From positions 64,001-128,000 of IMG/VR virus record IMGVR_UViG_3300049044_000033: 64,000 bases of DNA; one strand, written 5' to 3'. This DNA comes from a virus (taxonomy: Duplodnaviria; Heunggongvirae; Uroviricota; Caudoviricetes). Of this stretch, positions 1 to 64,000 are shown one piece after another. Numbering within the stretch: position 1 is the first letter of the stretch; every line of letters starts with the position of its first letter. A program made the position numbers and the translations under genes. The notes below the pieces were generated by a model, which was not told where the DNA came from, searched no databases, and worked only from the letters and a program-made list of their open reading frames with translations.

Positions 1-77
1 CCTCGACTGAATCGCCAGTATCTGAGTGCCACCAACCATCGCTTGGCTCCAAAGCTTTAGCAATGCGTTCTGCCACT

Positions 78-404
78 TTAGTCAATGGAGCGGTCGCCAT
101 CTACGCTATCCTTGTATCGTCTTGCCCACTTCTCACATTTGCGGAGAAGGATCTCATTGATTTTCTCGTCCGTAGTCTCGGGACGGTGTATGAAAATTAT
201 GTCAAGAGCGCAAGCTATGATGTCGATGGCTTCGCCCACAACGCCATCGCTGCCCTCTTCTTCGCCAGCCCGGACCTTGGCTATCTCCTCATCCAGTTCA
301 ACAATTTCAAGTTTGGTATGGCGGCTAGCATCTTCGAGCTGTCGACCATTCTGAACGATTCGCGCATAGTGGCGAACTATATCGAGAGGGTTATTGGTAT
401 CCAT
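78..404 (-). CDS. MazG-like nucleotide pyrophosphohydrolase
   Basis: All-alpha ~108 aa protein with E-x-x-E-L (EIVEL) and E-x-x-D (GEAID) acidic motifs; leaderless start 6 nt after the -10 box. Confidence 0.6.
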   Translation of the reverse strand: MDTNNPLDIVRHYARIVQNGRQLEDASRHTKLEIVELDEEIAKVRAGEEEGSDGVVGEAIDIIACALDIIFIHRPETTDEKINEILLRKCEKWARRYKDSVDGDRSID

Positions 405-441
405 ATCCTATCGCTAAACAGGATATGGATACACGTCAACC
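397..441 (-). promoter_or_regulatory. sigma70-type promoter with 13-bp perfect inverted repeat enclosing the -10 box
   Basis: Minus strand TTGACG..TAGCGA-6nt-ATG; gtatccatatcct (397-409) / aggatatggatac (420-432). Confidence 0.75.
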
Positions 442-749
442 TAAAACAGACCTTCTACTGCCTGAGTCAGAGCCTGAGCTACCGCGCGATGGAGGAGGCG
501 ATCCAATTCAACTTGGAGGTCATATTCGCAAAGGCTGTTCCAGCTCGTGGAACGATGAGTTTCCTTCAGCTTGCCCTGGCGGTTGTGAGCCTTACCTGTC
601 CAGCTGTAGAGCTTATGAGGGTCAGAATCTTGACCTAGGGTTGCTACTGGCTTGTCCTTACGGAGAACCTCGGCAAAGGTCATCTGACCATCCTGGTAGA
701 CGCGGGTCTCAAACTGGTCAACCAGTTCCTTAACATGCTTCATAGCCAT
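441..749 (-). CDS. hypothetical protein
   Basis: ORF with GGAGATCG RBS and promoter module upstream. Confidence 0.75.
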   Translation of the reverse strand: MAMKHVKELVDQFETRVYQDGQMTFAEVLRKDKPVATLGQDSDPHKLYSWTGKAHNRQGKLKETHRSTSWNSLCEYDLQVELDRLLHRAVAQALTQAVEGLF

Positions 750-813
750 TGCCGATCTCCTCGTTGCTTCCTACCCACTCACATTAGCAGAATAGGTGAA
801 CTAATCAACCAGT

Positions 814-1230
814 TTATTCAGCTTTGGCAAATTTAGAGTGACGCTGGAGGTCTTCATTGGTCCAAGTGCGGGGAGGGATGCCACCGTTCTCCTCAACCAA
901 TCCGGCGATCCAGCCGTGGACCAAACCATTCATCCGGCAACGCAGGTACATGAAGGGGAAATAATCATCCCCCATATTGGATTCACGGGGATAGAGCAGC
1001 TTCAAGCCTTGGGCAGCGGAGTAATACTCCTGAGCGATGAAATACATACGCTTATTGGCACCATGGACGACCTTTTCACCGTCCTCGTTCTCCTGAGGGA
1101 GATCAACCATTGCGTCCAAGGCATTGAGCGCCTTCCAGACCAGATCCTCAAAGAGGGAATGCGAAGCCAAGCTATCGTTGAAAATCTCAATCTGCTTGTT
1201 GGTTGCTGGGTAGTTACCGATCTTCGCCAT
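814..1230 (-). CDS. hypothetical protein
   Basis: ORF with RBS/promoter module. Confidence 0.75.
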   Translation of the reverse strand: MAKIGNYPATNKQIEIFNDSLASHSLFEDLVWKALNALDAMVDLPQENEDGEKVVHGANKRMYFIAQEYYSAAQGLKLLYPRESNMGDDYFPFMYLRCRMNGLVHGWIAGLVEENGGIPPRTWTNEDLQRHSKFAKAE

Positions 1231-1291
1231 TGCTTATCTCCTGTTCCGATTTACCCGTGATAGCAGAACTGGAAGAAGAGTCAACCAGTTT

Positions 1292-1591
1292 TTATCGGCA
1301 GGGAAGATATCGGAGGATCCATTTGGGATAACCCTCAGGTGTCATAATGATATCAGGAACCGCAAGGGCATCATTGCCAGTTTCAATCCAGCCTTGGCCG
1401 AGACAATGATCACAATTGGCGCGCTTGCTGCGAAGACTTATGAGGTCAATCTCGGTGTTCCACTGACCGTGTCCCTTACATGTTGGGCACTTCGCATCCA
1501 GGGTAGCGCCTCGAACTGCGACAGGGATGCAGGTGAAAGCATGAGGATCATCCACACCAGTTGTTACATGGACTTTACTGGGGTGGCTCAA
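1292..1591 (-). CDS. CxxCxGxG zinc-finger protein (DnaJ central-domain-like)
   Basis: CPTCKGHG and CDHCLGQG motifs. Confidence 0.65.
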   Translation of the reverse strand: MSHPSKVHVTTGVDDPHAFTCIPVAVRGATLDAKCPTCKGHGQWNTEIDLISLRSKRANCDHCLGQGWIETGNDALAVPDIIMTPEGYPKWILRYLPCR

Positions 1592-1965
1592 TTGACTTCT
1601 CCTTCAATATATTCCTGCCAAAGGTCGCCAGTCCACTCGTAGGTACCGGCCTTTTTACCTGTTGGTATGGTCAGCTTTGCGCCTCTGAATAGCACGCCTT
1701 GCGCCCTTACAACAAGAAACGCCCACGTTGGGTCAGGGACTTTCACATGATTTAAACGGGCAGGCATTTCAACTTGAATGGAGCCACAATCCCAACCAAG
1801 TGGTTCATTAGCAGCGATCGTTCTCGCAGGCTTCCTAGGCGGAGGAGGCAGGGCACGAAAAGTAGGACGATCCCAGAATGGTTGAAAGCGAGGATCCGCA
1901 GGGTTGTCCTTGGAACCACCGAGCCAGTCGGGGTAGTTCCAAAAATCCAAAGGATCAACGTTCAT
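1588..1965 (-). CDS. hypothetical protein
   Basis: 4-nt overlap coupling with neighbours. Confidence 0.7.
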   Translation of the reverse strand: MNVDPLDFWNYPDWLGGSKDNPADPRFQPFWDRPTFRALPPPPRKPARTIAANEPLGWDCGSIQVEMPARLNHVKVPDPTWAFLVVRAQGVLFRGAKLTIPTGKKAGTYEWTGDLWQEYIEGEVN

Positions 1966-2231
1966 TGCGCAGCAATGCCCAGTTCGAGGAGGAGGTTATC
2001 CAATTCGATTTCGGTTCCGCGGAAGAACCCGGTTTGGTTACAGCCAAGATCGGCCCAGACCGAAACGATATCGGTTCCGATTTGGATACCGTAACCTCCA
2101 TCAGTGGAAATCGTCCGAACACCCTTGAATTCCCAACGGTCAACAAGGCTACCAGGTGTTAAAGTCCCTTCGTTCTTAACGAAGTGATGGATTGCTTCGA
2201 CCTTCTTAGCGATGCTTTCATTGAGAATCAT
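1962..2231 (-). CDS. hypothetical protein
   Basis: RBS/promoter module upstream. Confidence 0.7.
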   Translation of the reverse strand: MILNESIAKKVEAIHHFVKNEGTLTPGSLVDRWEFKGVRTISTDGGYGIQIGTDIVSVWADLGCNQTGFFRGTEIELDNLLLELGIAAQ

Positions 2232-2294
2232 TGGGATCTCCTCGTTGCTCTTCTTGTCACCACTTTAAAGGAAATAGGTGGGGAGTCAACACCT

Positions 2295-2510
2295 TTATTC
2301 AGTTTCTCCGAGGGCCCATTTGCTGTAGGGCATACCACGAGCGCGACGCATACGAGCAAGCTTGATATCGGCTTCGGTCGGCCCACGAGCAATTCGAGCA
2401 GCTTCTTCCAGAGCCCGCTGTCTGTCGAGAGCGTTGAAAAAGCCCTCGATGTCAATATTCAGAAGAGCCTGATCCATTGCCCGGCTGCTACGAAACTTCC
2501 CACGTGCCAT
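2295..2510 (-). CDS. hypothetical protein
   Basis: Start reassigned to ATG after GGAG. Confidence 0.65.
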   Translation of the reverse strand: MARGKFRSSRAMDQALLNIDIEGFFNALDRQRALEEAARIARGPTEADIKLARMRRARGMPYSKWALGETE

Positions 2511-2567
2511 GCTCAACTCCTCTGATGTTAAAACCAAACTAGCAGAATAGGTGAAGCAGTCAACCAG

Positions 2568-2792
2568 TTATTTGACTTCGTTGCCGATTTCCTCGACGTT
2601 GTAGACATAGCGGAGAAAGCTGTCATTGTTGCTGAAGAAGCCAACGACGCAGTAGACTTCTTGCTTGGGCTTCTTGCTGTCTTTGACCTCGCGGGTGCGA
2701 ACTTCCTTGACAGTGATCGTCGTAGGGGCATCTTGGCGCAAATAGTTGCGCTTCGTTGGCTTGACGATATACTTCTTGCCGACTTCGATCAT
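2568..2792 (-). CDS. hypothetical protein
   Basis: ORF downstream of 2802 gene. Confidence 0.65.
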   Translation of the reverse strand: MIEVGKKYIVKPTKRNYLRQDAPTTITVKEVRTREVKDSKKPKQEVYCVVGFFSNNDSFLRYVYNVEEIGNEVK

Positions 2793-2801
2793 CTTACTTC
2801 C

Positions 2802-3176
2802 TTATGCGAATTCAGGGTCCAGGGTGCAGAGTTCGTACCCGTAGGTCTTCACTGCGTCCCAGTTGACTCGGTTGAGATCACGAGCACACTTGGTGCAGTA
2901 ATACTTGTCCATTGAATGGTTATACCATACCGCGCCGGGCTTCTGACATGCGGTAATATTGCAGGAGCCGCCCTTCAGTCCTTTGTCAGCTTTCGTGGGG
3001 CCCACGTAGTTGCCGCGACTATCGTAGTCACTTGCTGGCTTTTCGACCTGAGCTGTAGCTCGTTCATTGTGGACCACAAAGGGAGAGACTCGATACTGGC
3101 GAACTCCTCGTGATCGATCCAAACGGTCAGCGCGCATTTGGTTGAAGGACTTGGGCGGTTTACGAAGCTTTACCAT
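2802..3176 (-). CDS. putative zinc-binding protein
   Basis: CNITAC...YCTKC; start reassigned after RBS module. Confidence 0.65.
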   Translation of the reverse strand: MVKLRKPPKSFNQMRADRLDRSRGVRQYRVSPFVVHNERATAQVEKPASDYDSRGNYVGPTKADKGLKGGSCNITACQKPGAVWYNHSMDKYYCTKCARDLNRVNWDAVKTYGYELCTLDPEFA

Positions 3177-3226
3177 TACGATCTCCTGTTTCTCTTCTGA
3201 CCTGTTTAGCAGAACTAGGAAAGGTG

Positions 3227-3520
3227 TCAACCGTTAAGCTGGCTGCGGATGAGGTTCTTACCAGCGGTGCGCAGCTTCTTCTGGGGTTCCTTGACCTTGC
3301 TCTTGTGGTAGATGTAACTGTGATCGTTGAGCTTGTAACCACCCTCGTTGTCGACCGTAGCAGTCTGGCACTTGTCGTAAATGATAGCACCGTCCTGACC
3401 GCGCAGGATAGCATCATCGTGGCGACCGTCCCAAGACCAGAGACCCGCGTCCTTGAGCTCTCGGTTGCGACGGATATTCGCAACCAGCTTGGGATCATTC
3501 TTGCGATAAGTGCGGGCCAT
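3227..3520 (-). CDS. basic hypothetical protein
   Basis: RBS/promoter module. Confidence 0.7.
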   Translation of the reverse strand: MARTYRKNDPKLVANIRRNRELKDAGLWSWDGRHDDAILRGQDGAIIYDKCQTATVDNEGGYKLNDHSYIYHKSKVKEPQKKLRTAGKNLIRSQLNG

Positions 3521-3984
3521 TTTCGATCTCCGTTTGCTGTCTACTCACCTAATTTAGCAAACTGGACGATCGTGTCAACCAGTTTTATCGCCTGCTGATC
3601 ACCATTTTGGCACCTGGAGGAGCAACACTCATATTGCGGTGAATGGGACGATCCATTGCGAAATCGACTGCACTGTAACAGTGAGTCCAGGTTCCCCAAC
3701 GATGGACGTAGGTGATCTGAAAACCGAGGAATTCAAGAATGCTGCGGATCATTCATCTTCTCCTTAATATTCCCAGCTGCTAACGCTGTAGCGCGACCGG
3801 TCCCAAAAGAGCTTGGCGAAGCGACGACGGACTGGCTGGCTGATCTTTTTGTGGATCCACGTTCCGAAGAGCGTAAGAGCTGCCATCTCAAGGAAGAAAA
3901 TAGCAACAATCCAACCGATCAAACCTGCGTCCATGTCTGCCTCCTTGCTGTTGTGTCACCACTTTAGCAGGATAGGTGAACTAG

Positions 3985-4314
3985 TCAACCAGTTTCTGTC
4001 AAACTATCAGTCTGCAATTGTTCCAAGAGGCGTTCCTTAAAGATCGGTTCCTCTCTGGTAATAATGTCGAAGTTTCTTGCCACGCTTTGTGGCATTTTGA
4101 ATTCATGTTCCTTGACATACCAGAACCCGCCTTCTTCGTCTCGCTCAAAGGAGATCCAACATTTACGGGGCTTCTTAACGCCATTATACTGAACGACGAT
4201 CTTGACCCGTGTTTCAGTATGGGTAATGGTTTTGACCCAAGAACACTGACAGCGAGGTATTGCTGACCAAATGTGATAGGGCAGCTGAAGCATTGGATGA
4301 GTTGACGTATTCAT
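3985..4314 (-). CDS. hypothetical protein
   Basis: Leaderless after TTGATT..TAAGCT. Confidence 0.65.
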   Translation of the reverse strand: MNTSTHPMLQLPYHIWSAIPRCQCSWVKTITHTETRVKIVVQYNGVKKPRKCWISFERDEEGGFWYVKEHEFKMPQSVARNFDIITREEPIFKERLLEQLQTDSLTETG

Positions 4315-4391
4315 CCATCGAGCTTAATGGTTTCCAACTTCTAATCAACCATATATTGACGCTCTGACTTGCTCTTTAATATCATTGAGGA

Positions 4392-4778
4392 ATGACAGAA
4401 GCCAACGATAAAGCCTTGATTAAAGTAGCTCTTGAGCTTCGACAGCTTGAGAATGCTATTGATGTGGCAAAGATGATCCAAATGATCAACATTCGCCTGA
4501 ATGATTTAGATTCACAAATACGCAGTGGCTATGGCGCTACGGCTTTAAAGAATAGATCCCCTAAGAGTGTCATTGAGAGCAAAGTCTTTAGCGACAACTG
4601 TTCGGATCCCATCAAGAAATATATTGGCTTCCTGAAGGGGTGGCAAGATGGATTTGAGGATGTTAAGAAGTTTCTAGAAACTTCGGAGAATCGTCGGCGA
4701 GAGTTGCATCAGCTCATTGATATCTATACAGCCGGCGGAGATATTGTGGTCGCAAAACTGAAAGGGCTTGAAGAGTGA
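4392..4778 (+). CDS. hypothetical coiled-coil protein
   Basis: Rare plus-strand gene with TTGACG promoter and GAGG RBS; divergent from 3985-4314. Confidence 0.7.
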   Translation: MTEANDKALIKVALELRQLENAIDVAKMIQMINIRLNDLDSQIRSGYGATALKNRSPKSVIESKVFSDNCSDPIKKYIGFLKGWQDGFEDVKKFLETSENRRRELHQLIDIYTAGGDIVVAKLKGLEE

Positions 4779-4993
4779 ACTGGATCTATAGTCTGAACCG
4801 TTGGTATGATGATCTAGATGACACTCATCCCAATCTTCGCTTCCTACTTTGCTTCATTCCTATGGGCATCTTTATCACCCTGATTTTTCAGAACTATAGT
4901 GTGAAGCTGTCTCTGTTGGGTCTCCTGGGCATGGCGCTGTTTGCCGTCCTGCGAATTATCCCGTTTGTCTTTCCTCAAAAGACCCAAAGTTGA
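4775..4993 (+). CDS. small membrane protein
   Basis: Two hydrophobic segments; GTGA overlap. Confidence 0.65.
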   Translation: MNWIYSLNRWYDDLDDTHPNLRFLLCFIPMGIFITLIFQNYSVKLSLLGLLGMALFAVLRIIPFVFPQKTQS

Positions 4994-5448
4994 TCTGAAT
5001 CTTCAGTTTGAGGCGGAATCTTAGCCACGTGTTGATTAAAGATTTTAGTGAATGAAGATTCCAACTCTTTCATTACAGCTCGTGGATCAAACGTTGAGAT
5101 CTGATCCTCTTCTATTTCACAGATAGAAGTTGAAGAATCACAATAAGCAAAAGGCATAGCAGCACCAACCTTTCTTTCAGCTTGATGAATGAAATTAGTT
5201 AAGCTGGCTTCTTCGTGCGGATTAGCGTCCTCGATTACGGCACACCAAACTAAATGCCAAGGCTGGTTTTCCTTAGTTAGGTTTCCCCATGATCTGGATC
5301 GACTATGTGCATTTATCCTAGACTTTACACAAGTCTGACTTTGTCCATTCCTTAGGAGAACAGAGTTAGTCGAAGACCGGACTAGGTAAACACCCTTATG
5401 ATAAGATGGTATTTGCCAATAAACGTTATAAAAATTCAATGTTGGCAT
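4975..5448 (-). CDS. degenerate GIY-YIG-like protein
   Basis: GVYLV...NGQS...KSRINAH...E spacing resembles the GIY-YIG core; AT-rich. Confidence 0.4.
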   Translation of the reverse strand: MPTLNFYNVYWQIPSYHKGVYLVRSSTNSVLLRNGQSQTCVKSRINAHSRSRSWGNLTKENQPWHLVWCAVIEDANPHEEASLTNFIHQAERKVGAAMPFAYCDSSTSICEIEEDQISTFDPRAVMKELESSFTKIFNQHVAKIPPQTEDSDQLWVF

Positions 5449-5458
5449 TTTCTATCCA

Positions 5459-5500
5459 AAAATAAAGTCCGACACCTTTACGATGTCGGACTTTATTTTT
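5459..5500. terminator. intrinsic terminator (possibly bidirectional)
   Basis: aataaagtccgaca / tgtcggactttatt stem flanked by A/T tracts. Confidence 0.8.
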
Positions 5501-5515
5501 CAATTTGTTTTTGTT

Positions 5516-5851
5516 TTAACGTTCGACCGAAGCGCCTGCCGGAGCCGACTGACCGACGGGGACAACTTGGCGCTCGCTCGGGACCAGGGCCAGCCAGCCG
5601 TGCTTGCGAGCTTCGACCGAGAAGTATTCCACACCGTTGATCATGTCCGCCGGGAGCGAGACGCGCTTTGCGGGGGTGCCCGAAGAGGTCTTCTTTTCGC
5701 GCAGGTCAGTGAGGTCGCGGCCGTTCACGCGGTTTGTCGGACGAACCTGTAGTTCCTGGACGCCGTTGACTTCGATCTGCCGAACCCGGACCTTGCCGTT
5801 TTCACCGATCATCACCGAAGCGTTCTTGTTGAAGTTTACAGTCTTGTTCAT
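5516..5851 (-). CDS. hypothetical protein, paralog of 27722-28042
   Basis: Shared NFN, IG, R(V/I)xLP and K(H/Y)GW motifs. Confidence 0.75.
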   Translation of the reverse strand: MNKTVNFNKNASVMIGENGKVRVRQIEVNGVQELQVRPTNRVNGRDLTDLREKKTSSGTPAKRVSLPADMINGVEYFSVEARKHGWLALVPSERQVVPVGQSAPAGASVER

Positions 5852-5975
5852 TTCGATCTCCTGTTTGCGTTTCCGATAAACTGGTTCTAACAGAAACTGG
5901 AAACCGATCAACCAGAAAATCTCCAGTTATCCATTTTTATGGGTAAACAGGAAGGGTTAACCGTTAGGGTGATAA

Positions 5976-6000
5976 GAAAAGGGGCACTAGGCCCCTTTTC
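5976..6000 (-). terminator. intrinsic terminator
   Basis: ggggc-actag-gcccc stem followed by a U tract on the minus strand. Confidence 0.75.
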
Positions 6001-6372
6001 TTACTTGCGGTCAAACAGTTTCATAAATTCCTCGTTGGACTTAATCCGCTTGAGGATTTCGGTCTTGGTCAGGAAACCAACGTCCCTGGACTGGTAGGCG
6101 TCGCCGTAGGGCAAGTGGATGAGGAAAAACTTTTCGCGCAGGTTGCTGCCGCGCGGCGCTTCGAAGATCATATACTGGGCATAGCCGTCTGCAACGCCGA
6201 CCTGGTAGATCTTACCTGTGTTATTACCTGTGTAACCACGCGCTTCGTAGTAAGCTTTCAGAGCCTTCTGATGCGCAGCTTCGGCAGCCGCTTCCTTTTC
6301 CTGATTGTAGTTCATATAGTCAGGCTGCGGAGCAGGGACTTCATCAGGAAGACGGTAAACCTTAACACCCAT
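6001..6372 (-). CDS. conserved phage hypothetical protein
   Basis: VADGYAQY..LIHLPYGDAY; RBS module. Confidence 0.75.
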   Translation of the reverse strand: MGVKVYRLPDEVPAPQPDYMNYNQEKEAAAEAAHQKALKAYYEARGYTGNNTGKIYQVGVADGYAQYMIFEAPRGSNLREKFFLIHLPYGDAYQSRDVGFLTKTEILKRIKSNEEFMKLFDRK

Positions 6373-6437
6373 TTTCGATCTCCTCGTTTGCTTCTGTTAT
6401 CCAGTTTTTAGCAGAACTGGACAGGGAGTCAACCAGT

Positions 6438-7415
6438 TTATGAAGCGCCGAGGAGAAGAGTCACATTACCCGTTCTTACATCTGCATCCAAGAGATCCTG
6501 GCGATTAGAATGAAGAACTCGATGAAGGGTTGGTTTGATATTGAACGCTTGTGTAGATAGAGAACCAGGGAAGACTATGATGACCTCGAGGTTTATAGGC
6601 AGATCAATCCACTTGCCATCCACAAACAATTGAGTAATCATCCGATCTCTCTTACCGCACAATGCTGTAAAGAAGCGATGATCGTAATGGGCACCTTCAA
6701 TGAGTTCCTGCCCCGGTTCTATAATGAGATGAGGATCTTTTCTCAAGAAATATTGGTTGATCTTTTGTGCCAATGATTTGACCCAAGGGATCTGACCCAC
6801 TAAGCCATAGGCGTCAGATATCCCTCGACGATTTAGTGGGCCAGCAGCCGTCCACTTCTTTTCATCTAAGCTCGAACCTAGTCTACTCCACCGTCCCATC
6901 GAGTTTTTGGTGAGGTTTCCTAGTAGGCGAAAATCCCTTTGGGTGTCTTGATACTTGAGTCGCTGGATTGATAGATCAAAGGTTGCCTTAGGGCATTTCA
7001 AGGGAGTAATAGCAGTCATGAGTCGGTGCCCTAAAGTCCAGCATTGATCTAGAATAGACTCGGAGGGTGAATAAACCTCCGAACCTTGGCTGAATGTGCG
7101 GGGCTTGGCTACAATTTTCCCTTCCTTCTTCTCAGCTTCTATGGCTATCTTCCGAGCAAAATAGCCATGTTTCTGAGGTTGGAAATAGAATAGGTCTCCC
7201 AATCCTGATGTAATATCACCATTGCCATAAAAGTTACGCGCAATATCTAGCAGCGGTGCCTGCCAAGGTAATTGCTCACTGGGATTTTCCAATAATCCCG
7301 TCCATAAATCTTTGATAACAGTGGCACAATGGATTATCACAGCATCGTGACCGGCCATAAAACGAGACGCTAAGGACCCAGGCGATAGGTCCTTTAAATC
7401 CATCTCGCTTATCAT
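6438..7415 (-). CDS. 2OG-Fe(II) dioxygenase (IPNS-like)
   Basis: HYD (HxD), IVFPG, PTLHRV (distal His) and a C-terminal Arg. Confidence 0.7.
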   Translation of the reverse strand: MISEMDLKDLSPGSLASRFMAGHDAVIIHCATVIKDLWTGLLENPSEQLPWQAPLLDIARNFYGNGDITSGLGDLFYFQPQKHGYFARKIAIEAEKKEGKIVAKPRTFSQGSEVYSPSESILDQCWTLGHRLMTAITPLKCPKATFDLSIQRLKYQDTQRDFRLLGNLTKNSMGRWSRLGSSLDEKKWTAAGPLNRRGISDAYGLVGQIPWVKSLAQKINQYFLRKDPHLIIEPGQELIEGAHYDHRFFTALCGKRDRMITQLFVDGKWIDLPINLEVIIVFPGSLSTQAFNIKPTLHRVLHSNRQDLLDADVRTGNVTLLLGAS

Positions 7416-7483
7416 TGAGCAATCTGCCTAAAAAGCTGAAAATCAGCAATATACTAGCAAGAAAGCTCTGCGTGTCAAACAGC

Positions 7484-7786
7484 CTAAACTTTGATGTAAT
7501 CCTTCTCGCGATACTTCCGACCACATTTTGGATAGAGCTCGAGGAGGTCCCATTCTTCCTTGGTCAGAACTGCTCGAGCCTTTTCCCACGCTGCTTCAGT
7601 TGGCGCATGGGTGCGAGTCCTCTTTTGTTCCGCGACTATGACCGCTTCTCGGTAGTCTTCGCAGAACTCTGTCCCATAGGTCAGGTAGCTGTTAGCATGA
7701 CAATGCTCACAATAATCAGATGGGTCGTAGCCGCATTGGCTAGAACGCCATTTGTGAGGTGTCTTGACTTGGATGATGTCTACCAT
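7484..7786 (-). CDS. hypothetical protein with Cys cluster
   Basis: C..CEHC..C; own promoter. Confidence 0.65.
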   Translation of the reverse strand: MVDIIQVKTPHKWRSSQCGYDPSDYCEHCHANSYLTYGTEFCEDYREAVIVAEQKRTRTHAPTEAAWEKARAVLTKEEWDLLELYPKCGRKYREKDYIKV

Positions 7787-7817
7787 GTTTCATCCGTATA
7801 GGAAAGGCTCCCTATTG

Positions 7818-8138
7818 TCAATCTGCTAAGTGGGCAAATTTCCCGCGAGGATTGACGATGTTATTGTAGCGATCCTTACAGCGGTAGGACTTCTTCTTAC
7901 CCTTCTGGGTCGGAGGGCAAAACTTTTGCTGATAAGACCGCTTCACGACCTTGCGCCCGCAACAGGCGCATTCGATGGTTGCCCCGACCTCTGCGCGGCC
8001 ATTGGCTTCGAAGCGATCCGACATAGCGTTCATGTCATCTTGGCGTTCCAAATCGCGCTGTAGGGAATCAGCATCATAGCCACCCCAACGATCCTCATCC
8101 AAGTCCTGATAGTAGCCGTCGCCGCTCAACGTGCCCAT
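7818..8138 (-). CDS. putative zinc-finger protein
   Basis: CACCG...FC...C; TAATG coupling. Confidence 0.65.
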   Translation of the reverse strand: MGTLSGDGYYQDLDEDRWGGYDADSLQRDLERQDDMNAMSDRFEANGRAEVGATIECACCGRKVVKRSYQQKFCPPTQKGKKKSYRCKDRYNNIVNPRGKFAHLAD

Positions 8139-8377
8139 TATCTCTTCCTCCGATCTTTGGTCAACCGGATAACGGCAAACCCTTCCACCCACTTCGATAG
8201 TTCCAGAGTTACCTGGAGGTCAACCCCTGGATTGACTTTTTGGAGGACCTCAACGAACTTATCAGCAGAATACTGGGAGGGAATGAGTTTACCCAGGCGG
8301 TCAACAATCTCGCTGTCGACCATTACCTGGGTGATCTTATGAGCCCTAATGGCTTTTATGAGGTCTTCAGCTGTCAT
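8138..8377 (-). CDS. hypothetical protein
   Basis: Coupled ORF. Confidence 0.65.
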   Translation of the reverse strand: MTAEDLIKAIRAHKITQVMVDSEIVDRLGKLIPSQYSADKFVEVLQKVNPGVDLQVTLELSKWVEGFAVIRLTKDRRKR

Positions 8378-8777
8378 CCTCGACCTCTAGTTCCATATGT
8401 GCGCAGCGGTTTGAGAATACCGCTTTCATCACATTTCCAATCTTATCCCAGAAAGGGATGGTATAGAAGTCTTCTGGTTCAGCCCAAGTTTTGGTTGGGA
8501 AGATCAAGACGTCTCGAAAACGCAGGCTTTCCATCTTGCTAATAAAACAATTGAATTCAGTACGGCTCATATCATCGCAACCAGTTACAATCGTTGGCAT
8601 TTTATCATCGAGGGCTGCTGGATCAACAGCATTGAGGATGCGATGAGGCTTATCACCCAATGCCTTACTGATCTGCTCTGTGGTTGCGTTGGGAATGATG
8701 ATCTTCATTGCGTGACCCGAGCAGCGATTCGCCAACTGCTGAAGGATAGCTGCGTTAATTACCGGCGTCTTAATCAC
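8367..8777 (-). CDS. hypothetical protein
   Basis: GTG start after RBS module. Confidence 0.65.
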   Translation of the reverse strand: MIKTPVINAAILQQLANRCSGHAMKIIIPNATTEQISKALGDKPHRILNAVDPAALDDKMPTIVTGCDDMSRTEFNCFISKMESLRFRDVLIFPTKTWAEPEDFYTIPFWDKIGNVMKAVFSNRCAHMELEVEDDS

Positions 8778-8838
8778 GTTTCGATCTCCTGCTGTTATCA
8801 CAAACTGGTAACAGGATTGTGATAAAAGTCAACCAGTT

Positions 8839-9147
8839 TTAGATTTTGAACTCTTCCCCGGTGGCGACCACATAAACACCACCACCGGGGCGATATTCCA
8901 GGGTACCCGCTTCCAAGCCTTCAATCTCTGCGATCCCCTGAAGGGTAAAAGAGAGCATTGCCTTAGCTGCGGCATATTGACCTCGGTCGACCATGAGGGA
9001 CGCATTGATCGGCGTAGCAGTTGTGTTGCTCTTCAGTACTTCTAGGTATTGTTCCTGGGTCCAAGGACGATGGGGAAATTCCAGACGCCGAGCAAAGCTG
9101 ACTTTTGTTTCGTCGAGCGTCTTGCGTTCTTCCTGCGTGTAGGGCAT
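8839..9147 (-). CDS. hypothetical protein
   Basis: Start reassigned after RBS module. Confidence 0.7.
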   Translation of the reverse strand: MPYTQEERKTLDETKVSFARRLEFPHRPWTQEQYLEVLKSNTTATPINASLMVDRGQYAAAKAMLSFTLQGIAEIEGLEAGTLEYRPGGGVYVVATGEEFKI

Positions 9148-9214
9148 ACCGATCTCCTTGTTGCCAATTCCATTTAGCACATAGGTGAAAGGAGTCAACC
9201 AGTTTCTGATATGC

Positions 9215-9415
9215 TAGATACAACAATGGCCCTACGTTTCCGCAGAGCCATTGGGTTAGAGTGCTATTTAAGTGCGGCCTGAGTAGCTGCCATCTAGGCG
9301 CCTTCTCATCCGCTTGTCGCCGGTTTCTATCACAAAAGTTTCAAAGCCAACTGTTAAATCTTACGCACTCTTACCTCCTTCGCTCTGTTGATCCGCTTAT
9401 TGCGTTGTGTCTACA
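9215..9415 (-). ncRNA. candidate structured ncRNA 1 (~200 nt)
   Basis: Own TTGACA/TATAGT promoter, no substantial ORF, long-range stems and a 13-bp GAAA-capped hairpin (9224-9253). Confidence 0.55.
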
Positions 9416-9452
9416 CCCTGGACTATAAAGGGTAAGTCCAGGGTGTCAACCA
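9413..9452 (-). promoter_or_regulatory. promoter with 12-bp perfect inverted repeat over the -10 box
   Basis: acaccctggact (9413-9424) / agtccagggtgt (9435-9446). Confidence 0.8.
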
Positions 9453-9453
9453 C

Positions 9454-9756
9454 TTAATTGAAATATTTCAACCAAAAGTGAACGTCGCCGCCCTGCTTCA
9501 CACGGTACTTCGTCCCGTCTTCCAGGGTGATCGTCAGCATTTCCTTCTGGGTGAGATAGAAGCCCTCAGGGTTCTCCGAGCCAAAGCGCACTGAAGCATT
9601 ACGAAATTCGTACTGGTCAGCAGCGATCGTGCCGCGCTTTCCGGCGTTCTTACCAAAGGTGATCTCAACTGTAACACCCTTGCCCTGCTTGAGAGCTTCG
9701 ACGAGTCCTTCATGCGTTACAGCATTGAGACGATTCGATGGCTTAACTTCCTGCAT
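9454..9756 (-). CDS. KOW-like motif protein
   Basis: VEITFGKNAGKRGTI. Confidence 0.6.
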   Translation of the reverse strand: MQEVKPSNRLNAVTHEGLVEALKQGKGVTVEITFGKNAGKRGTIAADQYEFRNASVRFGSENPEGFYLTQKEMLTITLEDGTKYRVKQGGDVHFWLKYFN

Positions 9757-9815
9757 GTCGATCTCCGTATTTGCTATGTAGCCAACTTAGCAGAAAACAG
9801 GTGAATGTCAAACAC

Positions 9816-10163
9816 TTAATTGACGGTTGCGCCCAAAAACCGCAAGGTGCGCTGGAATTCTTCAGCCCAGTCTGCCGTCACTGCGCGCTGCTCGCGCATC
9901 ACGAGAACCAGCGTTTCTTGAGCCTGCAAGCGACGAACCCAAGTGCGAGGGATCCGCATACCGGCCTTGATCTTGCCATCGATGCGCTTGATCAAATCAT
10001 AGCAGTCATCAGCGACTTGACGAAGTTCCTGGCTTTCCGGACCAGTATCGACGACCAGCTTGTCGCCCTCTACTTTGTAATGCGGGTAGTTGCGAATGAT
10101 CGCAAAGCACATCTTTGCCTGGTTCAGCATGTAGGGGACATAGGTGCCTTCAAACTGTGCCAT
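9816..10163 (-). CDS. hypothetical protein
   Basis: RBS/promoter module. Confidence 0.75.
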   Translation of the reverse strand: MAQFEGTYVPYMLNQAKMCFAIIRNYPHYKVEGDKLVVDTGPESQELRQVADDCYDLIKRIDGKIKAGMRIPRTWVRRLQAQETLVLVMREQRAVTADWAEEFQRTLRFLGATVN

Positions 10164-10265
10164 CTTTCGATCTCCTTGTTTGCTGTCTACTCACCTGTTT
10201 TAGCACATAGGTGAGCAGCGTCAACCAGTTTTTGGATTATTTCTGCTCGCGATCAATTTCGCTGA
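10155..10265. repeat. ~110-bp near-identical duplicate of 40550-40660
   Basis: Same gene 3' end (SEIDREQK*), promoter, RBS and ATG GCA CAG start. Confidence 0.9.
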
Positions 10266-10455
10266 CGACGCTCTGGCCGTTGATTTCTTCAACTTCGAAG
10301 GTCACGAAGTAGTCGTCACCCTCGACGGTAACCTGGCCTTGGCCTTTGAAGCTGTAGGTTTCGCAATACTTGATTGCTGCGTCTTCATAGCTGTCTGCAT
10401 ACAAGGTTGCATCAGGCTGATCGTAAAAACGAACGATGAAAACTAGCTGGGCCAA
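10237..10455 (-). CDS. small acidic protein, paralog of 40632-40829
   Basis: Both end SEIDREQK; TTG start after RBS. Confidence 0.7.
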   Translation of the reverse strand: MAQLVFIVRFYDQPDATLYADSYEDAAIKYCETYSFKGQGQVTVEGDDYFVTFEVEEINGQSVVSEIDREQK

Positions 10456-10520
10456 AGTCGATCTCCTGTTTGCTTCTGTTATCCACAACATAACAGAATA
10501 GGTGAAGGAGTCAACCTCTT

Positions 10521-10793
10521 TTAGGCTTCCCCGAAGACCTGAGCAAACTTTTCGCCGAGGATTCCATCCTTCTTCAGGGCGCTGATGAGATACAAGCTGA
10601 CCCTGCGTTCGTCACTATCCATGAACTGGACTGCTACTCGGTCGTGAGCATCGTTGGCATGACGGCTAGGAACATTACCGCCGCGACGGCGAACCATCTT
10701 GTAGGCCATGAACGGCTTAAACGTTGATTCGAATTGCTTCGTGCGAGGATTCCAAACTTGACCGTTCTTGCTGTCGATGATCACGTAATCCAT
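10521..10793 (-). CDS. hypothetical protein
   Basis: Start reassigned after RBS module. Confidence 0.7.
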   Translation of the reverse strand: MDYVIIDSKNGQVWNPRTKQFESTFKPFMAYKMVRRRGGNVPSRHANDAHDRVAVQFMDSDERRVSLYLISALKKDGILGEKFAQVFGEA

Positions 10794-10852
10794 TGTCGAT
10801 CTCCTGTTTCTATGCTGCCATGATAGCAAACTGGTTGAAAGAGTCAACCAGT

Positions 10853-11029
10853 TTATTTCTTCACAGGGACCCAGCGGATTTCGTAACGGTCGCGGTCAAT
10901 GCTCTGAAGGAACTTCGCGCCCGCGCTGCTGACTTCATTGAATTTGTTGAAACCAAAGACCTGCTCATCCGTCCAATCTGCCTCAGTCTGTGCGCTAAGA
11001 CGGTGGCGGGTTTGAAGCATCTTCTTCAT
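10853..11029 (-). CDS. hypothetical protein
   Basis: Start reassigned after RBS module. Confidence 0.65.
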   Translation of the reverse strand: MKKMLQTRHRLSAQTEADWTDEQVFGFNKFNEVSSAGAKFLQSIDRDRYEIRWVPVKK

Positions 11030-11092
11030 ATTCGATCTCCTGTTTCTACCTATCCAAGATAGCAGAAACAGGTGAGAAGTCAACTCCAGTTT

Positions 11093-11773
11093 TTAAGACT
11101 TGGGATATTTTTCCCGAAGCATGACATCTACGGCATCCTTGCGACATTGACCCTCATAATCCTTAACATCGCGAGAATCGAAATATTCCTTGCGATCCTC
11201 CTCTGTCATAGAATCGAGCCATGCCTTATGAGCAGCATTGCGGTCTTCGGATTCACGCTTGCGATCAGCAATGACCTGCATCCACTCAGGAAGGCGAACC
11301 TCTGGACCTTTATGAACATGTGCCTCGTAGAGTTCCATGAGAACCTGTCGACTCACATGCTGGGGAGAGATCTTCCTCCAGATTTCATATATCTCATTCT
11401 GGAGACGAGCACGTTCAATCCGTCGCTCTTCTTTGTCGGATATGCGAACTGCTATCGTGGACATTTGATCCTCTAGCACTAAGATGGCTTGAAGATCCTT
11501 ATGGCCTTGAGAGGGAGCCTGAGGGGCTCTGTGACTACTAGGATGCTGTCGGGCTTCCCAGTTGGTCATAGGTGAGAAACTATAAAGGGATCCGTCACCT
11601 CGGATGGCAAACACAACGTTCAAACCATAGTGGTAGAAACGATTTCCCGGCTTGACTTTGGCTCGGAAGACATCCTTGAGGTGCTCGGGCTGTTTGTCCC
11701 AAGCTGGAGGTGGTCCATCGAGCTTGCCGGAGTCGCCGCCCATGAGTTCGAAGAGTTGCTGTGCTGTTTCCAT
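11093..11773 (-). CDS. hypothetical protein
   Basis: Long ORF. Confidence 0.7.
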   Translation of the reverse strand: METAQQLFELMGGDSGKLDGPPPAWDKQPEHLKDVFRAKVKPGNRFYHYGLNVVFAIRGDGSLYSFSPMTNWEARQHPSSHRAPQAPSQGHKDLQAILVLEDQMSTIAVRISDKEERRIERARLQNEIYEIWRKISPQHVSRQVLMELYEAHVHKGPEVRLPEWMQVIADRKRESEDRNAAHKAWLDSMTEEDRKEYFDSRDVKDYEGQCRKDAVDVMLREKYPKS

Positions 11774-11790
11774 AGAGCTGACTTAATACC

Positions 11791-12009
11791 TTATTGTTTC
11801 TCTTTCAACCGCTTTAATTCAAAGTCAATGAGGCGCTTAGACTCAGCAAGGCGTTCAGCATTGGTCCTTGTGTCTGGTTCAAAGTCATTCATCATGAATG
11901 GTTCGAGATAACCAGGGGCTGGACGTTCTCGATAGGTGAACTGATAGACGATCCATCCCATTAGACTGAAGAACAGTATGGTGCCTGTAATCGCTGCGGC
12001 TATCTCCAT
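11791..12009 (-). CDS. single-pass membrane protein
   Basis: N-terminal hydrophobic helix. Confidence 0.65.
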   Translation of the reverse strand: MEIAAAITGTILFFSLMGWIVYQFTYRERPAPGYLEPFMMNDFEPDTRTNAERLAESKRLIDFELKRLKEKQ

Positions 12010-12169
12010 GATATCCTTCTCTATTATAAAAGCTACTTTGGTTTGTAACTAAACTGAACTATACAGAATGCAGGTTGTCTAGATGCACCCCGCCAGCGGG
12101 CTGAACCCAGATAACATGAATTTCGGAATAATTCAATTAAGAAACAACACAAAGGCGCGCTCTACCTCC

Positions 12170-12727
12170 TCAGGAAGGAGATCGAGCAGAGAAAGAGGGT
12201 TCCGCCAACTCGAGCAGGAAGGCCGTTGGATCGAGCAAAGAGGCCGGACGTTCATCCAACCATTCGAAGGTATCACGGGTTCCGTGTTGGTGAAGTTCCA
12301 AATGAAGCATCGACATAGGGCGACCCTTGTTAATCTTCAGAACCTTCTTGACCACGCCCATGAGGTCACCGGCTTTAACTTCTTGACCTACCGTTCTGGC
12401 CGTCAAGATTTCCCCGTAGACGACCACTCCTGATGATCCTTCGACTAAGACAGCTTGTGTATTGTGCCACCAAGGGCTAGGCGGATTGGCCTTCTCACCA
12501 GTGAACCACTGAACTCCTACCACAACACCATCTTCGACGGCGGAAACAGGTGAACCCTCGAAGCAATAGAGGTCAACACCTTCGTGAATGTGATTAGCCC
12601 GCTTAAACGCAAACGCACCAGGGTGAGTATTTCCTGTCGGAATGCCTACCTTACATCCAAGGACTTGGAAATCATCTGAGTTGCTGCTGGGGACAAGTTG
12701 GTAGGGAAGAGGGTTTTTCCATGTCAT
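12170..12727 (-). CDS. M23 family peptidase
   Basis: HEGVD (HxxxD), GSPVSAVEDGVV, GQEVKAGD; MLHLE at the HxH position. Confidence 0.8.
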   Translation of the reverse strand: MTWKNPLPYQLVPSSNSDDFQVLGCKVGIPTGNTHPGAFAFKRANHIHEGVDLYCFEGSPVSAVEDGVVVGVQWFTGEKANPPSPWWHNTQAVLVEGSSGVVVYGEILTARTVGQEVKAGDLMGVVKKVLKINKGRPMSMLHLELHQHGTRDTFEWLDERPASLLDPTAFLLELAEPSFSARSPS

Positions 12728-12733
12728 TTACCC

Positions 12734-12748
12734 TTAATAGCGGGTTAA
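12734..12748. promoter_or_regulatory. CtrA-box match TTAA-N7-TTAA over the -10 of the M23 gene
   Basis: ttaa tagcggg ttaa, 6 nt upstream of the leaderless ATG at 12727. Confidence 0.45.
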
Positions 12749-13113
12749 GACAGGAAATCAATACTCTTTTGTTTCCAGAAGATGATGAAGCGTTCGTTGC
12801 GTTCATTCTGCTTTACCATAAGAGGCGAAGCAAACTGTGGAATCCCTCCAATATCCTTCTCAAGCCATTTGCGCTTGCGATAAAGATCTGCGAGGTCAGG
12901 ATTGAGAACCTGCTCCGCAATGAAGGGAATAGTTGATTCATACTTCTTCAGGAAGCGCCAGTAGGATAGACCATCGCTGCCCGGTAGAGCTGAGCAATTG
13001 GCTAGTTCGATGACGCCGGGAAAGAAGAGGCTCTTCCTCACATAGTAAGAGAGGCCACTATCCTTGATATAAATGTTGCGCTCGTCTGAGGCAATGAATT
13101 CCAGTAGGTCCAC
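12745..13113 (-). CDS. hypothetical protein, possibly degenerate GNAT
   Basis: IELAN..EQVLNPDLADLYRKRKW. Confidence 0.55.
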   Translation of the reverse strand: MDLLEFIASDERNIYIKDSGLSYYVRKSLFFPGVIELANCSALPGSDGLSYWRFLKKYESTIPFIAEQVLNPDLADLYRKRKWLEKDIGGIPQFASPLMVKQNERNERFIIFWKQKSIDFLS

Positions 13114-13162
13114 GTCGATCTCCCTATAGGTTTACAATAAGGGAAATCACGTGCCTTTCAAC

Positions 13163-14047
13163 CTATCTTTTAAGTTTTTCCATCATGAGCTTTTGACTCA
13201 GGATCTCGTCCTTGCTGAACTTTGCCAGCGCGGCATTCTTTATACTACCTTTCGTGGCCGCGATAGAAGCTTTGGCTTGAAGCGACACTTCTCTTTTGGT
13301 AATGAGGTCAGTTCCAACGATAAACCCATGTTGACTGACTTTCTTGAGCTTTAGGAAGAGCAGTTCATCAGATCGAGCAAAGATGAACATATCTCCTACT
13401 GCCAATTCGTTCCCAAACTTATCGATGGGCGTGAACGCTAGTTCGTTTACCTTTGCTCTGCGTTCTTCTTCCTTTTCCTCGGCTGACTTTGATTCAGCGC
13501 GAGTAAACACAAACTTGGTCGGACCCTCATAGTCGAGCAGCACCTCAAGGTTATTGAGATCACTGTAGTTAGTCCTCACAGGCTTGCGACCATCGAATTC
13601 ATAGAGGGCAGAATGGTAACACTGGAACTCAAGCATCTCCAAGAAACCAACCCAGAAGATAGGGCTCCGCCCTCCTCGACTTCCAACAAAGGAAGCTAAG
13701 ATATCGGCTTCCCATCCGATTTTGGCCACTACATTGGGAAAGTCATCAGAAACATAAGAATTGATGATATTCGCTTTGGACTTGATAGCACCTGTGCCAA
13801 TGCCATCAAGAGGCAAAGTGTGAAGGACCAGAGCTTTGCGGTGAACCCTCGCAATACTTCCAGCCCTAGTGCCCTCGTTGATCTTAACGTAGATGGGCTC
13901 GCCGGCTTTGAACCGGGAGACCATTTTTGCCATTGCCTCGATAGCAGGGCGGTTACGTTCAAAGTGGGCTTCGGCTTCTGCCTTCAAGTCAGAGGGATGA
14001 GCTGGCCTCCGGAAAAGAGTTAGATCGCTCGAAGTCTTAATCATCAT
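13163..14047 (-). CDS. KOW/SH3-like paralog family A protein
   Basis: EGTRAGSIAR; DKFGNELAVGD; KLMMEKLKR end. Confidence 0.7.
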   Translation of the reverse strand: MMIKTSSDLTLFRRPAHPSDLKAEAEAHFERNRPAIEAMAKMVSRFKAGEPIYVKINEGTRAGSIARVHRKALVLHTLPLDGIGTGAIKSKANIINSYVSDDFPNVVAKIGWEADILASFVGSRGGRSPIFWVGFLEMLEFQCYHSALYEFDGRKPVRTNYSDLNNLEVLLDYEGPTKFVFTRAESKSAEEKEEERRAKVNELAFTPIDKFGNELAVGDMFIFARSDELLFLKLKKVSQHGFIVGTDLITKREVSLQAKASIAATKGSIKNAALAKFSKDEILSQKLMMEKLKR

Positions 14048-14744
14048 CTTCCCCGTATTCATTTTCCTGTCCACCCTCCGCATAAAGGTAGTTGCGGATT
14101 TCTTCAAGACATTCCTTGAGCGTCCCTACCTTGCGGGCATCGAGAACATTCCAATGCTTTGCTCGGTATTCATCGTAGATGAACCAGCGACCATCTTCGG
14201 TCTTGGCCAGCCTCCAGTTATAGTGTTCGCAAAGTCCACGATCCCTAATATCCAGGACCTTGCAGGCTTTGAGATCAACCTCCTCATCCTTGGAAAGCTT
14301 GATCATAGTAGATTTTTCCACATGACCAGTCTTCACAACGTCGATGACTGAGAGAATAGTAGCTTCCTGGACTGCTAGTTCTGCCTCGCTCCACTTGTGG
14401 TTGGAACGAACTGCGAGAACCCGCTGGTTAGTGTGGATCCAACATGAGCCATAGAAACCAAAACCAGTTCCCTTCCAGTCGCCCTTGTAGGTCTTTTCAT
14501 CCAGCCACTTAGAACCTCGTGAGTTCTCACCGGACGCGATATAGGTTTCGAGGGCTTTCTCGAGGGTCATCTCATTGCGGGATTCAATCTCCAGCTGAAC
14601 CTTCCGGAGACGTTCACGAGCGAGGTTGCGCTTCTTGGCAGCTTCCTCGGCTACTCGATTGAATTCTTCGTAGGAAGCCAAGAGAGCCTTGCTCGATGCT
14701 TCAAGCTGCTCGATGGTCTGCTGGGTAAGCTTCTTGCTGGTCAT
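14037..14744 (-). CDS. hypothetical protein with N-terminal coiled coil
   Basis: RBS/promoter module. Confidence 0.75.
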   Translation of the reverse strand: MTSKKLTQQTIEQLEASSKALLASYEEFNRVAEEAAKKRNLARERLRKVQLEIESRNEMTLEKALETYIASGENSRGSKWLDEKTYKGDWKGTGFGFYGSCWIHTNQRVLAVRSNHKWSEAELAVQEATILSVIDVVKTGHVEKSTMIKLSKDEEVDLKACKVLDIRDRGLCEHYNWRLAKTEDGRWFIYDEYRAKHWNVLDARKVGTLKECLEEIRNYLYAEGGQENEYGEDDD

Positions 14745-14801
14745 TCTCGATCTCCTCTTTGTTGTCCTCTTGATAACATAGAAGAGGTGAATGTCAACAC
14801 C

Positions 14802-15089
14802 TTAATCGTTATAAACAACGAGGCGGGGACCTTCGATCCCTCGACCGAAACCGTCGACTGGTCGGAACTTCCAAGCCACAATATCGCCATGCTCAAACCG
14901 GGTCTTCTCACGCTCGACTTCGTAGAAGCAATAGCGGATGTTTCTCGTCTCGCCGTTGATCATGAAAGCTTCGTAGCGCAACGCCGCCTCAAAATTGAAG
15001 TGGGTAGCAGCCAGATCCGACACAAAGGTCGACAAAGTGTTGGTTGCCTTGTTCCACGTAAATTCGTGAACCGAAATTTCCTGAACCAT
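14802..15089 (-). CDS. hypothetical protein
   Basis: Start reassigned after GGAGG. Confidence 0.65.
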   Translation of the reverse strand: MVQEISVHEFTWNKATNTLSTFVSDLAATHFNFEAALRYEAFMINGETRNIRYCFYEVEREKTRFEHGDIVAWKFRPVDGFGRGIEGPRLVVYND

Positions 15090-15106
15090 ACAACCTCCTG
15101 CGCTGT

Positions 15107-15652
15107 TTACTCCACCAGCTCTAGCACCTTTTTGCGAAGCGTCAACCAGAATCCTGGTTTTTCGGCAATTAACTGGCTGATTGCCTTGAGCCGTTCTCCG
15201 TCGACTTCTTGCCTTTTCCTCCAAGGACTTCTGAGGTTTACTCGGGTTCGAATATGCGTTTCAGTTTCCTGCCAGACTTCCCGCCCTTGCTTGGTCTGAA
15301 GTGCCCGGCTAACTTGGTTATTTTTGTGGAAGCCGGAGCGAACTTCACTATATTGCCACTCGTCCCACAAGTCTACGCAGAACCCCCACAGAGCATCATA
15401 GAGGCCCCTCTCACGCCACTCGGGCATCGTGTAAGCACCGACGATTATGATGTGTTTGTCGGACTTCATAGGGGCATAGAAGACACAAGTGAGCAGCTCG
15501 TCACCTTTGAAAAATGCCGCATAATTGTAGAGGTCAGAACGAGGCCATTTTGACGGCATGTCGTTGGCCTTGAGTTCTTCCATATAGGCATCCCAGACGT
15601 CCAGCATCATGGGATTTTTGCTTATTCGCTCGGTCTTGAATGTAAAGTCCAT
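15107..15652 (-). CDS. GNAT acetyltransferase
   Basis: YTMPEWRERGLYDAL acetyl-CoA motif A; NQVSRALQTKQG. Confidence 0.7.
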   Translation of the reverse strand: MDFTFKTERISKNPMMLDVWDAYMEELKANDMPSKWPRSDLYNYAAFFKGDELLTCVFYAPMKSDKHIIIVGAYTMPEWRERGLYDALWGFCVDLWDEWQYSEVRSGFHKNNQVSRALQTKQGREVWQETETHIRTRVNLRSPWRKRQEVDGERLKAISQLIAEKPGFWLTLRKKVLELVE

Positions 15653-15688
15653 CCGCTGCCGATAAAGCCCACCTACCTTATAGTCAAG

Positions 15689-16069
15689 TTAGGTTATGAT
15701 TTCTACCACAGTCCATTGGCCGATCAATTCAACATCACGGTCGAGATCGACATCAAGGTAGCGGTTAGCAAAGTCCTCAATGTCGCTGTCTTTCTTGAGA
15801 CGGCACTCAATAGCAACGAGGGGAGAGTAGTCACAATTCCCAAGGACTGCTGAATCCGCGGTAGCCCTGACCAAATGCGGGAAGTTGAGGTGCTCGACGA
15901 GCTTGGGGTAGCAATACGCGAAAACCTCAGGGATGACCAGCCCGCGCTCACTTGCTACCTTTTGGTATATTGGCAAAATAAACTTCCACCGGGCAGTAAA
16001 AGCTTGACGGCTTATCAGACTTACGCCGACTGGAATAGCTTGGCTGCTGTAATGGAAACCGTCAATCAT
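15689..16069 (-). CDS. hypothetical protein
   Basis: ATGA-coupled ORF. Confidence 0.65.
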   Translation of the reverse strand: MIDGFHYSSQAIPVGVSLISRQAFTARWKFILPIYQKVASERGLVIPEVFAYCYPKLVEHLNFPHLVRATADSAVLGNCDYSPLVAIECRLKKDSDIEDFANRYLDVDLDRDVELIGQWTVVEIIT

Positions 16070-16319
16070 ACCGAGGTAGCACCATCAACGAAAGCCTTCG
16101 CATACTGGAAGGTGGCTGCGTGACGGGTGACCACGCCCTTGTTGTGCCAACCTGGAGCCAGCTTAACAAGCGCAACACCGCCGCCTACGAACTCGACGCT
16201 CTCGACCTTCGAGCTCTTTTCCAGCTCTTCGTAGTTGTTGGCCATATTTTGATCTCCGCTGTTGCTTTGTTGTCCTCAACTTAGCAGAACTGGTGATAGC
16301 GTCAACCAGTTTTATGATA

Positions 16320-16342
16320 TTGGGGAGGATTTCTCCTCCCCA
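16320..16342 (-). terminator. GC-rich hairpin/terminator
   Basis: tggggagg..cctcccca. Confidence 0.6.
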
Positions 16343-16348
16343 GTAGCA

Positions 16349-16684
16349 TTACAGTCGGGTAACGAGGTCGTCGATTTGGGCTTGTGTGAGGATGCTGAAG
16401 CCCTTCTTGGCTACAGTAACTTCCCTGTCCTCAAGCGACTTGCGGTAGCGGCGCTTTGCTTCCTCGATGGGCACGAGGGTGAGGCCGGACTGCTGGTCAT
16501 TGAGGGACATTGGCATCGGATTTTTATGGCCGGAAAGGGACGCATAAACGCGGGTTCGGCCGACTTTGGAAATTCGGACCCGGCAAGGTTGGTCAGGGAA
16601 ACCTTCGCTGTTGCACTGGCAAGGTGACGACCCTGCGAAGGCAACAAACACATCTCCAACTTTGATATCCTTGATGTCGAGCAC
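16349..16684 (-). CDS. hypothetical protein (SH3-like)
   Basis: DIKVGD..ISKVGRTRVY; GTG after RBS module. Confidence 0.65.
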   Translation of the reverse strand: MLDIKDIKVGDVFVAFAGSSPCQCNSEGFPDQPCRVRISKVGRTRVYASLSGHKNPMPMSLNDQQSGLTLVPIEEAKRRYRKSLEDREVTVAKKGFSILTQAQIDDLVTRL

Positions 16685-16750
16685 GTTTCGATCTCCTCGT
16701 TGCTTCCTACCCATCCACATTAGCAAAAAGGGCGAACGAGTCAACCAGTT

Positions 16751-17029
16751 TTAGAAATGAAATTCACCTATTTGCTGTTTGAGCTGCTGAATGCCCTGAT
16801 TGTTTAGGAACATAAAACGCTTTTGACCCTTCGGAACAGGTTGTCCAAGAGGGATGCTGATACCAAGAAAGCCTTTCCTTTCAAGTGAATCCAGCGTCTT
16901 TACATCCTCGGTATGACCTGCCTTGATTTTAAAGTCCCAGTAATTCTTTGTGGCTTTCATGCTAGTCCCACGGAGGCCGATAATCCGCATTGCGAGCTTG
17001 ACTTCGTCGGCGGTCATAGTTCGTTTCAT
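16751..17029 (-). CDS. hypothetical protein
   Basis: RBS/promoter. Confidence 0.7.
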   Translation of the reverse strand: MKRTMTADEVKLAMRIIGLRGTSMKATKNYWDFKIKAGHTEDVKTLDSLERKGFLGISIPLGQPVPKGQKRFMFLNNQGIQQLKQQIGEFHF

Positions 17030-17087
17030 CAGGATTCTCCCTAACTGTTACACCTGTTCTAGCACAAAGGTGAGTAATGTCAACCGA

Positions 17088-17792
17088 TTAGAAGCGACGA
17101 CTGATACCCAGAATGAGTTCGAGTGCGGGGGTATCTTGGGTCAAACCAATGTTGGCATTCAGATCTAGCTCAGTGTTGCTATCTGCCGTCCAAGTGCCCG
17201 AAACGTCGAATGACACTTGAGTTTGTTCCCGATTGTGTTGCGCAAACAATTCAACGGCTGCTCCAAATGGGCCGACAATCGTTTGGTTTACACCGATGGC
17301 TCCGCTCACTTGACTAAAGGGTAGAGCAAACACCGTAGGACTTATGTAGAGCTGGGTCTCTGAACTAAGATCATAGGTCACTGCTAGCGCAACACCTGCG
17401 CCGAAGAGCTCCTGAGAGATACCCCTAGATCCCGTAGGGATAACGACCATTGGCTGAATAGCAGCGCTCAACTGGCCATCGAGGATGTTGTGGCGAACGT
17501 TGATCTTTAGATCATTCTGACCAATACGAGAACCCTTCCTCACCCAAGGGCTCACTGCGAGTTGGATTTCAGTTGAGCCACTCAGGCCATACCTGACCAC
17601 TGTATCACCGAGCAGCAAAGTTGAATCAGCATCGTCGAACCAATCGGTGATACTGACTTCAACTTGAACGTGACCTGGATCAACGATACAAGGTTGAATG
17701 GCACCTCGGTCGGGACAAAGTGGTTTAAGGGTCTGACCAGCTGCCGGACTGGTCAGAACCCCTAAGAACAAGAGTGAAGGAAGAATCTTCAC
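17088..17792 (-). CDS. outer-membrane beta-barrel (transporter/MetA-pathway-like family)
   Basis: Signal peptide, LCPDR..PCIVDPGHVQVE, amphipathic strands, C-terminal GISRRF. Confidence 0.7.
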   Translation of the reverse strand: MKILPSLLFLGVLTSPAAGQTLKPLCPDRGAIQPCIVDPGHVQVEVSITDWFDDADSTLLLGDTVVRYGLSGSTEIQLAVSPWVRKGSRIGQNDLKINVRHNILDGQLSAAIQPMVVIPTGSRGISQELFGAGVALAVTYDLSSETQLYISPTVFALPFSQVSGAIGVNQTIVGPFGAAVELFAQHNREQTQVSFDVSGTWTADSNTELDLNANIGLTQDTPALELILGISRRF

Positions 17793-17797
17793 TCTCT

Positions 17798-18169
17798 TCA
17801 AAACTCCTTCAACTTGAGGGAAAAATTGCGAGCTTCCTGCTCGGCGGTTCCGATGATCGAAGTGGGCACATCGTAGTAGAAAGCTACCCAATGGCCGCGC
17901 CGGAGAACGTTGATCGTCTTCTCAACTTTGCCCTTATTCTTACCCCGTGTGATAGTCCGGGTCGTGACCTCGACTTTGCGGCGAACTTTGTGGAGGTTGT
18001 AGAGCCGGGCAATTTGGTTACCTCCTTCACCACGGATGAGGTAGTTGCCGCGCCCGTAATTGGTGCGGAAATGCGAAGATGCCCACATACCGCCTCGCAG
18101 CTTTTCGAGCAGCTGGCTCTTCGTAGCAGCTTCCATCTTCTTGGGCTTGAGCTTCATCGTGATCTGCAT
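17798..18169 (-). CDS. basic hypothetical protein
   Basis: RBS/promoter module with 10-bp IR (18191-18222). Confidence 0.75.
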   Translation of the reverse strand: MQITMKLKPKKMEAATKSQLLEKLRGGMWASSHFRTNYGRGNYLIRGEGGNQIARLYNLHKVRRKVEVTTRTITRGKNKGKVEKTINVLRRGHWVAFYYDVPTSIIGTAEQEARNFSLKLKEF

Positions 18170-18234
18170 TTTCGATCTCCCTTTTTGCTTCTATTCACCT
18201 GTTTTAGCAGGTAGGTGAATAGAGTCAACCGCTT

Positions 18235-18645
18235 TTAGATTTCTGACCAAGAATTCTGGTAGTTGCTCTTCAGCTTCCACAACATAGCGCGACCTTTGGC
18301 GCTAATTACCATATTCGTGCCACCCTCGCTGCCTGCAGTGTAGCGATAAACCAGTTCGTCTTCATCGCTCTCGAGGATCATGTAATAGTTGGCAGTATCA
18401 TCCAAGTAAAAGAACCGAACCACCTTGTATTCGCGACCAGTGTAGGTCTTTGCTGCGTTGATAAGTTCATGACCCTTAAAGGTCAGATGTTCAAAACGAG
18501 TAAGCGGATTAGCAACTGGTGCTTCGATGGGCAGATCAATAATCTCCCGACCCTTCGAAGATCCTCGGCCGACCTTGACGCTAATCACACCTTTGTCTTC
18601 GGTGATCTGAACCAAGCCAGTCTTGCTGCTGAAAATCTTGTTCAT
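18235..18645 (-). CDS. hypothetical protein
   Basis: RBS/promoter module. Confidence 0.75.
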   Translation of the reverse strand: MNKIFSSKTGLVQITEDKGVISVKVGRGSSKGREIIDLPIEAPVANPLTRFEHLTFKGHELINAAKTYTGREYKVVRFFYLDDTANYYMILESDEDELVYRYTAGSEGGTNMVISAKGRAMLWKLKSNYQNSWSEI

Positions 18646-18709
18646 ACTCGATCTCCTGTTTGTTTCTATGCCACATAGATAGCAAGAAACAGGAGAACGT
18701 CAACCAGTT

Positions 18710-18898
18710 TTAGAAAAAGATCATCAAAACGATGCAACCAAAACCGAGGAACAACAAAGTCAAGGAAACTTTACCCCAGAAGGCTTCTTCCTTGTATCCA
18801 CTGCCTGGCATGTAACCGCTACCGTGACTAGCAGAAATAAAGGAAACGAGGATAAAAATACCTGCCAAAACTACCAGGATTATTTGTAAATCAGCCAT
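18710..18898 (-). CDS. small two-TM membrane protein
   Basis: Two hydrophobic helices. Confidence 0.65.
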   Translation of the reverse strand: MADLQIILVVLAGIFILVSFISASHGSGYMPGSGYKEEAFWGKVSLTLLFLGFGCIVLMIFF

Positions 18899-19562
18899 TG
18901 GTCAACTTCGCGACTAGAACCTTGTCCTTGATATTATTGTTGTCGAGGACCACAATATCACATGACGACATGTTGGGAGTCATCTTTGTTGACTCGTCGT
19001 CATGACCCTTCCGAGTTTTGATCGGCTTGATCGTGATTGTTCCTGCGGCACTGATCTTCTCGATAATACCAAATCGAGTATCGAGTGAACCCTTCAAACC
19101 ATGTGGGTAAATGACGTGTTGGCCAACTTCCAGCTGAACGCCGAAATGGTCGAAGAGGACTTTGTCTGCCTTCTTCTCAACCGGTTTGGTTTCATAGACG
19201 AAAAGGGTCTCAGTGACATCAAAGCGCAGAATTCCGGGCCACTTGTTGGCACCCCAATATTCTAGTTTGATCTTGACCTTGTTGGGTCGATCATCGAAGA
19301 CGATCTCCCAATTGATCTTAGTGATCTGCATCTTATCACCCAGGCCAGTCTTGACTGGAGCGTAGAGATCCACACAATCCTGAGGTGTAATGTTGAGACG
19401 CCCTATCGAACCCTTCCGGGCACCTTCAGTGAACTCGATGAATATTTGCCCGCCGCCATCGAGGTATCGCTGTATCTGGCGTTCGCGTTGGCGGGCTTTG
19501 CTCTCATAGTCAACCCGACTAGATAGGATGACCCACGGGTTCTTGCCTTGAAATTCCTGCAT
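18891..19562 (-). CDS. KOW/SH3-like paralog family A protein
   Basis: EGARKGSIGR; DHFGVQLEVGQ; KVLVAKLTNG end. Confidence 0.75.
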   Translation of the reverse strand: MQEFQGKNPWVILSSRVDYESKARQRERQIQRYLDGGGQIFIEFTEGARKGSIGRLNITPQDCVDLYAPVKTGLGDKMQITKINWEIVFDDRPNKVKIKLEYWGANKWPGILRFDVTETLFVYETKPVEKKADKVLFDHFGVQLEVGQHVIYPHGLKGSLDTRFGIIEKISAAGTITIKPIKTRKGHDDESTKMTPNMSSCDIVVLDNNNIKDKVLVAKLTNG

Positions 19563-19754
19563 CAGACGCCACACCATTCATAGTGATGAACTCGACACTG
19601 GCTTTCAGCGTCCTTCTTCATCATCGAATCAAAGGAGAAGAGGACCACGGCTCCAAGAGCTGCGTAGAATCCGTAGAGGGCAATCTTGTTTCGCATCGCT
19701 GCTTCCTTGTTATCCAACCTGTTCCTATGCTGAAACAGGTTGGATGTCAACCCC

Positions 19755-20249
19755 TCAATCCATCCATTCCATCCGACGCTTGTGTGAACGCTCGATATCA
19801 AAATCGCAGTTGCGATTCGCGAACGTTGCGAGATCCAAACGATGGGCTCGCGCCCCGTGACCGGGCTGGATCGTCACAGACTTCTCAGTGATCTTCGTGA
19901 TCGAACCAAGGTAGTCGAAGTTGTAGGAATCGTAGATCGCAGTGTCGCCTTCTGCGAACGTGATATCGATGGTTTTGTGACCATACTGGCCGGTCAGATG
20001 GATTGTCTTCTTGCCTGCTTCATTCACCCCAAAGGCAGCAAACATACCGGTTTCCTGCGAGGGATAAATTTGGCCGAAACGCTTGCGTTCCTTGGTCATG
20101 ATCGGCGTGCGATCTTCTTTCGGCAAGACAACTGCGCGAGCATGTTCCAGTGCCGTCACGATTGCCCGACTTTCAGGAGTGCCGAGGCCGTAGCTCTTTG
20201 CCATAGCCATAATCGCTGTCGACATCTTTTCAACGGTAACTGCGTCCAT
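19755..20249 (-). CDS. hypothetical protein
   Basis: GDTAIYDSYNFDYLGSITKIT; RBS module. Confidence 0.75.
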   Translation of the reverse strand: MDAVTVEKMSTAIMAMAKSYGLGTPESRAIVTALEHARAVVLPKEDRTPIMTKERKRFGQIYPSQETGMFAAFGVNEAGKKTIHLTGQYGHKTIDITFAEGDTAIYDSYNFDYLGSITKITEKSVTIQPGHGARAHRLDLATFANRNCDFDIERSHKRRMEWMD

Positions 20250-20313
20250 CGTTCGATCTCCTGTTTGCTCTATGTCTCCACTATAAAGCAAACAGGTGAC
20301 GCGTCAACCTGTT

Positions 20314-20556
20314 TTAGACTGGAAAGATGAACTTGATAACCTCTAGAACGGCAGTGGTCACCAACGTGACCACACAAGCGATCAGGATAGCAGTAATGAT
20401 CTTCCCATACCATGGAGTGAAGAGAATACTTTTCACTCGATCTTCACTCTCCGGCGAAGTGATAGTGAACTTCTTGTATTGGCGTCGCTCCCAGACATAC
20501 TGGTAAATGAGTGACCCTATGGCCGAGCCGATGAAAACCAATAGGTAGTAGTTCAC
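20314..20556 (-). CDS. membrane protein
   Basis: Two hydrophobic segments. Confidence 0.65.
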   Translation of the reverse strand: MNYYLLVFIGSAIGSLIYQYVWERRQYKKFTITSPESEDRVKSILFTPWYGKIITAILIACVVTLVTTAVLEVIKFIFPV

Positions 20557-21005
20557 TTTTTCTTCCCCTTCATCTTTGCGATCAGGTCAGCCTTTGCCCG
20601 GGCGCTTTGGTTACGACGTTTCTGCCACTCGGGCAATCCCTCGTCAGGATCAAGGACGCTATGAATTTCTGGAATACCACCTGGGTATTCGTCATACATC
20701 ACGAGGTATTCAGGAAACCGAGGCGCAGTTTCCTTATAGGAATCGCATAGTGCGAGGTGCAACCGTTCATGTGATGCGATGAATCGTGCCTCTTTAAACG
20801 ATACACCTGAGAGGACTGCGCCCATATCGCTTAACCGAATATTAAGCTGATCGTCAATCCAGGCGTTAAACTCTTCAGCCGATTCCATCTGGATATTCAA
20901 GCCCTCAGGGAAAAGACTGCCCAACATGCTGAGCCGAGAATCAGCAATTAGTTGGCGAATGATAGCGTGGGTTGCCTCGTCTGCGAGGGGCTCATCCTGG
21001 GTCAT
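20553..21005 (-). CDS. hypothetical protein
   Basis: Coupled ORF. Confidence 0.7.
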   Translation of the reverse strand: MTQDEPLADEATHAIIRQLIADSRLSMLGSLFPEGLNIQMESAEEFNAWIDDQLNIRLSDMGAVLSGVSFKEARFIASHERLHLALCDSYKETAPRFPEYLVMYDEYPGGIPEIHSVLDPDEGLPEWQKRRNQSARAKADLIAKMKGKKK

Positions 21006-21268
21006 TAGCTTGTCTCCCTCTGCTCGAATTGGATATAGTCAGCAGCATCGTATAGGCCGACCCGGTTAGCGATTGCGCGAAGGGCAGTCAGCTGCTCCTC
21101 CAGCGAATGCTGTGACTGAGCGAACTTGGGAATGTGCTTCAGGCCATCGTCAATAGTGAACGCCTGGTTTTCAGTGCTGAAAAGTGCGCGAGCGACCATA
21201 CGATCCTTGCTCTTAGCGACTGCTTCTTCGGCGCTTCCTGCGGCGTAACTAGAGGGAAAAGTCTGCAC
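21005..21268 (-). CDS. hypothetical protein
   Basis: GLYDAADYI motif; GTG after RBS module. Confidence 0.7.
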   Translation of the reverse strand: MQTFPSSYAAGSAEEAVAKSKDRMVARALFSTENQAFTIDDGLKHIPKFAQSQHSLEEQLTALRAIANRVGLYDAADYIQFEQRETS

Positions 21269-21543
21269 TATCGATCTCCTGTTTCTGTTATCCCACTTTA
21301 TAGGATAGGTGACATTAGTCAACCACTTTTAGGAGGTTTTTGGCCGAAAACGCTTTTCCTTGAGACAGCGGGCTTTGCCCTTCTCGGCATACTTGAGCAT
21401 CTCGGTCAAACCCATCTCGCGATAGCGATCGCAAAGTTCTGCGAAATCCTCAAAGTAGCGATTATCAGCAGCATGACGAGCCATCTTCGATCTCCTGTTT
21501 TGTTGCCTTATGATAACAAAACAGGAGCCAAAGTCAACCGCTT

Positions 21544-22131
21544 TTAGAGCGGCGCTTCCAGTTTTTCAATCTCTGCGTTGAGCTTCGCTCGCTCCCTGTA
21601 GAGATCCTCTAGATCATGCTTTGTGATCAAGTGGTTCTTGCGTTTATAGAACGCCTCTGCCCACTCAGTACCAAACATGTCGTGAAGAGTTTCAATACCC
21701 TGACGGTCGAGTTCTTCGGGCCCCATCGTCTCATAGGCATCGAATTCAAAAGACGTCATGTCTTCTGCGTCATCAAAACAGTCGAGCAGAAGGCCAACAT
21801 TCGCGACCATAATGTCATTGAATGTTGGGCTATACTTGGACCATTCTGCGCGATGAGTGACGCGGAAATCCAAGTTGCGGGCCGGCATATTAAGCTTGCG
21901 AGCTTCTGCTTCGGCCAAGATTGCGTCACGACGTGGCTGGATGAAATCGTAAAGTTCCTCAAGCGCATCAAATCGAAGGTTGTCTGAGCTAATGTCAACT
22001 GACTCTGTCATAGTTTCTATTATTGTTTTGACACGATCACGCCAGTCATTCAGCTGATTTTCAGTCTTGAACTGGTTGAGGTCTGTATAGCGAACCTTAA
22101 CGCCGTCAATGAGGAAGTCCAGCTTGTCCAT
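21544..22131 (-). CDS. acidic hypothetical protein
   Basis: TAATG-coupled ORF. Confidence 0.75.
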   Translation of the reverse strand: MDKLDFLIDGVKVRYTDLNQFKTENQLNDWRDRVKTIIETMTESVDISSDNLRFDALEELYDFIQPRRDAILAEAEARKLNMPARNLDFRVTHRAEWSKYSPTFNDIMVANVGLLLDCFDDAEDMTSFEFDAYETMGPEELDRQGIETLHDMFGTEWAEAFYKRKNHLITKHDLEDLYRERAKLNAEIEKLEAPL

Positions 22132-22319
22132 TAGTTTTCCACCTTGATTTCAACTTCCGGATACTTCCCGGTCACATCGTGGCGAACCTCGACCACTTCC
22201 CGCCCGCCTATACCAAAGTCAACCTTCTCACCAACGCGCGGAATGTGGCATGAAGTATATTCATGCTCAACGTCCCAGCAGCCGTAGTGTTCGCGAAGGA
22301 TTTTGATTTTGATTTCCAT
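22131..22319 (-). CDS. hypothetical protein
   Basis: IPRVGEKV; RBS module. Confidence 0.65.
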   Translation of the reverse strand: MEIKIKILREHYGCWDVEHEYTSCHIPRVGEKVDFGIGGREVVEVRHDVTGKYPEVEIKVEN

Positions 22320-22377
22320 TGTCGATCTCCTGTTGTCTTGCCACCACTTTATAGGAAAGGTGAGGAGTGTCAACCAA

Positions 22378-22407
22378 AATAATGGGGAGGGTTTCCCCTC
22401 CCCATTT
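22378..22407 (-). terminator. intrinsic terminator
   Basis: AUGGGGAGGG-GAAA-CCCUCCCCAU followed by UAUUUU. Confidence 0.8.
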
Positions 22408-22578
22408 GATCTTTCACCAGCTTCGCGGGCCTACCGTCTTCAGCACCCTTATCCGATCCGCGTTAACTCACTAAGGTGTTAATACCACGACTTGCGACGG
22501 ACACCTTAGTTCTGCAGCTGGCGCCTCCAAGCCCAAGATCAGCGGACTTTTGAAAGGATCCGGGGGCACCGAAACAAC
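22378..22578 (-). ncRNA. candidate structured ncRNA 2 (~200 nt)
   Basis: Own promoter (22585-22612) and terminator (22378-22407); no RBS module or ORF; nested stems. Confidence 0.65.
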
Positions 22579-22615
22579 TTAATTGGTTTAGCAACTTTTT
22601 AGGTAGAGTCAACAC

Positions 22616-23059
22616 CTATTTGGCCTTTTTGATCAACTCCTCAAGACTGATCCGTTCAACAAATTGTGCGCTAGGCATGTGGAAGAGCATTTGGGTTTCG
22701 CCCTTCTTGGTCTTACGAGCATTCACGCTGTAGATAGAGAGCGCCATAGAATCATTAGCCCGATCGGCCATCTCCTTCAAACGTTCGAGGCTGATCTTGG
22801 GGAACCAATTGAGTAGCTGCTCAATCGACTCAAAAGCAAAGTGCCATTCCCGACGGTCGCGATGAACCCACTCGTAGGTAGCCTTTTTGCCTTTGCTCTT
22901 ACCTTCCCACCAGTCTCTGAGTAAGTCGTCATTTTCGGGACCAACGTGGCATTCGGGTTCAGTACCACCCTCTTTGATTGCAAGCTCAGCAACCTCGAAG
23001 CCAAAGCCCCTGCTGTAAATGCCTTGATCTTCCTTGTTCTCGAGGCGAAATACCAACAT
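22616..23059 (-). CDS. conserved phage hypothetical protein
   Basis: VFRLE..GIY..P..D..FAFESIEQLLNWF. Confidence 0.7.
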   Translation of the reverse strand: MLVFRLENKEDQGIYSRGFGFEVAELAIKEGGTEPECHVGPENDDLLRDWWEGKSKGKKATYEWVHRDRREWHFAFESIEQLLNWFPKISLERLKEMADRANDSMALSIYSVNARKTKKGETQMLFHMPSAQFVERISLEELIKKAK

Positions 23060-23130
23060 GCTGATCTCCGTTTGCTTTCTACCCACCCAATTTAGCAGGA
23101 TAGGTGAGCACGTCAACCAGTTTTTGAGAA

Positions 23131-23307
23131 TTACAAAACCCTGAAAGGTAAAGCTATGAGGAATAACAGAGTGGGCACTGCTATTCCGTTGATTATTGCT
23201 TGTGTGAAGTCAAAGGGTCTGACTCTAAGTTTCTGTACCGACAGGGTTCCCACGAATACAAAGAATCCCAATTTTATAAGATTAGGATCGATCAGGCTCC
23301 CGTCCAT
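23131..23307 (-). CDS. small membrane protein (not in ORF track)
   Basis: 58-aa ORF MDGSLIDP..., TGATG-coupled, hydrophobic. Confidence 0.55.
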   Translation of the reverse strand: MDGSLIDPNLIKLGFFVFVGTLSVQKLRVRPFDFTQAIINGIAVPTLLFLIALPFRVL

Positions 23308-23615
23308 CAGTTGGGTACCTTATCGCAATTTGCCAGCGGAGCGCAGTAGGGTTCGCCATCTTCTCCTGAGCCATACACTATCCCATCCACGATCTCTTCG
23401 ACCACTACGGTCTGAACCACGCCGGGCTGAATTTCCATAAGGACCATGTCGTTGACGTTGATACGACGCTCGATACCGAGTATCGTGACTTCGCCGGTGA
23501 GGACGTTAGTCGAGGTGTGCATCATCCGGATAGGGTTGTGGTTGATTGGCAGAGGTTCGATCTTACCTGACGCAATGATGAAAACATCAGCGGGAATCTT
23601 ATTATCTTCGACCAC
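23307..23615 (-). CDS. hypothetical protein
   Basis: RBS module with 10-bp IR (23635-23667). Confidence 0.7.
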   Translation of the reverse strand: MVEDNKIPADVFIIASGKIEPLPINHNPIRMMHTSTNVLTGEVTILGIERRINVNDMVLMEIQPGVVQTVVVEEIVDGIVYGSGEDGEPYCAPLANCDKVPN

Positions 23616-23898
23616 GTTCGATCTCCTCTTGCTTACTAGTTCACAATAAAGAAATAGGTGAACTAGTCAACCAGTTTATTTGCCCTTCGTGATCATACCA
23701 GCCTCGAAGTCGGCCTTCAGCTTATCGCACAGACCCGTACCATCCTCGAAAGATGTCATCCACTTCGTGGGATCATTGGGGTTCCGAGTCAGAGTCAGAA
23801 CCTTACCATCGGGGTGGGTAAAACGCACTACGTCGCTCACTGCTGATCTCCTGTTGTTATGTTGTGATAATAACAGGATAGGTGAGCACGTCAACCCC

Positions 23899-24429
23899 TT
23901 ATTCACCTATTTTGTGGAAATTCCTGACCTCACCAGCGCGACGTTCCGCTGCGGTCGTCCGGCGCCATCCCAGTTCCTTCATCTTCGCAGTCTGTTCCTT
24001 GCCGCGCAGCATATTGAACTGGCACTGCTCGTTCCAAAGTGCCCTCTCGCGCTCTACGGCGTTCTTGTGCGCAAGGCTATCCTCATTGTGTGCCTCGTTA
24101 AGCGTGGCCGAGAAAGAGTTCTCATAGGCCGTCACACCATAGTGGAAGTTGAACTTGAGAGTGTGACCATCGGGGTGAACCAGCGTATCGCCGTAGTTTA
24201 CGTGGCTACCATCGGGCGAGCAGCGGTTGTGGTCTTCTGCCTTCTTGAATCCCAGCGCCTTAGCGCGCTCACTCATCTTGTGTAGCTGATTAGCGCCGCC
24301 GTGCCCGCCGCGCTTGTAGAAGCTCGCAGATCCAGGCTGGACCATCTTGCCCTCGTCGAACTCAGCTTCGTAGATTTCTACGTTCTGACCGCTGCCGAGG
24401 ATCTTCTTCGCGAGCTTCTGGAATTCCAT
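23899..24429 (-). CDS. hypothetical protein
   Basis: Start reassigned after RBS module. Confidence 0.75.
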   Translation of the reverse strand: MEFQKLAKKILGSGQNVEIYEAEFDEGKMVQPGSASFYKRGGHGGANQLHKMSERAKALGFKKAEDHNRCSPDGSHVNYGDTLVHPDGHTLKFNFHYGVTAYENSFSATLNEAHNEDSLAHKNAVERERALWNEQCQFNMLRGKEQTAKMKELGWRRTTAAERRAGEVRNFHKIGE

Positions 24430-24493
24430 TTTCGATCTCCGCTTTGCTTCTGTTGCCCTCACATTAGCAGAATAGGTGAAACTGTCAACCAGT

Positions 24494-25291
24494 TTATACG
24501 GACATCTTACCGACCATAATGCGATCCATAATATTTTTGTCCATCTTCACCAACATGGAATTAAACAAGGAAATGATTCGGACTTCCTCGCCATCAATTT
24601 TGCGGATGAGGACGCCGCCCTTAGGATAATACTTGAGCAGCTTACCGAAAGCAATCCCTGCTCCAATCAGTGCGTCCTTGCTGTATTCCTTGTGTGTGAA
24701 AACAACAGTGTCGCCGACTTCAATAGTTTGCCCCAATTGATCAATAAACTTAGGCGGATCGACCTGCTCTGCTTCACGCTCGGCTTTTGATTTCTTTTTG
24801 AAGTTTGCAACAGTAGGAAGGTCGCAATCGAGTAGAACTACCAGTCGGTTATAGCCCTTAACTCGACTTGTAAAATCAGTTCCGTCGTCGAGAAGAAAAA
24901 CCGCTTTGCTGCTGTAACCATAAGGAGAGAGATATCCGACTACTTCGGAAGCATCTTCAATACCGTTTTGTTGGTTATTGCTTCGCTTGAAATAGAAAAC
25001 TGTCGGCTGGTCTGCCTCAATATTCTTTATTTCAACTTCAGGATGACCGTCCTCATCAATTTTGCCAGTTGCTATCCGTATCGGACGGGCGATGCGTTCA
25101 AAAATTTCAGGATTGATGCGAAGAATGGAACCATCACGAGCACCGCCTTCGATCCGAATTCGTGCAGGCTTCTTCCCCAACTTATAGTCTTCCAAATTCT
25201 TCAGAATGTCAACTATCTCTTCGTTCGACTTTGACATGTCCATATAACGACTATTGAGGAATTTATTGAAATCCATTTCGGTGTAGGTCAT
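24494..25291 (-). CDS. KOW/SH3-like paralog family A protein
   Basis: EGGARDGSILR; DQLGQTIEVGD; RIMVGKMSV end. Confidence 0.75.
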   Translation of the reverse strand: MTYTEMDFNKFLNSRYMDMSKSNEEIVDILKNLEDYKLGKKPARIRIEGGARDGSILRINPEIFERIARPIRIATGKIDEDGHPEVEIKNIEADQPTVFYFKRSNNQQNGIEDASEVVGYLSPYGYSSKAVFLLDDGTDFTSRVKGYNRLVVLLDCDLPTVANFKKKSKAEREAEQVDPPKFIDQLGQTIEVGDTVVFTHKEYSKDALIGAGIAFGKLLKYYPKGGVLIRKIDGEEVRIISLFNSMLVKMDKNIMDRIMVGKMSV

Positions 25292-25351
25292 CTTCGATCT
25301 CCTGTTTTGTTGTTCACATCATAACAGAATAGGTGAGCTAGTCAACCTATT

Positions 25352-25615
25352 CTAGCCAGGAAAGTGACCCCAAGGATCAAAGAATCCGGTCATTGAATAG
25401 CAAGTTCCGTCCTCCAAACGGGCGGCCGCCACGAGCCCATCTTCGTAAACCAAGATGTCATCCCGGGAGGATAGCACGATGGTTTTTCCACCTTCAAAGG
25501 GGAGAACGATGGAACTACCAAACTGGGGCTTCGCAATGCGAGCACCCCGAACCCAGCTCGTAAACTGTTCATTCGTGCAGGGTGCAAACTGCTGGATGAC
25601 CTGGTAGTTCTTCAT
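25352..25615 (-). CDS. hypothetical protein
   Basis: RBS module. Confidence 0.65.
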   Translation of the reverse strand: MKNYQVIQQFAPCTNEQFTSWVRGARIAKPQFGSSIVLPFEGGKTIVLSSRDDILVYEDGLVAAARLEDGTCYSMTGFFDPWGHFPG

Positions 25616-25760
25616 AGTCGATCTCCTCGTTTCTTGCCACCAGTTTAGCAAAAAGGGTAGGTGTGTCAACCAGTTTTAGGTCTGGGATATCACAAAGATC
25701 AAAAGGGCAAGGACCGACCCACTTAGGGCCAGTCCTATCACACAATCAACATTCAAGCCC

Positions 25761-26351
25761 TTATTCACCCTCTACCTCCCGTAGCACCACAACGCGGATA
25801 TACTTGCCCGTCGGACGCGCACCCTGGGTATAAGTAGCCTCAATGACCCGGAAACCCATCCGTTCCATATCGCCTTCGTCGAGTCGGCTAACATTCCTCC
25901 AACCCTGCTCGATCATCGTGCTTTTGACATCGGAGAGTCGGTTTGCGATGAATTCCTTACCATTTCGGTCAGCATACCGGCAGGGCCAAGATTCGAGCGC
26001 CTTCTTAACGCCTTCGATTAACTTTAATTCGCGTTCGTTGGAATCGACGAGCTTGCGAACTTCGCGGCCGCTATTAAGCAACATATTGGGATTCTCACGG
26101 AAGAAATCTCGGACCGCCTCGTTACTGCGAATGATTCGCTCGTTCTCGCGCTGGATGTGCTTGGCCATCAATTCGTTGGCTTTTTCTAAGTTAACGGGCG
26201 TTAACCCATTCGGGTAAACTGACTTGAAGCGCTGGAGGAGGAATTCAGGGTTAACGTCGTAGAAGGGAGCAACATTAGCAGCAACGCTTTCGGGCGTCCC
26301 ACCCTTGCGGAGTTCCTGGATAAAGTCGTCGAACGCTTCTGCCTTGCTCAT
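25761..26351 (-). CDS. hypothetical protein
   Basis: RBS module. Confidence 0.75.
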   Translation of the reverse strand: MSKAEAFDDFIQELRKGGTPESVAANVAPFYDVNPEFLLQRFKSVYPNGLTPVNLEKANELMAKHIQRENERIIRSNEAVRDFFRENPNMLLNSGREVRKLVDSNERELKLIEGVKKALESWPCRYADRNGKEFIANRLSDVKSTMIEQGWRNVSRLDEGDMERMGFRVIEATYTQGARPTGKYIRVVVLREVEGE

Positions 26352-26604
26352 CTTCGATCTCCTGTGCTGCATTTCGTGTCACCACTTTAGCAGAACTGGA
26401 GACTACGTCAACCTGTTTTTCGGAAGTCGGTGGATTTTCCATCCAGAATTTTGATTGTGTCCCGATCCTGGAGACCACGATTGGCCATTGCGCTGACCTC
26501 ATCAGCAAGTCGACGTTCCGATCCTGGTCCGTCCTCAACGAAGCGACAATCAATATCGCCGCTCCCATTGTTGAGGATTACCCAAGTTCCAGTGTCTCTG
26601 CTCA

Positions 26605-27003
26605 TCAGTAAAGCATCTCCCATTCAGCAGCCAGCTCTGCGTAGAAAGCAGCTTCATAGCGCGCCATACCGTTCGACATGAAGGAAGTAGACTGGTTGGT
26701 GAACCGATTCTTGTTGATTGCCTCGCGGCTGATAAAACCGTAGAGGTGCTCAACAACCGCTTCAGCTGTCTGTGGCTGCTGCTCGCTGAGGGTACCAGTA
26801 ACCTGCGCTTCTTCCCACTTGTTAATGTGGGTAAGGTAAACCGAAGCGACCTGCTTCTGCGCGGCCAGCTTCATTGTGCTCTCGGCCCAGGTGAAAGCGT
26901 GGACGGGATTCTCGTTCAAAGCTTCCTTGAACTTTTCGAGTTCGTGATCGGCCTGTGCAATAACGCTCTGGAACTTCTTCTTTACCTGCTGCAGAGTGGG
27001 CAT
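26605..27003 (-). CDS. helical hypothetical protein
   Basis: RBS module. Confidence 0.75.
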   Translation of the reverse strand: MPTLQQVKKKFQSVIAQADHELEKFKEALNENPVHAFTWAESTMKLAAQKQVASVYLTHINKWEEAQVTGTLSEQQPQTAEAVVEHLYGFISREAINKNRFTNQSTSFMSNGMARYEAAFYAELAAEWEMLY

Positions 27004-27066
27004 ATTCGATCTCCTGTTTCTGTTGTCCTCAAGTTAGCAGAAACAGGAGATGTGTCAACACCTATT

Positions 27067-27432
27067 TTAGGAATTGAGGATCTTATTAGCCCAGGAAGCA
27101 GACTTGCCCCATAGGGCACCGAGTTCGCGCTGGGTGATATTCCCACCGGTCATCACGACAGTGTCAAATACCCGCTTGACAGCATCCTCAATCGGAAGGC
27201 GCTTAGGAGTGCGGACCTTCTTTGCTACCTTGGTAGCCTTAGGGAGCAGCTCACGTGCCTCATTAAGACGGCGACGAACCGTTGGTACAGAGCAGCCCAT
27301 TTCCACGGCCAATTCCTTGAGCGTGTATTTCTGCTCAGCTTCGAGAAGGGCCTTGGCAAGATTGGAATTCATCTTGCCCATATAGACCCACGTGACGCCA
27401 GTAAGTGCGATCGTTTTTGCCGAAGTCTGCAT
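27067..27432 (-). CDS. tandem helix-turn-helix DNA-binding protein
   Basis: YTLKELAVEMGCSVPTVRRRL and ITQRELGALWGKSASWANKIL. Confidence 0.7.
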   Translation of the reverse strand: MQTSAKTIALTGVTWVYMGKMNSNLAKALLEAEQKYTLKELAVEMGCSVPTVRRRLNEARELLPKATKVAKKVRTPKRLPIEDAVKRVFDTVVMTGGNITQRELGALWGKSASWANKILNS

Positions 27433-27560
27433 AAGACAGAAATCCCTCTATTTGCGTAAAAGCTTTTGCTTGTTACGCTTTGTTGTAAAAGTCCCAAAAG
27501 GACGACGTGGATCCCCTTATACTAGGATCCACGCCGTAAAATCAATACCTTATTTAGACT

Positions 27561-27725
27561 TTAGTCTTCGATGCGCCAGTTCACCACACGACCGTCGATT
27601 GCTGCGCTCTTTGCGCTAATAACACCTGCGCGCTTGATGGGATCCTCGGCCTCTCCGTCGGAGATCTGGAAGGTCTGCTCCTTGCGATGCCGACCCTTTA
27701 TGTAAGTGATGATCAGCTTCTTCAT
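27561..27725 (-). CDS. small protein (not in ORF track)
   Basis: 54-aa ORF MKKLIITY..., ATGA overlap with the 27722 gene. Confidence 0.6.
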   Translation of the reverse strand: MKKLIITYIKGRHRKEQTFQISDGEAEDPIKRAGVISAKSAAIDGRVVNWRIED

Positions 27726-28042
27726 ACCGAAACGCGACCATCAACAACGTTTGCCAGCGTTTCGCCCTGGGCGACTCGGAACCAACCATACTTGGCGGGG
27801 ACCAGTGCGATCGATTCGCCGACCTTCAGGTTTTCCGAAAATGCGCTGGGAAGACCGATCCGGCGACCATTGCCCTTGACGCTCAGGTTCTTGAGCAGCT
27901 GGTCCTTAGAGAGGTTTGCGGCCGATTCGCGATCAGTGAAGCGGATCATGACCTGACCATCCTTGACCGTGATACGCGCCTTGGTGTTCGGTCCGATCTT
28001 CGAATTGGTCGCTTCAGTGTTGAAATTGATTACCTTATACAT
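27722..28042 (-). CDS. hypothetical protein, paralog of 5516-5851
   Basis: Shared motifs. Confidence 0.75.
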   Translation of the reverse strand: MYKVINFNTEATNSKIGPNTKARITVKDGQVMIRFTDRESAANLSKDQLLKNLSVKGNGRRIGLPSAFSENLKVGESIALVPAKYGWFRVAQGETLANVVDGRVSV

Positions 28043-28202
28043 TTCGATCTCCCTATTGTTGGGGCCCTATTGCCCCTCTTCATATGTTGACACTAACACC
28101 TGGTTAGTGGATGTCTACCACTTTTTCACCTAATTGTTAGAAAGATTTCCAGGTCATTTAGTCAAAAGAAAAGGTGGATTGCTCCACCCCTTCTCTATTG
28201 AC

Positions 28203-28541
28203 TTAGGCTACTAGACCGTAAGTCTCGCGCTCTTCGCGCTGATCAGCAGTCATCATCTTGCCCAGAGCATGGAGGTAGCCGAAACGCGCAATCTGTCGCC
28301 ACGCGTCATTCTCGTCAGCCGATGTAAAGGCAATGAGCTTCACTGCGTTATCGATGGGCAGATCATTCTCTTCTTCATCGAGGCCGTTGCCATTGAATAC
28401 GGCAAACATGTTGGTTTCGACCGGCCGGTTAACCGTGACGAGGATTTCGTCACCGCACGAAATCTGTAGCAAATGCTCGCAATCGAAAGTCTGAGCCGTT
28501 AACGCATAATTGCGACGGGCGATCTCGTTATCGATGGACAT
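28203..28541 (-). CDS. hypothetical protein
   Basis: RBS/promoter; terminator hairpin 28165-28195. Confidence 0.7.
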   Translation of the reverse strand: MSIDNEIARRNYALTAQTFDCEHLLQISCGDEILVTVNRPVETNMFAVFNGNGLDEEENDLPIDNAVKLIAFTSADENDAWRQIARFGYLHALGKMMTADQREERETYGLVA

Positions 28542-28846
28542 TCTCTTAACTCCTGTTTGTGTTTTCTTATCACCACATTTAGAGCAAAAGGAGGTGAGCG
28601 TCAATACCTATTTTGAAAACTTGGTGAGAATCTCATCCATCTCAGCAATCCTCTCCCGAAACTCCTTCAGGGTTTGCTGATTGATCTCATCTTGACGGGC
28701 CTGACCCATAGGTCCGCGAATATGCGGTTGGGCGAGTATGAGTTCCTCGGTTCGCGCTAGCATCTGAGCGAGTTCGTCACGCAAGCCCTGAGCCATCTTT
28801 TGATTGAGGGTATGGCGATTATCCCACCATACCTTTACGTTGACGC

Positions 28847-29209
28847 TCACTGGGCTCCCTCTTTGGCCCATTCAGCATATCTGCTATAGACCTTTTCGAC
28901 CAGGCGCTCAGTGGCCTTCTGTGGGGTCATCGGACCCTTAACAGTAAGACCCTTGGCATTTTCATACCAACCGAAGCCGAGAATGTCCATGACGAACTGT
29001 TCCTGGCACTCTTCGACCAGTTTGCTGAAGAGTTCGTGGGTTCTGATAGAAACTCTGCCATGCAGGGCTTGTGCGTTCTCATTAGCCGGATTTGCGACTG
29101 TTATGACGAGAAGCCTGGCCGTGGAACCTAGACCGTCGAAATTCTTACCGGAGATCAAATCTCGCATGACCTGATCCTGAGCCATCATCACAACTTCATT
29201 AAAGTCCAT
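28847..29209 (-). CDS. hypothetical protein
   Basis: RBS module; structured leader upstream. Confidence 0.7.
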   Translation of the reverse strand: MDFNEVVMMAQDQVMRDLISGKNFDGLGSTARLLVITVANPANENAQALHGRVSIRTHELFSKLVEECQEQFVMDILGFGWYENAKGLTVKGPMTPQKATERLVEKVYSRYAEWAKEGAQ

Positions 29210-29233
29210 GTCCGATCTCCTCAAAAAGGTGTT

Positions 29234-29308
29234 GGAGCGTAGCAGATGCCCGGTTCGACTTGTTTGTTCCCTTTGGACAAGCCTATGTAGACACTTGAAC
29301 TACGCTCC
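29234..29308 (-). promoter_or_regulatory. structured 5' leader / small hairpin RNA
   Basis: GGAGCGUAG/CUACGCUCC, GUGUCU/GGGCAU and GGCUUGU/ACAAGUC stems between promoter and RBS. Confidence 0.5.
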
Positions 29309-29346
29309 TCATCTCCTCTTTTATATAGGATAGGTGATACGTCAAC

Positions 29347-30834
29347 CTATTTGTTTACGCGATTGAAAATAATGGCTCGATGGATGCCGTTAAGCTTATT
29401 ATCGTTGATCTTTTCGGCCGTGATCTTTGACGTCCAATCAGCAACCTTGTTGGCTCTCGCTTGCTCAGTCTTCCTCTTGAGCAAGAACTGCTCAGCTTCC
29501 TCGGCTGAGTTGAACCCCGCTACTGTGTTGTCAACTTCGACCATAACGAACTGTTTGGTCTCGAAAGCCTTTACTTTATCGTCAGGGCAGGGAATACCAT
29601 TCTGACGACAGATATAGTCGACAAGATCCTTAATCGTATTGAAGGCAAAGAGGTCTGGGATAGATGCCTTGAATTCATTTTCAAGTATCATCGTTACTTC
29701 CATCTCATCCTCATTTGAGATGTAGAGATCCTTCAGGGAGAAGGTAACGTCAATTTCTTCATAAAGGATTGATTCAAAATGGAAGCTCACACTGTGGTAA
29801 ATATCGTCCCAAGTTGCCTTGATTACTTTGAAAGACTTGCGTGACTTGGGTAGAGGATCAATGCCAGCCAATTTAGCAATTGCATCAATGTCGTCATCAT
29901 CGTCATCGTCAGCTTCCCATTCCTCAAAGTCATCAAATGGATCGACAACCTTCTCTTCTTTCTTAGGAGGAGCGAGCAAACTTTGAGCCACAATATCATC
30001 GGCTTCAAGCTGACGAAGGTGTCGCATTGCAGCGGGCTGATAATTCACAGGAGGTGACCACCATTCAGGTGCTGGGAGAGGCTCGGCGAGGGGACCATTG
30101 GGGTTGAGGAAGAATGCCTCAGGGTTCATCCAATACAGATCGTTCTGTTGACGCTGCTGCTCGACAGTCCAGAGGCTATTCGTGATCTTAAGAGGACCTT
30201 GCTCCTCTAGTTCTCGAGCAACCCGCTGCTCACTGGTCTGAATGAGTTGGAGTTTCTTTTCCATCTCTCCTTGGTTCTTTTGGTATTCGGTAATTTGATC
30301 CTGTAGGCGAACGTCCTTCACCATCTGTCGATTTACTGCTACCCACCACATCTTGCCCAAAGTGGTTATAAGACCATCACGACTCAAATCCACATCAGTG
30401 TAGTAGTCGACGATCTCCTTTTCGGAATTTGGCATAACTGTTGCCAAATTTTTAGACTTTTGAACCACATAACAGGCTTGTAGATTATTGCGTAATTCTA
30501 CGCCTTGCTCAGTGAGCAGATAGTATTGGTTTTCAAAAATAAAAACCAACTTCTTCTGTAAAAGAGTAACGATGTCATTTGTGTGAGCATCAGGCCAAAG
30601 CGGATCTACATCCTTATAGAGCTTGAACCCATTTATCCACTTGCCGTTTTTGCTGCTAATGAGTTTGGCTGATTCGGCTGTGCGGATAAGATCCACTTGC
30701 CATTCCGATAGACCATGGCGTTCGTCGAGAACCTTGAGGGCGCCTTCCCACTTTCGGCCTCGGATCAAATCAGCAGGCGACATCCTGTTTTCTCTTATGT
30801 CCCTGCGGACTGCTTCTGCGCCACCAAAAATCAT
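29347..30834 (-). CDS. 495-aa multidomain protein with a degenerate acyl-carrier-protein-like domain
   Basis: DLYISNEDEMEVTMILENEFKASIPD..TIKDLVDYI aligns to ACP helices II-IV; acidic linker; coiled coil. Confidence 0.7.
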   Translation of the reverse strand: MIFGGAEAVRRDIRENRMSPADLIRGRKWEGALKVLDERHGLSEWQVDLIRTAESAKLISSKNGKWINGFKLYKDVDPLWPDAHTNDIVTLLQKKLVFIFENQYYLLTEQGVELRNNLQACYVVQKSKNLATVMPNSEKEIVDYYTDVDLSRDGLITTLGKMWWVAVNRQMVKDVRLQDQITEYQKNQGEMEKKLQLIQTSEQRVARELEEQGPLKITNSLWTVEQQRQQNDLYWMNPEAFFLNPNGPLAEPLPAPEWWSPPVNYQPAAMRHLRQLEADDIVAQSLLAPPKKEEKVVDPFDDFEEWEADDDDDDDIDAIAKLAGIDPLPKSRKSFKVIKATWDDIYHSVSFHFESILYEEIDVTFSLKDLYISNEDEMEVTMILENEFKASIPDLFAFNTIKDLVDYICRQNGIPCPDDKVKAFETKQFVMVEVDNTVAGFNSAEEAEQFLLKRKTEQARANKVADWTSKITAEKINDNKLNGIHRAIIFNRVNK

Positions 30835-30864
30835 GCTGTGAAACTAACATGAGATAGGTGATTG

Positions 30865-31530
30865 TCAACTGAAGAACACGAGTTCCAACCTAGGAACTAG
30901 ATCTTCTTGGCCAATGCTGCGGATCAGTTCAATGACCTTTGCCTCAACACCCTGATATTTAGAATGCAGAACGCTCACAACGCGCTCTCCGGTCACGGGT
31001 GCCTCAGTTAGCCGGACGATGGAATCTTGTGGAAACTTGCAGATACCTGCTCTGCAGAGCGACCAAGCTGCCGAGAGGATCGCGCAAGTGTGTTCCTCAT
31101 CTCCATTATCAAAGACGTTCTTCAAGCCAATCTTTGACCCACTATCAGTGATAAAGCTCAACACTTTCTTGTTAGCTTTGCGGATAGTCTCCCAAACTAA
31201 TCGGCTGCTAGGAAGCTCGCTGATAATAAAGTCAGCCACTGGTCCGAGACGACCCTCAAAGACCACGTGGTCGGGAGCAAGACCACGACGCAGGATACAC
31301 CGGATAAACTCATTCACATCCAATGTATTCTCTTTTACGTGTAGATCGTCAATGAGGATTGCCGCCACCACTAAGCTATCAGGATTACTCTCGCGATCGA
31401 GATAGCCCTTCATGACGCTCAGACTTTCATGCTGCTCGTCACCCCATATCTCATCAGCGTAGATGTGGGCAAACTCCACAAACATCTCCGGGGTGGGAAG
31501 ATTGGGATTATCGGGAAGATGACAGCCCAT
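30865..31530 (-). CDS. HUP-fold-like protein resembling the SCO2522 family
   Basis: VEFAHIY, ILIDD, CAILSAAWSLCRAG, SVLHSKYQGVE motif series (family recalled, not searched). Confidence 0.45.
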   Translation of the reverse strand: MGCHLPDNPNLPTPEMFVEFAHIYADEIWGDEQHESLSVMKGYLDRESNPDSLVVAAILIDDLHVKENTLDVNEFIRCILRRGLAPDHVVFEGRLGPVADFIISELPSSRLVWETIRKANKKVLSFITDSGSKIGLKNVFDNGDEEHTCAILSAAWSLCRAGICKFPQDSIVRLTEAPVTGERVVSVLHSKYQGVEAKVIELIRSIGQEDLVPRLELVFFS

Positions 31531-31820
31531 CAGGGACGAAACTCCAGCTTCACTGTGCTATCAGACCATGTGAGTTTGAACAGCATTGCGTCCTGTTTGT
31601 CCTGAATGAACACTGGTATGGAAATACCTGACGGGACGTTATTTGCAAGGGCCCACTTGCCTTTGACATGTAGCTTCAACCAATCGAGAATGGCAGAATT
31701 GTCAATTGCTTCAGCGCGCAACTTTTGTCGATTATAGAAATGACCACCAGGCATGCGGAAGGTGTACCAATCCAAGCACCCCATGGACCACTTAACCGGC
31801 TCACTCACTGACCACCCCAA
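31530..31820 (-). CDS. family B small protein (DAxxFKLxW)
   Basis: IQDKQDAMLFKLTWS. Confidence 0.7.
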   Translation of the reverse strand: MGWSVSEPVKWSMGCLDWYTFRMPGGHFYNRQKLRAEAIDNSAILDWLKLHVKGKWALANNVPSGISIPVFIQDKQDAMLFKLTWSDSTVKLEFRP

Positions 31821-32074
31821 CGAAGCTTAAACGTCATCGCATCTTGCTTGTCTTTGATGTAAAAGGTGACCTTGACAAAATCAACTCTAAAAGTCCACTG
31901 TCCCTTTAGGTTATCGTTACACCAGCGACCTGCATCTCTCCCTCGTTCCCGAGGTTCGATCACGAAGGTATGCCAAGCGGCGTGGCCAAACTTATTGCCC
32001 TCAATCCTCAGGAGATCAACGAGTGGGCCGGCAGGAGTGGGAAGGCTCAATGGACCGTGTCTCCATGTTCCCAC
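31805..32074 (-). CDS. family B small protein (DAxxFKLxW)
   Basis: IKDKQDAMTFKLRWG. Confidence 0.7.
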   Translation of the reverse strand: MGTWRHGPLSLPTPAGPLVDLLRIEGNKFGHAAWHTFVIEPRERGRDAGRWCNDNLKGQWTFRVDFVKVTFYIKDKQDAMTFKLRWGGQ

Positions 32075-32430
32075 GCTTCAACAACGGGGAGGGGTGAGAA
32101 GCGACGCTTCAATTCTGCGTCATGAGCTGCCTTGGCTTGGCGTTCTGCGTTCTCGCGCTCCCAAGCTTCGTTGTCCCGACGCTCCTTCTCGTCGTAATAG
32201 TGAGACCAGCTGCGGTACTCGATACCGTCGCGTTCGCTGCGAGCCTTGAGGACAGCGGCTTCACGCTCCAGTTCCTCATTCATGGCCTCCTCATAGTTGT
32301 TCATGAAGAAGACCTGAGCCTCCGGAGTAGTGGGGCAAGCCGAACGAGTGCCATAGAGGCTCTTGGCGAGGTCGGAAATGATATCCTGGACTTCGTGGAT
32401 GTTTTCCAGCGTATAAAGATACTTGGTCAT
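32047..32430 (-). CDS. hypothetical protein
   Basis: ISDLAKSLYGTR; promoter module. Confidence 0.7.
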   Translation of the reverse strand: MTKYLYTLENIHEVQDIISDLAKSLYGTRSACPTTPEAQVFFMNNYEEAMNEELEREAAVLKARSERDGIEYRSWSHYYDEKERRDNEAWERENAERQAKAAHDAELKRRFSPLPVVEAWEHGDTVH

Positions 32431-32783
32431 TTTCCGATCCCTCTTTGTTGCTGCCTATGTTCCAGTTTTAGCACATAGGTGGATAGCGTCAACCAGAATT
32501 TTGAACTTTTCCATTTGGGAAGAGTAGCTGAAGTTTAGTGCGAACCTTGCCGTGCTCATCTGAAATGCGACGATACGTTTCGCCGTTTTTGACGGAACGA
32601 TTCTTCACAAATTTGATGCGAGCTATTTCCCTACGGATAGCAAGTCGTTGCCTCAGCGATTCGAGTTCATTGAAGTCATTTGTCAGCTTCAGCTGATTGA
32701 GAAAACGCTGGGATGGCAAATGACTCACTGGGTCCTCCTCGGTTATTCACCTGTCTAACATTTCGGTGAGGTTTGTCAACCAA

Positions 32784-32812
32784 AGAAAAACCCGATCCGA
32801 AGACCGGGTTTC
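32784..32812 (-). terminator. intrinsic terminator
   Basis: AACCCGGUC-UUCG-GAUCGGGUU then U tract. Confidence 0.8.
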
Positions 32813-32833
32813 TAAGCGACCGTCGAGTCGAGA

Positions 32834-33466
32834 TTACTTGGGATTCGTCGGTACCGGAATAGCCTGCTGAAGCTGAGGTTCACCCGGCGTCTGCGAGGGA
32901 TCAACGAACGGTTCGGCCGATGCGTTCATGAACTTTGTCCGATTGGGCAACCGAGCATCAGGAGCCAAGCTACCGTCGGCTAGCTTGTAACGGCCCTTGT
33001 TATTGCTACCAGGGCAAGCAAAGCCAGTGGCCGCGAAGAATGCGTCAGCGTTCACGGGATTGCGAGGGTTAGTGTCCTGACACATACGCGCAACAGCAAC
33101 GCTACTCAGACCCATTGTGTGCCATGCTGCTGCGTCACTGCGACGGGTGCAGGCTTCGTCTGATCGACCAAGGTTCAGAGAGAACCCGATAGGACCACCG
33201 GCAGCACCGCCGCCTGTACCGACGAGACAAGGATTGGTACCGCCGAAATAGCTGCCTGCGACGCTCGGCGTAGTCCAAGTGTGGCCGCTATAGTCGATGT
33301 CATTGCGCTGGGGCCCGGTCGGACCTTGCGCGACAGCAACGACATTCACTGTATTGGCTGCATCCGCGTTAGCCGTCTGCTGACCAGTTGCACCCGTAGT
33401 TGTTTGAGCTGCTACTGGCTGCGCAATGCCAACGCCAATAAGCAAAAAGATAGCGAGCCTCTTCAT
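32834..33466 (-). CDS. exported Cys-containing protein
   Basis: Signal peptide (VAA/Q); NPC..G-rich..DEACTR..AVARMCQD. Confidence 0.75.
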   Translation of the reverse strand: MKRLAIFLLIGVGIAQPVAAQTTTGATGQQTANADAANTVNVVAVAQGPTGPQRNDIDYSGHTWTTPSVAGSYFGGTNPCLVGTGGGAAGGPIGFSLNLGRSDEACTRRSDAAAWHTMGLSSVAVARMCQDTNPRNPVNADAFFAATGFACPGSNNKGRYKLADGSLAPDARLPNRTKFMNASAEPFVDPSQTPGEPQLQQAIPVPTNPK

Positions 33467-33490
33467 GAGATACCCTTTCCCGTTTTAGCT

Positions 33491-33524
33491 GAAAAATAAA
33501 GGGGTGGATAATTCCACCCCTTTA
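33491..33524 (-). terminator. intrinsic terminator between the two exported genes
   Basis: ataaaggggtgga / tccacccctttat. Confidence 0.75.
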
Positions 33525-33533
33525 TCGAGAACC

Positions 33534-34058
33534 TTAGTTCTCGAAGCCGAACGTACCAAACACGCCCTGGCCGGAGAAGTTGACGTTCGCAGCCTGAGCC
33601 TGATTTTCCGAGAACTCGAAGGAGTTTTCACGGCTGTAGTCGAACGTGAACGAGTTGGTGAACTCGCTCTGGCCGAAGTTCACGACCTGGCCAGTCAGCG
33701 AACCATTGCCCTGAACTGCGCCGTTCAGATCCATGTCGTTGCCGCTCAGGCTGTAAGCAGCATTGCCCAGGCTACCTGCGAGCGAACCCGCAATGCCAGT
33801 CATATGAAGCTGAGCAGCTGAAGCGCCGGCGCCGAGGGTCAGGTCACCCACGAAACCGCTGCCCGAAGCAGCTGACAGAGTGTTGTCGATGGAAACGTCC
33901 AGCGTGGTCGAGTTCACGACATCGAGGCTGGTATTTGCCGAAGTGGCGAGATTGCCATTCAGGTTGCCGATACCGATGGCGCCAACGCCGGTCTGAGCCA
34001 GTGCAGGGGTTGCCATTGAGGCAGTCGCCAGGATGGCGATAAGTGCGAGCTTGCGCAT
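33534..34058 (-). CDS. exported G/S/N/A-rich protein (fibre/curlin-like composition)
   Basis: Signal peptide (ALA/Q); low complexity; strongly C-ending codons. Confidence 0.75.
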   Translation of the reverse strand: MRKLALIAILATASMATPALAQTGVGAIGIGNLNGNLATSANTSLDVVNSTTLDVSIDNTLSAASGSGFVGDLTLGAGASAAQLHMTGIAGSLAGSLGNAAYSLSGNDMDLNGAVQGNGSLTGQVVNFGQSEFTNSFTFDYSRENSFEFSENQAQAANVNFSGQGVFGTFGFEN

Positions 34059-34103
34059 GTTCGATCTACTCCTTGAACCGTTCACAGGTTGTTGTGAACG
34101 CCG

Positions 34104-34134
34104 TTAAAGTTATATTAATGTCGAAGGTCGTCAA
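34104..34134 (-). promoter_or_regulatory. promoter with CtrA-box match overlapping the -10
   Basis: Minus strand TTGACG..TTAA-TATAACT-TTAAC (34104-34118); extra GTTAAC half-sites upstream. Confidence 0.55.
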
Positions 34135-34212
34135 CAAGTTTCAGCAAGTTAACTATAATCTTTTGGCGTTAACTTTAAGAAACCTACGTAAACTGCGACT
34201 TCGCTGTAATGG

Positions 34213-34245
34213 AAAAAGCCTCGGGATCTTTCACCCGAGGCTTTA
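34213..34245 (-). terminator. intrinsic terminator
   Basis: aaagcctcggg / cccgaggcttt followed by a U tract. Confidence 0.75.
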
Positions 34246-34265
34246 TTTCTAACCTACGTTATAGG

Positions 34266-34697
34266 TTAAGCTGTGGCCATTTCCACATAGCTCATATCAA
34301 CCTCAGGCTCCTCGCTGACCGGTTCCTTGTTGGGGTCGGTAAATTTGATCCAGAACTCCAAGGGGAAATTGTTTTCGTTGACCATGCGTTCGCTAACGAT
34401 AAAGCCCGGCGAGCAAGGGCACATGGAACAGCCTGCGTAGGACGAGAAGCGCAGCTTGCCCTCAAACTGCGGGTAGGTCTGCTCGATCATCTTGCGCGCT
34501 GCGTTGATCTGCTTCCGGAACGACAAGCCCTCAAAAGCCTCGTCCTCGATCCGAATGTAAATGCGAGAGGGTTTAATCCATTCGCGGTGTAAAGCGCGAC
34601 GATCGTAGGCCGTAGTAGCAGTCCGTGGGGCTTGGCGGGCGCTCTGCGTGATGGTAACATTGAACGTACCGAACTTCGTTTCGCAAACCTGACACAT
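34266..34697 (-). CDS. conserved phage hypothetical protein
   Basis: YAGCSMCPCSPGF motif; RBS module. Confidence 0.75.
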   Translation of the reverse strand: MCQVCETKFGTFNVTITQSARQAPRTATTAYDRRALHREWIKPSRIYIRIEDEAFEGLSFRKQINAARKMIEQTYPQFEGKLRFSSYAGCSMCPCSPGFIVSERMVNENNFPLEFWIKFTDPNKEPVSEEPEVDMSYVEMATA

Positions 34698-34764
34698 GCT
34701 CGATCTCCTGTGCTGCATTTCGTGTTTCCACTTTAGCAGAATAGGTGAATGCGTCAACCTCTTT

Positions 34765-36462
34765 TTAGACGCCGGCTGCTTCCAGGAGCATTTTGAGGTA
34801 ATATTCACAAAAGGACTCAACAGTTTCCTGACTTCCAAAACCCAAGTAATTGGCAAGGTCTTGGAAGCCAAAGTTACAATTTTGAATCTTAATATTAGAC
34901 CCTTTGAAGAACTTGATGTTGGCTTGCCAGATCACCCGGCTAAGTTCCATCTCAACCTCAGCGGGAACCTTTGCTCTAGCGCGCAGACTCACAAAGGGCA
35001 TCAAATAAGGAACCCTCATCATTCTGCCTTCGAGAATAACACTCAAGCCACCATAACTTGATCCAACAAGGAAGTCCCGCAGATCCACAACATCAAAATA
35101 CTCTGTGCCTGCATATTCACCAAAGTCGGAAAGAATTACCTGATCGGTAATCTTCACTTCAGGTGGTAGGTTTTCAGTAATGGCGCGAATAGTATCGCCC
35201 GTTACAGTGTCGTCCTCGACTAGCACATATTCGCCCGCAGGGACCCGAGAGAGCTGTGTCTCGAGGTCAGGGTGACCAGCACGTTGCGCGCGGAGCAAGG
35301 GCTTAAATTGAGCGTTGTAGGGTTCGAAGTAACGCGTCATATCAATATGATAATGACCTTCGAAGAACGGATCCAAAGAGATTGTCTTCCGCTGTCCGAT
35401 GACCTCGCGAGCTTTGATTCGCTGATCGCTGACATTCATCAAGCAGACTTTGCTCTTTAGACCGGCGTTTTTAAACAACTGGGCAAAGCCAAGTCGAACC
35501 GCAGATTGGAATTGAACCCGACGCCTCGTTAGCTCTTCCTTGTCAAGCTCAATTGCCCATCCTGCGATCGCAAAGTTCTCCTCATTGCGAATCAAGTAGG
35601 GCAGCTCAGTTGTGTTGGGCTTTTGCCAGTTCTCGAGATAATCCCGAACCCTGGGATCCAAATGATCGTGATGACCTTCGCGAGCCATCTTACTCGACAG
35701 TGAGGTTCGTTCGATCATTATCGAATTATTGGGAAGAGCCTTGCCGAAACCTTCATTGTCTGAACCGTAGACGTAGAAAATTTCTACCCATTCATATTTT
35801 AAACAACTATAGAGGTAGTCGAAGATTGCCGTGAAGTTGATTTCAGAGGGCATGTAGCGAGCAGCCCACGGATCGCATTCCAGCCAGTTACTGTCTTGGA
35901 CGGCTAGCTCAACCATTGCACAACGATGTTCCGCAGGGATAGCAGCAGTGCCGCCATACTTTTGTCCCACATAACTATCATGCCCAGGGCAGAAAAACCC
36001 ACCCACTACGTCGTAGCCCTTGTCTTCCATGATCCTCTTGGCCTCTTCCATCATTTCGATGTGACCATTGTGGATCGGAGCCATACCACCTGTCGTGAAG
36101 AGTACCGCCCTTGGCTTAGAAGAGCCCGCTTTGATGTTTTTGTGGACTTTGCCGAAAGGTGTCACCGTCGTCCGAAGATTGTTAGACTTATATTCGGAGG
36201 GAAGCTTAGGTAGACCATCATCGAAGAACCCTGCATCAAAGAGGGCTTTGGTCGACCTTGTCTCTTTGTAGACTGCGTTGTAGTGACGATCACTCAATGC
36301 CTTCCAAGCATAACGCTGGTCCTTAGACATTCCAGTTTTCCGAAGATCATATCCAAGGAAGATGGCTTCCGTCTGTGAAACATCCTCTCCTACCCCGAGG
36401 ATCTCATAGAGGTCACCCTCGGGGCGGTGCATCGTTATGCCGCAGGCGTAAGTGTCTGTCAT
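34765..36462 (-). CDS. fusion protein: degenerate J-like domain + NMNAT/NadD-type adenylyltransferase + type I PRTase domain
   Basis: DLYEILGV..AWKALSD; GGMAPIHNGH (HxGH), VVGGFFCPGHDSY, YVYGSD, SSKMAR; VLVEDDTVTGDT. Confidence 0.8.
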   Translation of the reverse strand: MTDTYACGITMHRPEGDLYEILGVGEDVSQTEAIFLGYDLRKTGMSKDQRYAWKALSDRHYNAVYKETRSTKALFDAGFFDDGLPKLPSEYKSNNLRTTVTPFGKVHKNIKAGSSKPRAVLFTTGGMAPIHNGHIEMMEEAKRIMEDKGYDVVGGFFCPGHDSYVGQKYGGTAAIPAEHRCAMVELAVQDSNWLECDPWAARYMPSEINFTAIFDYLYSCLKYEWVEIFYVYGSDNEGFGKALPNNSIMIERTSLSSKMAREGHHDHLDPRVRDYLENWQKPNTTELPYLIRNEENFAIAGWAIELDKEELTRRRVQFQSAVRLGFAQLFKNAGLKSKVCLMNVSDQRIKAREVIGQRKTISLDPFFEGHYHIDMTRYFEPYNAQFKPLLRAQRAGHPDLETQLSRVPAGEYVLVEDDTVTGDTIRAITENLPPEVKITDQVILSDFGEYAGTEYFDVVDLRDFLVGSSYGGLSVILEGRMMRVPYLMPFVSLRARAKVPAEVEMELSRVIWQANIKFFKGSNIKIQNCNFGFQDLANYLGFGSQETVESFCEYYLKMLLEAAGV

Positions 36463-36932
36463 ATCACCACTTTACAGGAAGTTGGACGACAGTCAAGCCT
36501 TGGCTTTGGCTTCTTCAGACTTAAAGCCCGCTGCCCAGTTCTTACCGGCGAGGCTTTCCCCATAGGGATTGGATTCGAGATCACGACCGTTAAGGAAGGC
36601 CGCACGACCTTCAGCAGTCGAGGCGCAAAAATTCTGCGATACTTCCCAGATGGGCTTGCTCATAACTGATCTCCTGTTGTTTCCTATATCACCACTTTAA
36701 AGGAAATAGGTGAGCAGTCAAGCGTTTTCTTCGCATTCTTTCTGACACTTGCACTCGCAGGCTTCCGAGATTGTCGGGGCGAGCAGCAAAGCCACAAAGA
36801 GGAACCAACCCCAACCTGGGCCGTTAATAATGGCAAGAATTGCCGCTGCTATGAGGCAGAAGCTGACTGGCAAGAAGGCAAGGAACTTGGTCATAAAGCC
36901 ACTTTATAGCCCTATGACCAAGTTGTCATTAT

Positions 36933-37499
36933 TCAGCCGACGATGAGCTTGGTATAGAGTTGCGTGAACTTTTCGAAGGACGGAACTTCCTTCGTATCGA
37001 AATTGACGGGGCGCCCTTCGCTCGGAGTCAGGATTGCCCGAACGTAATGGACCATAGAGTCAATGTCGCCCTTATCGTTCAGGACGAATGCCTGTTGGAA
37101 AAATTCCTCAACAGTTGCGCCACTTGCTTTGCCGTCATTCTGAGCAGCCTCGTCCTTGATCTTTGCGACCAATGCCTCGATGTCGGCGTATTTGATGCGG
37201 CGCTTTGCTTGACGGAAACCATAGGCCGCGCCGAGCGTGATGACGTTGCTGGCGACCAGCTTGATACCTTTGGACGAGAAGAGATCGTCTGTTGCTTGCT
37301 CAACTGCCGAGAGTTTCAGCTGGTCAATATTGTCGCAGTTCACACTGGCGTAGAAGTTATCAGACTCTTGAGCAAGCTCTTCGCCGACGTTGATGCCGGC
37401 TTGCAGGATTTCCACGACCGTTTCGCCAAATGGGCGACCTTGGATCACACCTTCGATGAGAGTCTGCCGGGCATTATCAGTCTCGCGTCCAATAGTCAT
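36933..37499 (-). CDS. hypothetical protein
   Basis: RBS module. Confidence 0.75.
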   Translation of the reverse strand: MTIGRETDNARQTLIEGVIQGRPFGETVVEILQAGINVGEELAQESDNFYASVNCDNIDQLKLSAVEQATDDLFSSKGIKLVASNVITLGAAYGFRQAKRRIKYADIEALVAKIKDEAAQNDGKASGATVEEFFQQAFVLNDKGDIDSMVHYVRAILTPSEGRPVNFDTKEVPSFEKFTQLYTKLIVG

Positions 37500-37560
37500 T
37501 TTCGATCTCCTTGTTGCCTATGTGTCAGTTCTAACACATAGGCAGCTTGCGTCAACCAGT

Positions 37561-38242
37561 TTAATCCTGGAGGGCTTTCATCATCAGCTCATAGAGTCGA
37601 GCCTGGGGCGTATCAGGGTAAGCAAGATTCACTGCCATCCCGCAACGGCCAGTGGTGTGGCACATTGCTGACCAGAGAGCCGTGTGGAGCATTATCTCGC
37701 CTTCTTTGCGCTCTTCTTCGGAAGGGTTAAAGGCCTTCCCACCACGCTGAAGTTCAGCATAGAGGTTGGTCAGTTCTTCACGCTCTTCGCGGGTCAGGCT
37801 CAAAGTTTCCTCCATATGTTGAGACCCTTGCGAGTCAGCTCAAGATGAGCACCGGGTTTGTCTCCACTTATTGTCCAGTGGATCAGACCAGCAGCAACTA
37901 GTCGATCAATTCGATAAGCAAAGAAGGGCTTCCAGCTTTTAACGTGGAAGCCCTTGCGGGGCTTCACACGCCGGAACAATTCTATGTCCTTGCTGCTGAG
38001 CATTAAAGCACCTTAGTGCCATCGGGATGAGTCCAAAGCGACCGAACCTTGCCACGAACGCGGGCAACTTCGTCGGCCATATCCTGGTCGCCCAGCATGG
38101 AAAACAGGTCGTGATCCTGCTCACCGTCCAAGACATTGCAGAGTGCGTTGATCAGATCCTGAACCGACACATCAATTTCGTTGCCGTTCGAATCAACAAG
38201 AACCGCCTTCGTGGGGTTTGAAATATTGTAAATGATGGACAT
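37561..38242 (-). CDS. three coupled small hypothetical genes (37561-37815, 37800-38003, 38003-38242)
   Basis: Overlapping start/stop codons after one promoter module. Confidence 0.6.
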
Positions 38243-38573
38243 GTTTCGATCTCCTGTTTGCTTTGTCGGTAATCTGGTTATAAAGCCTACATTAGAGGAG
38301 TCAACCAGTTTTCCAGAAATTAGGCCTGCGACAATTCCATGCAGATTTCAGTGAGACCATCGATGCGACGCTTACAAGTGTCATATGCTGCCTGGTTGCA
38401 GAGCACTGCGCTGGTTTTCTGAAGTTTCCGCTCAATACGCAGCATCGAGCGCGCCATTTCGAGATCAGCAGCTTTTTGTTCCGCCTTCATCTGTTCGGTA
38501 AAACTCATTTTCGATCTCCTGTTTGCTTCTGTTATCCAGACTTTAGCAGAACTGGTGAATGAATCAACCAGTT

Positions 38574-38963
38574 TTAGACTTCTCGCCAGATAAATTCCCT
38601 GGGGTTCCAGTATGCTGACTCAAACTTGCCCGGATTTGTCACAAGACCATAGAACTCAAGGGCTTTTTCTTCGGCCTTTTCAAAGTCCGGTTCGTTGGTC
38701 CGGAAGTCAGGCAGGTCGTTAACTGTGAATCGATATTCTGGTGGATTGCTAAAGGTGCCATCGTCAGCAGTAACTGAGCCGATCGTGATCCTCTGGCCTT
38801 TCTCGTTCCTTGCATCAAGGAGGAAATCGGTGCTTCCGCTTTCGATTTTATCTGCAACCATGCGGAGCATCTTTGCGATGTAGGCTTTACTCGAAGGTGC
38901 GATGCTGGATGAAATATGCTCATCCAGCAGGGAAAATTCGACCATAACTTTCTCGCGCATCAT
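38574..38963 (-). CDS. hypothetical protein
   Basis: Coupled ORF. Confidence 0.65.
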   Translation of the reverse strand: MMREKVMVEFSLLDEHISSSIAPSSKAYIAKMLRMVADKIESGSTDFLLDARNEKGQRITIGSVTADDGTFSNPPEYRFTVNDLPDFRTNEPDFEKAEEKALEFYGLVTNPGKFESAYWNPREFIWREV

Positions 38964-39403
38964 CCCAACACCACAATCATTCCAAAAACCTTCCGACCCT
39001 CAGGGATCTCAGGAACGACCATTGCGGTCCACCAGTCCTCTGTGTCGCTGAAGCAATACTTCTTCGACGCGTAGGCATTCATATCAACTGCGTCGGGCTT
39101 TTCCAGCTTGTGAGTGATGATCTTCTCCAACAGCCCATCTACGTAGTTGAGCTCGCCATCGGGGATTAGATCCAGCTTCTCCAAATCGAGCAGCGCATGA
39201 TAATCGCGAAGGACGGTATCTTCCTCGTAATCATCTTCGCCCTCGAGGACCCACTTCTCGCTAATATCTAGCACGGGGAAATAGCCAAAGACTTCAAGGA
39301 TCTTCTCCTTGATCGCGAGACCGAGATTCTCTTCAACATCCTCAAACATCGGCTTGCGCCCGATAACTGTAATTCCGTGCTTGCTCACGTAGCTGTTAAA
39401 CAT
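38960..39403 (-). CDS. acidic hypothetical protein
   Basis: Start reassigned after RBS module. Confidence 0.7.
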   Translation of the reverse strand: MFNSYVSKHGITVIGRKPMFEDVEENLGLAIKEKILEVFGYFPVLDISEKWVLEGEDDYEEDTVLRDYHALLDLEKLDLIPDGELNYVDGLLEKIITHKLEKPDAVDMNAYASKKYCFSDTEDWWTAMVVPEIPEGRKVFGMIVVLG

Positions 39404-39462
39404 CTCGATCTCCTCATTTCTTGCTTCCAGTTTAGCAGAAACTGGAGATAAGTCAACCCCTC

Positions 39463-39936
39463 TTAGCGTTCTCCAGTTCTCTCGAATGCGATATGGCCAC
39501 GATACCCAGGCACTGCGGTGTCGGATACAAAAGTCTGACATTCTCCCGGATCTTTGGGCATTTTGTATGAGGGATCGGTAGCTGCTCGCGCTTCGTAATA
39601 GGACCGCCTTGCTTCGTATTTGTCCATTTCTTTACGCTTTAGCATAACAGCTAAATAGAGCAGACGAGCTTCCCGGTTGGTGAGCTTTTTGTCTTCCATG
39701 AAAAGGGCAAAAGGCTTTTTGTAACTGGGGCAATACTTGGACATGAATACCATATCCTCGTAGTCACGAGCATCGGCTTCGAGATTTGCCGGCCCACGAG
39801 TCTTGTAACCTGCTGCTACTTCGTCAGCGGCCTCTTCCCTCTCCTGTTTGCCGAAGCCGTGAGCTCGATGATCATTACTGTCGCCGCAAGCCGCGAGACC
39901 AACGGCCAGAACCAACACCATCATTCCGATCTTCAT
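39463..39936 (-). CDS. lipoprotein
   Basis: Signal peptide II with lipobox LAAC. Confidence 0.75.
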   Translation of the reverse strand: MKIGMMVLVLAVGLAACGDSNDHRAHGFGKQEREEAADEVAAGYKTRGPANLEADARDYEDMVFMSKYCPSYKKPFALFMEDKKLTNREARLLYLAVMLKRKEMDKYEARRSYYEARAATDPSYKMPKDPGECQTFVSDTAVPGYRGHIAFERTGER

Positions 39937-40228
39937 GTCTATCTCCTTTTGTTGTCACCACTTTAGCAGATATGGGAATGGGGTCAACCATTTAGGTGAC
40001 CCCATTTGCCTTTACTTCTTGATAATATCGAATTCGCATTGATCACTATTCGTCTTGAAAATATGAATTTCCAAGCCATGCTTCTTCAACATTTGGTCGA
40101 CGATTTCCAAGACGCTTTCTGGATCTTCCTTCCAATCCACAATGCCTATAGAATCATACCACGCATCTTCAGAAGCTGCATCAACATGTTGTGGAGGCTT
40201 CACTTTGCGCTTCATTTTACTGCCTCCC

Positions 40229-40558
40229 TTAGTGCCGAGTGTTAAGCTGGCCGCGCGACATTGCGCTGTAATACTGGCGGGGCATATCGCGCTCCAGTTC
40301 AGGAACCAGGGCGGCCATGCTGTTCGGACCCATTTCCATGTAGCCCTTCTCCAGCTTGCTGCCGATCAGGTCGTGCGGGATGCCGTTGATTTCGGTCTTG
40401 AACTTCAGTCCACCGTTGCGACGACCCCAAAAGCGAACCATTGTCGTGCCGACCTTGGCCAGACCCCAGACCTTATCATTTTTCGGAGCGCCGCCGTTAC
40501 GACCACGTGCGCCTTCGTTGTAGAAGTGGGCTGCTACGAGAATCTGAACCTGTGCCAT
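40229..40558 (-). CDS. WGR-domain protein
   Basis: DKVW..FWGRR..KLEKGY. Confidence 0.7.
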   Translation of the reverse strand: MAQVQILVAAHFYNEGARGRNGGAPKNDKVWGLAKVGTTMVRFWGRRNGGLKFKTEINGIPHDLIGSKLEKGYMEMGPNSMAALVPELERDMPRQYYSAMSRGQLNTRH

Positions 40559-40660
40559 TTTTCGATCTCCTTGTTTGCTGTCTACTCACCTGTTTTAGCA
40601 TATAGGTGAGCATAGTCAACCAGTTTCTGGATTATTTCTGCTCGCGATCGATCTCGCTGA
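40550..40660. repeat. ~110-bp near-identical duplicate of 10155-10265
   Basis: See 10155-10265. Confidence 0.9.
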
Positions 40661-40829
40661 TCGCTTCGAACGTAACGTCGTAGGTGATGAAGTATTCAGG
40701 GGTTTCAACAGTTACGATATAATCATCGAAGTCCTGACACTTAACGAAATCGAATGCCGCTGCTTCAGGAGTATCAGTGTCAAACTCTAGCTCTTCGAGA
40801 CCTTCACTCCGAACAACAAACTTGGTCAT
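40632..40829 (-). CDS. small acidic protein, paralog of 10237-10455
   Basis: Ends SEIDREQK. Confidence 0.7.
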   Translation of the reverse strand: MTKFVVRSEGLEELEFDTDTPEAAAFDFVKCQDFDDYIVTVETPEYFITYDVTFEAISEIDREQK

Positions 40830-40886
40830 TTCGATCTCCTGTTTTTCTCTTCCGATAAAACAGTGATAACAGAAATAGGTGAGCAA

Positions 40887-41306
40887 TCAACCAGTTTCTG
40901 ACAACAAGGTTAGAATTTCATCCCAATCTGTCTCGGGATCAAAACCCGCTTTGTCATCGAGGAGGATGCTGAAGTAGAACTTCTTCTCAAAATTACCCGA
41001 GGGAGTATTCTCAATCTCAGGATTCTCGTTGAAATAGTCAACAGCGATTCCGTGCTGCTCGAGGAACCCAATGATCGCTGAGTATTCCTCAGGATGACAC
41101 GACGACCATAAGATGAGTCGATTGTCCGGCACTTTGGAGATAAGTTTCAAAGCTTCGATGGCGCTCGGGGTGGTGAATGTGTAGCCACCTTGTTCGTAGT
41201 TGGAGCAGAAGACCACCCCGTGTAGATCAACCGCCCAATAGATCAAGGGCTCGTTTCGTTCAACTGAAATGCGCAAAGCGCGCTTAATGGCTTTGATAAT
41301 GCTCAT
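40887..41306 (-). CDS. HAD-like phosphatase family protein
   Basis: AVDLHGV (motif I variant), LILWSS, K..LLDDKAG. Confidence 0.7.
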   Translation of the reverse strand: MSIIKAIKRALRISVERNEPLIYWAVDLHGVVFCSNYEQGGYTFTTPSAIEALKLISKVPDNRLILWSSCHPEEYSAIIGFLEQHGIAVDYFNENPEIENTPSGNFEKKFYFSILLDDKAGFDPETDWDEILTLLSETG

Positions 41307-41785
41307 TTCATTCTCTTTATCGTTTAGAAAGGCTAGCAGCTTTGGCGTCACGCAGACCATCAACGATCTCGGTCAGGTCAATACATTTGCGACGGCGGCT
41401 TGCCCTCATAGTTGCCATATCGTCCTCGTTCAAGAGAACGACCGTTGAGTCATGGATCCGGTTGAGGAAGTCTGTGAGTTCTCCAACAGTGATATGGACG
41501 GCCATTATCGACTGAATCCTTCCTTGATGGAATGGATGGAGATGCCCCGACAGAGACGACGGATTTCCGTTGGAGTGGTCTTCCGAACCTGGATGGTCCG
41601 ATGAAGCGCATAAACGACCTCTAGTCCAGCATCCTCGAGGGCGCCGACCACCGCCGCACGATCACCTGCGTTAAAGTGCTTGATTGTGATTTCCAGGCTG
41701 CGCTTCATTCCCATCGTTGATCTCCTCTTGCTGACCTCTTGATAGCAGGATAGGTGATAATGTCAACCACATTATCACCTATTTG

Positions 41786-42130
41786 TCAGTCGAGGCGGCT
41801 TTGCGCAAAGGCCTGAATATCGTAGCGGCGCAAGATGGTAGCAGCTACTTCAGCGCCGGCGAGGTGGACGTTCACGTTCTGTGCGTTGATTCGGCCGGGC
41901 ATGTAGAGTTCGTAAGCCTTGCCATCCCAGGTCTTCTCAAAACCTAGAGCCTGGAGAGTTGCCCGTTCAGTGCGGCCCAGCTTAGTGTTGCCCTTGTGGG
42001 TGGGAATAACCTTCACCCATGCAAAGCCACACATTGGGCGATCCTTGCCTTCCAATACCTCATTCAGGTATTTGGTCGCAGCTTCTTTGGCTTCGAACTG
42101 AATCAGGTTCTTGAGGTCTCCGAGTTCCAT
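41786..42130 (-). CDS. conserved phage hypothetical protein
   Basis: CGFAWV...SRLD motif. Confidence 0.75.
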   Translation of the reverse strand: MELGDLKNLIQFEAKEAATKYLNEVLEGKDRPMCGFAWVKVIPTHKGNTKLGRTERATLQALGFEKTWDGKAYELYMPGRINAQNVNVHLAGAEVAATILRRYDIQAFAQSRLD

Positions 42131-42449
42131 GCCGATCTCCTTTGTTTCCTATGCTGTCATGATAACAGAATAGGTGAAAGTGTCAACCAGTTTTCTTCGG
42201 GGATTCCTGGAGGGAGGCTAGAAAGGCCCACATGCCGATGGCCATGAAGATCGCAATCGCGTAGGTCGGACGGTTCAAACCGTAGGCCGGAGGTAGCGGA
42301 GGAAACAAAATGAGCATAGCGGCCAATCCCAATGAGGTCCACTGGAACAACCAAATGAGGTTCTGGATAGCTTTACGCATGTTTCGATCTCCTTCCTAGT
42401 CACGATAACAGAACTGGAAGGATTGTCAAGCCTATTCTTCCAGTCATGA

Positions 42450-42477
42450 TTATGGGGAGGATTGCTCCTCCCCATAA
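42450..42477 (-). terminator. GC-rich hairpin/terminator
   Basis: ttatggggagg..cctccccataa. Confidence 0.6.
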
Positions 42478-42480
42478 GAC

Positions 42481-42834
42481 CTACGAGCACCAGTAAGATT
42501 CACTTGCCACCGAGCAAGCATAAGATGTATTTTTGTCTTCCTGGACCCAGACCTGGGTCATCATGTTCCGCACCCACTTGTTGCCGTTTTCCAGCGCGGG
42601 CAGATCTTCCTGCTTGGTTTCCTTGGGCATCGTCGAAGGCGGGATGGGGCGTTCGATATCAATGCAGGAAACCGTGTAACCCTTGCCCTCAGCATACCGC
42701 TCCCAGCGGTGGAAGGTCGCAACGTCTGTGAATTGCTTTTCGCGTTCGATCAACCGGCTCGGAGTCATGTAATGGGCGGTGATGCGCTCGACCGTTGCGG
42801 GATTTTCGATCTCGGTCTTTACAAACTTGGTCAT
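42481..42834 (-). CDS. conserved phage hypothetical protein
   Basis: C-terminal CSVASESYWCS. Confidence 0.7.
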   Translation of the reverse strand: MTKFVKTEIENPATVERITAHYMTPSRLIEREKQFTDVATFHRWERYAEGKGYTVSCIDIERPIPPSTMPKETKQEDLPALENGNKWVRNMMTQVWVQEDKNTSYACSVASESYWCS

Positions 42835-42920
42835 TTGCTATCTCCTGTTTTCGCTTCCGATAAACCCAAGATAGCAGAAAGAGGTGAAACGTCAACCGAA
42901 GATTCACCTCTTTTTAAATT

Positions 42921-43154
42921 TTAGAAATCCATCATAAAAGCGCCGTCTTCGTCGACAAGGTGCCAGCAAACCTTCCCATCGAGCGTCTCCCGGCCTACAG
43001 CCCACACGGGATAGGTCGTCCCATCCTCCCGTTCGAAGGTGTATTTCTCGCCCATCTTAAAGTCCTGGCCTGCGACGTGACAAGACCAAGCAAAGCCCAA
43101 ATAGTCCGAGCCGGCGCGCACGAAGTCCAGTTCTTTGATCTTAAAAGTGGTCAT
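42921..43154 (-). CDS. hypothetical protein
   Basis: RBS module. Confidence 0.65.
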   Translation of the reverse strand: MTTFKIKELDFVRAGSDYLGFAWSCHVAGQDFKMGEKYTFEREDGTTYPVWAVGRETLDGKVCWHLVDEDGAFMMDF

Positions 43155-43491
43155 CGTCGATCTCCTGTTTGCTTTGTTGTCCTCATAATAGCAAACTGGA
43201 TAAACGTGTCAACCACTTTAAGCGGTACCGGCGACCTCCCACTCAGGTTTGAGAACCAATGTTGGAATACCTTGTGGTTGCCCGTCGAGCATCGCACAGT
43301 AGCCATGGCTCTTTGGGGAGTCCATAGTGTGCCAGCCGCGATCACAAGCCGTGCAGGTCGATTGCATCTTTTCCCGGCTAGACCAAATATCAGCACCGAT
43401 ACAGCCACAGGGAAGCTGCCAAGTTGTGCTGATCCGTTCCCATTCGGAACGAGTTTCGGTAACCTCAGTCACCACTATAGTCATCCGATCT

Positions 43492-43872
43492 TTAACCACA
43501 ATCATCTTCCTTTACTCCTTTGATCCTCAGATACTCAGCAAAGGGATCTTCAAAGAGAGCAGCGGGACAGATATCATCCTCGCCGTATTTGCAGGAAAAC
43601 CGATGAAGGCCATATTCGGGGGTTCCGTAGTCGTCATCGACTAAGCCGTAACAATGGCTCATATGAACCAAGTAGTGATGGCCGTCCGGCTTGATGCGAT
43701 CCCCTGCGGTCTTCTGTGCTTCAACGACGCGGAGTTTGTTTGTTATATCCGCCCTGACTACTGACAAGTTGTTGATAAGGGCTTTGAGGGCTTCTCGCTG
43801 TCCTTCCAAGCCGTTCTCCTCAATTACGCCGGTAGCTTTGAGGAAGAGGTGATAGCGCTCTTGGTCGTTCAA
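43492..43872 (-). CDS. hypothetical protein with His/Cys cluster
   Basis: HMSHC..CKYGEDDICP. Confidence 0.65.
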   Translation of the reverse strand: MNDQERYHLFLKATGVIEENGLEGQREALKALINNLSVVRADITNKLRVVEAQKTAGDRIKPDGHHYLVHMSHCYGLVDDDYGTPEYGLHRFSCKYGEDDICPAALFEDPFAEYLRIKGVKEDDCG

Positions 43873-44429
43873 CGCAGGCGCTCCTCACAATAAGCCTTGT
43901 AGCGACGTTCGAACTCATCCATATCATCGCGGTGGATGCGGACGCTGTGGTAGTCGCTTGCGTCTAGATCTCGGGTCTGACCATTATAACCCTTGCCGTT
44001 GTTGAAGCGCAGGCCCTCGCCTAGGTTGGGATATCCTTCTAAGCGCCCGTCGATATAGCGCGAACCGTATTGACATTGCTGTCCGAGTCGCGACCGGCAG
44101 AAGTCGCCGAAGGAACTGTAGCCGCCGTCGTTGAACTCGGGATGGATAATATTGCAGAGCACTGCGCCGCCATCTTCGCTCTCGTCGGTTTCTTCCACCA
44201 CCATATTGGGGCCATCCATAACTGGCTCCACAATACCGGCGTCGTGGAACATGATCAGGAATTCACGAAGCAACCAGCACTGATTGGGTTGTTCAACGCG
44301 GAGTCCACGGGCACAACAATATGCCAGGATTACACCGTTCATTCGGCTTTCGAGGGTAAACATCGATCCCAATTCATTGAATCCGACCGCAACCTGCTGA
44401 CCTTCATCGAGCGTATAGGCAATCTGCAT
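43869..44429 (-). CDS. conserved phage hypothetical protein
   Basis: CQYGSRY..LGEGLRF..DYHSVRIH. Confidence 0.7.
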   Translation of the reverse strand: MQIAYTLDEGQQVAVGFNELGSMFTLESRMNGVILAYCCARGLRVEQPNQCWLLREFLIMFHDAGIVEPVMDGPNMVVEETDESEDGGAVLCNIIHPEFNDGGYSSFGDFCRSRLGQQCQYGSRYIDGRLEGYPNLGEGLRFNNGKGYNGQTRDLDASDYHSVRIHRDDMDEFERRYKAYCEERLR

Positions 44430-45693
44430 TTTCGATCTCCTGTTGTTTCTTGCTGTCACGATAGCAAGATAGGTGAACTTGTCAACCTATTTGTCGCGGA
44501 GGAGATTCTCATAGAATGCCGCAGTCTTGGGCATCCCACGTTCTCTTGCGCTTTCGGCGTTCTGTCTCCAGAGGCGCCGCCGTTTGGCTTTGTGGGAGAT
44601 TTCAGAGAGCCAGCACATTAAAGGGCATCCTTGCGTTCGTAGAGCCAGCCCATGATGAGCTCAATGTCAGTGGACCGAAAGCCTTCCATTTCCAGGCAGT
44701 TCTTCAAGTAGGCGAGGAAACGGACTTCGTCATCAAACATCTGCGGCATCGTCTCGAGAGTATGCAGGATGCCGTTTGCCTTCCAGGTCTTGAGGTAGCC
44801 TTGACCAAACGAATTTGCGTAGGTCTTGAAATCGACGATCAACTGTTCCATATTGCTCACCTTTGATCTCCTGTTGTTTCTTATCACCACATTAGCAGGA
44901 AAGGTGAACTTGTCAACCGCTTTTAGGAGTCAGCCCCTGCTGCGTCGAAACCTTGGCGAAATGGGCCAAAACGGCCCAACCATTCGTCCTTCATAGGGAC
45001 TCCATTCATATGGTATTCGCGACCGGAATCGTAACCCTCTTGGTATTCGTCTTGCTCGCGTTCCCAGTTGCGGATATCATCCTCGAGTGCGTTAATGTCG
45101 CTCTCATAGTTGTTGACATCCTCCTCCGAGAGTTCTCCCATCATTATGGCGAACTGCTTCTCCTGAATCTCTTCGCGAGCCTGCTCGATCTCTTGATATC
45201 GGATCATATCAGCCTCCCTGACTCATCATCCGAACATACTCAGGATCGAACTGCTCAACGGGTTCAGTCCGGATGGAACGAACGCTAAACACTTCAGCAT
45301 AGGGGCCAGCAACTTTGCGAACTTCAGCTGCTGGATTTGCGTCGTCCTCGATAGTGATCCTCTTGGATCCTTCGGCGTCTGCGTAACCCTTTGGCCAGTA
45401 TTCGACAATCTTGCTCATGCTGTCCTCCTGCTGTTGTGCTCACCAGTTTATAGCAAACTGGTTAGAAGTCAAGCCAGTTTCTTGTTCTCCACTCGAATAA
45501 AAACATCACGGGCTCTCTGGGCCTGTCGACGATTGGCCTGATATACTGCTTCGTCAGCGTTAGGTTTCACAGCAAAGCCTTTGAGTTCGGTTTCGCTCTG
45601 TGCCCAGTAGGCACCACGTTCGTAACCTGCTCTCTTCCACATAGTCGATCTCCCGTTGTTGTGCTCACCAGTATAAAGGAATAGGTGAACTTG

Positions 45694-46107
45694 TCAACCA
45701 CCTCTTTCCTGGCTATCTTGGTATTTCATCCAAGTCTTCATATTGTGAGAATTCATGCTCTTAACACGATGTGCAGGAACGTTAATGAGCTTCACACGAT
45801 CTATGGATTTCAACACGATATACTTTTCACCATCCCACCTTGCGAGTGTCCAACAACGATTATTCTTAACCGGAACATCAGTTGGGCAGTGAACTTTACC
45901 GTGGCTCGTGAAGTTCCAGTGGTCACTAACCCTCAAGCTGCCTAGTGGGGTATTGTGCCAGTCCTTCTCACCAGCATTCACGTTATAGTAGGAGTGGCTA
46001 TAGGGAGACTTACATTTGGCCTCCCATGACATGATCTCTAGGATGAGCTCTTCCGGCATGTGCCAGGGAATGTTATTTTCGTGGACAACTTGCTGGGGAT
46101 TGCTCAT
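45694..46107 (-). CDS. conserved phage hypothetical protein
   Basis: KSPYSHSYY..LRVSDHWNF. Confidence 0.7.
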   Translation of the reverse strand: MSNPQQVVHENNIPWHMPEELILEIMSWEAKCKSPYSHSYYNVNAGEKDWHNTPLGSLRVSDHWNFTSHGKVHCPTDVPVKNNRCWTLARWDGEKYIVLKSIDRVKLINVPAHRVKSMNSHNMKTWMKYQDSQERGG

Positions 46108-46163
46108 TGGTATCTCCTGTTCTTACCACCTTAATAGCAAGATAGGTGAGCACGTCAACCACT

Positions 46164-47378
46164 TTAGAAGGAAAATGCGCAACCCAGCTGCTCGAGGATT
46201 TCCTCAGCCTCATCAAAGTCCATGTCGAACTCATCGATCAGAAAAAACAAAGAGGGTTCCTGATGGGTTTGACGAAGACGCAGCTTAACCTCATCCAGCT
46301 TAGAGGGCTTCTCAATTGGCTTGGGAGGGGCAATCGGGGTCCGACCCTTCCGGGCTTCAACAATACCCTGAACCAGTTCATCGCTCACGAACGCACCATG
46401 GACGCGCTTCAAGCTGTTGCCCTCCATGAGCAACATGTCGCCCTTGCCTAAGAGGTTCTCTGCGCCTTCCTCTCCCAAGATTGTCCGGCTATCAAAGCCG
46501 CTTGCTACCTTGAAGCTAATCCGAGTGGGGAGGTTGGCTTTGAGGACGCCGGTCACAACGTCCACAGAAGGCCGCTGTGTAGCCATAATGAGGTGGATAC
46601 CCGCTGCCCTTGCCTTCTGCGCAATACGCTGGACGAGCCCTTCTAGGGCTTTGCCGGCCATCTGTATTAGGTCCGCAAACTCGTCAATGACCACAACGAT
46701 GTAGGGCAGCTTGTCGGTATGGTTTTCATTGTAGTTCGCTATGTTGCGAACCTTTGCGCTTGCGAGCAGTCGATAACGATCTTCCATCTCCTGCACGATC
46801 TCGCCCAGTGCCTCTATGGCAACTTTGGGATCGGTGATCGTCGGGCGGAGCAAATGTGGAATACCATCATAAACTGACAGTTCCAACATCTTTGGATCGA
46901 TAAAGAGGAATCGACATTGCTCAGCGGAGAACCTGTAGAGCAGGCTGAGAATCATGCTGTTAACCCCGACACTCTTGCCGCTGCCGGTTGTACCTGCGAC
47001 CAACAAGTGGGGCATCGTTGCTAGATCGCTCACGATAGCTTCTCCCGTGATCGCTCGACCAAGGATGATCGGGAGAGCAGCACTGGAACGCATAAACTCA
47101 GGAGACGCTAAGAGGTCTTCGTAGGGGATAGACTGGCGCTGCTCATTGGGCACCTCAACCGAGAGGCTGTTCCTCCCAGGAGTGGTAATAATCCGAATGC
47201 CCTGAACTCCGATACAGCGCGCCACATCGTTGGTCAGCGCCACGATCTTGTTAGCCCGAACACCGCGCTCAAGTTGGATTTCGTAAGTTGAGACGAGGGG
47301 ACCGCTCTTCACTGATATGACTTCAACGTTGAAGCCAAAGTCCTTGAATGCTTGCTCCAATGTGTTGGTGCGGCTCAT
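46164..47378 (-). CDS. ftsK: FtsK-family DNA translocase, motor domain only
   Basis: HLLVAGTTGSGKS (Walker A), IDPKMLELS, VVVIDEFADL (Walker B), ATQRPS, GAENLLGKGDML; no TM domain. Confidence 0.9.
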   Translation of the reverse strand: MSRTNTLEQAFKDFGFNVEVISVKSGPLVSTYEIQLERGVRANKIVALTNDVARCIGVQGIRIITTPGRNSLSVEVPNEQRQSIPYEDLLASPEFMRSSAALPIILGRAITGEAIVSDLATMPHLLVAGTTGSGKSVGVNSMILSLLYRFSAEQCRFLFIDPKMLELSVYDGIPHLLRPTITDPKVAIEALGEIVQEMEDRYRLLASAKVRNIANYNENHTDKLPYIVVVIDEFADLIQMAGKALEGLVQRIAQKARAAGIHLIMATQRPSVDVVTGVLKANLPTRISFKVASGFDSRTILGEEGAENLLGKGDMLLMEGNSLKRVHGAFVSDELVQGIVEARKGRTPIAPPKPIEKPSKLDEVKLRLRQTHQEPSLFFLIDEFDMDFDEAEEILEQLGCAFSF

Positions 47379-47733
47379 CTCGATCTCCTCTGTCTTGCTT
47401 CTTTTCTAGCACAAAACAGGTGAGCGTCAACCAATTTTTCAGTAGCTTATGTCAACGATATACTGACATTCGTTGTTGCTGCCGACCTTGATCGTGCTAT
47501 TCGCAGTTGCGAATATATTAGTATCCCATTTCTCGATCTTGGCCAGCTTTCGAACGTGGAATAGATCTTCACGAGGATGGCCGAGCAGTTGGCGAATTGC
47601 TTCGATTAGCATATCAGCCTGGGCATGACGATCACACATAATGAGGATCGGAAACTTCATTTCCTTAATATTCATAAGTCGATCTCCTATTCAGTTGTCC
47701 TCATTTTAACACAGAATAGGAGAGTGTCAACCG

Positions 47734-48099
47734 TTATTCCTCAGCAGCATCTCCGAAGAATTGAACCTCGATATCATCAACGTCGTGGAGTAACCAGGCA
47801 CGAATCTTCTTCATCGTAGTGTGCCATTCGTCGACAGGCTGAACGATTTCGTCAGGGGTATCGGGTATCCAATTACTCTCAAAGGTAACTTGGCCCTCCG
47901 AAATATCAGTGACCTTGAAAGTATGCCATCCCTTACTGGTTGATTCAAGAGGAGACATTCGAGCGAACGCCCATACCTGGCCTACTTCGGGATTCTTATA
48001 CGTAGACGTTTTCCAGCGATAGAATGAATACGGAACCCTCCAAAACTTCCATACGGCACCCACACCTGTGAGGATGGCTCCGGTGGTCAGAAGAGGCAT
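47734..48099 (-). CDS. hypothetical protein
   Basis: PEVGQVW; coupled ORF. Confidence 0.65.
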   Translation of the reverse strand: MPLLTTGAILTGVGAVWKFWRVPYSFYRWKTSTYKNPEVGQVWAFARMSPLESTSKGWHTFKVTDISEGQVTFESNWIPDTPDEIVQPVDEWHTTMKKIRAWLLHDVDDIEVQFFGDAAEE

Positions 48100-48293
48100 C
48101 AGTCAAACACATCAAGGAGGTCAAGTTCGCCACCGGTCCACACCAATAGGCCGATGATCACACCGATGATGGTAGGAAGCCAAGCGAAGAAACCTGCTGT
48201 TGCTAGGGTGATGTTGGGGTTAATTCCCACAATCGCCGCAGTGATCAGGAAGCCCACAGCCATACAAAACAAGCCGCCTAGAAATTGTCCCAT
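48099..48293 (-). CDS. small membrane protein
   Basis: Two TM helices. Confidence 0.7.
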   Translation of the reverse strand: MGQFLGGLFCMAVGFLITAAIVGINPNITLATAGFFAWLPTIIGVIIGLLVWTGGELDLLDVFD

Positions 48294-48295
48294 TT

Positions 48296-49057
48296 TTATG
48301 CCTTCTCAAACATGATGTCAGTGCGGATGATGATCTTCTCAGGATCACCTTCATTGAGTGGTTCGCTATCGTGGAGCATACGATGACCGAACATCAAAGC
48401 CTTGCCAGGATGCGGCGCCACCCGCAGCAAGACTTCGTCGTCATTTCCTGCCCGATCCCAATCAGCGAAATCATATTCACTCATCGGTTTGCCCAATTGT
48501 TTATCAACTAGGAAGCGGGTAGCACCACGTTGATTGTGAGTCAAGTAGATCACCAGAGACATCAAGGTTCGACGAGTATCACTTTCCTTGAAGGTCTCAT
48601 CATAGTGGCCGACCAACTTGCCACCGTCAGCATACCTGATGTAACGGAAGAGGGGACTGACGCCCACAGGCTTCCAACGAGCATGTCCGTCATGATCTGT
48701 TGGGCTACGTGCGTCGCAGATCGCATAGTCGGGGAAGAACTCTCTAAGGCGCACCCAGAGACGATCCGCAAAGCCGGGATTCCAGTTAGAGAGTCGATAG
48801 TTGCCGATCTCATCGTAGGTATGATCAGCACGACCGTCCAAGCCAACAGCTTGCCACTTGTGTTTATCGAGTTGCTTCCGCAGCATGACAGCAATCCGAG
48901 GCGTCAGCAGACCATTCACAACATCGATCCCAGTGTCAGTCTGACCGATCTCGAGGATTTGTCTGTTGGGAAGACGACCTTCCCAACCACCCTCGAGTGC
49001 CGTCTGAACCTCAGGATCAATTTCGAAGTGGTTGACGAAGTTGCTCTTGTCGACCAT
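48296..49057 (-). CDS. 2OG-Fe(II) oxygenase (prolyl-4-hydroxylase-like)
   Basis: FRYIRY..GHYD, SLVIYL, GATRF, GKALMF.H..LHD, KIIIRTD. Confidence 0.85.
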   Translation of the reverse strand: MVDKSNFVNHFEIDPEVQTALEGGWEGRLPNRQILEIGQTDTGIDVVNGLLTPRIAVMLRKQLDKHKWQAVGLDGRADHTYDEIGNYRLSNWNPGFADRLWVRLREFFPDYAICDARSPTDHDGHARWKPVGVSPLFRYIRYADGGKLVGHYDETFKESDTRRTLMSLVIYLTHNQRGATRFLVDKQLGKPMSEYDFADWDRAGNDDEVLLRVAPHPGKALMFGHRMLHDSEPLNEGDPEKIIIRTDIMFEKA

Positions 49058-49308
49058 TAGAGCTGCGCGATTCCTACGAGCAGCTCTGCGTCGTCCCAGG
49101 TGTTCTCATGATCAGCAGCACCGTGGCGATCAAGACCCATATCGATCAGGACGTTGACCGACGAAGTTTCTGAACCGTTGCCGTCATTAACGATATCCAG
49201 GACGGTCGAGGCATCTGTCGAAGTGCCTTCGAGTTCCGATTCCTTCACGTCGCGGCTGATATAGATGAGTTCGATCGCTCGGGTGAGGATTTCCTGCTTC
49301 GTCTTCAT
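49057..49308 (-). CDS. acidic hypothetical protein
   Basis: Coupled ORF in the NadE operon. Confidence 0.65.
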   Translation of the reverse strand: MKTKQEILTRAIELIYISRDVKESELEGTSTDASTVLDIVNDGNGSETSSVNVLIDMGLDRHGAADHENTWDDAELLVGIAQL

Positions 49309-49625
49309 GCCAACACTACCTTTCCGAGACCTTTAGATTTTTCAACTTCGACCACAAAGTCGGTGAGTTCGACTGTATAATCGCCGCGGATTACATAGCA
49401 GCGCTCACCGAGATCACGAGCGTCCTCCGGGGGAGGCATATTGGTTGCTGGATCACGATCCTGAAATGCGCTCCCAGTTGATTGCGGAACGGGATAAATG
49501 CTGAGGGATTCCTGTTCGATCTCTACCGTGCTCGTCGGAGCATGATGAGGAAGAGCCGAGAATCGTCCATATTCAAGTTTCACCTGCTGGATGATCTTGA
49601 ACAGTTTGACACAGACTGTGGTCAT
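49305..49625 (-). CDS. hypothetical protein
   Basis: ATGA overlap with the NadE stop. Confidence 0.6.
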   Translation of the reverse strand: MTTVCVKLFKIIQQVKLEYGRFSALPHHAPTSTVEIEQESLSIYPVPQSTGSAFQDRDPATNMPPPEDARDLGERCYVIRGDYTVELTDFVVEVEKSKGLGKVVLA

Positions 49626-50626
49626 TCGGGCCTCCACGCTGGATTGTTCCATCCGTTAGTAACACCAGTTTGGAGAATGTCAAGGTGAACTGCGGGCGAC
49701 CGCCCCAGATATTTGTGGGCGTTATAGCGATGCATCCGCTCCAGGTTCTCGACGAACTCATCATACTGTCGATGCTCGTCTTCGCTTGCGAGCTCCTCCA
49801 TACACTGGTCAACCATCGCACAAGCATTGGCGTCCCACTTCATGTGCGTGAAGAGCTCGACGAAATCGTAGGGCGCGCCGAAGACCACCTCGTCAGTGGT
49901 TGCATCAAACATATCACCGGTCGGCGCACGATCGAGCACTGCCTGCGGCACCCCGAGGAGACGACCGACTTCGTAGACTTCGCTTTTGAAAAGGTCGCTG
50001 ATCAGCTGAATGTCGACCATGCCGTCGCTGGCCTTGCCGAAATATCCCAGGTAGCCGCCTTCGCTGAGGTTGGTAGTGCCGATGACCAGACCAGGCTTAC
50101 CCTGTGCTGCTAGGACGCTAGTCACATAATAGTAGGTTGGGGTTCGGGCATAGCTAGTGACCTGACCTCGGCACCAATCTTCCTTGTCTTCCTTGGGAAG
50201 ACCAATGCCGCTGTAGAGTTCGACTTCCTTGATGATCGCGTCAGTGATGGCGCTCATATTGACTTCGAAGAATCGGACGCCAAATTCCTCACAGACTTCC
50301 TCAGCCAGTGATGCTGCTTCGTCCTGCCCCGTAACGCCTTCATTCTGTCGATCAGGCATTGTGATCGCTATGACGTTCTGGATTGGGCTGTCTTCCTGTC
50401 GGCTAGCCATGTCCACAATCCCTAGGACCACTGCGCTGTCGATCCCGCCCGATACTGCGACTACAGCACTCTTCAGACCAGCCTGTCGGTAGTAGGCATT
50501 GAGTAGATTGATCTTCTCATCCACATAAGTCGCGGGGGCAAAATTGCGCTCTTTCCGCACCATCTTGAGTGCTTCCTTGAGGGCCGGGCCGAGAACCATG
50601 TCGGTCGAGTGATTACGAATTTCCAT
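49622..50626 (-). CDS. nadE: NH3-dependent NAD+ synthetase
   Basis: AVSGGIDSAV PP-loop, GTTNLSE..GY..K..DG..D, DLFKSEV, PTGD..TDE; no glutaminase domain. Confidence 0.9.
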   Translation of the reverse strand: MEIRNHSTDMVLGPALKEALKMVRKERNFAPATYVDEKINLLNAYYRQAGLKSAVVAVSGGIDSAVVLGIVDMASRQEDSPIQNVIAITMPDRQNEGVTGQDEAASLAEEVCEEFGVRFFEVNMSAITDAIIKEVELYSGIGLPKEDKEDWCRGQVTSYARTPTYYYVTSVLAAQGKPGLVIGTTNLSEGGYLGYFGKASDGMVDIQLISDLFKSEVYEVGRLLGVPQAVLDRAPTGDMFDATTDEVVFGAPYDFVELFTHMKWDANACAMVDQCMEELASEDEHRQYDEFVENLERMHRYNAHKYLGRSPAVHLDILQTGVTNGWNNPAWRPE

Positions 50627-50859
50627 TAGCGGTTCTCCTCAAGGAATGCTTTTGCGGCTTCAACGTCTCCGCCGCGGCGCTCGACGCGACGAAGGAAAAG
50701 TTTCTCGCAGTCGCCGTCGCTGATAGGACCACCTGCATAGCCTTCATGCTCCTCGAGGTAAACAACCTCGCCGTCCTTGAACTCAAGGTGGAACCAGACC
50801 TTGCTTTCCGGTGGATTTGCGAAACGCGGCTTGTCGATAGTGAAAGTTTTCAGGTCCAT
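50626..50859 (-). CDS. hypothetical protein
   Basis: Coupled ORF. Confidence 0.6.
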   Translation of the reverse strand: MDLKTFTIDKPRFANPPESKVWFHLEFKDGEVVYLEEHEGYAGGPISDGDCEKLFLRRVERRGGDVEAAKAFLEENR

Positions 50860-51108
50860 TTTAACCTCTTTCGATCTTTGTGGGAACAAACTGATCTGTT
50901 ATTGCGAGACGTTCTCGAACTTGTGATTCAGTTCGAAGCTGGCGATCTCGGAATGTGAGTTGGAGACGTTCGATTGAATCATGGAAGGAATAACCGTAAA
51001 CCTTCCATTCTGGTCCGTAAAGTTTATCAATTATTCTACGGAACACTTCGATCTCCTGTTTGCTTCTATTGGATCACAATAACAGCAAACAGGTTTGCGT
51101 CAACCAGT

Positions 51109-51858
51109 TTATCGGCTTCCGCTGAGCTTCATCATAAGAGCCGTATCCTTCAAGGTCATAGGCATCTTCATGATCTTGTCAGTCTGATTTTCGACGAGAG
51201 GGATGCGCTCTAAGGCACCATTTTCGCAGCTTTCGAGAACTACTCGCTCATGATCACTGTAGCCCATAACCTTACAGACATCCAAGCCAGCACCATAGAG
51301 TCTTGCAACGACTACTAGGTCCCCAGCGGCAACGTCTTGACCTAGTCGGTCTTCAAAAGTCGCTGGGCGCTTTGTCTCATCCAAACAGAAGACTTCGGGG
51401 CCATCATAGTCAATCAAGAGACTGATCGAATCAGTAACATCGCTGTTCATGAAGCCTGGGAACAAAATACCCCCATTCATCTTCATCATTTCTAAGCTAC
51501 GATCAGACCAAAAATAATAGGTTAGCCTCCTATCGCAGTATTCATATTCCTTCTTTGGATCATACTTCTTGCCGTAATCTCTGAACTTATAACCACGACT
51601 AGGGCGATAGTCTTCTGGATTAAACCACCAGCCCCTGACTGCATCTCGATCAGTCTGAGCTTTGACGATGGTTCCCTTATTGATACCTTTAGTGAACTTG
51701 ACGAAGACTTCAGACTTCTTTGCCTCATTGATCACTAAATCGATATTAGCATCACGCTCGGCAAGCTTCTTAATCTCGCCAGGGGTGAGGTTTTTCGTGG
51801 GAAGAACGTCCGAGGTTAGACTGAAGGTCCCTGAACTTTTGAGCTTGATTTCTTTCAT
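51109..51858 (-). CDS. KOW/SH3-like paralog family A protein
   Basis: KGINKGTIVK; DRLGQDVAAGD; ALMMKLSGSR end; leaderless with 10-bp IR 51860-51887. Confidence 0.75.
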   Translation of the reverse strand: MKEIKLKSSGTFSLTSDVLPTKNLTPGEIKKLAERDANIDLVINEAKKSEVFVKFTKGINKGTIVKAQTDRDAVRGWWFNPEDYRPSRGYKFRDYGKKYDPKKEYEYCDRRLTYYFWSDRSLEMMKMNGGILFPGFMNSDVTDSISLLIDYDGPEVFCLDETKRPATFEDRLGQDVAAGDLVVVARLYGAGLDVCKVMGYSDHERVVLESCENGALERIPLVENQTDKIMKMPMTLKDTALMMKLSGSR

Positions 51859-52034
51859 AAGAGATAGGTAGCGAACCACCTATCTCTACGTCAATATTCA
51901 CGCGCTAGTGATATTCAGGTCCGGGATAACAACACCGTAGAGAACGAAAGCACCGACGATCAGGGTAAGGATTGAACCAAGCATTTCGAACTCCTTAAGT
52001 GACTTCTTCCCACCTTTTACTGTATATTAGGTGA

Positions 52035-52592
52035 ATGTCAAGGTGGGAATATGTTCTGTTCGATCTGGAGTGCGACGGGTTCAAACCCAAGCGCATCTGG
52101 GTGATTTGTCTAATCGACCTCATCACTCGTGAACGCAAGTCGTTCGTTGGTCCTGACGCTATAGCAGAAGCGATTATGATCCTGCAAGCAGCAAAATTGC
52201 TTGTGGGTCACAATATCAAAACCTTTGACGTGCGGGTGATTGAGAAGATCATGGAAGGTGCGGTTACATTTGATCGCAACCTCGTCCTCGATACGCTTCA
52301 CTTGAGTAAGGCTCTCGTGAATATGTCCAATCACAGCCTAGAAGCTTGGGGAGAGATCCTCGGGGTTCCCAAACTCGACACACCTTTTGGCTGGTTCAAG
52401 TTTGATCCCCGAATGGTTCCCTACTGTGAACGCGACGTAGACTTAAATCTACAGGTCTTTCTTGCCCTGTGGGCTATCATGGAGAACCGCCATGGGGACA
52501 AGATCCCACCCAAATGGCAGATGCTTACAGAGTATCGCAGCGCAATTAGCGCGCCACTAATCCAACCCCTCCAAGGATCTTCCCCTCTTTGA
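52035..52592 (+). CDS. stand-alone DEDDy 3'-5' exonuclease (PolA/T7-pol exo-like)
   Basis: FDLECDG (ExoI), GHNIKTFD (ExoII), HSLEAWG, YCERDV (ExoIII). Confidence 0.85.
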   Translation: MSRWEYVLFDLECDGFKPKRIWVICLIDLITRERKSFVGPDAIAEAIMILQAAKLLVGHNIKTFDVRVIEKIMEGAVTFDRNLVLDTLHLSKALVNMSNHSLEAWGEILGVPKLDTPFGWFKFDPRMVPYCERDVDLNLQVFLALWAIMENRHGDKIPPKWQMLTEYRSAISAPLIQPLQGSSPL

Positions 52593-52995
52593 AGAGGAGG
52601 TCACCTAGTTTAGCATCAGACCAGTTTGGTGCACCAGAATGTCCGTTCATGATCTGAAGCACAAGTTTCCATTCCCACAAACTACGCAGCGGACGGAAAC
52701 ATACTGGCATCTCTCCGCCTTCACGGACGATAGACAACCTGCTGATATCCATAACAGTCAGGTCTTTGAGATCCGCATCGCGCCAATCAGTTCCATCCCT
52801 AGCTGACCAGAAGTCTTGTCCATAGGTAGCCTTCTTGTATTGCTCGCATTGTTCCTCAATTTGAAGAACGAGAACCGGCTCCTTCTGAAACATCTTCTTG
52901 AGGAGACGAAACCGAACCTGTCCAGTCATGAAATATCGAAATCGAGTGTTGTCGATTTCTGAATAACGATAGGAACGGTCTTGCTTAGTGGCCAT
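52546..52995 (-). CDS. hypothetical protein with internal tandem duplication
   Basis: LVLQI..W(R/S)DA.L.DL occurs twice. Confidence 0.7.
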   Translation of the reverse strand: MATKQDRSYRYSEIDNTRFRYFMTGQVRFRLLKKMFQKEPVLVLQIEEQCEQYKKATYGQDFWSARDGTDWRDADLKDLTVMDISRLSIVREGGEMPVCFRPLRSLWEWKLVLQIMNGHSGAPNWSDAKLGDLLFKEGKILGGVGLVAR

Positions 52996-53603
52996 TATGG
53001 GATAATCTCTACAAATGCGCGCTTCTTGCGTGGTCCAAGTTCATGACGACCGAGCTCAAGCGGCTTGTCCCAACCGTTCTTGCGGGCCTGACTCACTGAG
53101 GGAAAGAAGCCTAGGTCGACCATCAAGTGAGCCATCAAGGGCTTGCCCTGAGCTGTCATCTCCTCGATGCTGACCTTCTCTGCCAGCTTCTGAGGATCAC
53201 CGTTTGCGTCAATGTCCCACCAACCACGCTCGGCACCTTCCTTGATGTCGAAGGCATTGCGGCGCTTCAGATCCTCAAACCACTGCGCTTTTGTGCGCGG
53301 GTTGCCGTCATCGTCTTCGCCCCAGAACTGTAGGTCATCCTCGCGGACGATCGTGACAGTCTTATCATGGAATGAGAAGTTTCTCCGCAATGGCTCAGAA
53401 TTATCCTCAGCCAAACCAGGATCAGGCATGTCGAAGAAGTGAACCTCATTAATCTTCTCAACCGAAGAGTCGATCAATGTTTCGCCTTCCCACTGCTCAG
53501 TAGTGATCTCCTGAACGGTGTGAAACTCCCTCATACCAGGCGTGACAAAATTTCCAGACGGGAAGGTAACGCGAATGGGTCCTTTTATTTTACGTTCCTG
53601 CAT
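52995..53603 (-). CDS. protein with C-terminal S4-like RNA-binding motif
   Basis: LMVDLGFFPSVSQARK resembles the S4/TyrRS C-terminal motif. Confidence 0.55.
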   Translation of the reverse strand: MQERKIKGPIRVTFPSGNFVTPGMREFHTVQEITTEQWEGETLIDSSVEKINEVHFFDMPDPGLAEDNSEPLRRNFSFHDKTVTIVREDDLQFWGEDDDGNPRTKAQWFEDLKRRNAFDIKEGAERGWWDIDANGDPQKLAEKVSIEEMTAQGKPLMAHLMVDLGFFPSVSQARKNGWDKPLELGRHELGPRKKRAFVEIIP

Positions 53604-53845
53604 TACATTCTCCTTTCACACCTGCTCTATAGGCAGAAAGGTTAGATGTCAATCGGATTTAGATTCCCGATGAACGTTAACTAGAACGATCAGAGCGAAC
53701 ATCAAAGATGCAAAACCGAGGCCAATTTGCAAATTAGGAAAGGGACAAGTTGCAACCACGAAAGACCAGATTCCCGAAACCACTGCGACCTGTCGAAACT
53801 CCCAACGGGTCATGTCTTCTAGTAGCTTGCGCTTTTTGGGTTCTT

Positions 53846-54226
53846 TTAGATCCATGGATTGAGTCCCTTCAAAATGTCTTCACGGTCGTCAACATCAATC
53901 GGCCCAATACCAAGAGCCGTAATCATCGGCCTAGGGAAGACTGTCTTCCCTGCATCCTTAATCAACGCCGTGCCACACTTGTCTTTGTAGAGACGGGACA
54001 ATTGATGTAGAGTCTCCTCATTGGCAATTAGGCAGATCTTAGGCGTACCTGATCCGAGGATATAGCGGACAGCCAATTCAATGGCTTTGAAGTTGAGGCG
54101 AAGGAATGGAGAGACGAGAGCGCCGCAGAACGCATGGCCAATCTGGGCTCCCATTTTGCCACGATTGCCGTTAGAAGCCTTTACCGCTTCCTCACTCACA
54201 ACACAGTAGAGCCTAATATCTTTCAT
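53846..54226 (-). CDS. pth2: peptidyl-tRNA hydrolase, type 2
   Basis: GKMGAQIGHA, KICL, IKDAGKT, TALGIGP. Confidence 0.85.
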   Translation of the reverse strand: MKDIRLYCVVSEEAVKASNGNRGKMGAQIGHAFCGALVSPFLRLNFKAIELAVRYILGSGTPKICLIANEETLHQLSRLYKDKCGTALIKDAGKTVFPRPMITALGIGPIDVDDREDILKGLNPWI

Positions 54227-54537
54227 TTTCTGGTAAGACTTTCCATGATAAGTTGCTGCGCGAGTTTTGGGTTTCGAGCACTATAGAGTTTGGCACCAGT
54301 TCTAAAGACCAACATGTCAAGACGATGCATCTCATCATCCATCCATCTTTCCCTGAAATTGTCTTGGAAGGACCTCACGTAGAGATGGGTAAGGTGCCAC
54401 AATTGACGCATTGGCATCCGCTCATACAATCGAGCAATCCGTCTATCGCCGGCACGTTTATTGTGGTAAGAGCGGTATTCCCTCATTACCTCTTTGAACT
54501 CTTCCCTAAGGGCAGTGATGTGATTAGGACGGGCCAT
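54223..54537 (-). CDS. hypothetical protein
   Basis: Leaderless promoter; coupled to pth2. Confidence 0.65.
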   Translation of the reverse strand: MARPNHITALREEFKEVMREYRSYHNKRAGDRRIARLYERMPMRQLWHLTHLYVRSFQDNFRERWMDDEMHRLDMLVFRTGAKLYSARNPKLAQQLIMESLTRK

Positions 54538-54568
54538 TACGTCGCTTTAGCGGTAGAATTCCCGTTAG

Positions 54569-54724
54569 TCAATTTTTGAGGAAGTCTGCGACCTCTTTAC
54601 AGCATTGGCCACATTTGATCTCGCAACCAAGCATCCTGTAAGCCACACACGGGCTCTTTGCGCCGGCTGCTTTCACCCTAGTGAGCTTCTTGTCATTGAT
54701 GTTATTACAGGAACAGATGATCAC
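54569..54724 (-). CDS. bfd: Bfd-like [2Fe-2S] ferredoxin (not in ORF track)
   Basis: 51 aa MIICSCNNINDK...CGQC, CxC...CxxC spacing; GTG start. Confidence 0.75.
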   Translation of the reverse strand: MIICSCNNINDKKLTRVKAAGAKSPCVAYRMLGCEIKCGQCCKEVADFLKN

Positions 54725-54732
54725 AAACCTAT

Positions 54733-55017
54733 TTACTCTTTAGTGAGTCGCCATTCTACTGCGGCCTTGATGCCGTGTTTCTTAGCATAATAATAGAGTT
54801 CACCGTCTTTAGCAAATTTCACAATTAAATTGTGATACTCTTCTCTGAAACCAACTCTCCAAACATCTGGTTGCTCGAGATCATCTACATATTTCTGAGC
54901 AAAGACCCAAAGTTCCCGCATGTTCTTATGAGCAGGATTGAATTGGTTCTGTTCATACCAAAATCGAAGATCAGTGTAGCTCTTCTTCAATCGTTCCCGT
55001 AGATCGTCAATTGTCAT
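54733..55017 (-). CDS. hypothetical protein, related to 55007-55291
   Basis: YYYAKKHGIKAA vs YYHAKKYGLQSA. Confidence 0.7.
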   Translation of the reverse strand: MTIDDLRERLKKSYTDLRFWYEQNQFNPAHKNMRELWVFAQKYVDDLEQPDVWRVGFREEYHNLIVKFAKDGELYYYAKKHGIKAAVEWRLTKE

Positions 55018-55291
55018 AGGAAAGCTTCATCAACATAGCAGACTGTAACCCGTACTTCTTGGCGTGATAGTAGATCTCACAGGCGCGATCTAGCTTCGAC
55101 AGAACTTCATTGTAGTGATCAGCGTTGAGGTGACTATTGAGAACGCGCTTATTGCGCTTCCAAACCTGTCGCATTGTGCCAGGTCTCTTCGGTTCCGGTT
55201 TATACATTAGGACATTTATTTCTTTGCGGTACTCCATAAAGTCTGCAAATGCGGCAGTGGCGTTATTCCGCAAATCCTGAAGAGTAGTCAT
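55007..55291 (-). CDS. hypothetical protein, related to 54733-55017
   Basis: Shared N- and C-terminal motifs. Confidence 0.7.
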   Translation of the reverse strand: MTTLQDLRNNATAAFADFMEYRKEINVLMYKPEPKRPGTMRQVWKRNKRVLNSHLNADHYNEVLSKLDRACEIYYHAKKYGLQSAMLMKLSYDN

Positions 55292-56065
55292 TAGATCTTA
55301 CCTGACATGCGTAGACGCCGAGCGCGTCGAAAAGCCCAAGATTCAAATCGAGCGAGACGATTATCCCAAACGAGCCAACTCTCTGTTAATCGCTTCATTT
55401 CCCGCTTGTAAGGTTGATACGCACGAGCAACTCGTTTGTATTCCTCACTAGTGGGAAACTCTGTAGAATAAGATGGTCGACTAGCTCTAGCGGCGGACCA
55501 GAAGCGATCCAAATAATCCTTGCGGGCTTTTTTCCGCAAACGATATGCTAGAGTCAAGGGAGAAAAATACATCACTCTACCCAATTATGTAGGTAGAGGT
55601 GAACTGTCAAGAGCTTTTTGGACGAACCTTATCTGCTTCTTCGGCCAGTTTCTCGGCGGCCATATGGATCCACATCGCAAGCCGGAGCATTTTCTCATAC
55701 GGCTTCATGTCAAAACTGGATATCAGAGCCTTGGAGTCATTCTGAAGTTGGATCTCAACATTGTTGTCGAGAGTCCTCACAAGGGTAAAACTTGCGAGCA
55801 CTTGCCCCTCAGAATTACTTTCCGCCACTTCTCGCTTCCTTGTTGGTCTTAACTGCGACCACTATAGCATGGTAGAGAAACTTTTCTAGCCCCGGCCGTG
55901 CGATACTTTTGAGCTTCTCTTCCAAGACAGCTTTGACCTCAGGGACCATCCCGTCGCCATTCTTTATATAAGTGGCAAGGTCTATTTGAGACACGATAGC
56001 AAAGCGGAGCATGTCGTCGCTTTCGTTCTTGAAACCTTCAAGAAGAGGATGGTCCCGATATTCCA

Positions 56066-56668
56066 TTAGATTCCAATCCCACGCCTAGGAGTAACAGGCG
56101 CTTCGCTTGGGGTAAACTTCGGTTCCTCGTCGGGAGCGTCGCCGGCAAAAGGATCACCCTTTGCACCAATGGACCGCATACAACGCGCCATCGCGAGTGT
56201 AGCAGCACGAGTTCCAGAGAGACTCAAGTTCGCGATCGAGGTGCCGTTCCGACGAATGTGGATAGTATTCGAAAGCGCAAATTCGTAGAGGAAATTGTCG
56301 CCATCGCTGTTGGTCTTGATGCTGCGAATAAACACCAAGCCGGGACCGTCACTGTCGATCCTCTTTGAGGCAACCGATGTTACTGTCCATTCGCCCAGGT
56401 TGTCGAACTCGATATCTAGCTTGTAGACACCTTTGTCTGTAAGTGACGTCCACTTGTGGTTCTGAACTGCAAAAGTGAGCTGTTCCTGTGCGACGTCATC
56501 GGCTTCGGCGAGAACTGAAAAGGTGCTGCCACCCTCAAACGATGCCCAGAGGAAACACGCATCCGACGAGCGCCTGAGATTCCATCCGCCTACTTCGATA
56601 ACATCAGCAGATGCGGGTACTGAAGCAAGCAGAACTGCTGCGGCAAGAATGCCCTTTACGATCTTCAT
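56066..56668 (-). CDS. exported protein
   Basis: Signal peptide (ASA/D); two Cys. Confidence 0.75.
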   Translation of the reverse strand: MKIVKGILAAAVLLASVPASADVIEVGGWNLRRSSDACFLWASFEGGSTFSVLAEADDVAQEQLTFAVQNHKWTSLTDKGVYKLDIEFDNLGEWTVTSVASKRIDSDGPGLVFIRSIKTNSDGDNFLYEFALSNTIHIRRNGTSIANLSLSGTRAATLAMARCMRSIGAKGDPFAGDAPDEEPKFTPSEAPVTPRRGIGI

Positions 56669-57423
56669 AAAATCCTCCTTTGTTACCTATGTGGTAACAC
56701 GAATAGGAAGGATGTCAACCTTTTGGTTGGGACATTCTTTTGAGGATTTCAGCTTGAATTAGAACTAGTCGGGTAAACCATGCTTGAGCTTGCTTATTAA
56801 CATCAGCCCCAATTTCCCAGCCTTTGGCAAAAAGCAGATCATCGATTAATTCCAAGTTAGACCGACTCTCAACATCGTAATCCTCGTCAGGCATTACAGT
56901 CATAGCTTTTCCTCAATCCAAGAAAGCTGGGCCAGCATTTCGAAGGCCATTTTCCTTCGCAAGCTCGCGCATATATTCCTGAGCATCATATTCGTAAATG
57001 AACGTCTCACGCGAGGCGAGGTCCCATTCATCCTTTTCGTAATCGCGCACCTGTGCAATGTCGAGACACGACCGATTGCCGCGAGGATAGATCACCATCC
57101 AAGGACACGAATGGGAAGCCTTAAAGCCTCGGTCCTCGGTGAGGTTCTCTTCCTGCTCAGAATAGCGACGAGTAGCCATTAGTCTACCTCCCTGAGATAA
57201 CCACCCATGAAGCATTCGACGGGTGAGGCATCTTCAGGAGACCGAATAGGCTGCGCTCCAGGATGAGGTGCTTCATCCTGATAGCCTACACGTTTCCAAG
57301 CTTTGTCCCAACTGATGAATTTGCCCTTGTTAGGGAAGTCCTCAGGAAACGGAACAAACGTGACTTTCTTTCCGGGTCCTGACAAGAGGAGTTCCTTGAT
57401 CTGCTGCTCGACACCATCGTTCA

Positions 57424-58056
57424 TCACACTAAATCCCAATCCGAATCCTTGACATCCTGGCGAGCATCAAACTTCGCAAACATGACCCGCATATCATCGA
57501 AGAGCTTGGGATCGCCCTGCGTGAACCCCTGCCACTGATCCTTCTTCTCCGCTACCCACTTGCGCGCAAAGCCCGGATCGTTAGCCACGATGCTCGGCAT
57601 GTTGGACTTCATATCCGCCAGCTTGACAGTCTGCTGCGCTGGATCAGCCCTCCAAGAATGCTCTTTATCCTTGTTTTTACGGAAAGCACGGTTGCCATCA
57701 GCGAGATCGCTAATGTCAGTGACCTGATAAACCCCTGCGACGATCTTTTGCGCAACATCACTGCCATACTGTGCAAAGGCTGCACCCACATCGCCAAGCG
57801 TTTTGTAGGTGTCCTCGACCACATCGTGACAGATCGCAACCGCAACCGTGATTGCATCGCCGTGAATGCTCCGGGCAACCATCTTAGCGACTTGGATGGG
57901 GTGAACCATATAGGGAGCACCACTATACTTGCGACGCTGGCCGCCCAACACTGGGTCCGGCTTGAGAGCGTGGTTCTCATGTGCGTCTGAGGCGAAACCA
58001 ATCGCGGTCAGCACAATGGGATCCTGCATTACATCATATGTGGTATCGTTTGTCAT
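57424..58056 (-). CDS. small alarmone hydrolase (RelA/SpoT HD domain, Mesh1-like)
   Basis: AH..QRRK.SG.PY..HP, HDVVEDT, VKLAD..SN. Confidence 0.85.
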   Translation of the reverse strand: MTNDTTYDVMQDPIVLTAIGFASDAHENHALKPDPVLGGQRRKYSGAPYMVHPIQVAKMVARSIHGDAITVAVAICHDVVEDTYKTLGDVGAAFAQYGSDVAQKIVAGVYQVTDISDLADGNRAFRKNKDKEHSWRADPAQQTVKLADMKSNMPSIVANDPGFARKWVAEKKDQWQGFTQGDPKLFDDMRVMFAKFDARQDVKDSDWDLV

Positions 58057-58086
58057 GTAGCCACAATAACACAGGTGGCCAGTTTG

Positions 58087-58362
58087 TCAACTGTATGTCA
58101 GCTTAAAAAGCATCGCTGCCTTTGGATCATCGAAAAAGAAATGAGCCACACGCTGTTGACCCATAAGCCACTGATTACTGTATTCGAAATGTTTAATCCG
58201 TCCATCATCTATCCAAGTCTGAACCTCATCCACTGGGATCGTTTCAAAAAGCAATTTCTGCATACTGAACGAACTTCCCGGCTTCTGCGGAACATCGACT
58301 ATGGTCTGTTTGCTCTTCATGGTTTTATGAAAGGGCACGGAAATTTGAATAAGGTCATCCAT
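58087..58362 (-). CDS. family B small protein
   Basis: FDDPKAAMLFKLTYS. Confidence 0.7.
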   Translation of the reverse strand: MDDLIQISVPFHKTMKSKQTIVDVPQKPGSSFSMQKLLFETIPVDEVQTWIDDGRIKHFEYSNQWLMGQQRVAHFFFDDPKAAMLFKLTYS

Positions 58363-58393
58363 ATTCTGACTTAACGGCTAGAAAGGTGTATTG

Positions 58394-58594
58394 TCAACCC
58401 CAAGCCAATTTGAAGTGGATAGCCCGCTTACGATTAAGGAAACTAGCACAAAGGACATAGGTCAGAGGTTCAACGCTCATAAGCGAGAAGGATGTAGAGG
58501 CCGCATAGTTGTCGGCAAACTCAGAGGCTTCTTGGTATTCTTCCTCCGACAATACTCGGCTTTCGAGGATAAAGGACTCAGACAAAATGTTCAC
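58394..58594 (-). CDS. family B small protein
   Basis: FLNRKRAIHFKLAWG. Confidence 0.6.
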   Translation of the reverse strand: MNILSESFILESRVLSEEEYQEASEFADNYAASTSFSLMSVEPLTYVLCASFLNRKRAIHFKLAWG

Positions 58595-58997
58595 TCCAAG
58601 TCATCTTGAACCACGCTGCTGTGCTCTTATCATTGAGGGTGATTACAAAGACTTGAGTTGTGAGGTCTCCAAGAGCAATTCCCAAAACACCTAAGTGATT
58701 GGAATTCGCCGGATCAGGTTTTACATCTCGCTTCTCGACTCGAAGCCCGTAGAGAAAGTTCATAGCCTCAAGCCACTTAACAGCGGGATGAGTTTTTGCG
58801 GCAGCTAGACGGGCTTCTTCCCAGCCCTGAGGATTACTCTCCAGGTTGCGAATATGTCTCAATTCGGAGACCGCATCGGGTAGAGGCATTTTGAGGTACT
58901 TCGCCTTCTTAATGAGGGCGCGTTCCATTTGTTCGATCTTAATTTTCTTAGGAGGTTTGACGACAGTTTGGTCTAACCGTAACGCAAACTCATACAT
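58578..58997 (-). CDS. family B protein
   Basis: LNDKSTAAWFKMTWS. Confidence 0.65.
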   Translation of the reverse strand: MYEFALRLDQTVVKPPKKIKIEQMERALIKKAKYLKMPLPDAVSELRHIRNLESNPQGWEEARLAAAKTHPAVKWLEAMNFLYGLRVEKRDVKPDPANSNHLGVLGIALGDLTTQVFVITLNDKSTAAWFKMTWSEHFV

Positions 58998-59021
58998 GAT
59001 AGTTGCTCCACTGGTAGACTC

Positions 59022-59705
59022 CTAACCCGAATTAAGGATCTCTTCAGGCTTATCTCTCAAGATAGTCCGTTCCAGATCCAAGTTTGCGATTGCGTGATGA
59101 ACCAACTGTCGAGCCTGATGGGTGTAAAACATCGACTTTGGATCAACAGTATCGAGGAATGCTTGGCGACCTTTCAGATAGGCTTCCTTACCAAAGCCCT
59201 GATATTCCCGCCAAACATTCTTCGCATAGTCGAGGTAATGATGATCAGGGCACAGGAAGATGTGCATGTCTGCGTCACTCATCATCTTGTAGATCAAGGA
59301 CGCATTTGCCTCGACCTTGTGAGCAGCGGTCATACGAATCAAGTCAGCTACTTTGTGACTACCAAGGAGCAGCTTGCCATTCAACCCGGAGGCTTTTGAA
59401 TATTCCTCCCAAGCCTGAGCCGACAATTCCTCGTTGTCTTTTCGATTCACATCGTAGAAAATATCGTGATAGAACAGAGCGAACTTGACCAAAACGGCGT
59501 CACTGCCTGATCCATAATTGCGATTTACGAATCGGATACATTCGGCAATATGCTGAAATGTATGATAGAAACGACCAGGCTCACTATAGGCCTTCTTGAG
59601 TTTCTTAAACTCGCTCAGGGAGGGCCAAGCACCCACGTGGCGATGTGCCTTATACCACTCCCAGAAAAGAAACAAGTCGTTCTTCATAATCACTCTCCGA
59701 CCCAT
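59022..59705 (-). CDS. HD-superfamily metal-dependent phosphohydrolase (COG4339-like)
   Basis: YSEPGRFYHTFQHI, FYHDIFYD, NEELSA, DADM, VWREY, GRQAFL. Confidence 0.85.
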   Translation of the reverse strand: MGRRVIMKNDLFLFWEWYKAHRHVGAWPSLSEFKKLKKAYSEPGRFYHTFQHIAECIRFVNRNYGSGSDAVLVKFALFYHDIFYDVNRKDNEELSAQAWEEYSKASGLNGKLLLGSHKVADLIRMTAAHKVEANASLIYKMMSDADMHIFLCPDHHYLDYAKNVWREYQGFGKEAYLKGRQAFLDTVDPKSMFYTHQARQLVHHAIANLDLERTILRDKPEEILNSG

Positions 59706-59723
59706 TATAAGTCTTTTTGGACT

Positions 59724-60065
59724 TTATTCAATAGGCTTTTCGCCTATGCTATTAAGCATGTTGTCTTGGTCTGCTAGAAAGCGTCGATCCCTGATCGCGG
59801 AAGTCATATCCATAAGATCGTGGCACTCCCTGTTGGTAAAGACTTTGTCGGCCTTTGCCTTCAGGATAAACATCCTTACCTCGGGGTAGGCCTCGTAGGA
59901 TGACTCGAAGATACTGTAGCAGGAATAGTCTGCTCGTTTGTTGTCATTCTTATGCCTTGCCAAATAGTTGATTCCAGCAACAGTGCCGATAATCACAGCA
60001 GCAACACTCAGACCTAATGCAGGCGGCCAAAGACACCAAATCAAACCACGAAACGACGACTTCAT
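59724..60065 (-). CDS. membrane-anchored protein
   Basis: N-terminal TM helix. Confidence 0.65.
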   Translation of the reverse strand: MKSSFRGLIWCLWPPALGLSVAAVIIGTVAGINYLARHKNDNKRADYSCYSIFESSYEAYPEVRMFILKAKADKVFTNRECHDLMDMTSAIRDRRFLADQDNMLNSIGEKPIE

Positions 60066-61643
60066 TTAACAACTTTCCTCGACTGTATATTGGCGCAATA
60101 GACCAATGGTGTTTTCCAAACCATAGGCTTCGACGAATGCGCCGAACCTCGGACCATCGCTCGAACCAAGTAGACATTCATAAAGTGCCTGGAACCAGGA
60201 GCGTAGAGGAGAAAAGTTATGTGCCTTTCCTACTTCATAGACTTGGAACTGGAAATGCTCAGCTGACATATTGGGCACCATGCCCTCTAGTCGATTAGCT
60301 AGGTCTTCAAACGCAGCTCGCTCTTGTTCCGTTGGTGCTCGACAATCGCGATCATACAATCCACAATCAGCAGCATAGCGACAAACCCGCTCAGCTAGTG
60401 AATTAAGGATGACCTTTTCACTGTGAACTAGTCCCCGACTAGTTGCTAGATAGGCCAACAAGGTCTTGGCATCCCGACTCTGACTCACAATAGCTAGGTT
60501 GAGAAGGAGGCCAAAGTTTACATTTTCGACCGTTCGCCAGCCAGTATAGGTTGCCCTCCAGAACCAACTTGCGTCGTTGGGAGAAGGCTCACCTTGCTCC
60601 TTCAACTTGATCGCCGTATCCTCATTTTGAGGAACAAGGTTAATATGGAGAGGCTTGGCAGCCTTGGGGTTCTGGAACAGGAAGGTCATCAGAGATTCCT
60701 TGGAACCATAGGTCAGCCACTCCTCCATCGAGAAGCCATTGCCTACAGTCTTGCTGATCTTCTTGCCCTCTGCGTCAAGGAAGAGCTCGTAGGTCATTCC
60801 AGCCGGAGGGGTCCCGCCAAGAATGCGACAAATCTTTGCTGACGCCTTTACGGAATCGATAAGGTCCTTGCCTGACATTTCATAGTCCACATCAAAGTGG
60901 ACCCAGCGCATTGCCCAGTCGACCTTCCACTGAAGCTTGGTCTGGCCATCGTGGATGCTGAGTGCAGCGCCATCGAGGGAGTCCAAAACGATATAGCCAG
61001 GATGGTCATCCAGCTTAACGCCACAATCAATGACCTTGCTACCAATAACCGGCATGAAGGGGCTATAGGCGGCACGACGCTCCTCACCTAAAGTGGGCAG
61101 CATTACAGCCTGAATCTTATCGTAATTGTCCCACACGCGATCCAGCATAGCATTAAACTTGCCGGCCTTGTAATACTCAGTTGAGCTCACAAAGGAAACA
61201 CGCGAACGTTCAGGGGATGAGCCGACTTGACTACCATCATAGTCCTTCAGGATATCATCCACAAATTCCAAGAGCTTCATGTTATTGTCGGATGCGAATG
61301 TGCCAGAACTCAAAGGGTCTGGACTGGGCACAGATGACAGCGGCTTACCTAAGTGGTCATTCATCCACTCGGGCAATCCTTCAGGGACCTTCCGCATTGC
61401 GTCATAGTCGTCAGAGAACAAGATCAGACGAGTCTTGTAGGCAGATTCCGTAAGGGTATCAAATGCCTTCATAACCCAAAGGGTGCGGATCACTTCTGCG
61501 AACGTGCCAATATGCGGAGGACCGGAGGGTCCATATCCTGTCTCGAAGGTCACAACGTCGCCAGGCTTCTTCCCCTTGCGCTCGATATGAGCCAATAGGG
61601 TTCGGGCTTCCTGAAAGGGCCACGATCGAGCCGGTTCTGTCAC
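60066..61643 (-). CDS. lysS: class I lysyl-tRNA synthetase
   Basis: SWPFQEAR, FETGYGPSGPPHIGTF (HIGH), KLQWKVDWAMRW, YEMSGKDL, KISKT (KMSKS), GPRFGAF. Confidence 0.92.
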   Translation of the reverse strand: MTEPARSWPFQEARTLLAHIERKGKKPGDVVTFETGYGPSGPPHIGTFAEVIRTLWVMKAFDTLTESAYKTRLILFSDDYDAMRKVPEGLPEWMNDHLGKPLSSVPSPDPLSSGTFASDNNMKLLEFVDDILKDYDGSQVGSSPERSRVSFVSSTEYYKAGKFNAMLDRVWDNYDKIQAVMLPTLGEERRAAYSPFMPVIGSKVIDCGVKLDDHPGYIVLDSLDGAALSIHDGQTKLQWKVDWAMRWVHFDVDYEMSGKDLIDSVKASAKICRILGGTPPAGMTYELFLDAEGKKISKTVGNGFSMEEWLTYGSKESLMTFLFQNPKAAKPLHINLVPQNEDTAIKLKEQGEPSPNDASWFWRATYTGWRTVENVNFGLLLNLAIVSQSRDAKTLLAYLATSRGLVHSEKVILNSLAERVCRYAADCGLYDRDCRAPTEQERAAFEDLANRLEGMVPNMSAEHFQFQVYEVGKAHNFSPLRSWFQALYECLLGSSDGPRFGAFVEAYGLENTIGLLRQYTVEESC

Positions 61644-61711
61644 TTTTTCCTCCTTAATCTACCAAAGCAACGTAAAGCTATTATGTGAGCTGTCAACCAA
61701 TTTAGGGCAAA

Positions 61712-62158
61712 TCAGAGGATTTTACGTAACCGTTTGGCGCGGCCCGCTCGCCTCATATTATAATCCTTATCCGACTTATAAGCTTTGAATTCCGACATAG
61801 TAAATTCAATTTCAGGCCATTTAGCCAGCTTCTTCATTATATGGGCTTCTACCCTTTTCGCGTAGGTGCGGTAGATTACCTCATTGGCTGTATGAATCCT
61901 AAGGCTCTTCTTAAGGCGTATAACCTCACGCTTTGAAGGCTTAGCCTTCCTTCCCTTGTATTCTGGATCAAGCCTCCTTAGACCACGGTTTCTATCCCTA
62001 GTCATAGACTGGCTATAACGGTGATAACTGTAGTAGGTCAACATGTAGCCCATGAGGCTCACGACCTTTGCGTGGGCGTTTTCCATACCTGCTTGCTCAA
62101 GTAGAGGGATGAAGAATGTTGGCTTCTTATAAAGCTGCTCAATAGAAGGTTTCATCAA
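61712..62158 (-). CDS. basic hypothetical protein
   Basis: Coupled ORF. Confidence 0.65.
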   Translation of the reverse strand: MMKPSIEQLYKKPTFFIPLLEQAGMENAHAKVVSLMGYMLTYYSYHRYSQSMTRDRNRGLRRLDPEYKGRKAKPSKREVIRLKKSLRIHTANEVIYRTYAKRVEAHIMKKLAKWPEIEFTMSEFKAYKSDKDYNMRRAGRAKRLRKIL

Positions 62159-62451
62159 ACTACCTTTGTCAAAATGCCGTAAATGTTTTTACGAGCCGTC
62201 CAGCCATTCACATGACCGTGGTTATTGGAGATCTGAAATTGGTCCCCACGAACAGCAGAAACTAAGTGAAGGTATTGATTACCTCGCACCCTGCAGAGCA
62301 CAATGTCTCCTTTCTGAGGATCCCTAGACGCTGGCTCCACGGTGCAGAGTTGCCCGGAGGAAATCTTGCCAGTCATAGAGTTTCCACGGGGACGAAACTC
62401 AACGGTTTTGCCCTCTTGGAGATCCTTAATAAGATGTGTTGCCCAGCTCAT
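62155..62451 (-). CDS. S24/S26 peptidase-like protein
   Basis: RGNSM, GDIVL, YLHLV. Confidence 0.7.
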   Translation of the reverse strand: MSWATHLIKDLQEGKTVEFRPRGNSMTGKISSGQLCTVEPASRDPQKGDIVLCRVRGNQYLHLVSAVRGDQFQISNNHGHVNGWTARKNIYGILTKVV

Positions 62452-62663
62452 TTGGCTTTAACGACCTCCACACAGCGATAGCTGCCGACCATCTGACTAG
62501 CTTTCTCCCATGACCTACCAACTCGGTGACAGTCAGAGACGCTAGCCAAGTTATCAACAGCAGTCACAGTAGGACTATAGCTACCGCCCATGCTTGCGTA
62601 ATAGAGGATACAGACCCATGCTTTTATCATAAGACCTACACTAAAGGGTAGGTCAGCTATGCG

Positions 62664-63128
62664 TCAATTTTTGTCCAAATAATGCTCAAGCATGTTGGTA
62701 ATACCTAGCTTGATATTACCCTTTCCCGCTGCGGCTTCCATGAGCTGGAAGGTAGTTTCGCTAGGGCTGAAAAGCTGATCACATCCATAACCCTGTGGAC
62801 CAGAGTTCTTGTGACGTTTAACGACTACTCCTGAATCAATCAGCAATTTTAGTGCCTTATCCACTTCAGGACGAGTTAGCCAATAGAAGGCAAAGCCCTT
62901 AAAGTCAGGGTCTAGGACCCGTTGGATCTCCGCACCGTCTGCATAATAGCTCATTTCACCCATCAGCATCTTACGGATTAAAATCAGTCGGATAGCCATA
63001 AAGATGGTCACCGCGAATCCGATTTGATGATGTGATCGACGTTTATACCAGAAATCATCCGAGTAGAAAACCCTACTCGATAACATCTTCCGGAAGAATG
63101 CTTCGTCGATCTGAACTGTTTCACTCAT
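62664..63128 (-). CDS. hypothetical protein (possible winged helix)
   Basis: EVDKALKLLIDSGVVVK; leaderless. Confidence 0.6.
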   Translation of the reverse strand: MSETVQIDEAFFRKMLSSRVFYSDDFWYKRRSHHQIGFAVTIFMAIRLILIRKMLMGEMSYYADGAEIQRVLDPDFKGFAFYWLTRPEVDKALKLLIDSGVVVKRHKNSGPQGYGCDQLFSPSETTFQLMEAAAGKGNIKLGITNMLEHYLDKN

Positions 63129-63213
63129 AAGTTAGCCGTAGCACATTTCGTCGCTTTGTCAGCCTTTTTCTTCCTAGAATACCCAATTTATTGAAAAAGG
63201 TGAATCGGAAATG

Positions 63214-63221
63214 TATAACTA
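63214..63221 (+). promoter_or_regulatory. possible late promoter TATAACTA
   Basis: One mismatch from T4-type TATAAATA, in AT-rich divergent gap before a structural gene. Confidence 0.3.
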
Positions 63222-63254
63222 TATTAAGAAAAAGAGTTAACCAAAGAAGGTACC

Positions 63255-64000
63255 ATGAAGTTCGCCCCTAAACAAATTGACTTCACAAAACCGATCGAAA
63301 TGCTCGGTGGGCAGATTCTGCTCAGCAGTGGCACGGCAGCTGACCCTGGTTTAGCGTTTGATGATAGTTCAGATTCTGGACTTTACCTCGAAGATGGCAG
63401 CGTATGTCTATCAGTCGGCGGGGTTCAAGTCTTAGAAGCAGCAGAAGATGGTATCCTTCGCTTTACTGGCAACAGGGCGACTAAGGTTTCTGTCGGCACT
63501 ACAGAACAGAGACCGATTCCTGAAAATGGTATGATTCGCTATAACAGCGATACTGATACCTATGAGATTGTTAGGGATGAATTATGGGATACTTTGGTCC
63601 TAAGTTCGGACAGTCGTCTCAGTAACGCGGGACAGGTCATTGTTTGTAAGAACCCCGGTGCTGGAGAATTCTCTAGCGTTAAGGCAGCAGTTGAATCAAT
63701 CGACGCTGAGGTTCTTTCCCCATCCTCGCAGGTTCAGATTAAAGTCTATCCTGGTGTTTATGTGGAAAATCCATTTAGTGTGCCTCCATATGTTCACATC
63801 ACCGGTGAACAAGCTGACAACTGCCAGCTTGTAGCAGCAAATCCTGATGCCGATTTCATTGTTGTTAAGAACGCTTCGTCATTCGAGAACTTAATCATCT
63901 ATGGTGCCAACGGTGTTAATGGCGCTGGTATGCACATCACTGGTGTAATCGATCCCATCCCTGGTATTGATGTTTCTTATCCAGTTTCTCTGCGCAATGT
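63255..64000 (+). CDS. virion structural protein, tail fibre/spike-like (truncated by window end)
   Basis: Open from ATG 63255 to the end: GTAADPGLAF, GTTEQRP..GMIRYNSD, then GEFSSVKAAVESI..IKVYPGVYVE (beta-helix cap motif). Confidence 0.75.
   Translation, partial: MKFAPKQIDFTKPIEMLGGQILLSSGTAADPGLAFDDSSDSGLYLEDGSVCLSVGGVQVLEAAEDGILRFTGNRATKVSVGTTEQRPIPENGMIRYNSDTDTYEIVRDELWDTLVLSSDSRLSNAGQVIVCKNPGAGEFSSVKAAVESIDAEVLSPSSQVQIKVYPGVYVENPFSVPPYVHITGEQADNCQLVAANPDADFIVVKNASSFENLIIYGANGVNGAGMHITGVIDPIPGIDVSYPVSLRN

What the first reader, a model, noticed from the sequence alone, without database searches (positions are those of the whole stretch)
22378..22612. Stand-alone ~200-nt multi-stem ncRNA with its own promoter and terminator
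Seen: a module-type promoter without the AGGAGATCG RBS, no ORF, and a strong terminator. Minus-strand nested stems: UGAUCUU/AAGAUCA, CCAGCU/AGCUGG, ACUAAGGUGU/ACACCUUAGU (10 bp) and CGCGG/CCGCG. The 5' end UUCGGUGCCC can also pair with internal GGGUGCUGAA through G-U wobbles (pseudoknot or alternative fold). I do not recognise the family. Inference: a novel phage RNA (decoy, ribozyme or regulator).
Basis: partly seen in the sequence, partly recalled or inferred. Interest (0 to 1): 0.75.

Follow-up and report, generated by a model that had tools for sequence, protein, structure and literature searches.

The report
Triple-pseudoknot RNA of jumbo phages
A giant virus that probably infects soil-type bacteria, and its relatives, carry an optional gene for a 200-base RNA whose three-way knotted fold is kept by matching mutations; it matches no catalogued RNA family, and its job, probably binding a host protein early in infection, is untested.

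Summary
Confirmed and extended. Window 22612-22374 (minus strand) of a complete 462-kb jumbo phage, probably of Alphaproteobacteria, is a promoter, a 163-nt structured core and a terminator, with no conserved ORF. I found 14 homologues (58-77% identical) in related phage contigs. All 15 have a -35 box 39-44 nt before the first helix and a terminator hairpin behind the core. In 12 aligned copies, 43 pairs in 8 helices are 99% paired, and 15 show two-sided changes. The 5' pairing is a pseudoknot, not an alternative fold. No Rfam family matches. No copy was found in bacteria, Phosso, Atu_ph07 or one complete close relative, so it is accessory. Tests for HDV, hammerhead, Y RNA, guide RNA, riboswitch and group I intron failed. 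Transcription was not measured. Best guess (about 40%): an early, nuclease-stable RNA that binds and titrates a host RNA-binding factor. The scan noted other stand-alone jumbo-phage RNAs before, but not this sequence on other DNA.

The parts
22585..22612 (-). Module-type sigma70-like promoter: -35 at 22612-22607, 16-nt spacer, -10 at 22590-22585. Start site inferred near 22578.
   Evidence: -35 box 39-44 nt upstream of helix A in 15/15 homologues
22560..22570 (-). 5' strand of pseudoknot 1: helix A (22570-22564) and helix B (22563-22560)
   Evidence: helices 1-2: 100% of cells paired, 3 pairs with two-sided change; L136 and L127b form uninterrupted 10-11 bp versions with different sequence
22524..22557 (-). 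Hairpin C/D: C (22557-22553 with 22528-22524, 3-5 bp, less certain), bulge, D (22549-22543 with 22535-22529). The D loop carries the 5' strand of pseudoknot 2 (helix E, 22540-22537).
   Evidence: pair 63-85 changes together 5 times on the tree; L103 has a 40-nt hairpin inserted at the C/D bulge
22513..22523 (-). 5' strands of helix F (8 bp, 22523-22516) and junction helix K (22515-22513)
   Evidence: F has 5 of 8 pairs with two-sided change; K is near-invariant
22470..22510 (-). Variable hairpin G (22510-22501 with 22479-22470). Its loop starts with the 5' strand of pseudoknot 3 (helix J, 22500-22496), followed by a variable loop.
   Evidence: cognate 6.1 vs non-cognate 3.8 pairs
22458..22468 (-). 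3' strand of K (22468-22466), 3-nt junction strand (22465-22463), 5' strand of helix H (22462-22458)
   Evidence: near-invariant positions
22429..22457 (-). 29-nt loop of H: 3' strands of B (22456-22453), A (22448-22442) and J (22438-22434)
   Evidence: loop length 29-31 nt in 13 copies, 25-27 in the two most divergent
22408..22428 (-). 3' strands of H (22428-22424) and F (22422-22415), A-rich linker, 3' strand of E (22411-22408)
22374..22406 (-). Intrinsic terminator hairpin (11 pairs) and U-rich tail, directly followed by the next gene's own promoter at 22373
   Evidence: a hairpin of variable sequence follows the core in all 15 copies
22616..23059 (-). Upstream gene (PF26820 Phage_T4_Y00F / phrog_1106, 147 aa). 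A syntenic landmark, not part of the RNA.
   Evidence: also present in loci that lack the RNA

Best explanation
This is an accessory, separately transcribed phage non-coding RNA of about 200 nt that folds into a compact three-pseudoknot particle and acts in trans. SHOWN by comparison: the fold. A three-way junction (F, K/G, H) has its two arms locked loop to loop (J); the 5' end pairs inside the loop of H (A/B); the 3' end pairs with the loop of hairpin D (E). Also shown: own promoter and terminator, no conserved ORF, changing neighbours, and absence from close relatives. INFERRED: it is made early by host RNA polymerase from the same promoter type as the surrounding small genes; both ends are buried, so it resists exonucleases and accumulates; its invariant junction and A-rich loops form a shape-specific surface that binds and titrates a host RNA-binding protein or complex (decay machinery or an RNA-sensing defence factor), useful in only some hosts. 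The target is not identified.
For: Fold. Stand-alone unit; the downstream gene differs between copies and is convergent in L112. Accessory: absent from complete G005 (terminase 92% identical over residues 82-527), Phosso and Atu_ph07; it is gained or lost between the same flanking genes, like the small protein modules around it. Shape rather than pairing to a target: loop lengths are fixed, about 50 positions are near-invariant, and the variable loop has no complement in its own genome above shuffles. No phage partner stands out: Ro60 also occurs in genomes that lack the RNA, there is no reverse transcriptase, and no neighbour is restricted to loci that carry the RNA.
Against: No transcript, stability or binding data. 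No host RNA that it could mimic was found. High conservation at a junction fits a catalytic or ligand-binding centre equally well. 'Early' rests on promoter type alone. The presence/absence comparison has one close complete negative genome, so a distant phage partner is not excluded.
Confidence: 0.4

Rival explanations
1. RNA-only oligomer: helix E and/or J forms between molecules, so the RNA builds dimers or rings, as OLE, ROOL and GOLLD do. Compatible with the best explanation.
For: Covariation cannot tell intra- from intermolecular pairs; covarying pairs of GOLLD and ROOL proved to be bridges (PMC12286853). Only about 3 nt join F to E, while C+D is 10-12 bp, about 31 A in a straight A-form stack, so an intramolecular E needs a sharp bend or a non-coaxial F. 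Helices E and J use a similar loop motif and partner.
Against: The geometry is a crude estimate, and a bend at the C/D bulge or side-by-side packing solves it. The D-loop palindrome is present in only 6 of 15 copies and covaries with the 3' end, so a symmetric kiss is not conserved.
Confidence: 0.2
2. A ribozyme of a new class, or an exon-less, rearranged relic of a group I intron core (F = P4, K = P6, 3-nt junction = J6/7, H = P7, A/B = P3).
For: Size, three pseudoknots and an invariant junction are typical of ribozymes (own knowledge). By eye the junction resembles the P4-P6-J6/7 region of the Rfam Intron_gpI consensus, and the 3' strand of B/A follows the 5' strand of H as P3 follows P7. 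A group I intron exists in the relative G005. Helix A starts with a G.U pair in 11 of 12 copies.
Against: Objective tests failed. A profile of the circularly permuted RNA did not pick out real group I introns in 2.25 Mb, and P/Q/R/S motif scores equalled shuffles in 14 of 15 copies. H has no bulge, and the pair at the would-be guanosine site is G-C or A-U. There is no P1, P9 or exon. HDV and hammerhead topologies do not fit. There is no evident substrate, and G005 has 59 tRNA genes without this RNA.
Confidence: 0.15
3. The Y-RNA-like partner of the phage's own Ro60 (TROVE) protein.
For: G000 encodes Ro60; jumbo-phage TROVE proteins are proposed to work with a tRNA-like partner (PMC7824862); no YrlB-type RNA was found in G000 and no Y RNA family beside the gene.
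Against: The RNA lies about 220 kb from ro60. Ro60 is present in G005, Phosso and Atu_ph07, which lack the RNA. The 5' and 3' ends do not pair with each other and there is no tRNA-like domain. The sequence of helix D changes in L135, L136 and L127b.
Confidence: 0.07
4. A cis-acting element: a riboswitch or attenuator for the downstream gene, or a 3' element of the upstream gene.
For: It sits between co-directional genes in most loci, and a terminator follows at once.
Against: The downstream gene has its own promoter after the terminator in most copies, differs between copies, and is convergent in L112. The upstream gene also differs (L121, L122, L127, L130). I saw no conserved antiterminator.
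Confidence: 0.05
5. A scaffold that displays a variable guide or antisense loop (the G loop) against phage or host nucleic acid.
For: A variable 11-17-nt loop is held by a conserved scaffold; L127 has two divergent copies in tandem.
Against: The longest match of the loop in its own genome is 10-12 nt, the same as shuffles, in four phages. Host targets could not be tested because the host is unknown.
Confidence: 0.05

Closest known systems
ROOL and GOLLD RNAs (Rfam families; PMC12286853)
   Same: [quoted passage not shown]
   Different: Those solved are 659 and 833 nt and often lie near tRNA islands. This one has a 163-nt core, sits in the small-gene module region far from the tRNA cluster, and has no Rfam hit.
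raiA motif RNA (205 nt; PMC12286853, PMC10861870)
   Same: Similar size, compact and pseudoknotted, mechanism unknown.
   Different: raiA is a widespread bacterial RNA; this one was found only in phage contigs, and cmscan gives no match.
Group I intron core (Rfam RF00028)
   Same: By eye, a similar junction: a helix stacked on a short G.U/C-G helix, an A-rich internal loop, a 3-nt strand into the next helix, then the 3' strand of a pseudoknot.
   Different: Strand order permuted, no bulged P7 nucleotide, variable pair at the guanosine site, no P1, P9 or exons. The sequence resemblance is not above chance.
Exoribonuclease-resistant RNAs (xrRNA) of flaviviruses (own knowledge)
   Same: A three-way junction with the 5' end paired into the fold and locked by a further pseudoknot; suggests how ends may be protected.
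   Different: Different helix order, the 3' end is also paired, it is transcribed on its own, and it is in a DNA phage. Analogy only, not tested.

Membership tests
Any Rfam 15 family (incl. ROOL, GOLLD, raiA, riboswitches, RNase P, SRP, 6S) | Covariance-model score at or above the gathering threshold | tested here: not met
   0 hits in the window; at E<=10 only weak hits, on the terminator or the promoter; none on homologues
Stand-alone structured ncRNA | Compensatory changes in homologues | tested here: met
Stand-alone structured ncRNA | Own promoter and terminator, no conserved ORF | tested here: met
   (sequence signals only)
Stand-alone structured ncRNA | Discrete transcript in infected cells | not testable with these tools
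Group I intron | P, Q, R, S elements in order with P3-P7 pseudoknot | tested here: not met
   order permuted; motif scores equal shuffles; permuted profile misses real introns
Group I intron | Invariant G-C guanosine site with bulged nucleotide in P7 | tested here: not met
   H is a contiguous 5-bp helix; second pair is A-U in 4 of 15 copies
Group I intron | P1/internal guide, terminal G and flanking exons | tested here: not met
   intergenic unit between promoter and terminator
HDV-like ribozyme | Nested double pseudoknot P1-P2-P3-P1.1-P4, with the P1 3' strand right after P3 and followed by GG | tested here: not met
   the 3' strand of A lies in the loop of H and is followed by S-A-A; no Rfam hit
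Hammerhead ribozyme | CUGANGA and GAAA cores around three stems | tested here: not met
   the CUGAAGA in this copy reads CUCAAGA in most homologues and is paired in A and J
Bacterial Y RNA | 5' and 3' ends form the Ro60-binding stem; tRNA-like domain; next to the ro60 gene | tested here: not met
Retron / DRT / DGR RNA | Linked reverse transcriptase | tested here: not met
   no PF00078 match in the complete genome
tRNA / tmRNA | ARAGORN detection | tested here: not met
Ornate RNA oligomers (OLE, ROOL, GOLLD type) | Intermolecular bridges in the pure RNA | not testable with these tools
   needs mass photometry or cryo-EM
Fremin et al. 2023 viral candidates (PMC10690425) | Identity with one of 8495 IMG/VR candidates | not testable with these tools
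   supplements not held; those candidates are 29-151 nt, so at most a fragment could be listed

The most novel reading that the evidence does not exclude
A new compact catalytic or self-assembling RNA class: a 160-nt triple-pseudoknot fold, perhaps rebuilt from a permuted group I intron core, that a jumbo phage expresses as a free gene to act on host RNA or to disable a host RNA-binding defence.
Probability: 0.2. Interest if true: 0.9.

Novelty: new variant of a known kind. Interest (0 to 1): 0.62.

Why it matters
Compact RNAs with three covarying pseudoknots are rare, and the solved ones are mostly ribozymes, riboswitches, IRES elements or nuclease blocks (own knowledge). This one is small enough to transcribe and solve directly, has 15 natural variants including minimal and insertion forms, and has natural plus/minus phage pairs. 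It therefore gives a tractable test of what orphan phage RNAs do, a question still open for ROOL and GOLLD. If it is an early RNA decoy against a host protein, it would add RNA to the small-gene takeover kit of jumbo phages. If it is catalytic, it would be a new ribozyme class.

Tried and rejected
blastn of the RNA against 50,697 phage records: only two short chance-level hits, one on the terminator. A pattern from the variable stem gave three unrelated hits. Exact and loose patterns in GTDB genomes: 0 and 17 hits, none scoring as the RNA. The model found nothing in 151 Alphaproteobacteria, but only 18 candidates per genome were scored, so this is weak. Fourteen further loose viral hits were all negative. 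A 16-nt second match in G000 at 330489 reads as coding sequence and is not a copy. Weak profile hits in G005 and G007 also read as coding sequence, without promoter or terminator. A short hairpin in the H loop, favoured by single-sequence folding, is broken in L112 and replaced by helix J. The minimum-energy folds miss or mispair F and H. Presence/absence of G000 ORFs gave 59 candidates, many of them shadow ORFs, with one negative genome, so no partner can be named. The 87-aa gene often found downstream also occurs in loci without the RNA. Resemblances recalled from memory to RNase P P4, TPP, glycine and c-di-AMP riboswitches, pistol, glmS and K-turns were not kept across homologues and had no Rfam support. 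Literature searches found no description.

Full report
Context. The window is bases 64001-128000 of a complete 462,455-bp phage genome with direct terminal repeats and 62 tRNA genes. Its terminase is 63% identical to that of Sinorhizobium phage Phosso and 55% to Agrobacterium phage Atu_ph07. Its GluRS and ClpA are closest to alphaproteobacterial proteins, so an alphaproteobacterial host is inferred. The region is a run of small minus-strand genes, most with their own copy of a promoter-SD module.

Observation. The promoter (-35 at 22612-22607, -10 at 22590-22585) belongs to that module. Of 63 such sites on the window's minus strand, 54 are followed by an SD and start codon; this one is not. 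An 11-pair terminator follows at 22406-22381, then the next gene's promoter at 22373. Single-sequence folding is only mildly better than shuffles (z -2.05 and -1.99). Rfam, ARAGORN and blastn against phage records find nothing.

Homologues. Terminase relatives in IMG/VR gave two copies at 75% and 72% identity. DNA patterns added L098, L103, L135 and L136. Contigs encoding relatives of the upstream Y00F-family protein added L112, L121, L122, L124, L126, L130 and two tandem copies in L127. The 15 distinct copies are 53-82% identical to each other and 58-77% to this one. Each has a -35 box 39-44 nt before helix A, even where that box lies in the end of an upstream ORF, and a hairpin of variable sequence with a U-rich tail behind the core. 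No reading frame is shared. Upstream and downstream genes vary, and in L112 the next gene is convergent.

Structure. On a 12-sequence alignment, RNAalifold recovers D, F, K and H. Adding three crossing helices gives 43 pairs: 99.0% of cells paired, 15 pairs with two-sided changes, against 30-44% paired when partners are slid by 1-3 columns. Pseudoknot 1: the 5' end (A, 7 bp; B, 4 bp) pairs inside the loop of H. Pseudoknot 2: the loop of D pairs with the 3' end (E). Pseudoknot 3: the start of the G loop pairs with the end of the H loop (J). I derived the model by eye from these sequences, so those controls are lenient, and I added three checks. First, of 6002 pairs of variable columns, 20 change together at least twice on the tree, and 13 of these are model pairs, including pairs of A, B and E; J has one such event. 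Second, each copy's own strands pair better than strands from other copies for F, H, A/B, E and G (0 of 20,000 permutations) and J (p 0.0065); relatedness is not corrected in this test. Third, three divergent copies outside the alignment keep the helices: L136 and L127b form uninterrupted 10-11-bp A/B helices of different sequence, and L127b replaces J wholesale with six other Watson-Crick pairs. L135 and L136 were found after the model was fixed; F in L136 has a one-base bulge. Helix C (3-5 bp) can form in most copies but shifts register and is less certain. The H loop is 29-31 nt in 13 copies, and about 50 positions are near-invariant, clustered at the F-K-H junction, helices A and D, and the A-rich linkers. 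L103 carries a 40-nt hairpin at the C/D bulge, which marks that site as surface.

Distribution. The model finds one copy in this genome and one each in G001, G004 and G007, but none in the complete relative G005, Phosso or Atu_ph07. Several loci have the same flanking genes with no RNA between them. Nothing was found in bacterial genomes by pattern or model (the last is of low sensitivity). The RNA is therefore an accessory module of one jumbo-phage clade.

Mechanism. Shown: fold, independence from neighbours, dispensability. Not shown: transcription, timing, stability, partner. A cis role is unlikely because the next gene has its own promoter or faces the other way. A guide role has no support within the phage genomes. 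No phage partner emerged: Ro60 is encoded but also in genomes without the RNA, there is no reverse transcriptase, and the ORF comparison is underpowered. What remains is an RNA conserved for shape, with both ends paired into the fold, made from the promoter type of the small module genes. I infer a stable early RNA that binds and titrates a host RNA-binding factor (about 0.4). The short link from F to E (about 3 nt against 10-12 bp of C+D) leaves open that E forms between molecules, as covarying pairs do in GOLLD and ROOL (PMC12286853) (about 0.2). Catalysis stays possible (about 0.15).

The group I lead. By eye the F-K-junction-H region resembles P4-P6-J6/7-P7 of the Rfam group I consensus, in permuted order. 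I tested this. A profile of the permuted RNA did not detect the group I introns of G005, Atu_ph07 or T4 in 2.25 Mb, and P/Q/R/S motif scores exceeded shuffles in only one of 15 copies (p 0.04, uncorrected). The guanosine-site pair varies and the P7 bulge is absent. It is not a group I intron; a shared junction motif is neither shown nor excluded.

Comparison and verdict. It works most like the orphan ornate RNAs (ROOL, GOLLD, raiA) in being stand-alone, knotted and of unknown function, but it is a member of none. No paper describing it was found; a fragment could be among the unnamed candidates of PMC10690425, which I could not inspect. Earlier notes of this scan list other stand-alone pseudoknotted RNAs in other jumbo phages, while a sequence look-up finds only this locus. 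Verdict: a real, undescribed RNA family with an unusually dense fold. Confidence that it is a functional structured RNA is about 0.95. Novelty: new variant of a known kind. Interest 0.62.

Noticed in passing
window 9215-9452, minus strand (G000 73449): A second promoter-without-SD plus terminator unit of about 200 nt; a close counterpart exists in G001 at 361931. The model of the present RNA does not match it.
   Followed up: partly
G000 191024, plus strand (outside the window, in the tRNA cluster); G001 9620: A promoter without SD followed by a terminator-like hairpin about 175 nt later, with a conserved start in both genomes and on the strand opposite the tRNA genes.
   Followed up: no
L127 1938-2107 and 2744-2919: Two divergent copies of the RNA in tandem in one contig, each with its own promoter and terminator; the first has replaced sequences in helices A/B, D and J.
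   Followed up: yes
G000 307431-309113 (L004 6932-8614, minus): Ro60/TROVE gene, conserved in all five relatives tested including Phosso and Atu_ph07; no Y RNA family detected beside it, and no YrlB in the genome. Its RNA partner is unidentified.
   Followed up: partly
window 60066-61472, minus strand: Class I lysyl-tRNA synthetase-like gene; the only phage-record match is a haloarchaeal virus at 25%. A GluRS lies just before the window.
   Followed up: partly
G000 153582, 185829 and 394833: Three tRNA genes with CUA anticodons (amber-reading; ARAGORN labels them Pyl) among 62 tRNAs.
   Followed up: no
L272 1501-1717 (G005 9999-10215) and L271 (Atu_ph07 112959-113220): Group I introns in two relatives that lack the RNA; none over threshold in G001, G004 or Phosso.
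   Followed up: partly
window 22543-22535 and 22500-22494: The two loop-partner helices E and J use a similar motif, and both hairpins have a short helix plus A-rich bulge below them, hinting at an internal duplication. Not tested statistically.
   Followed up: no
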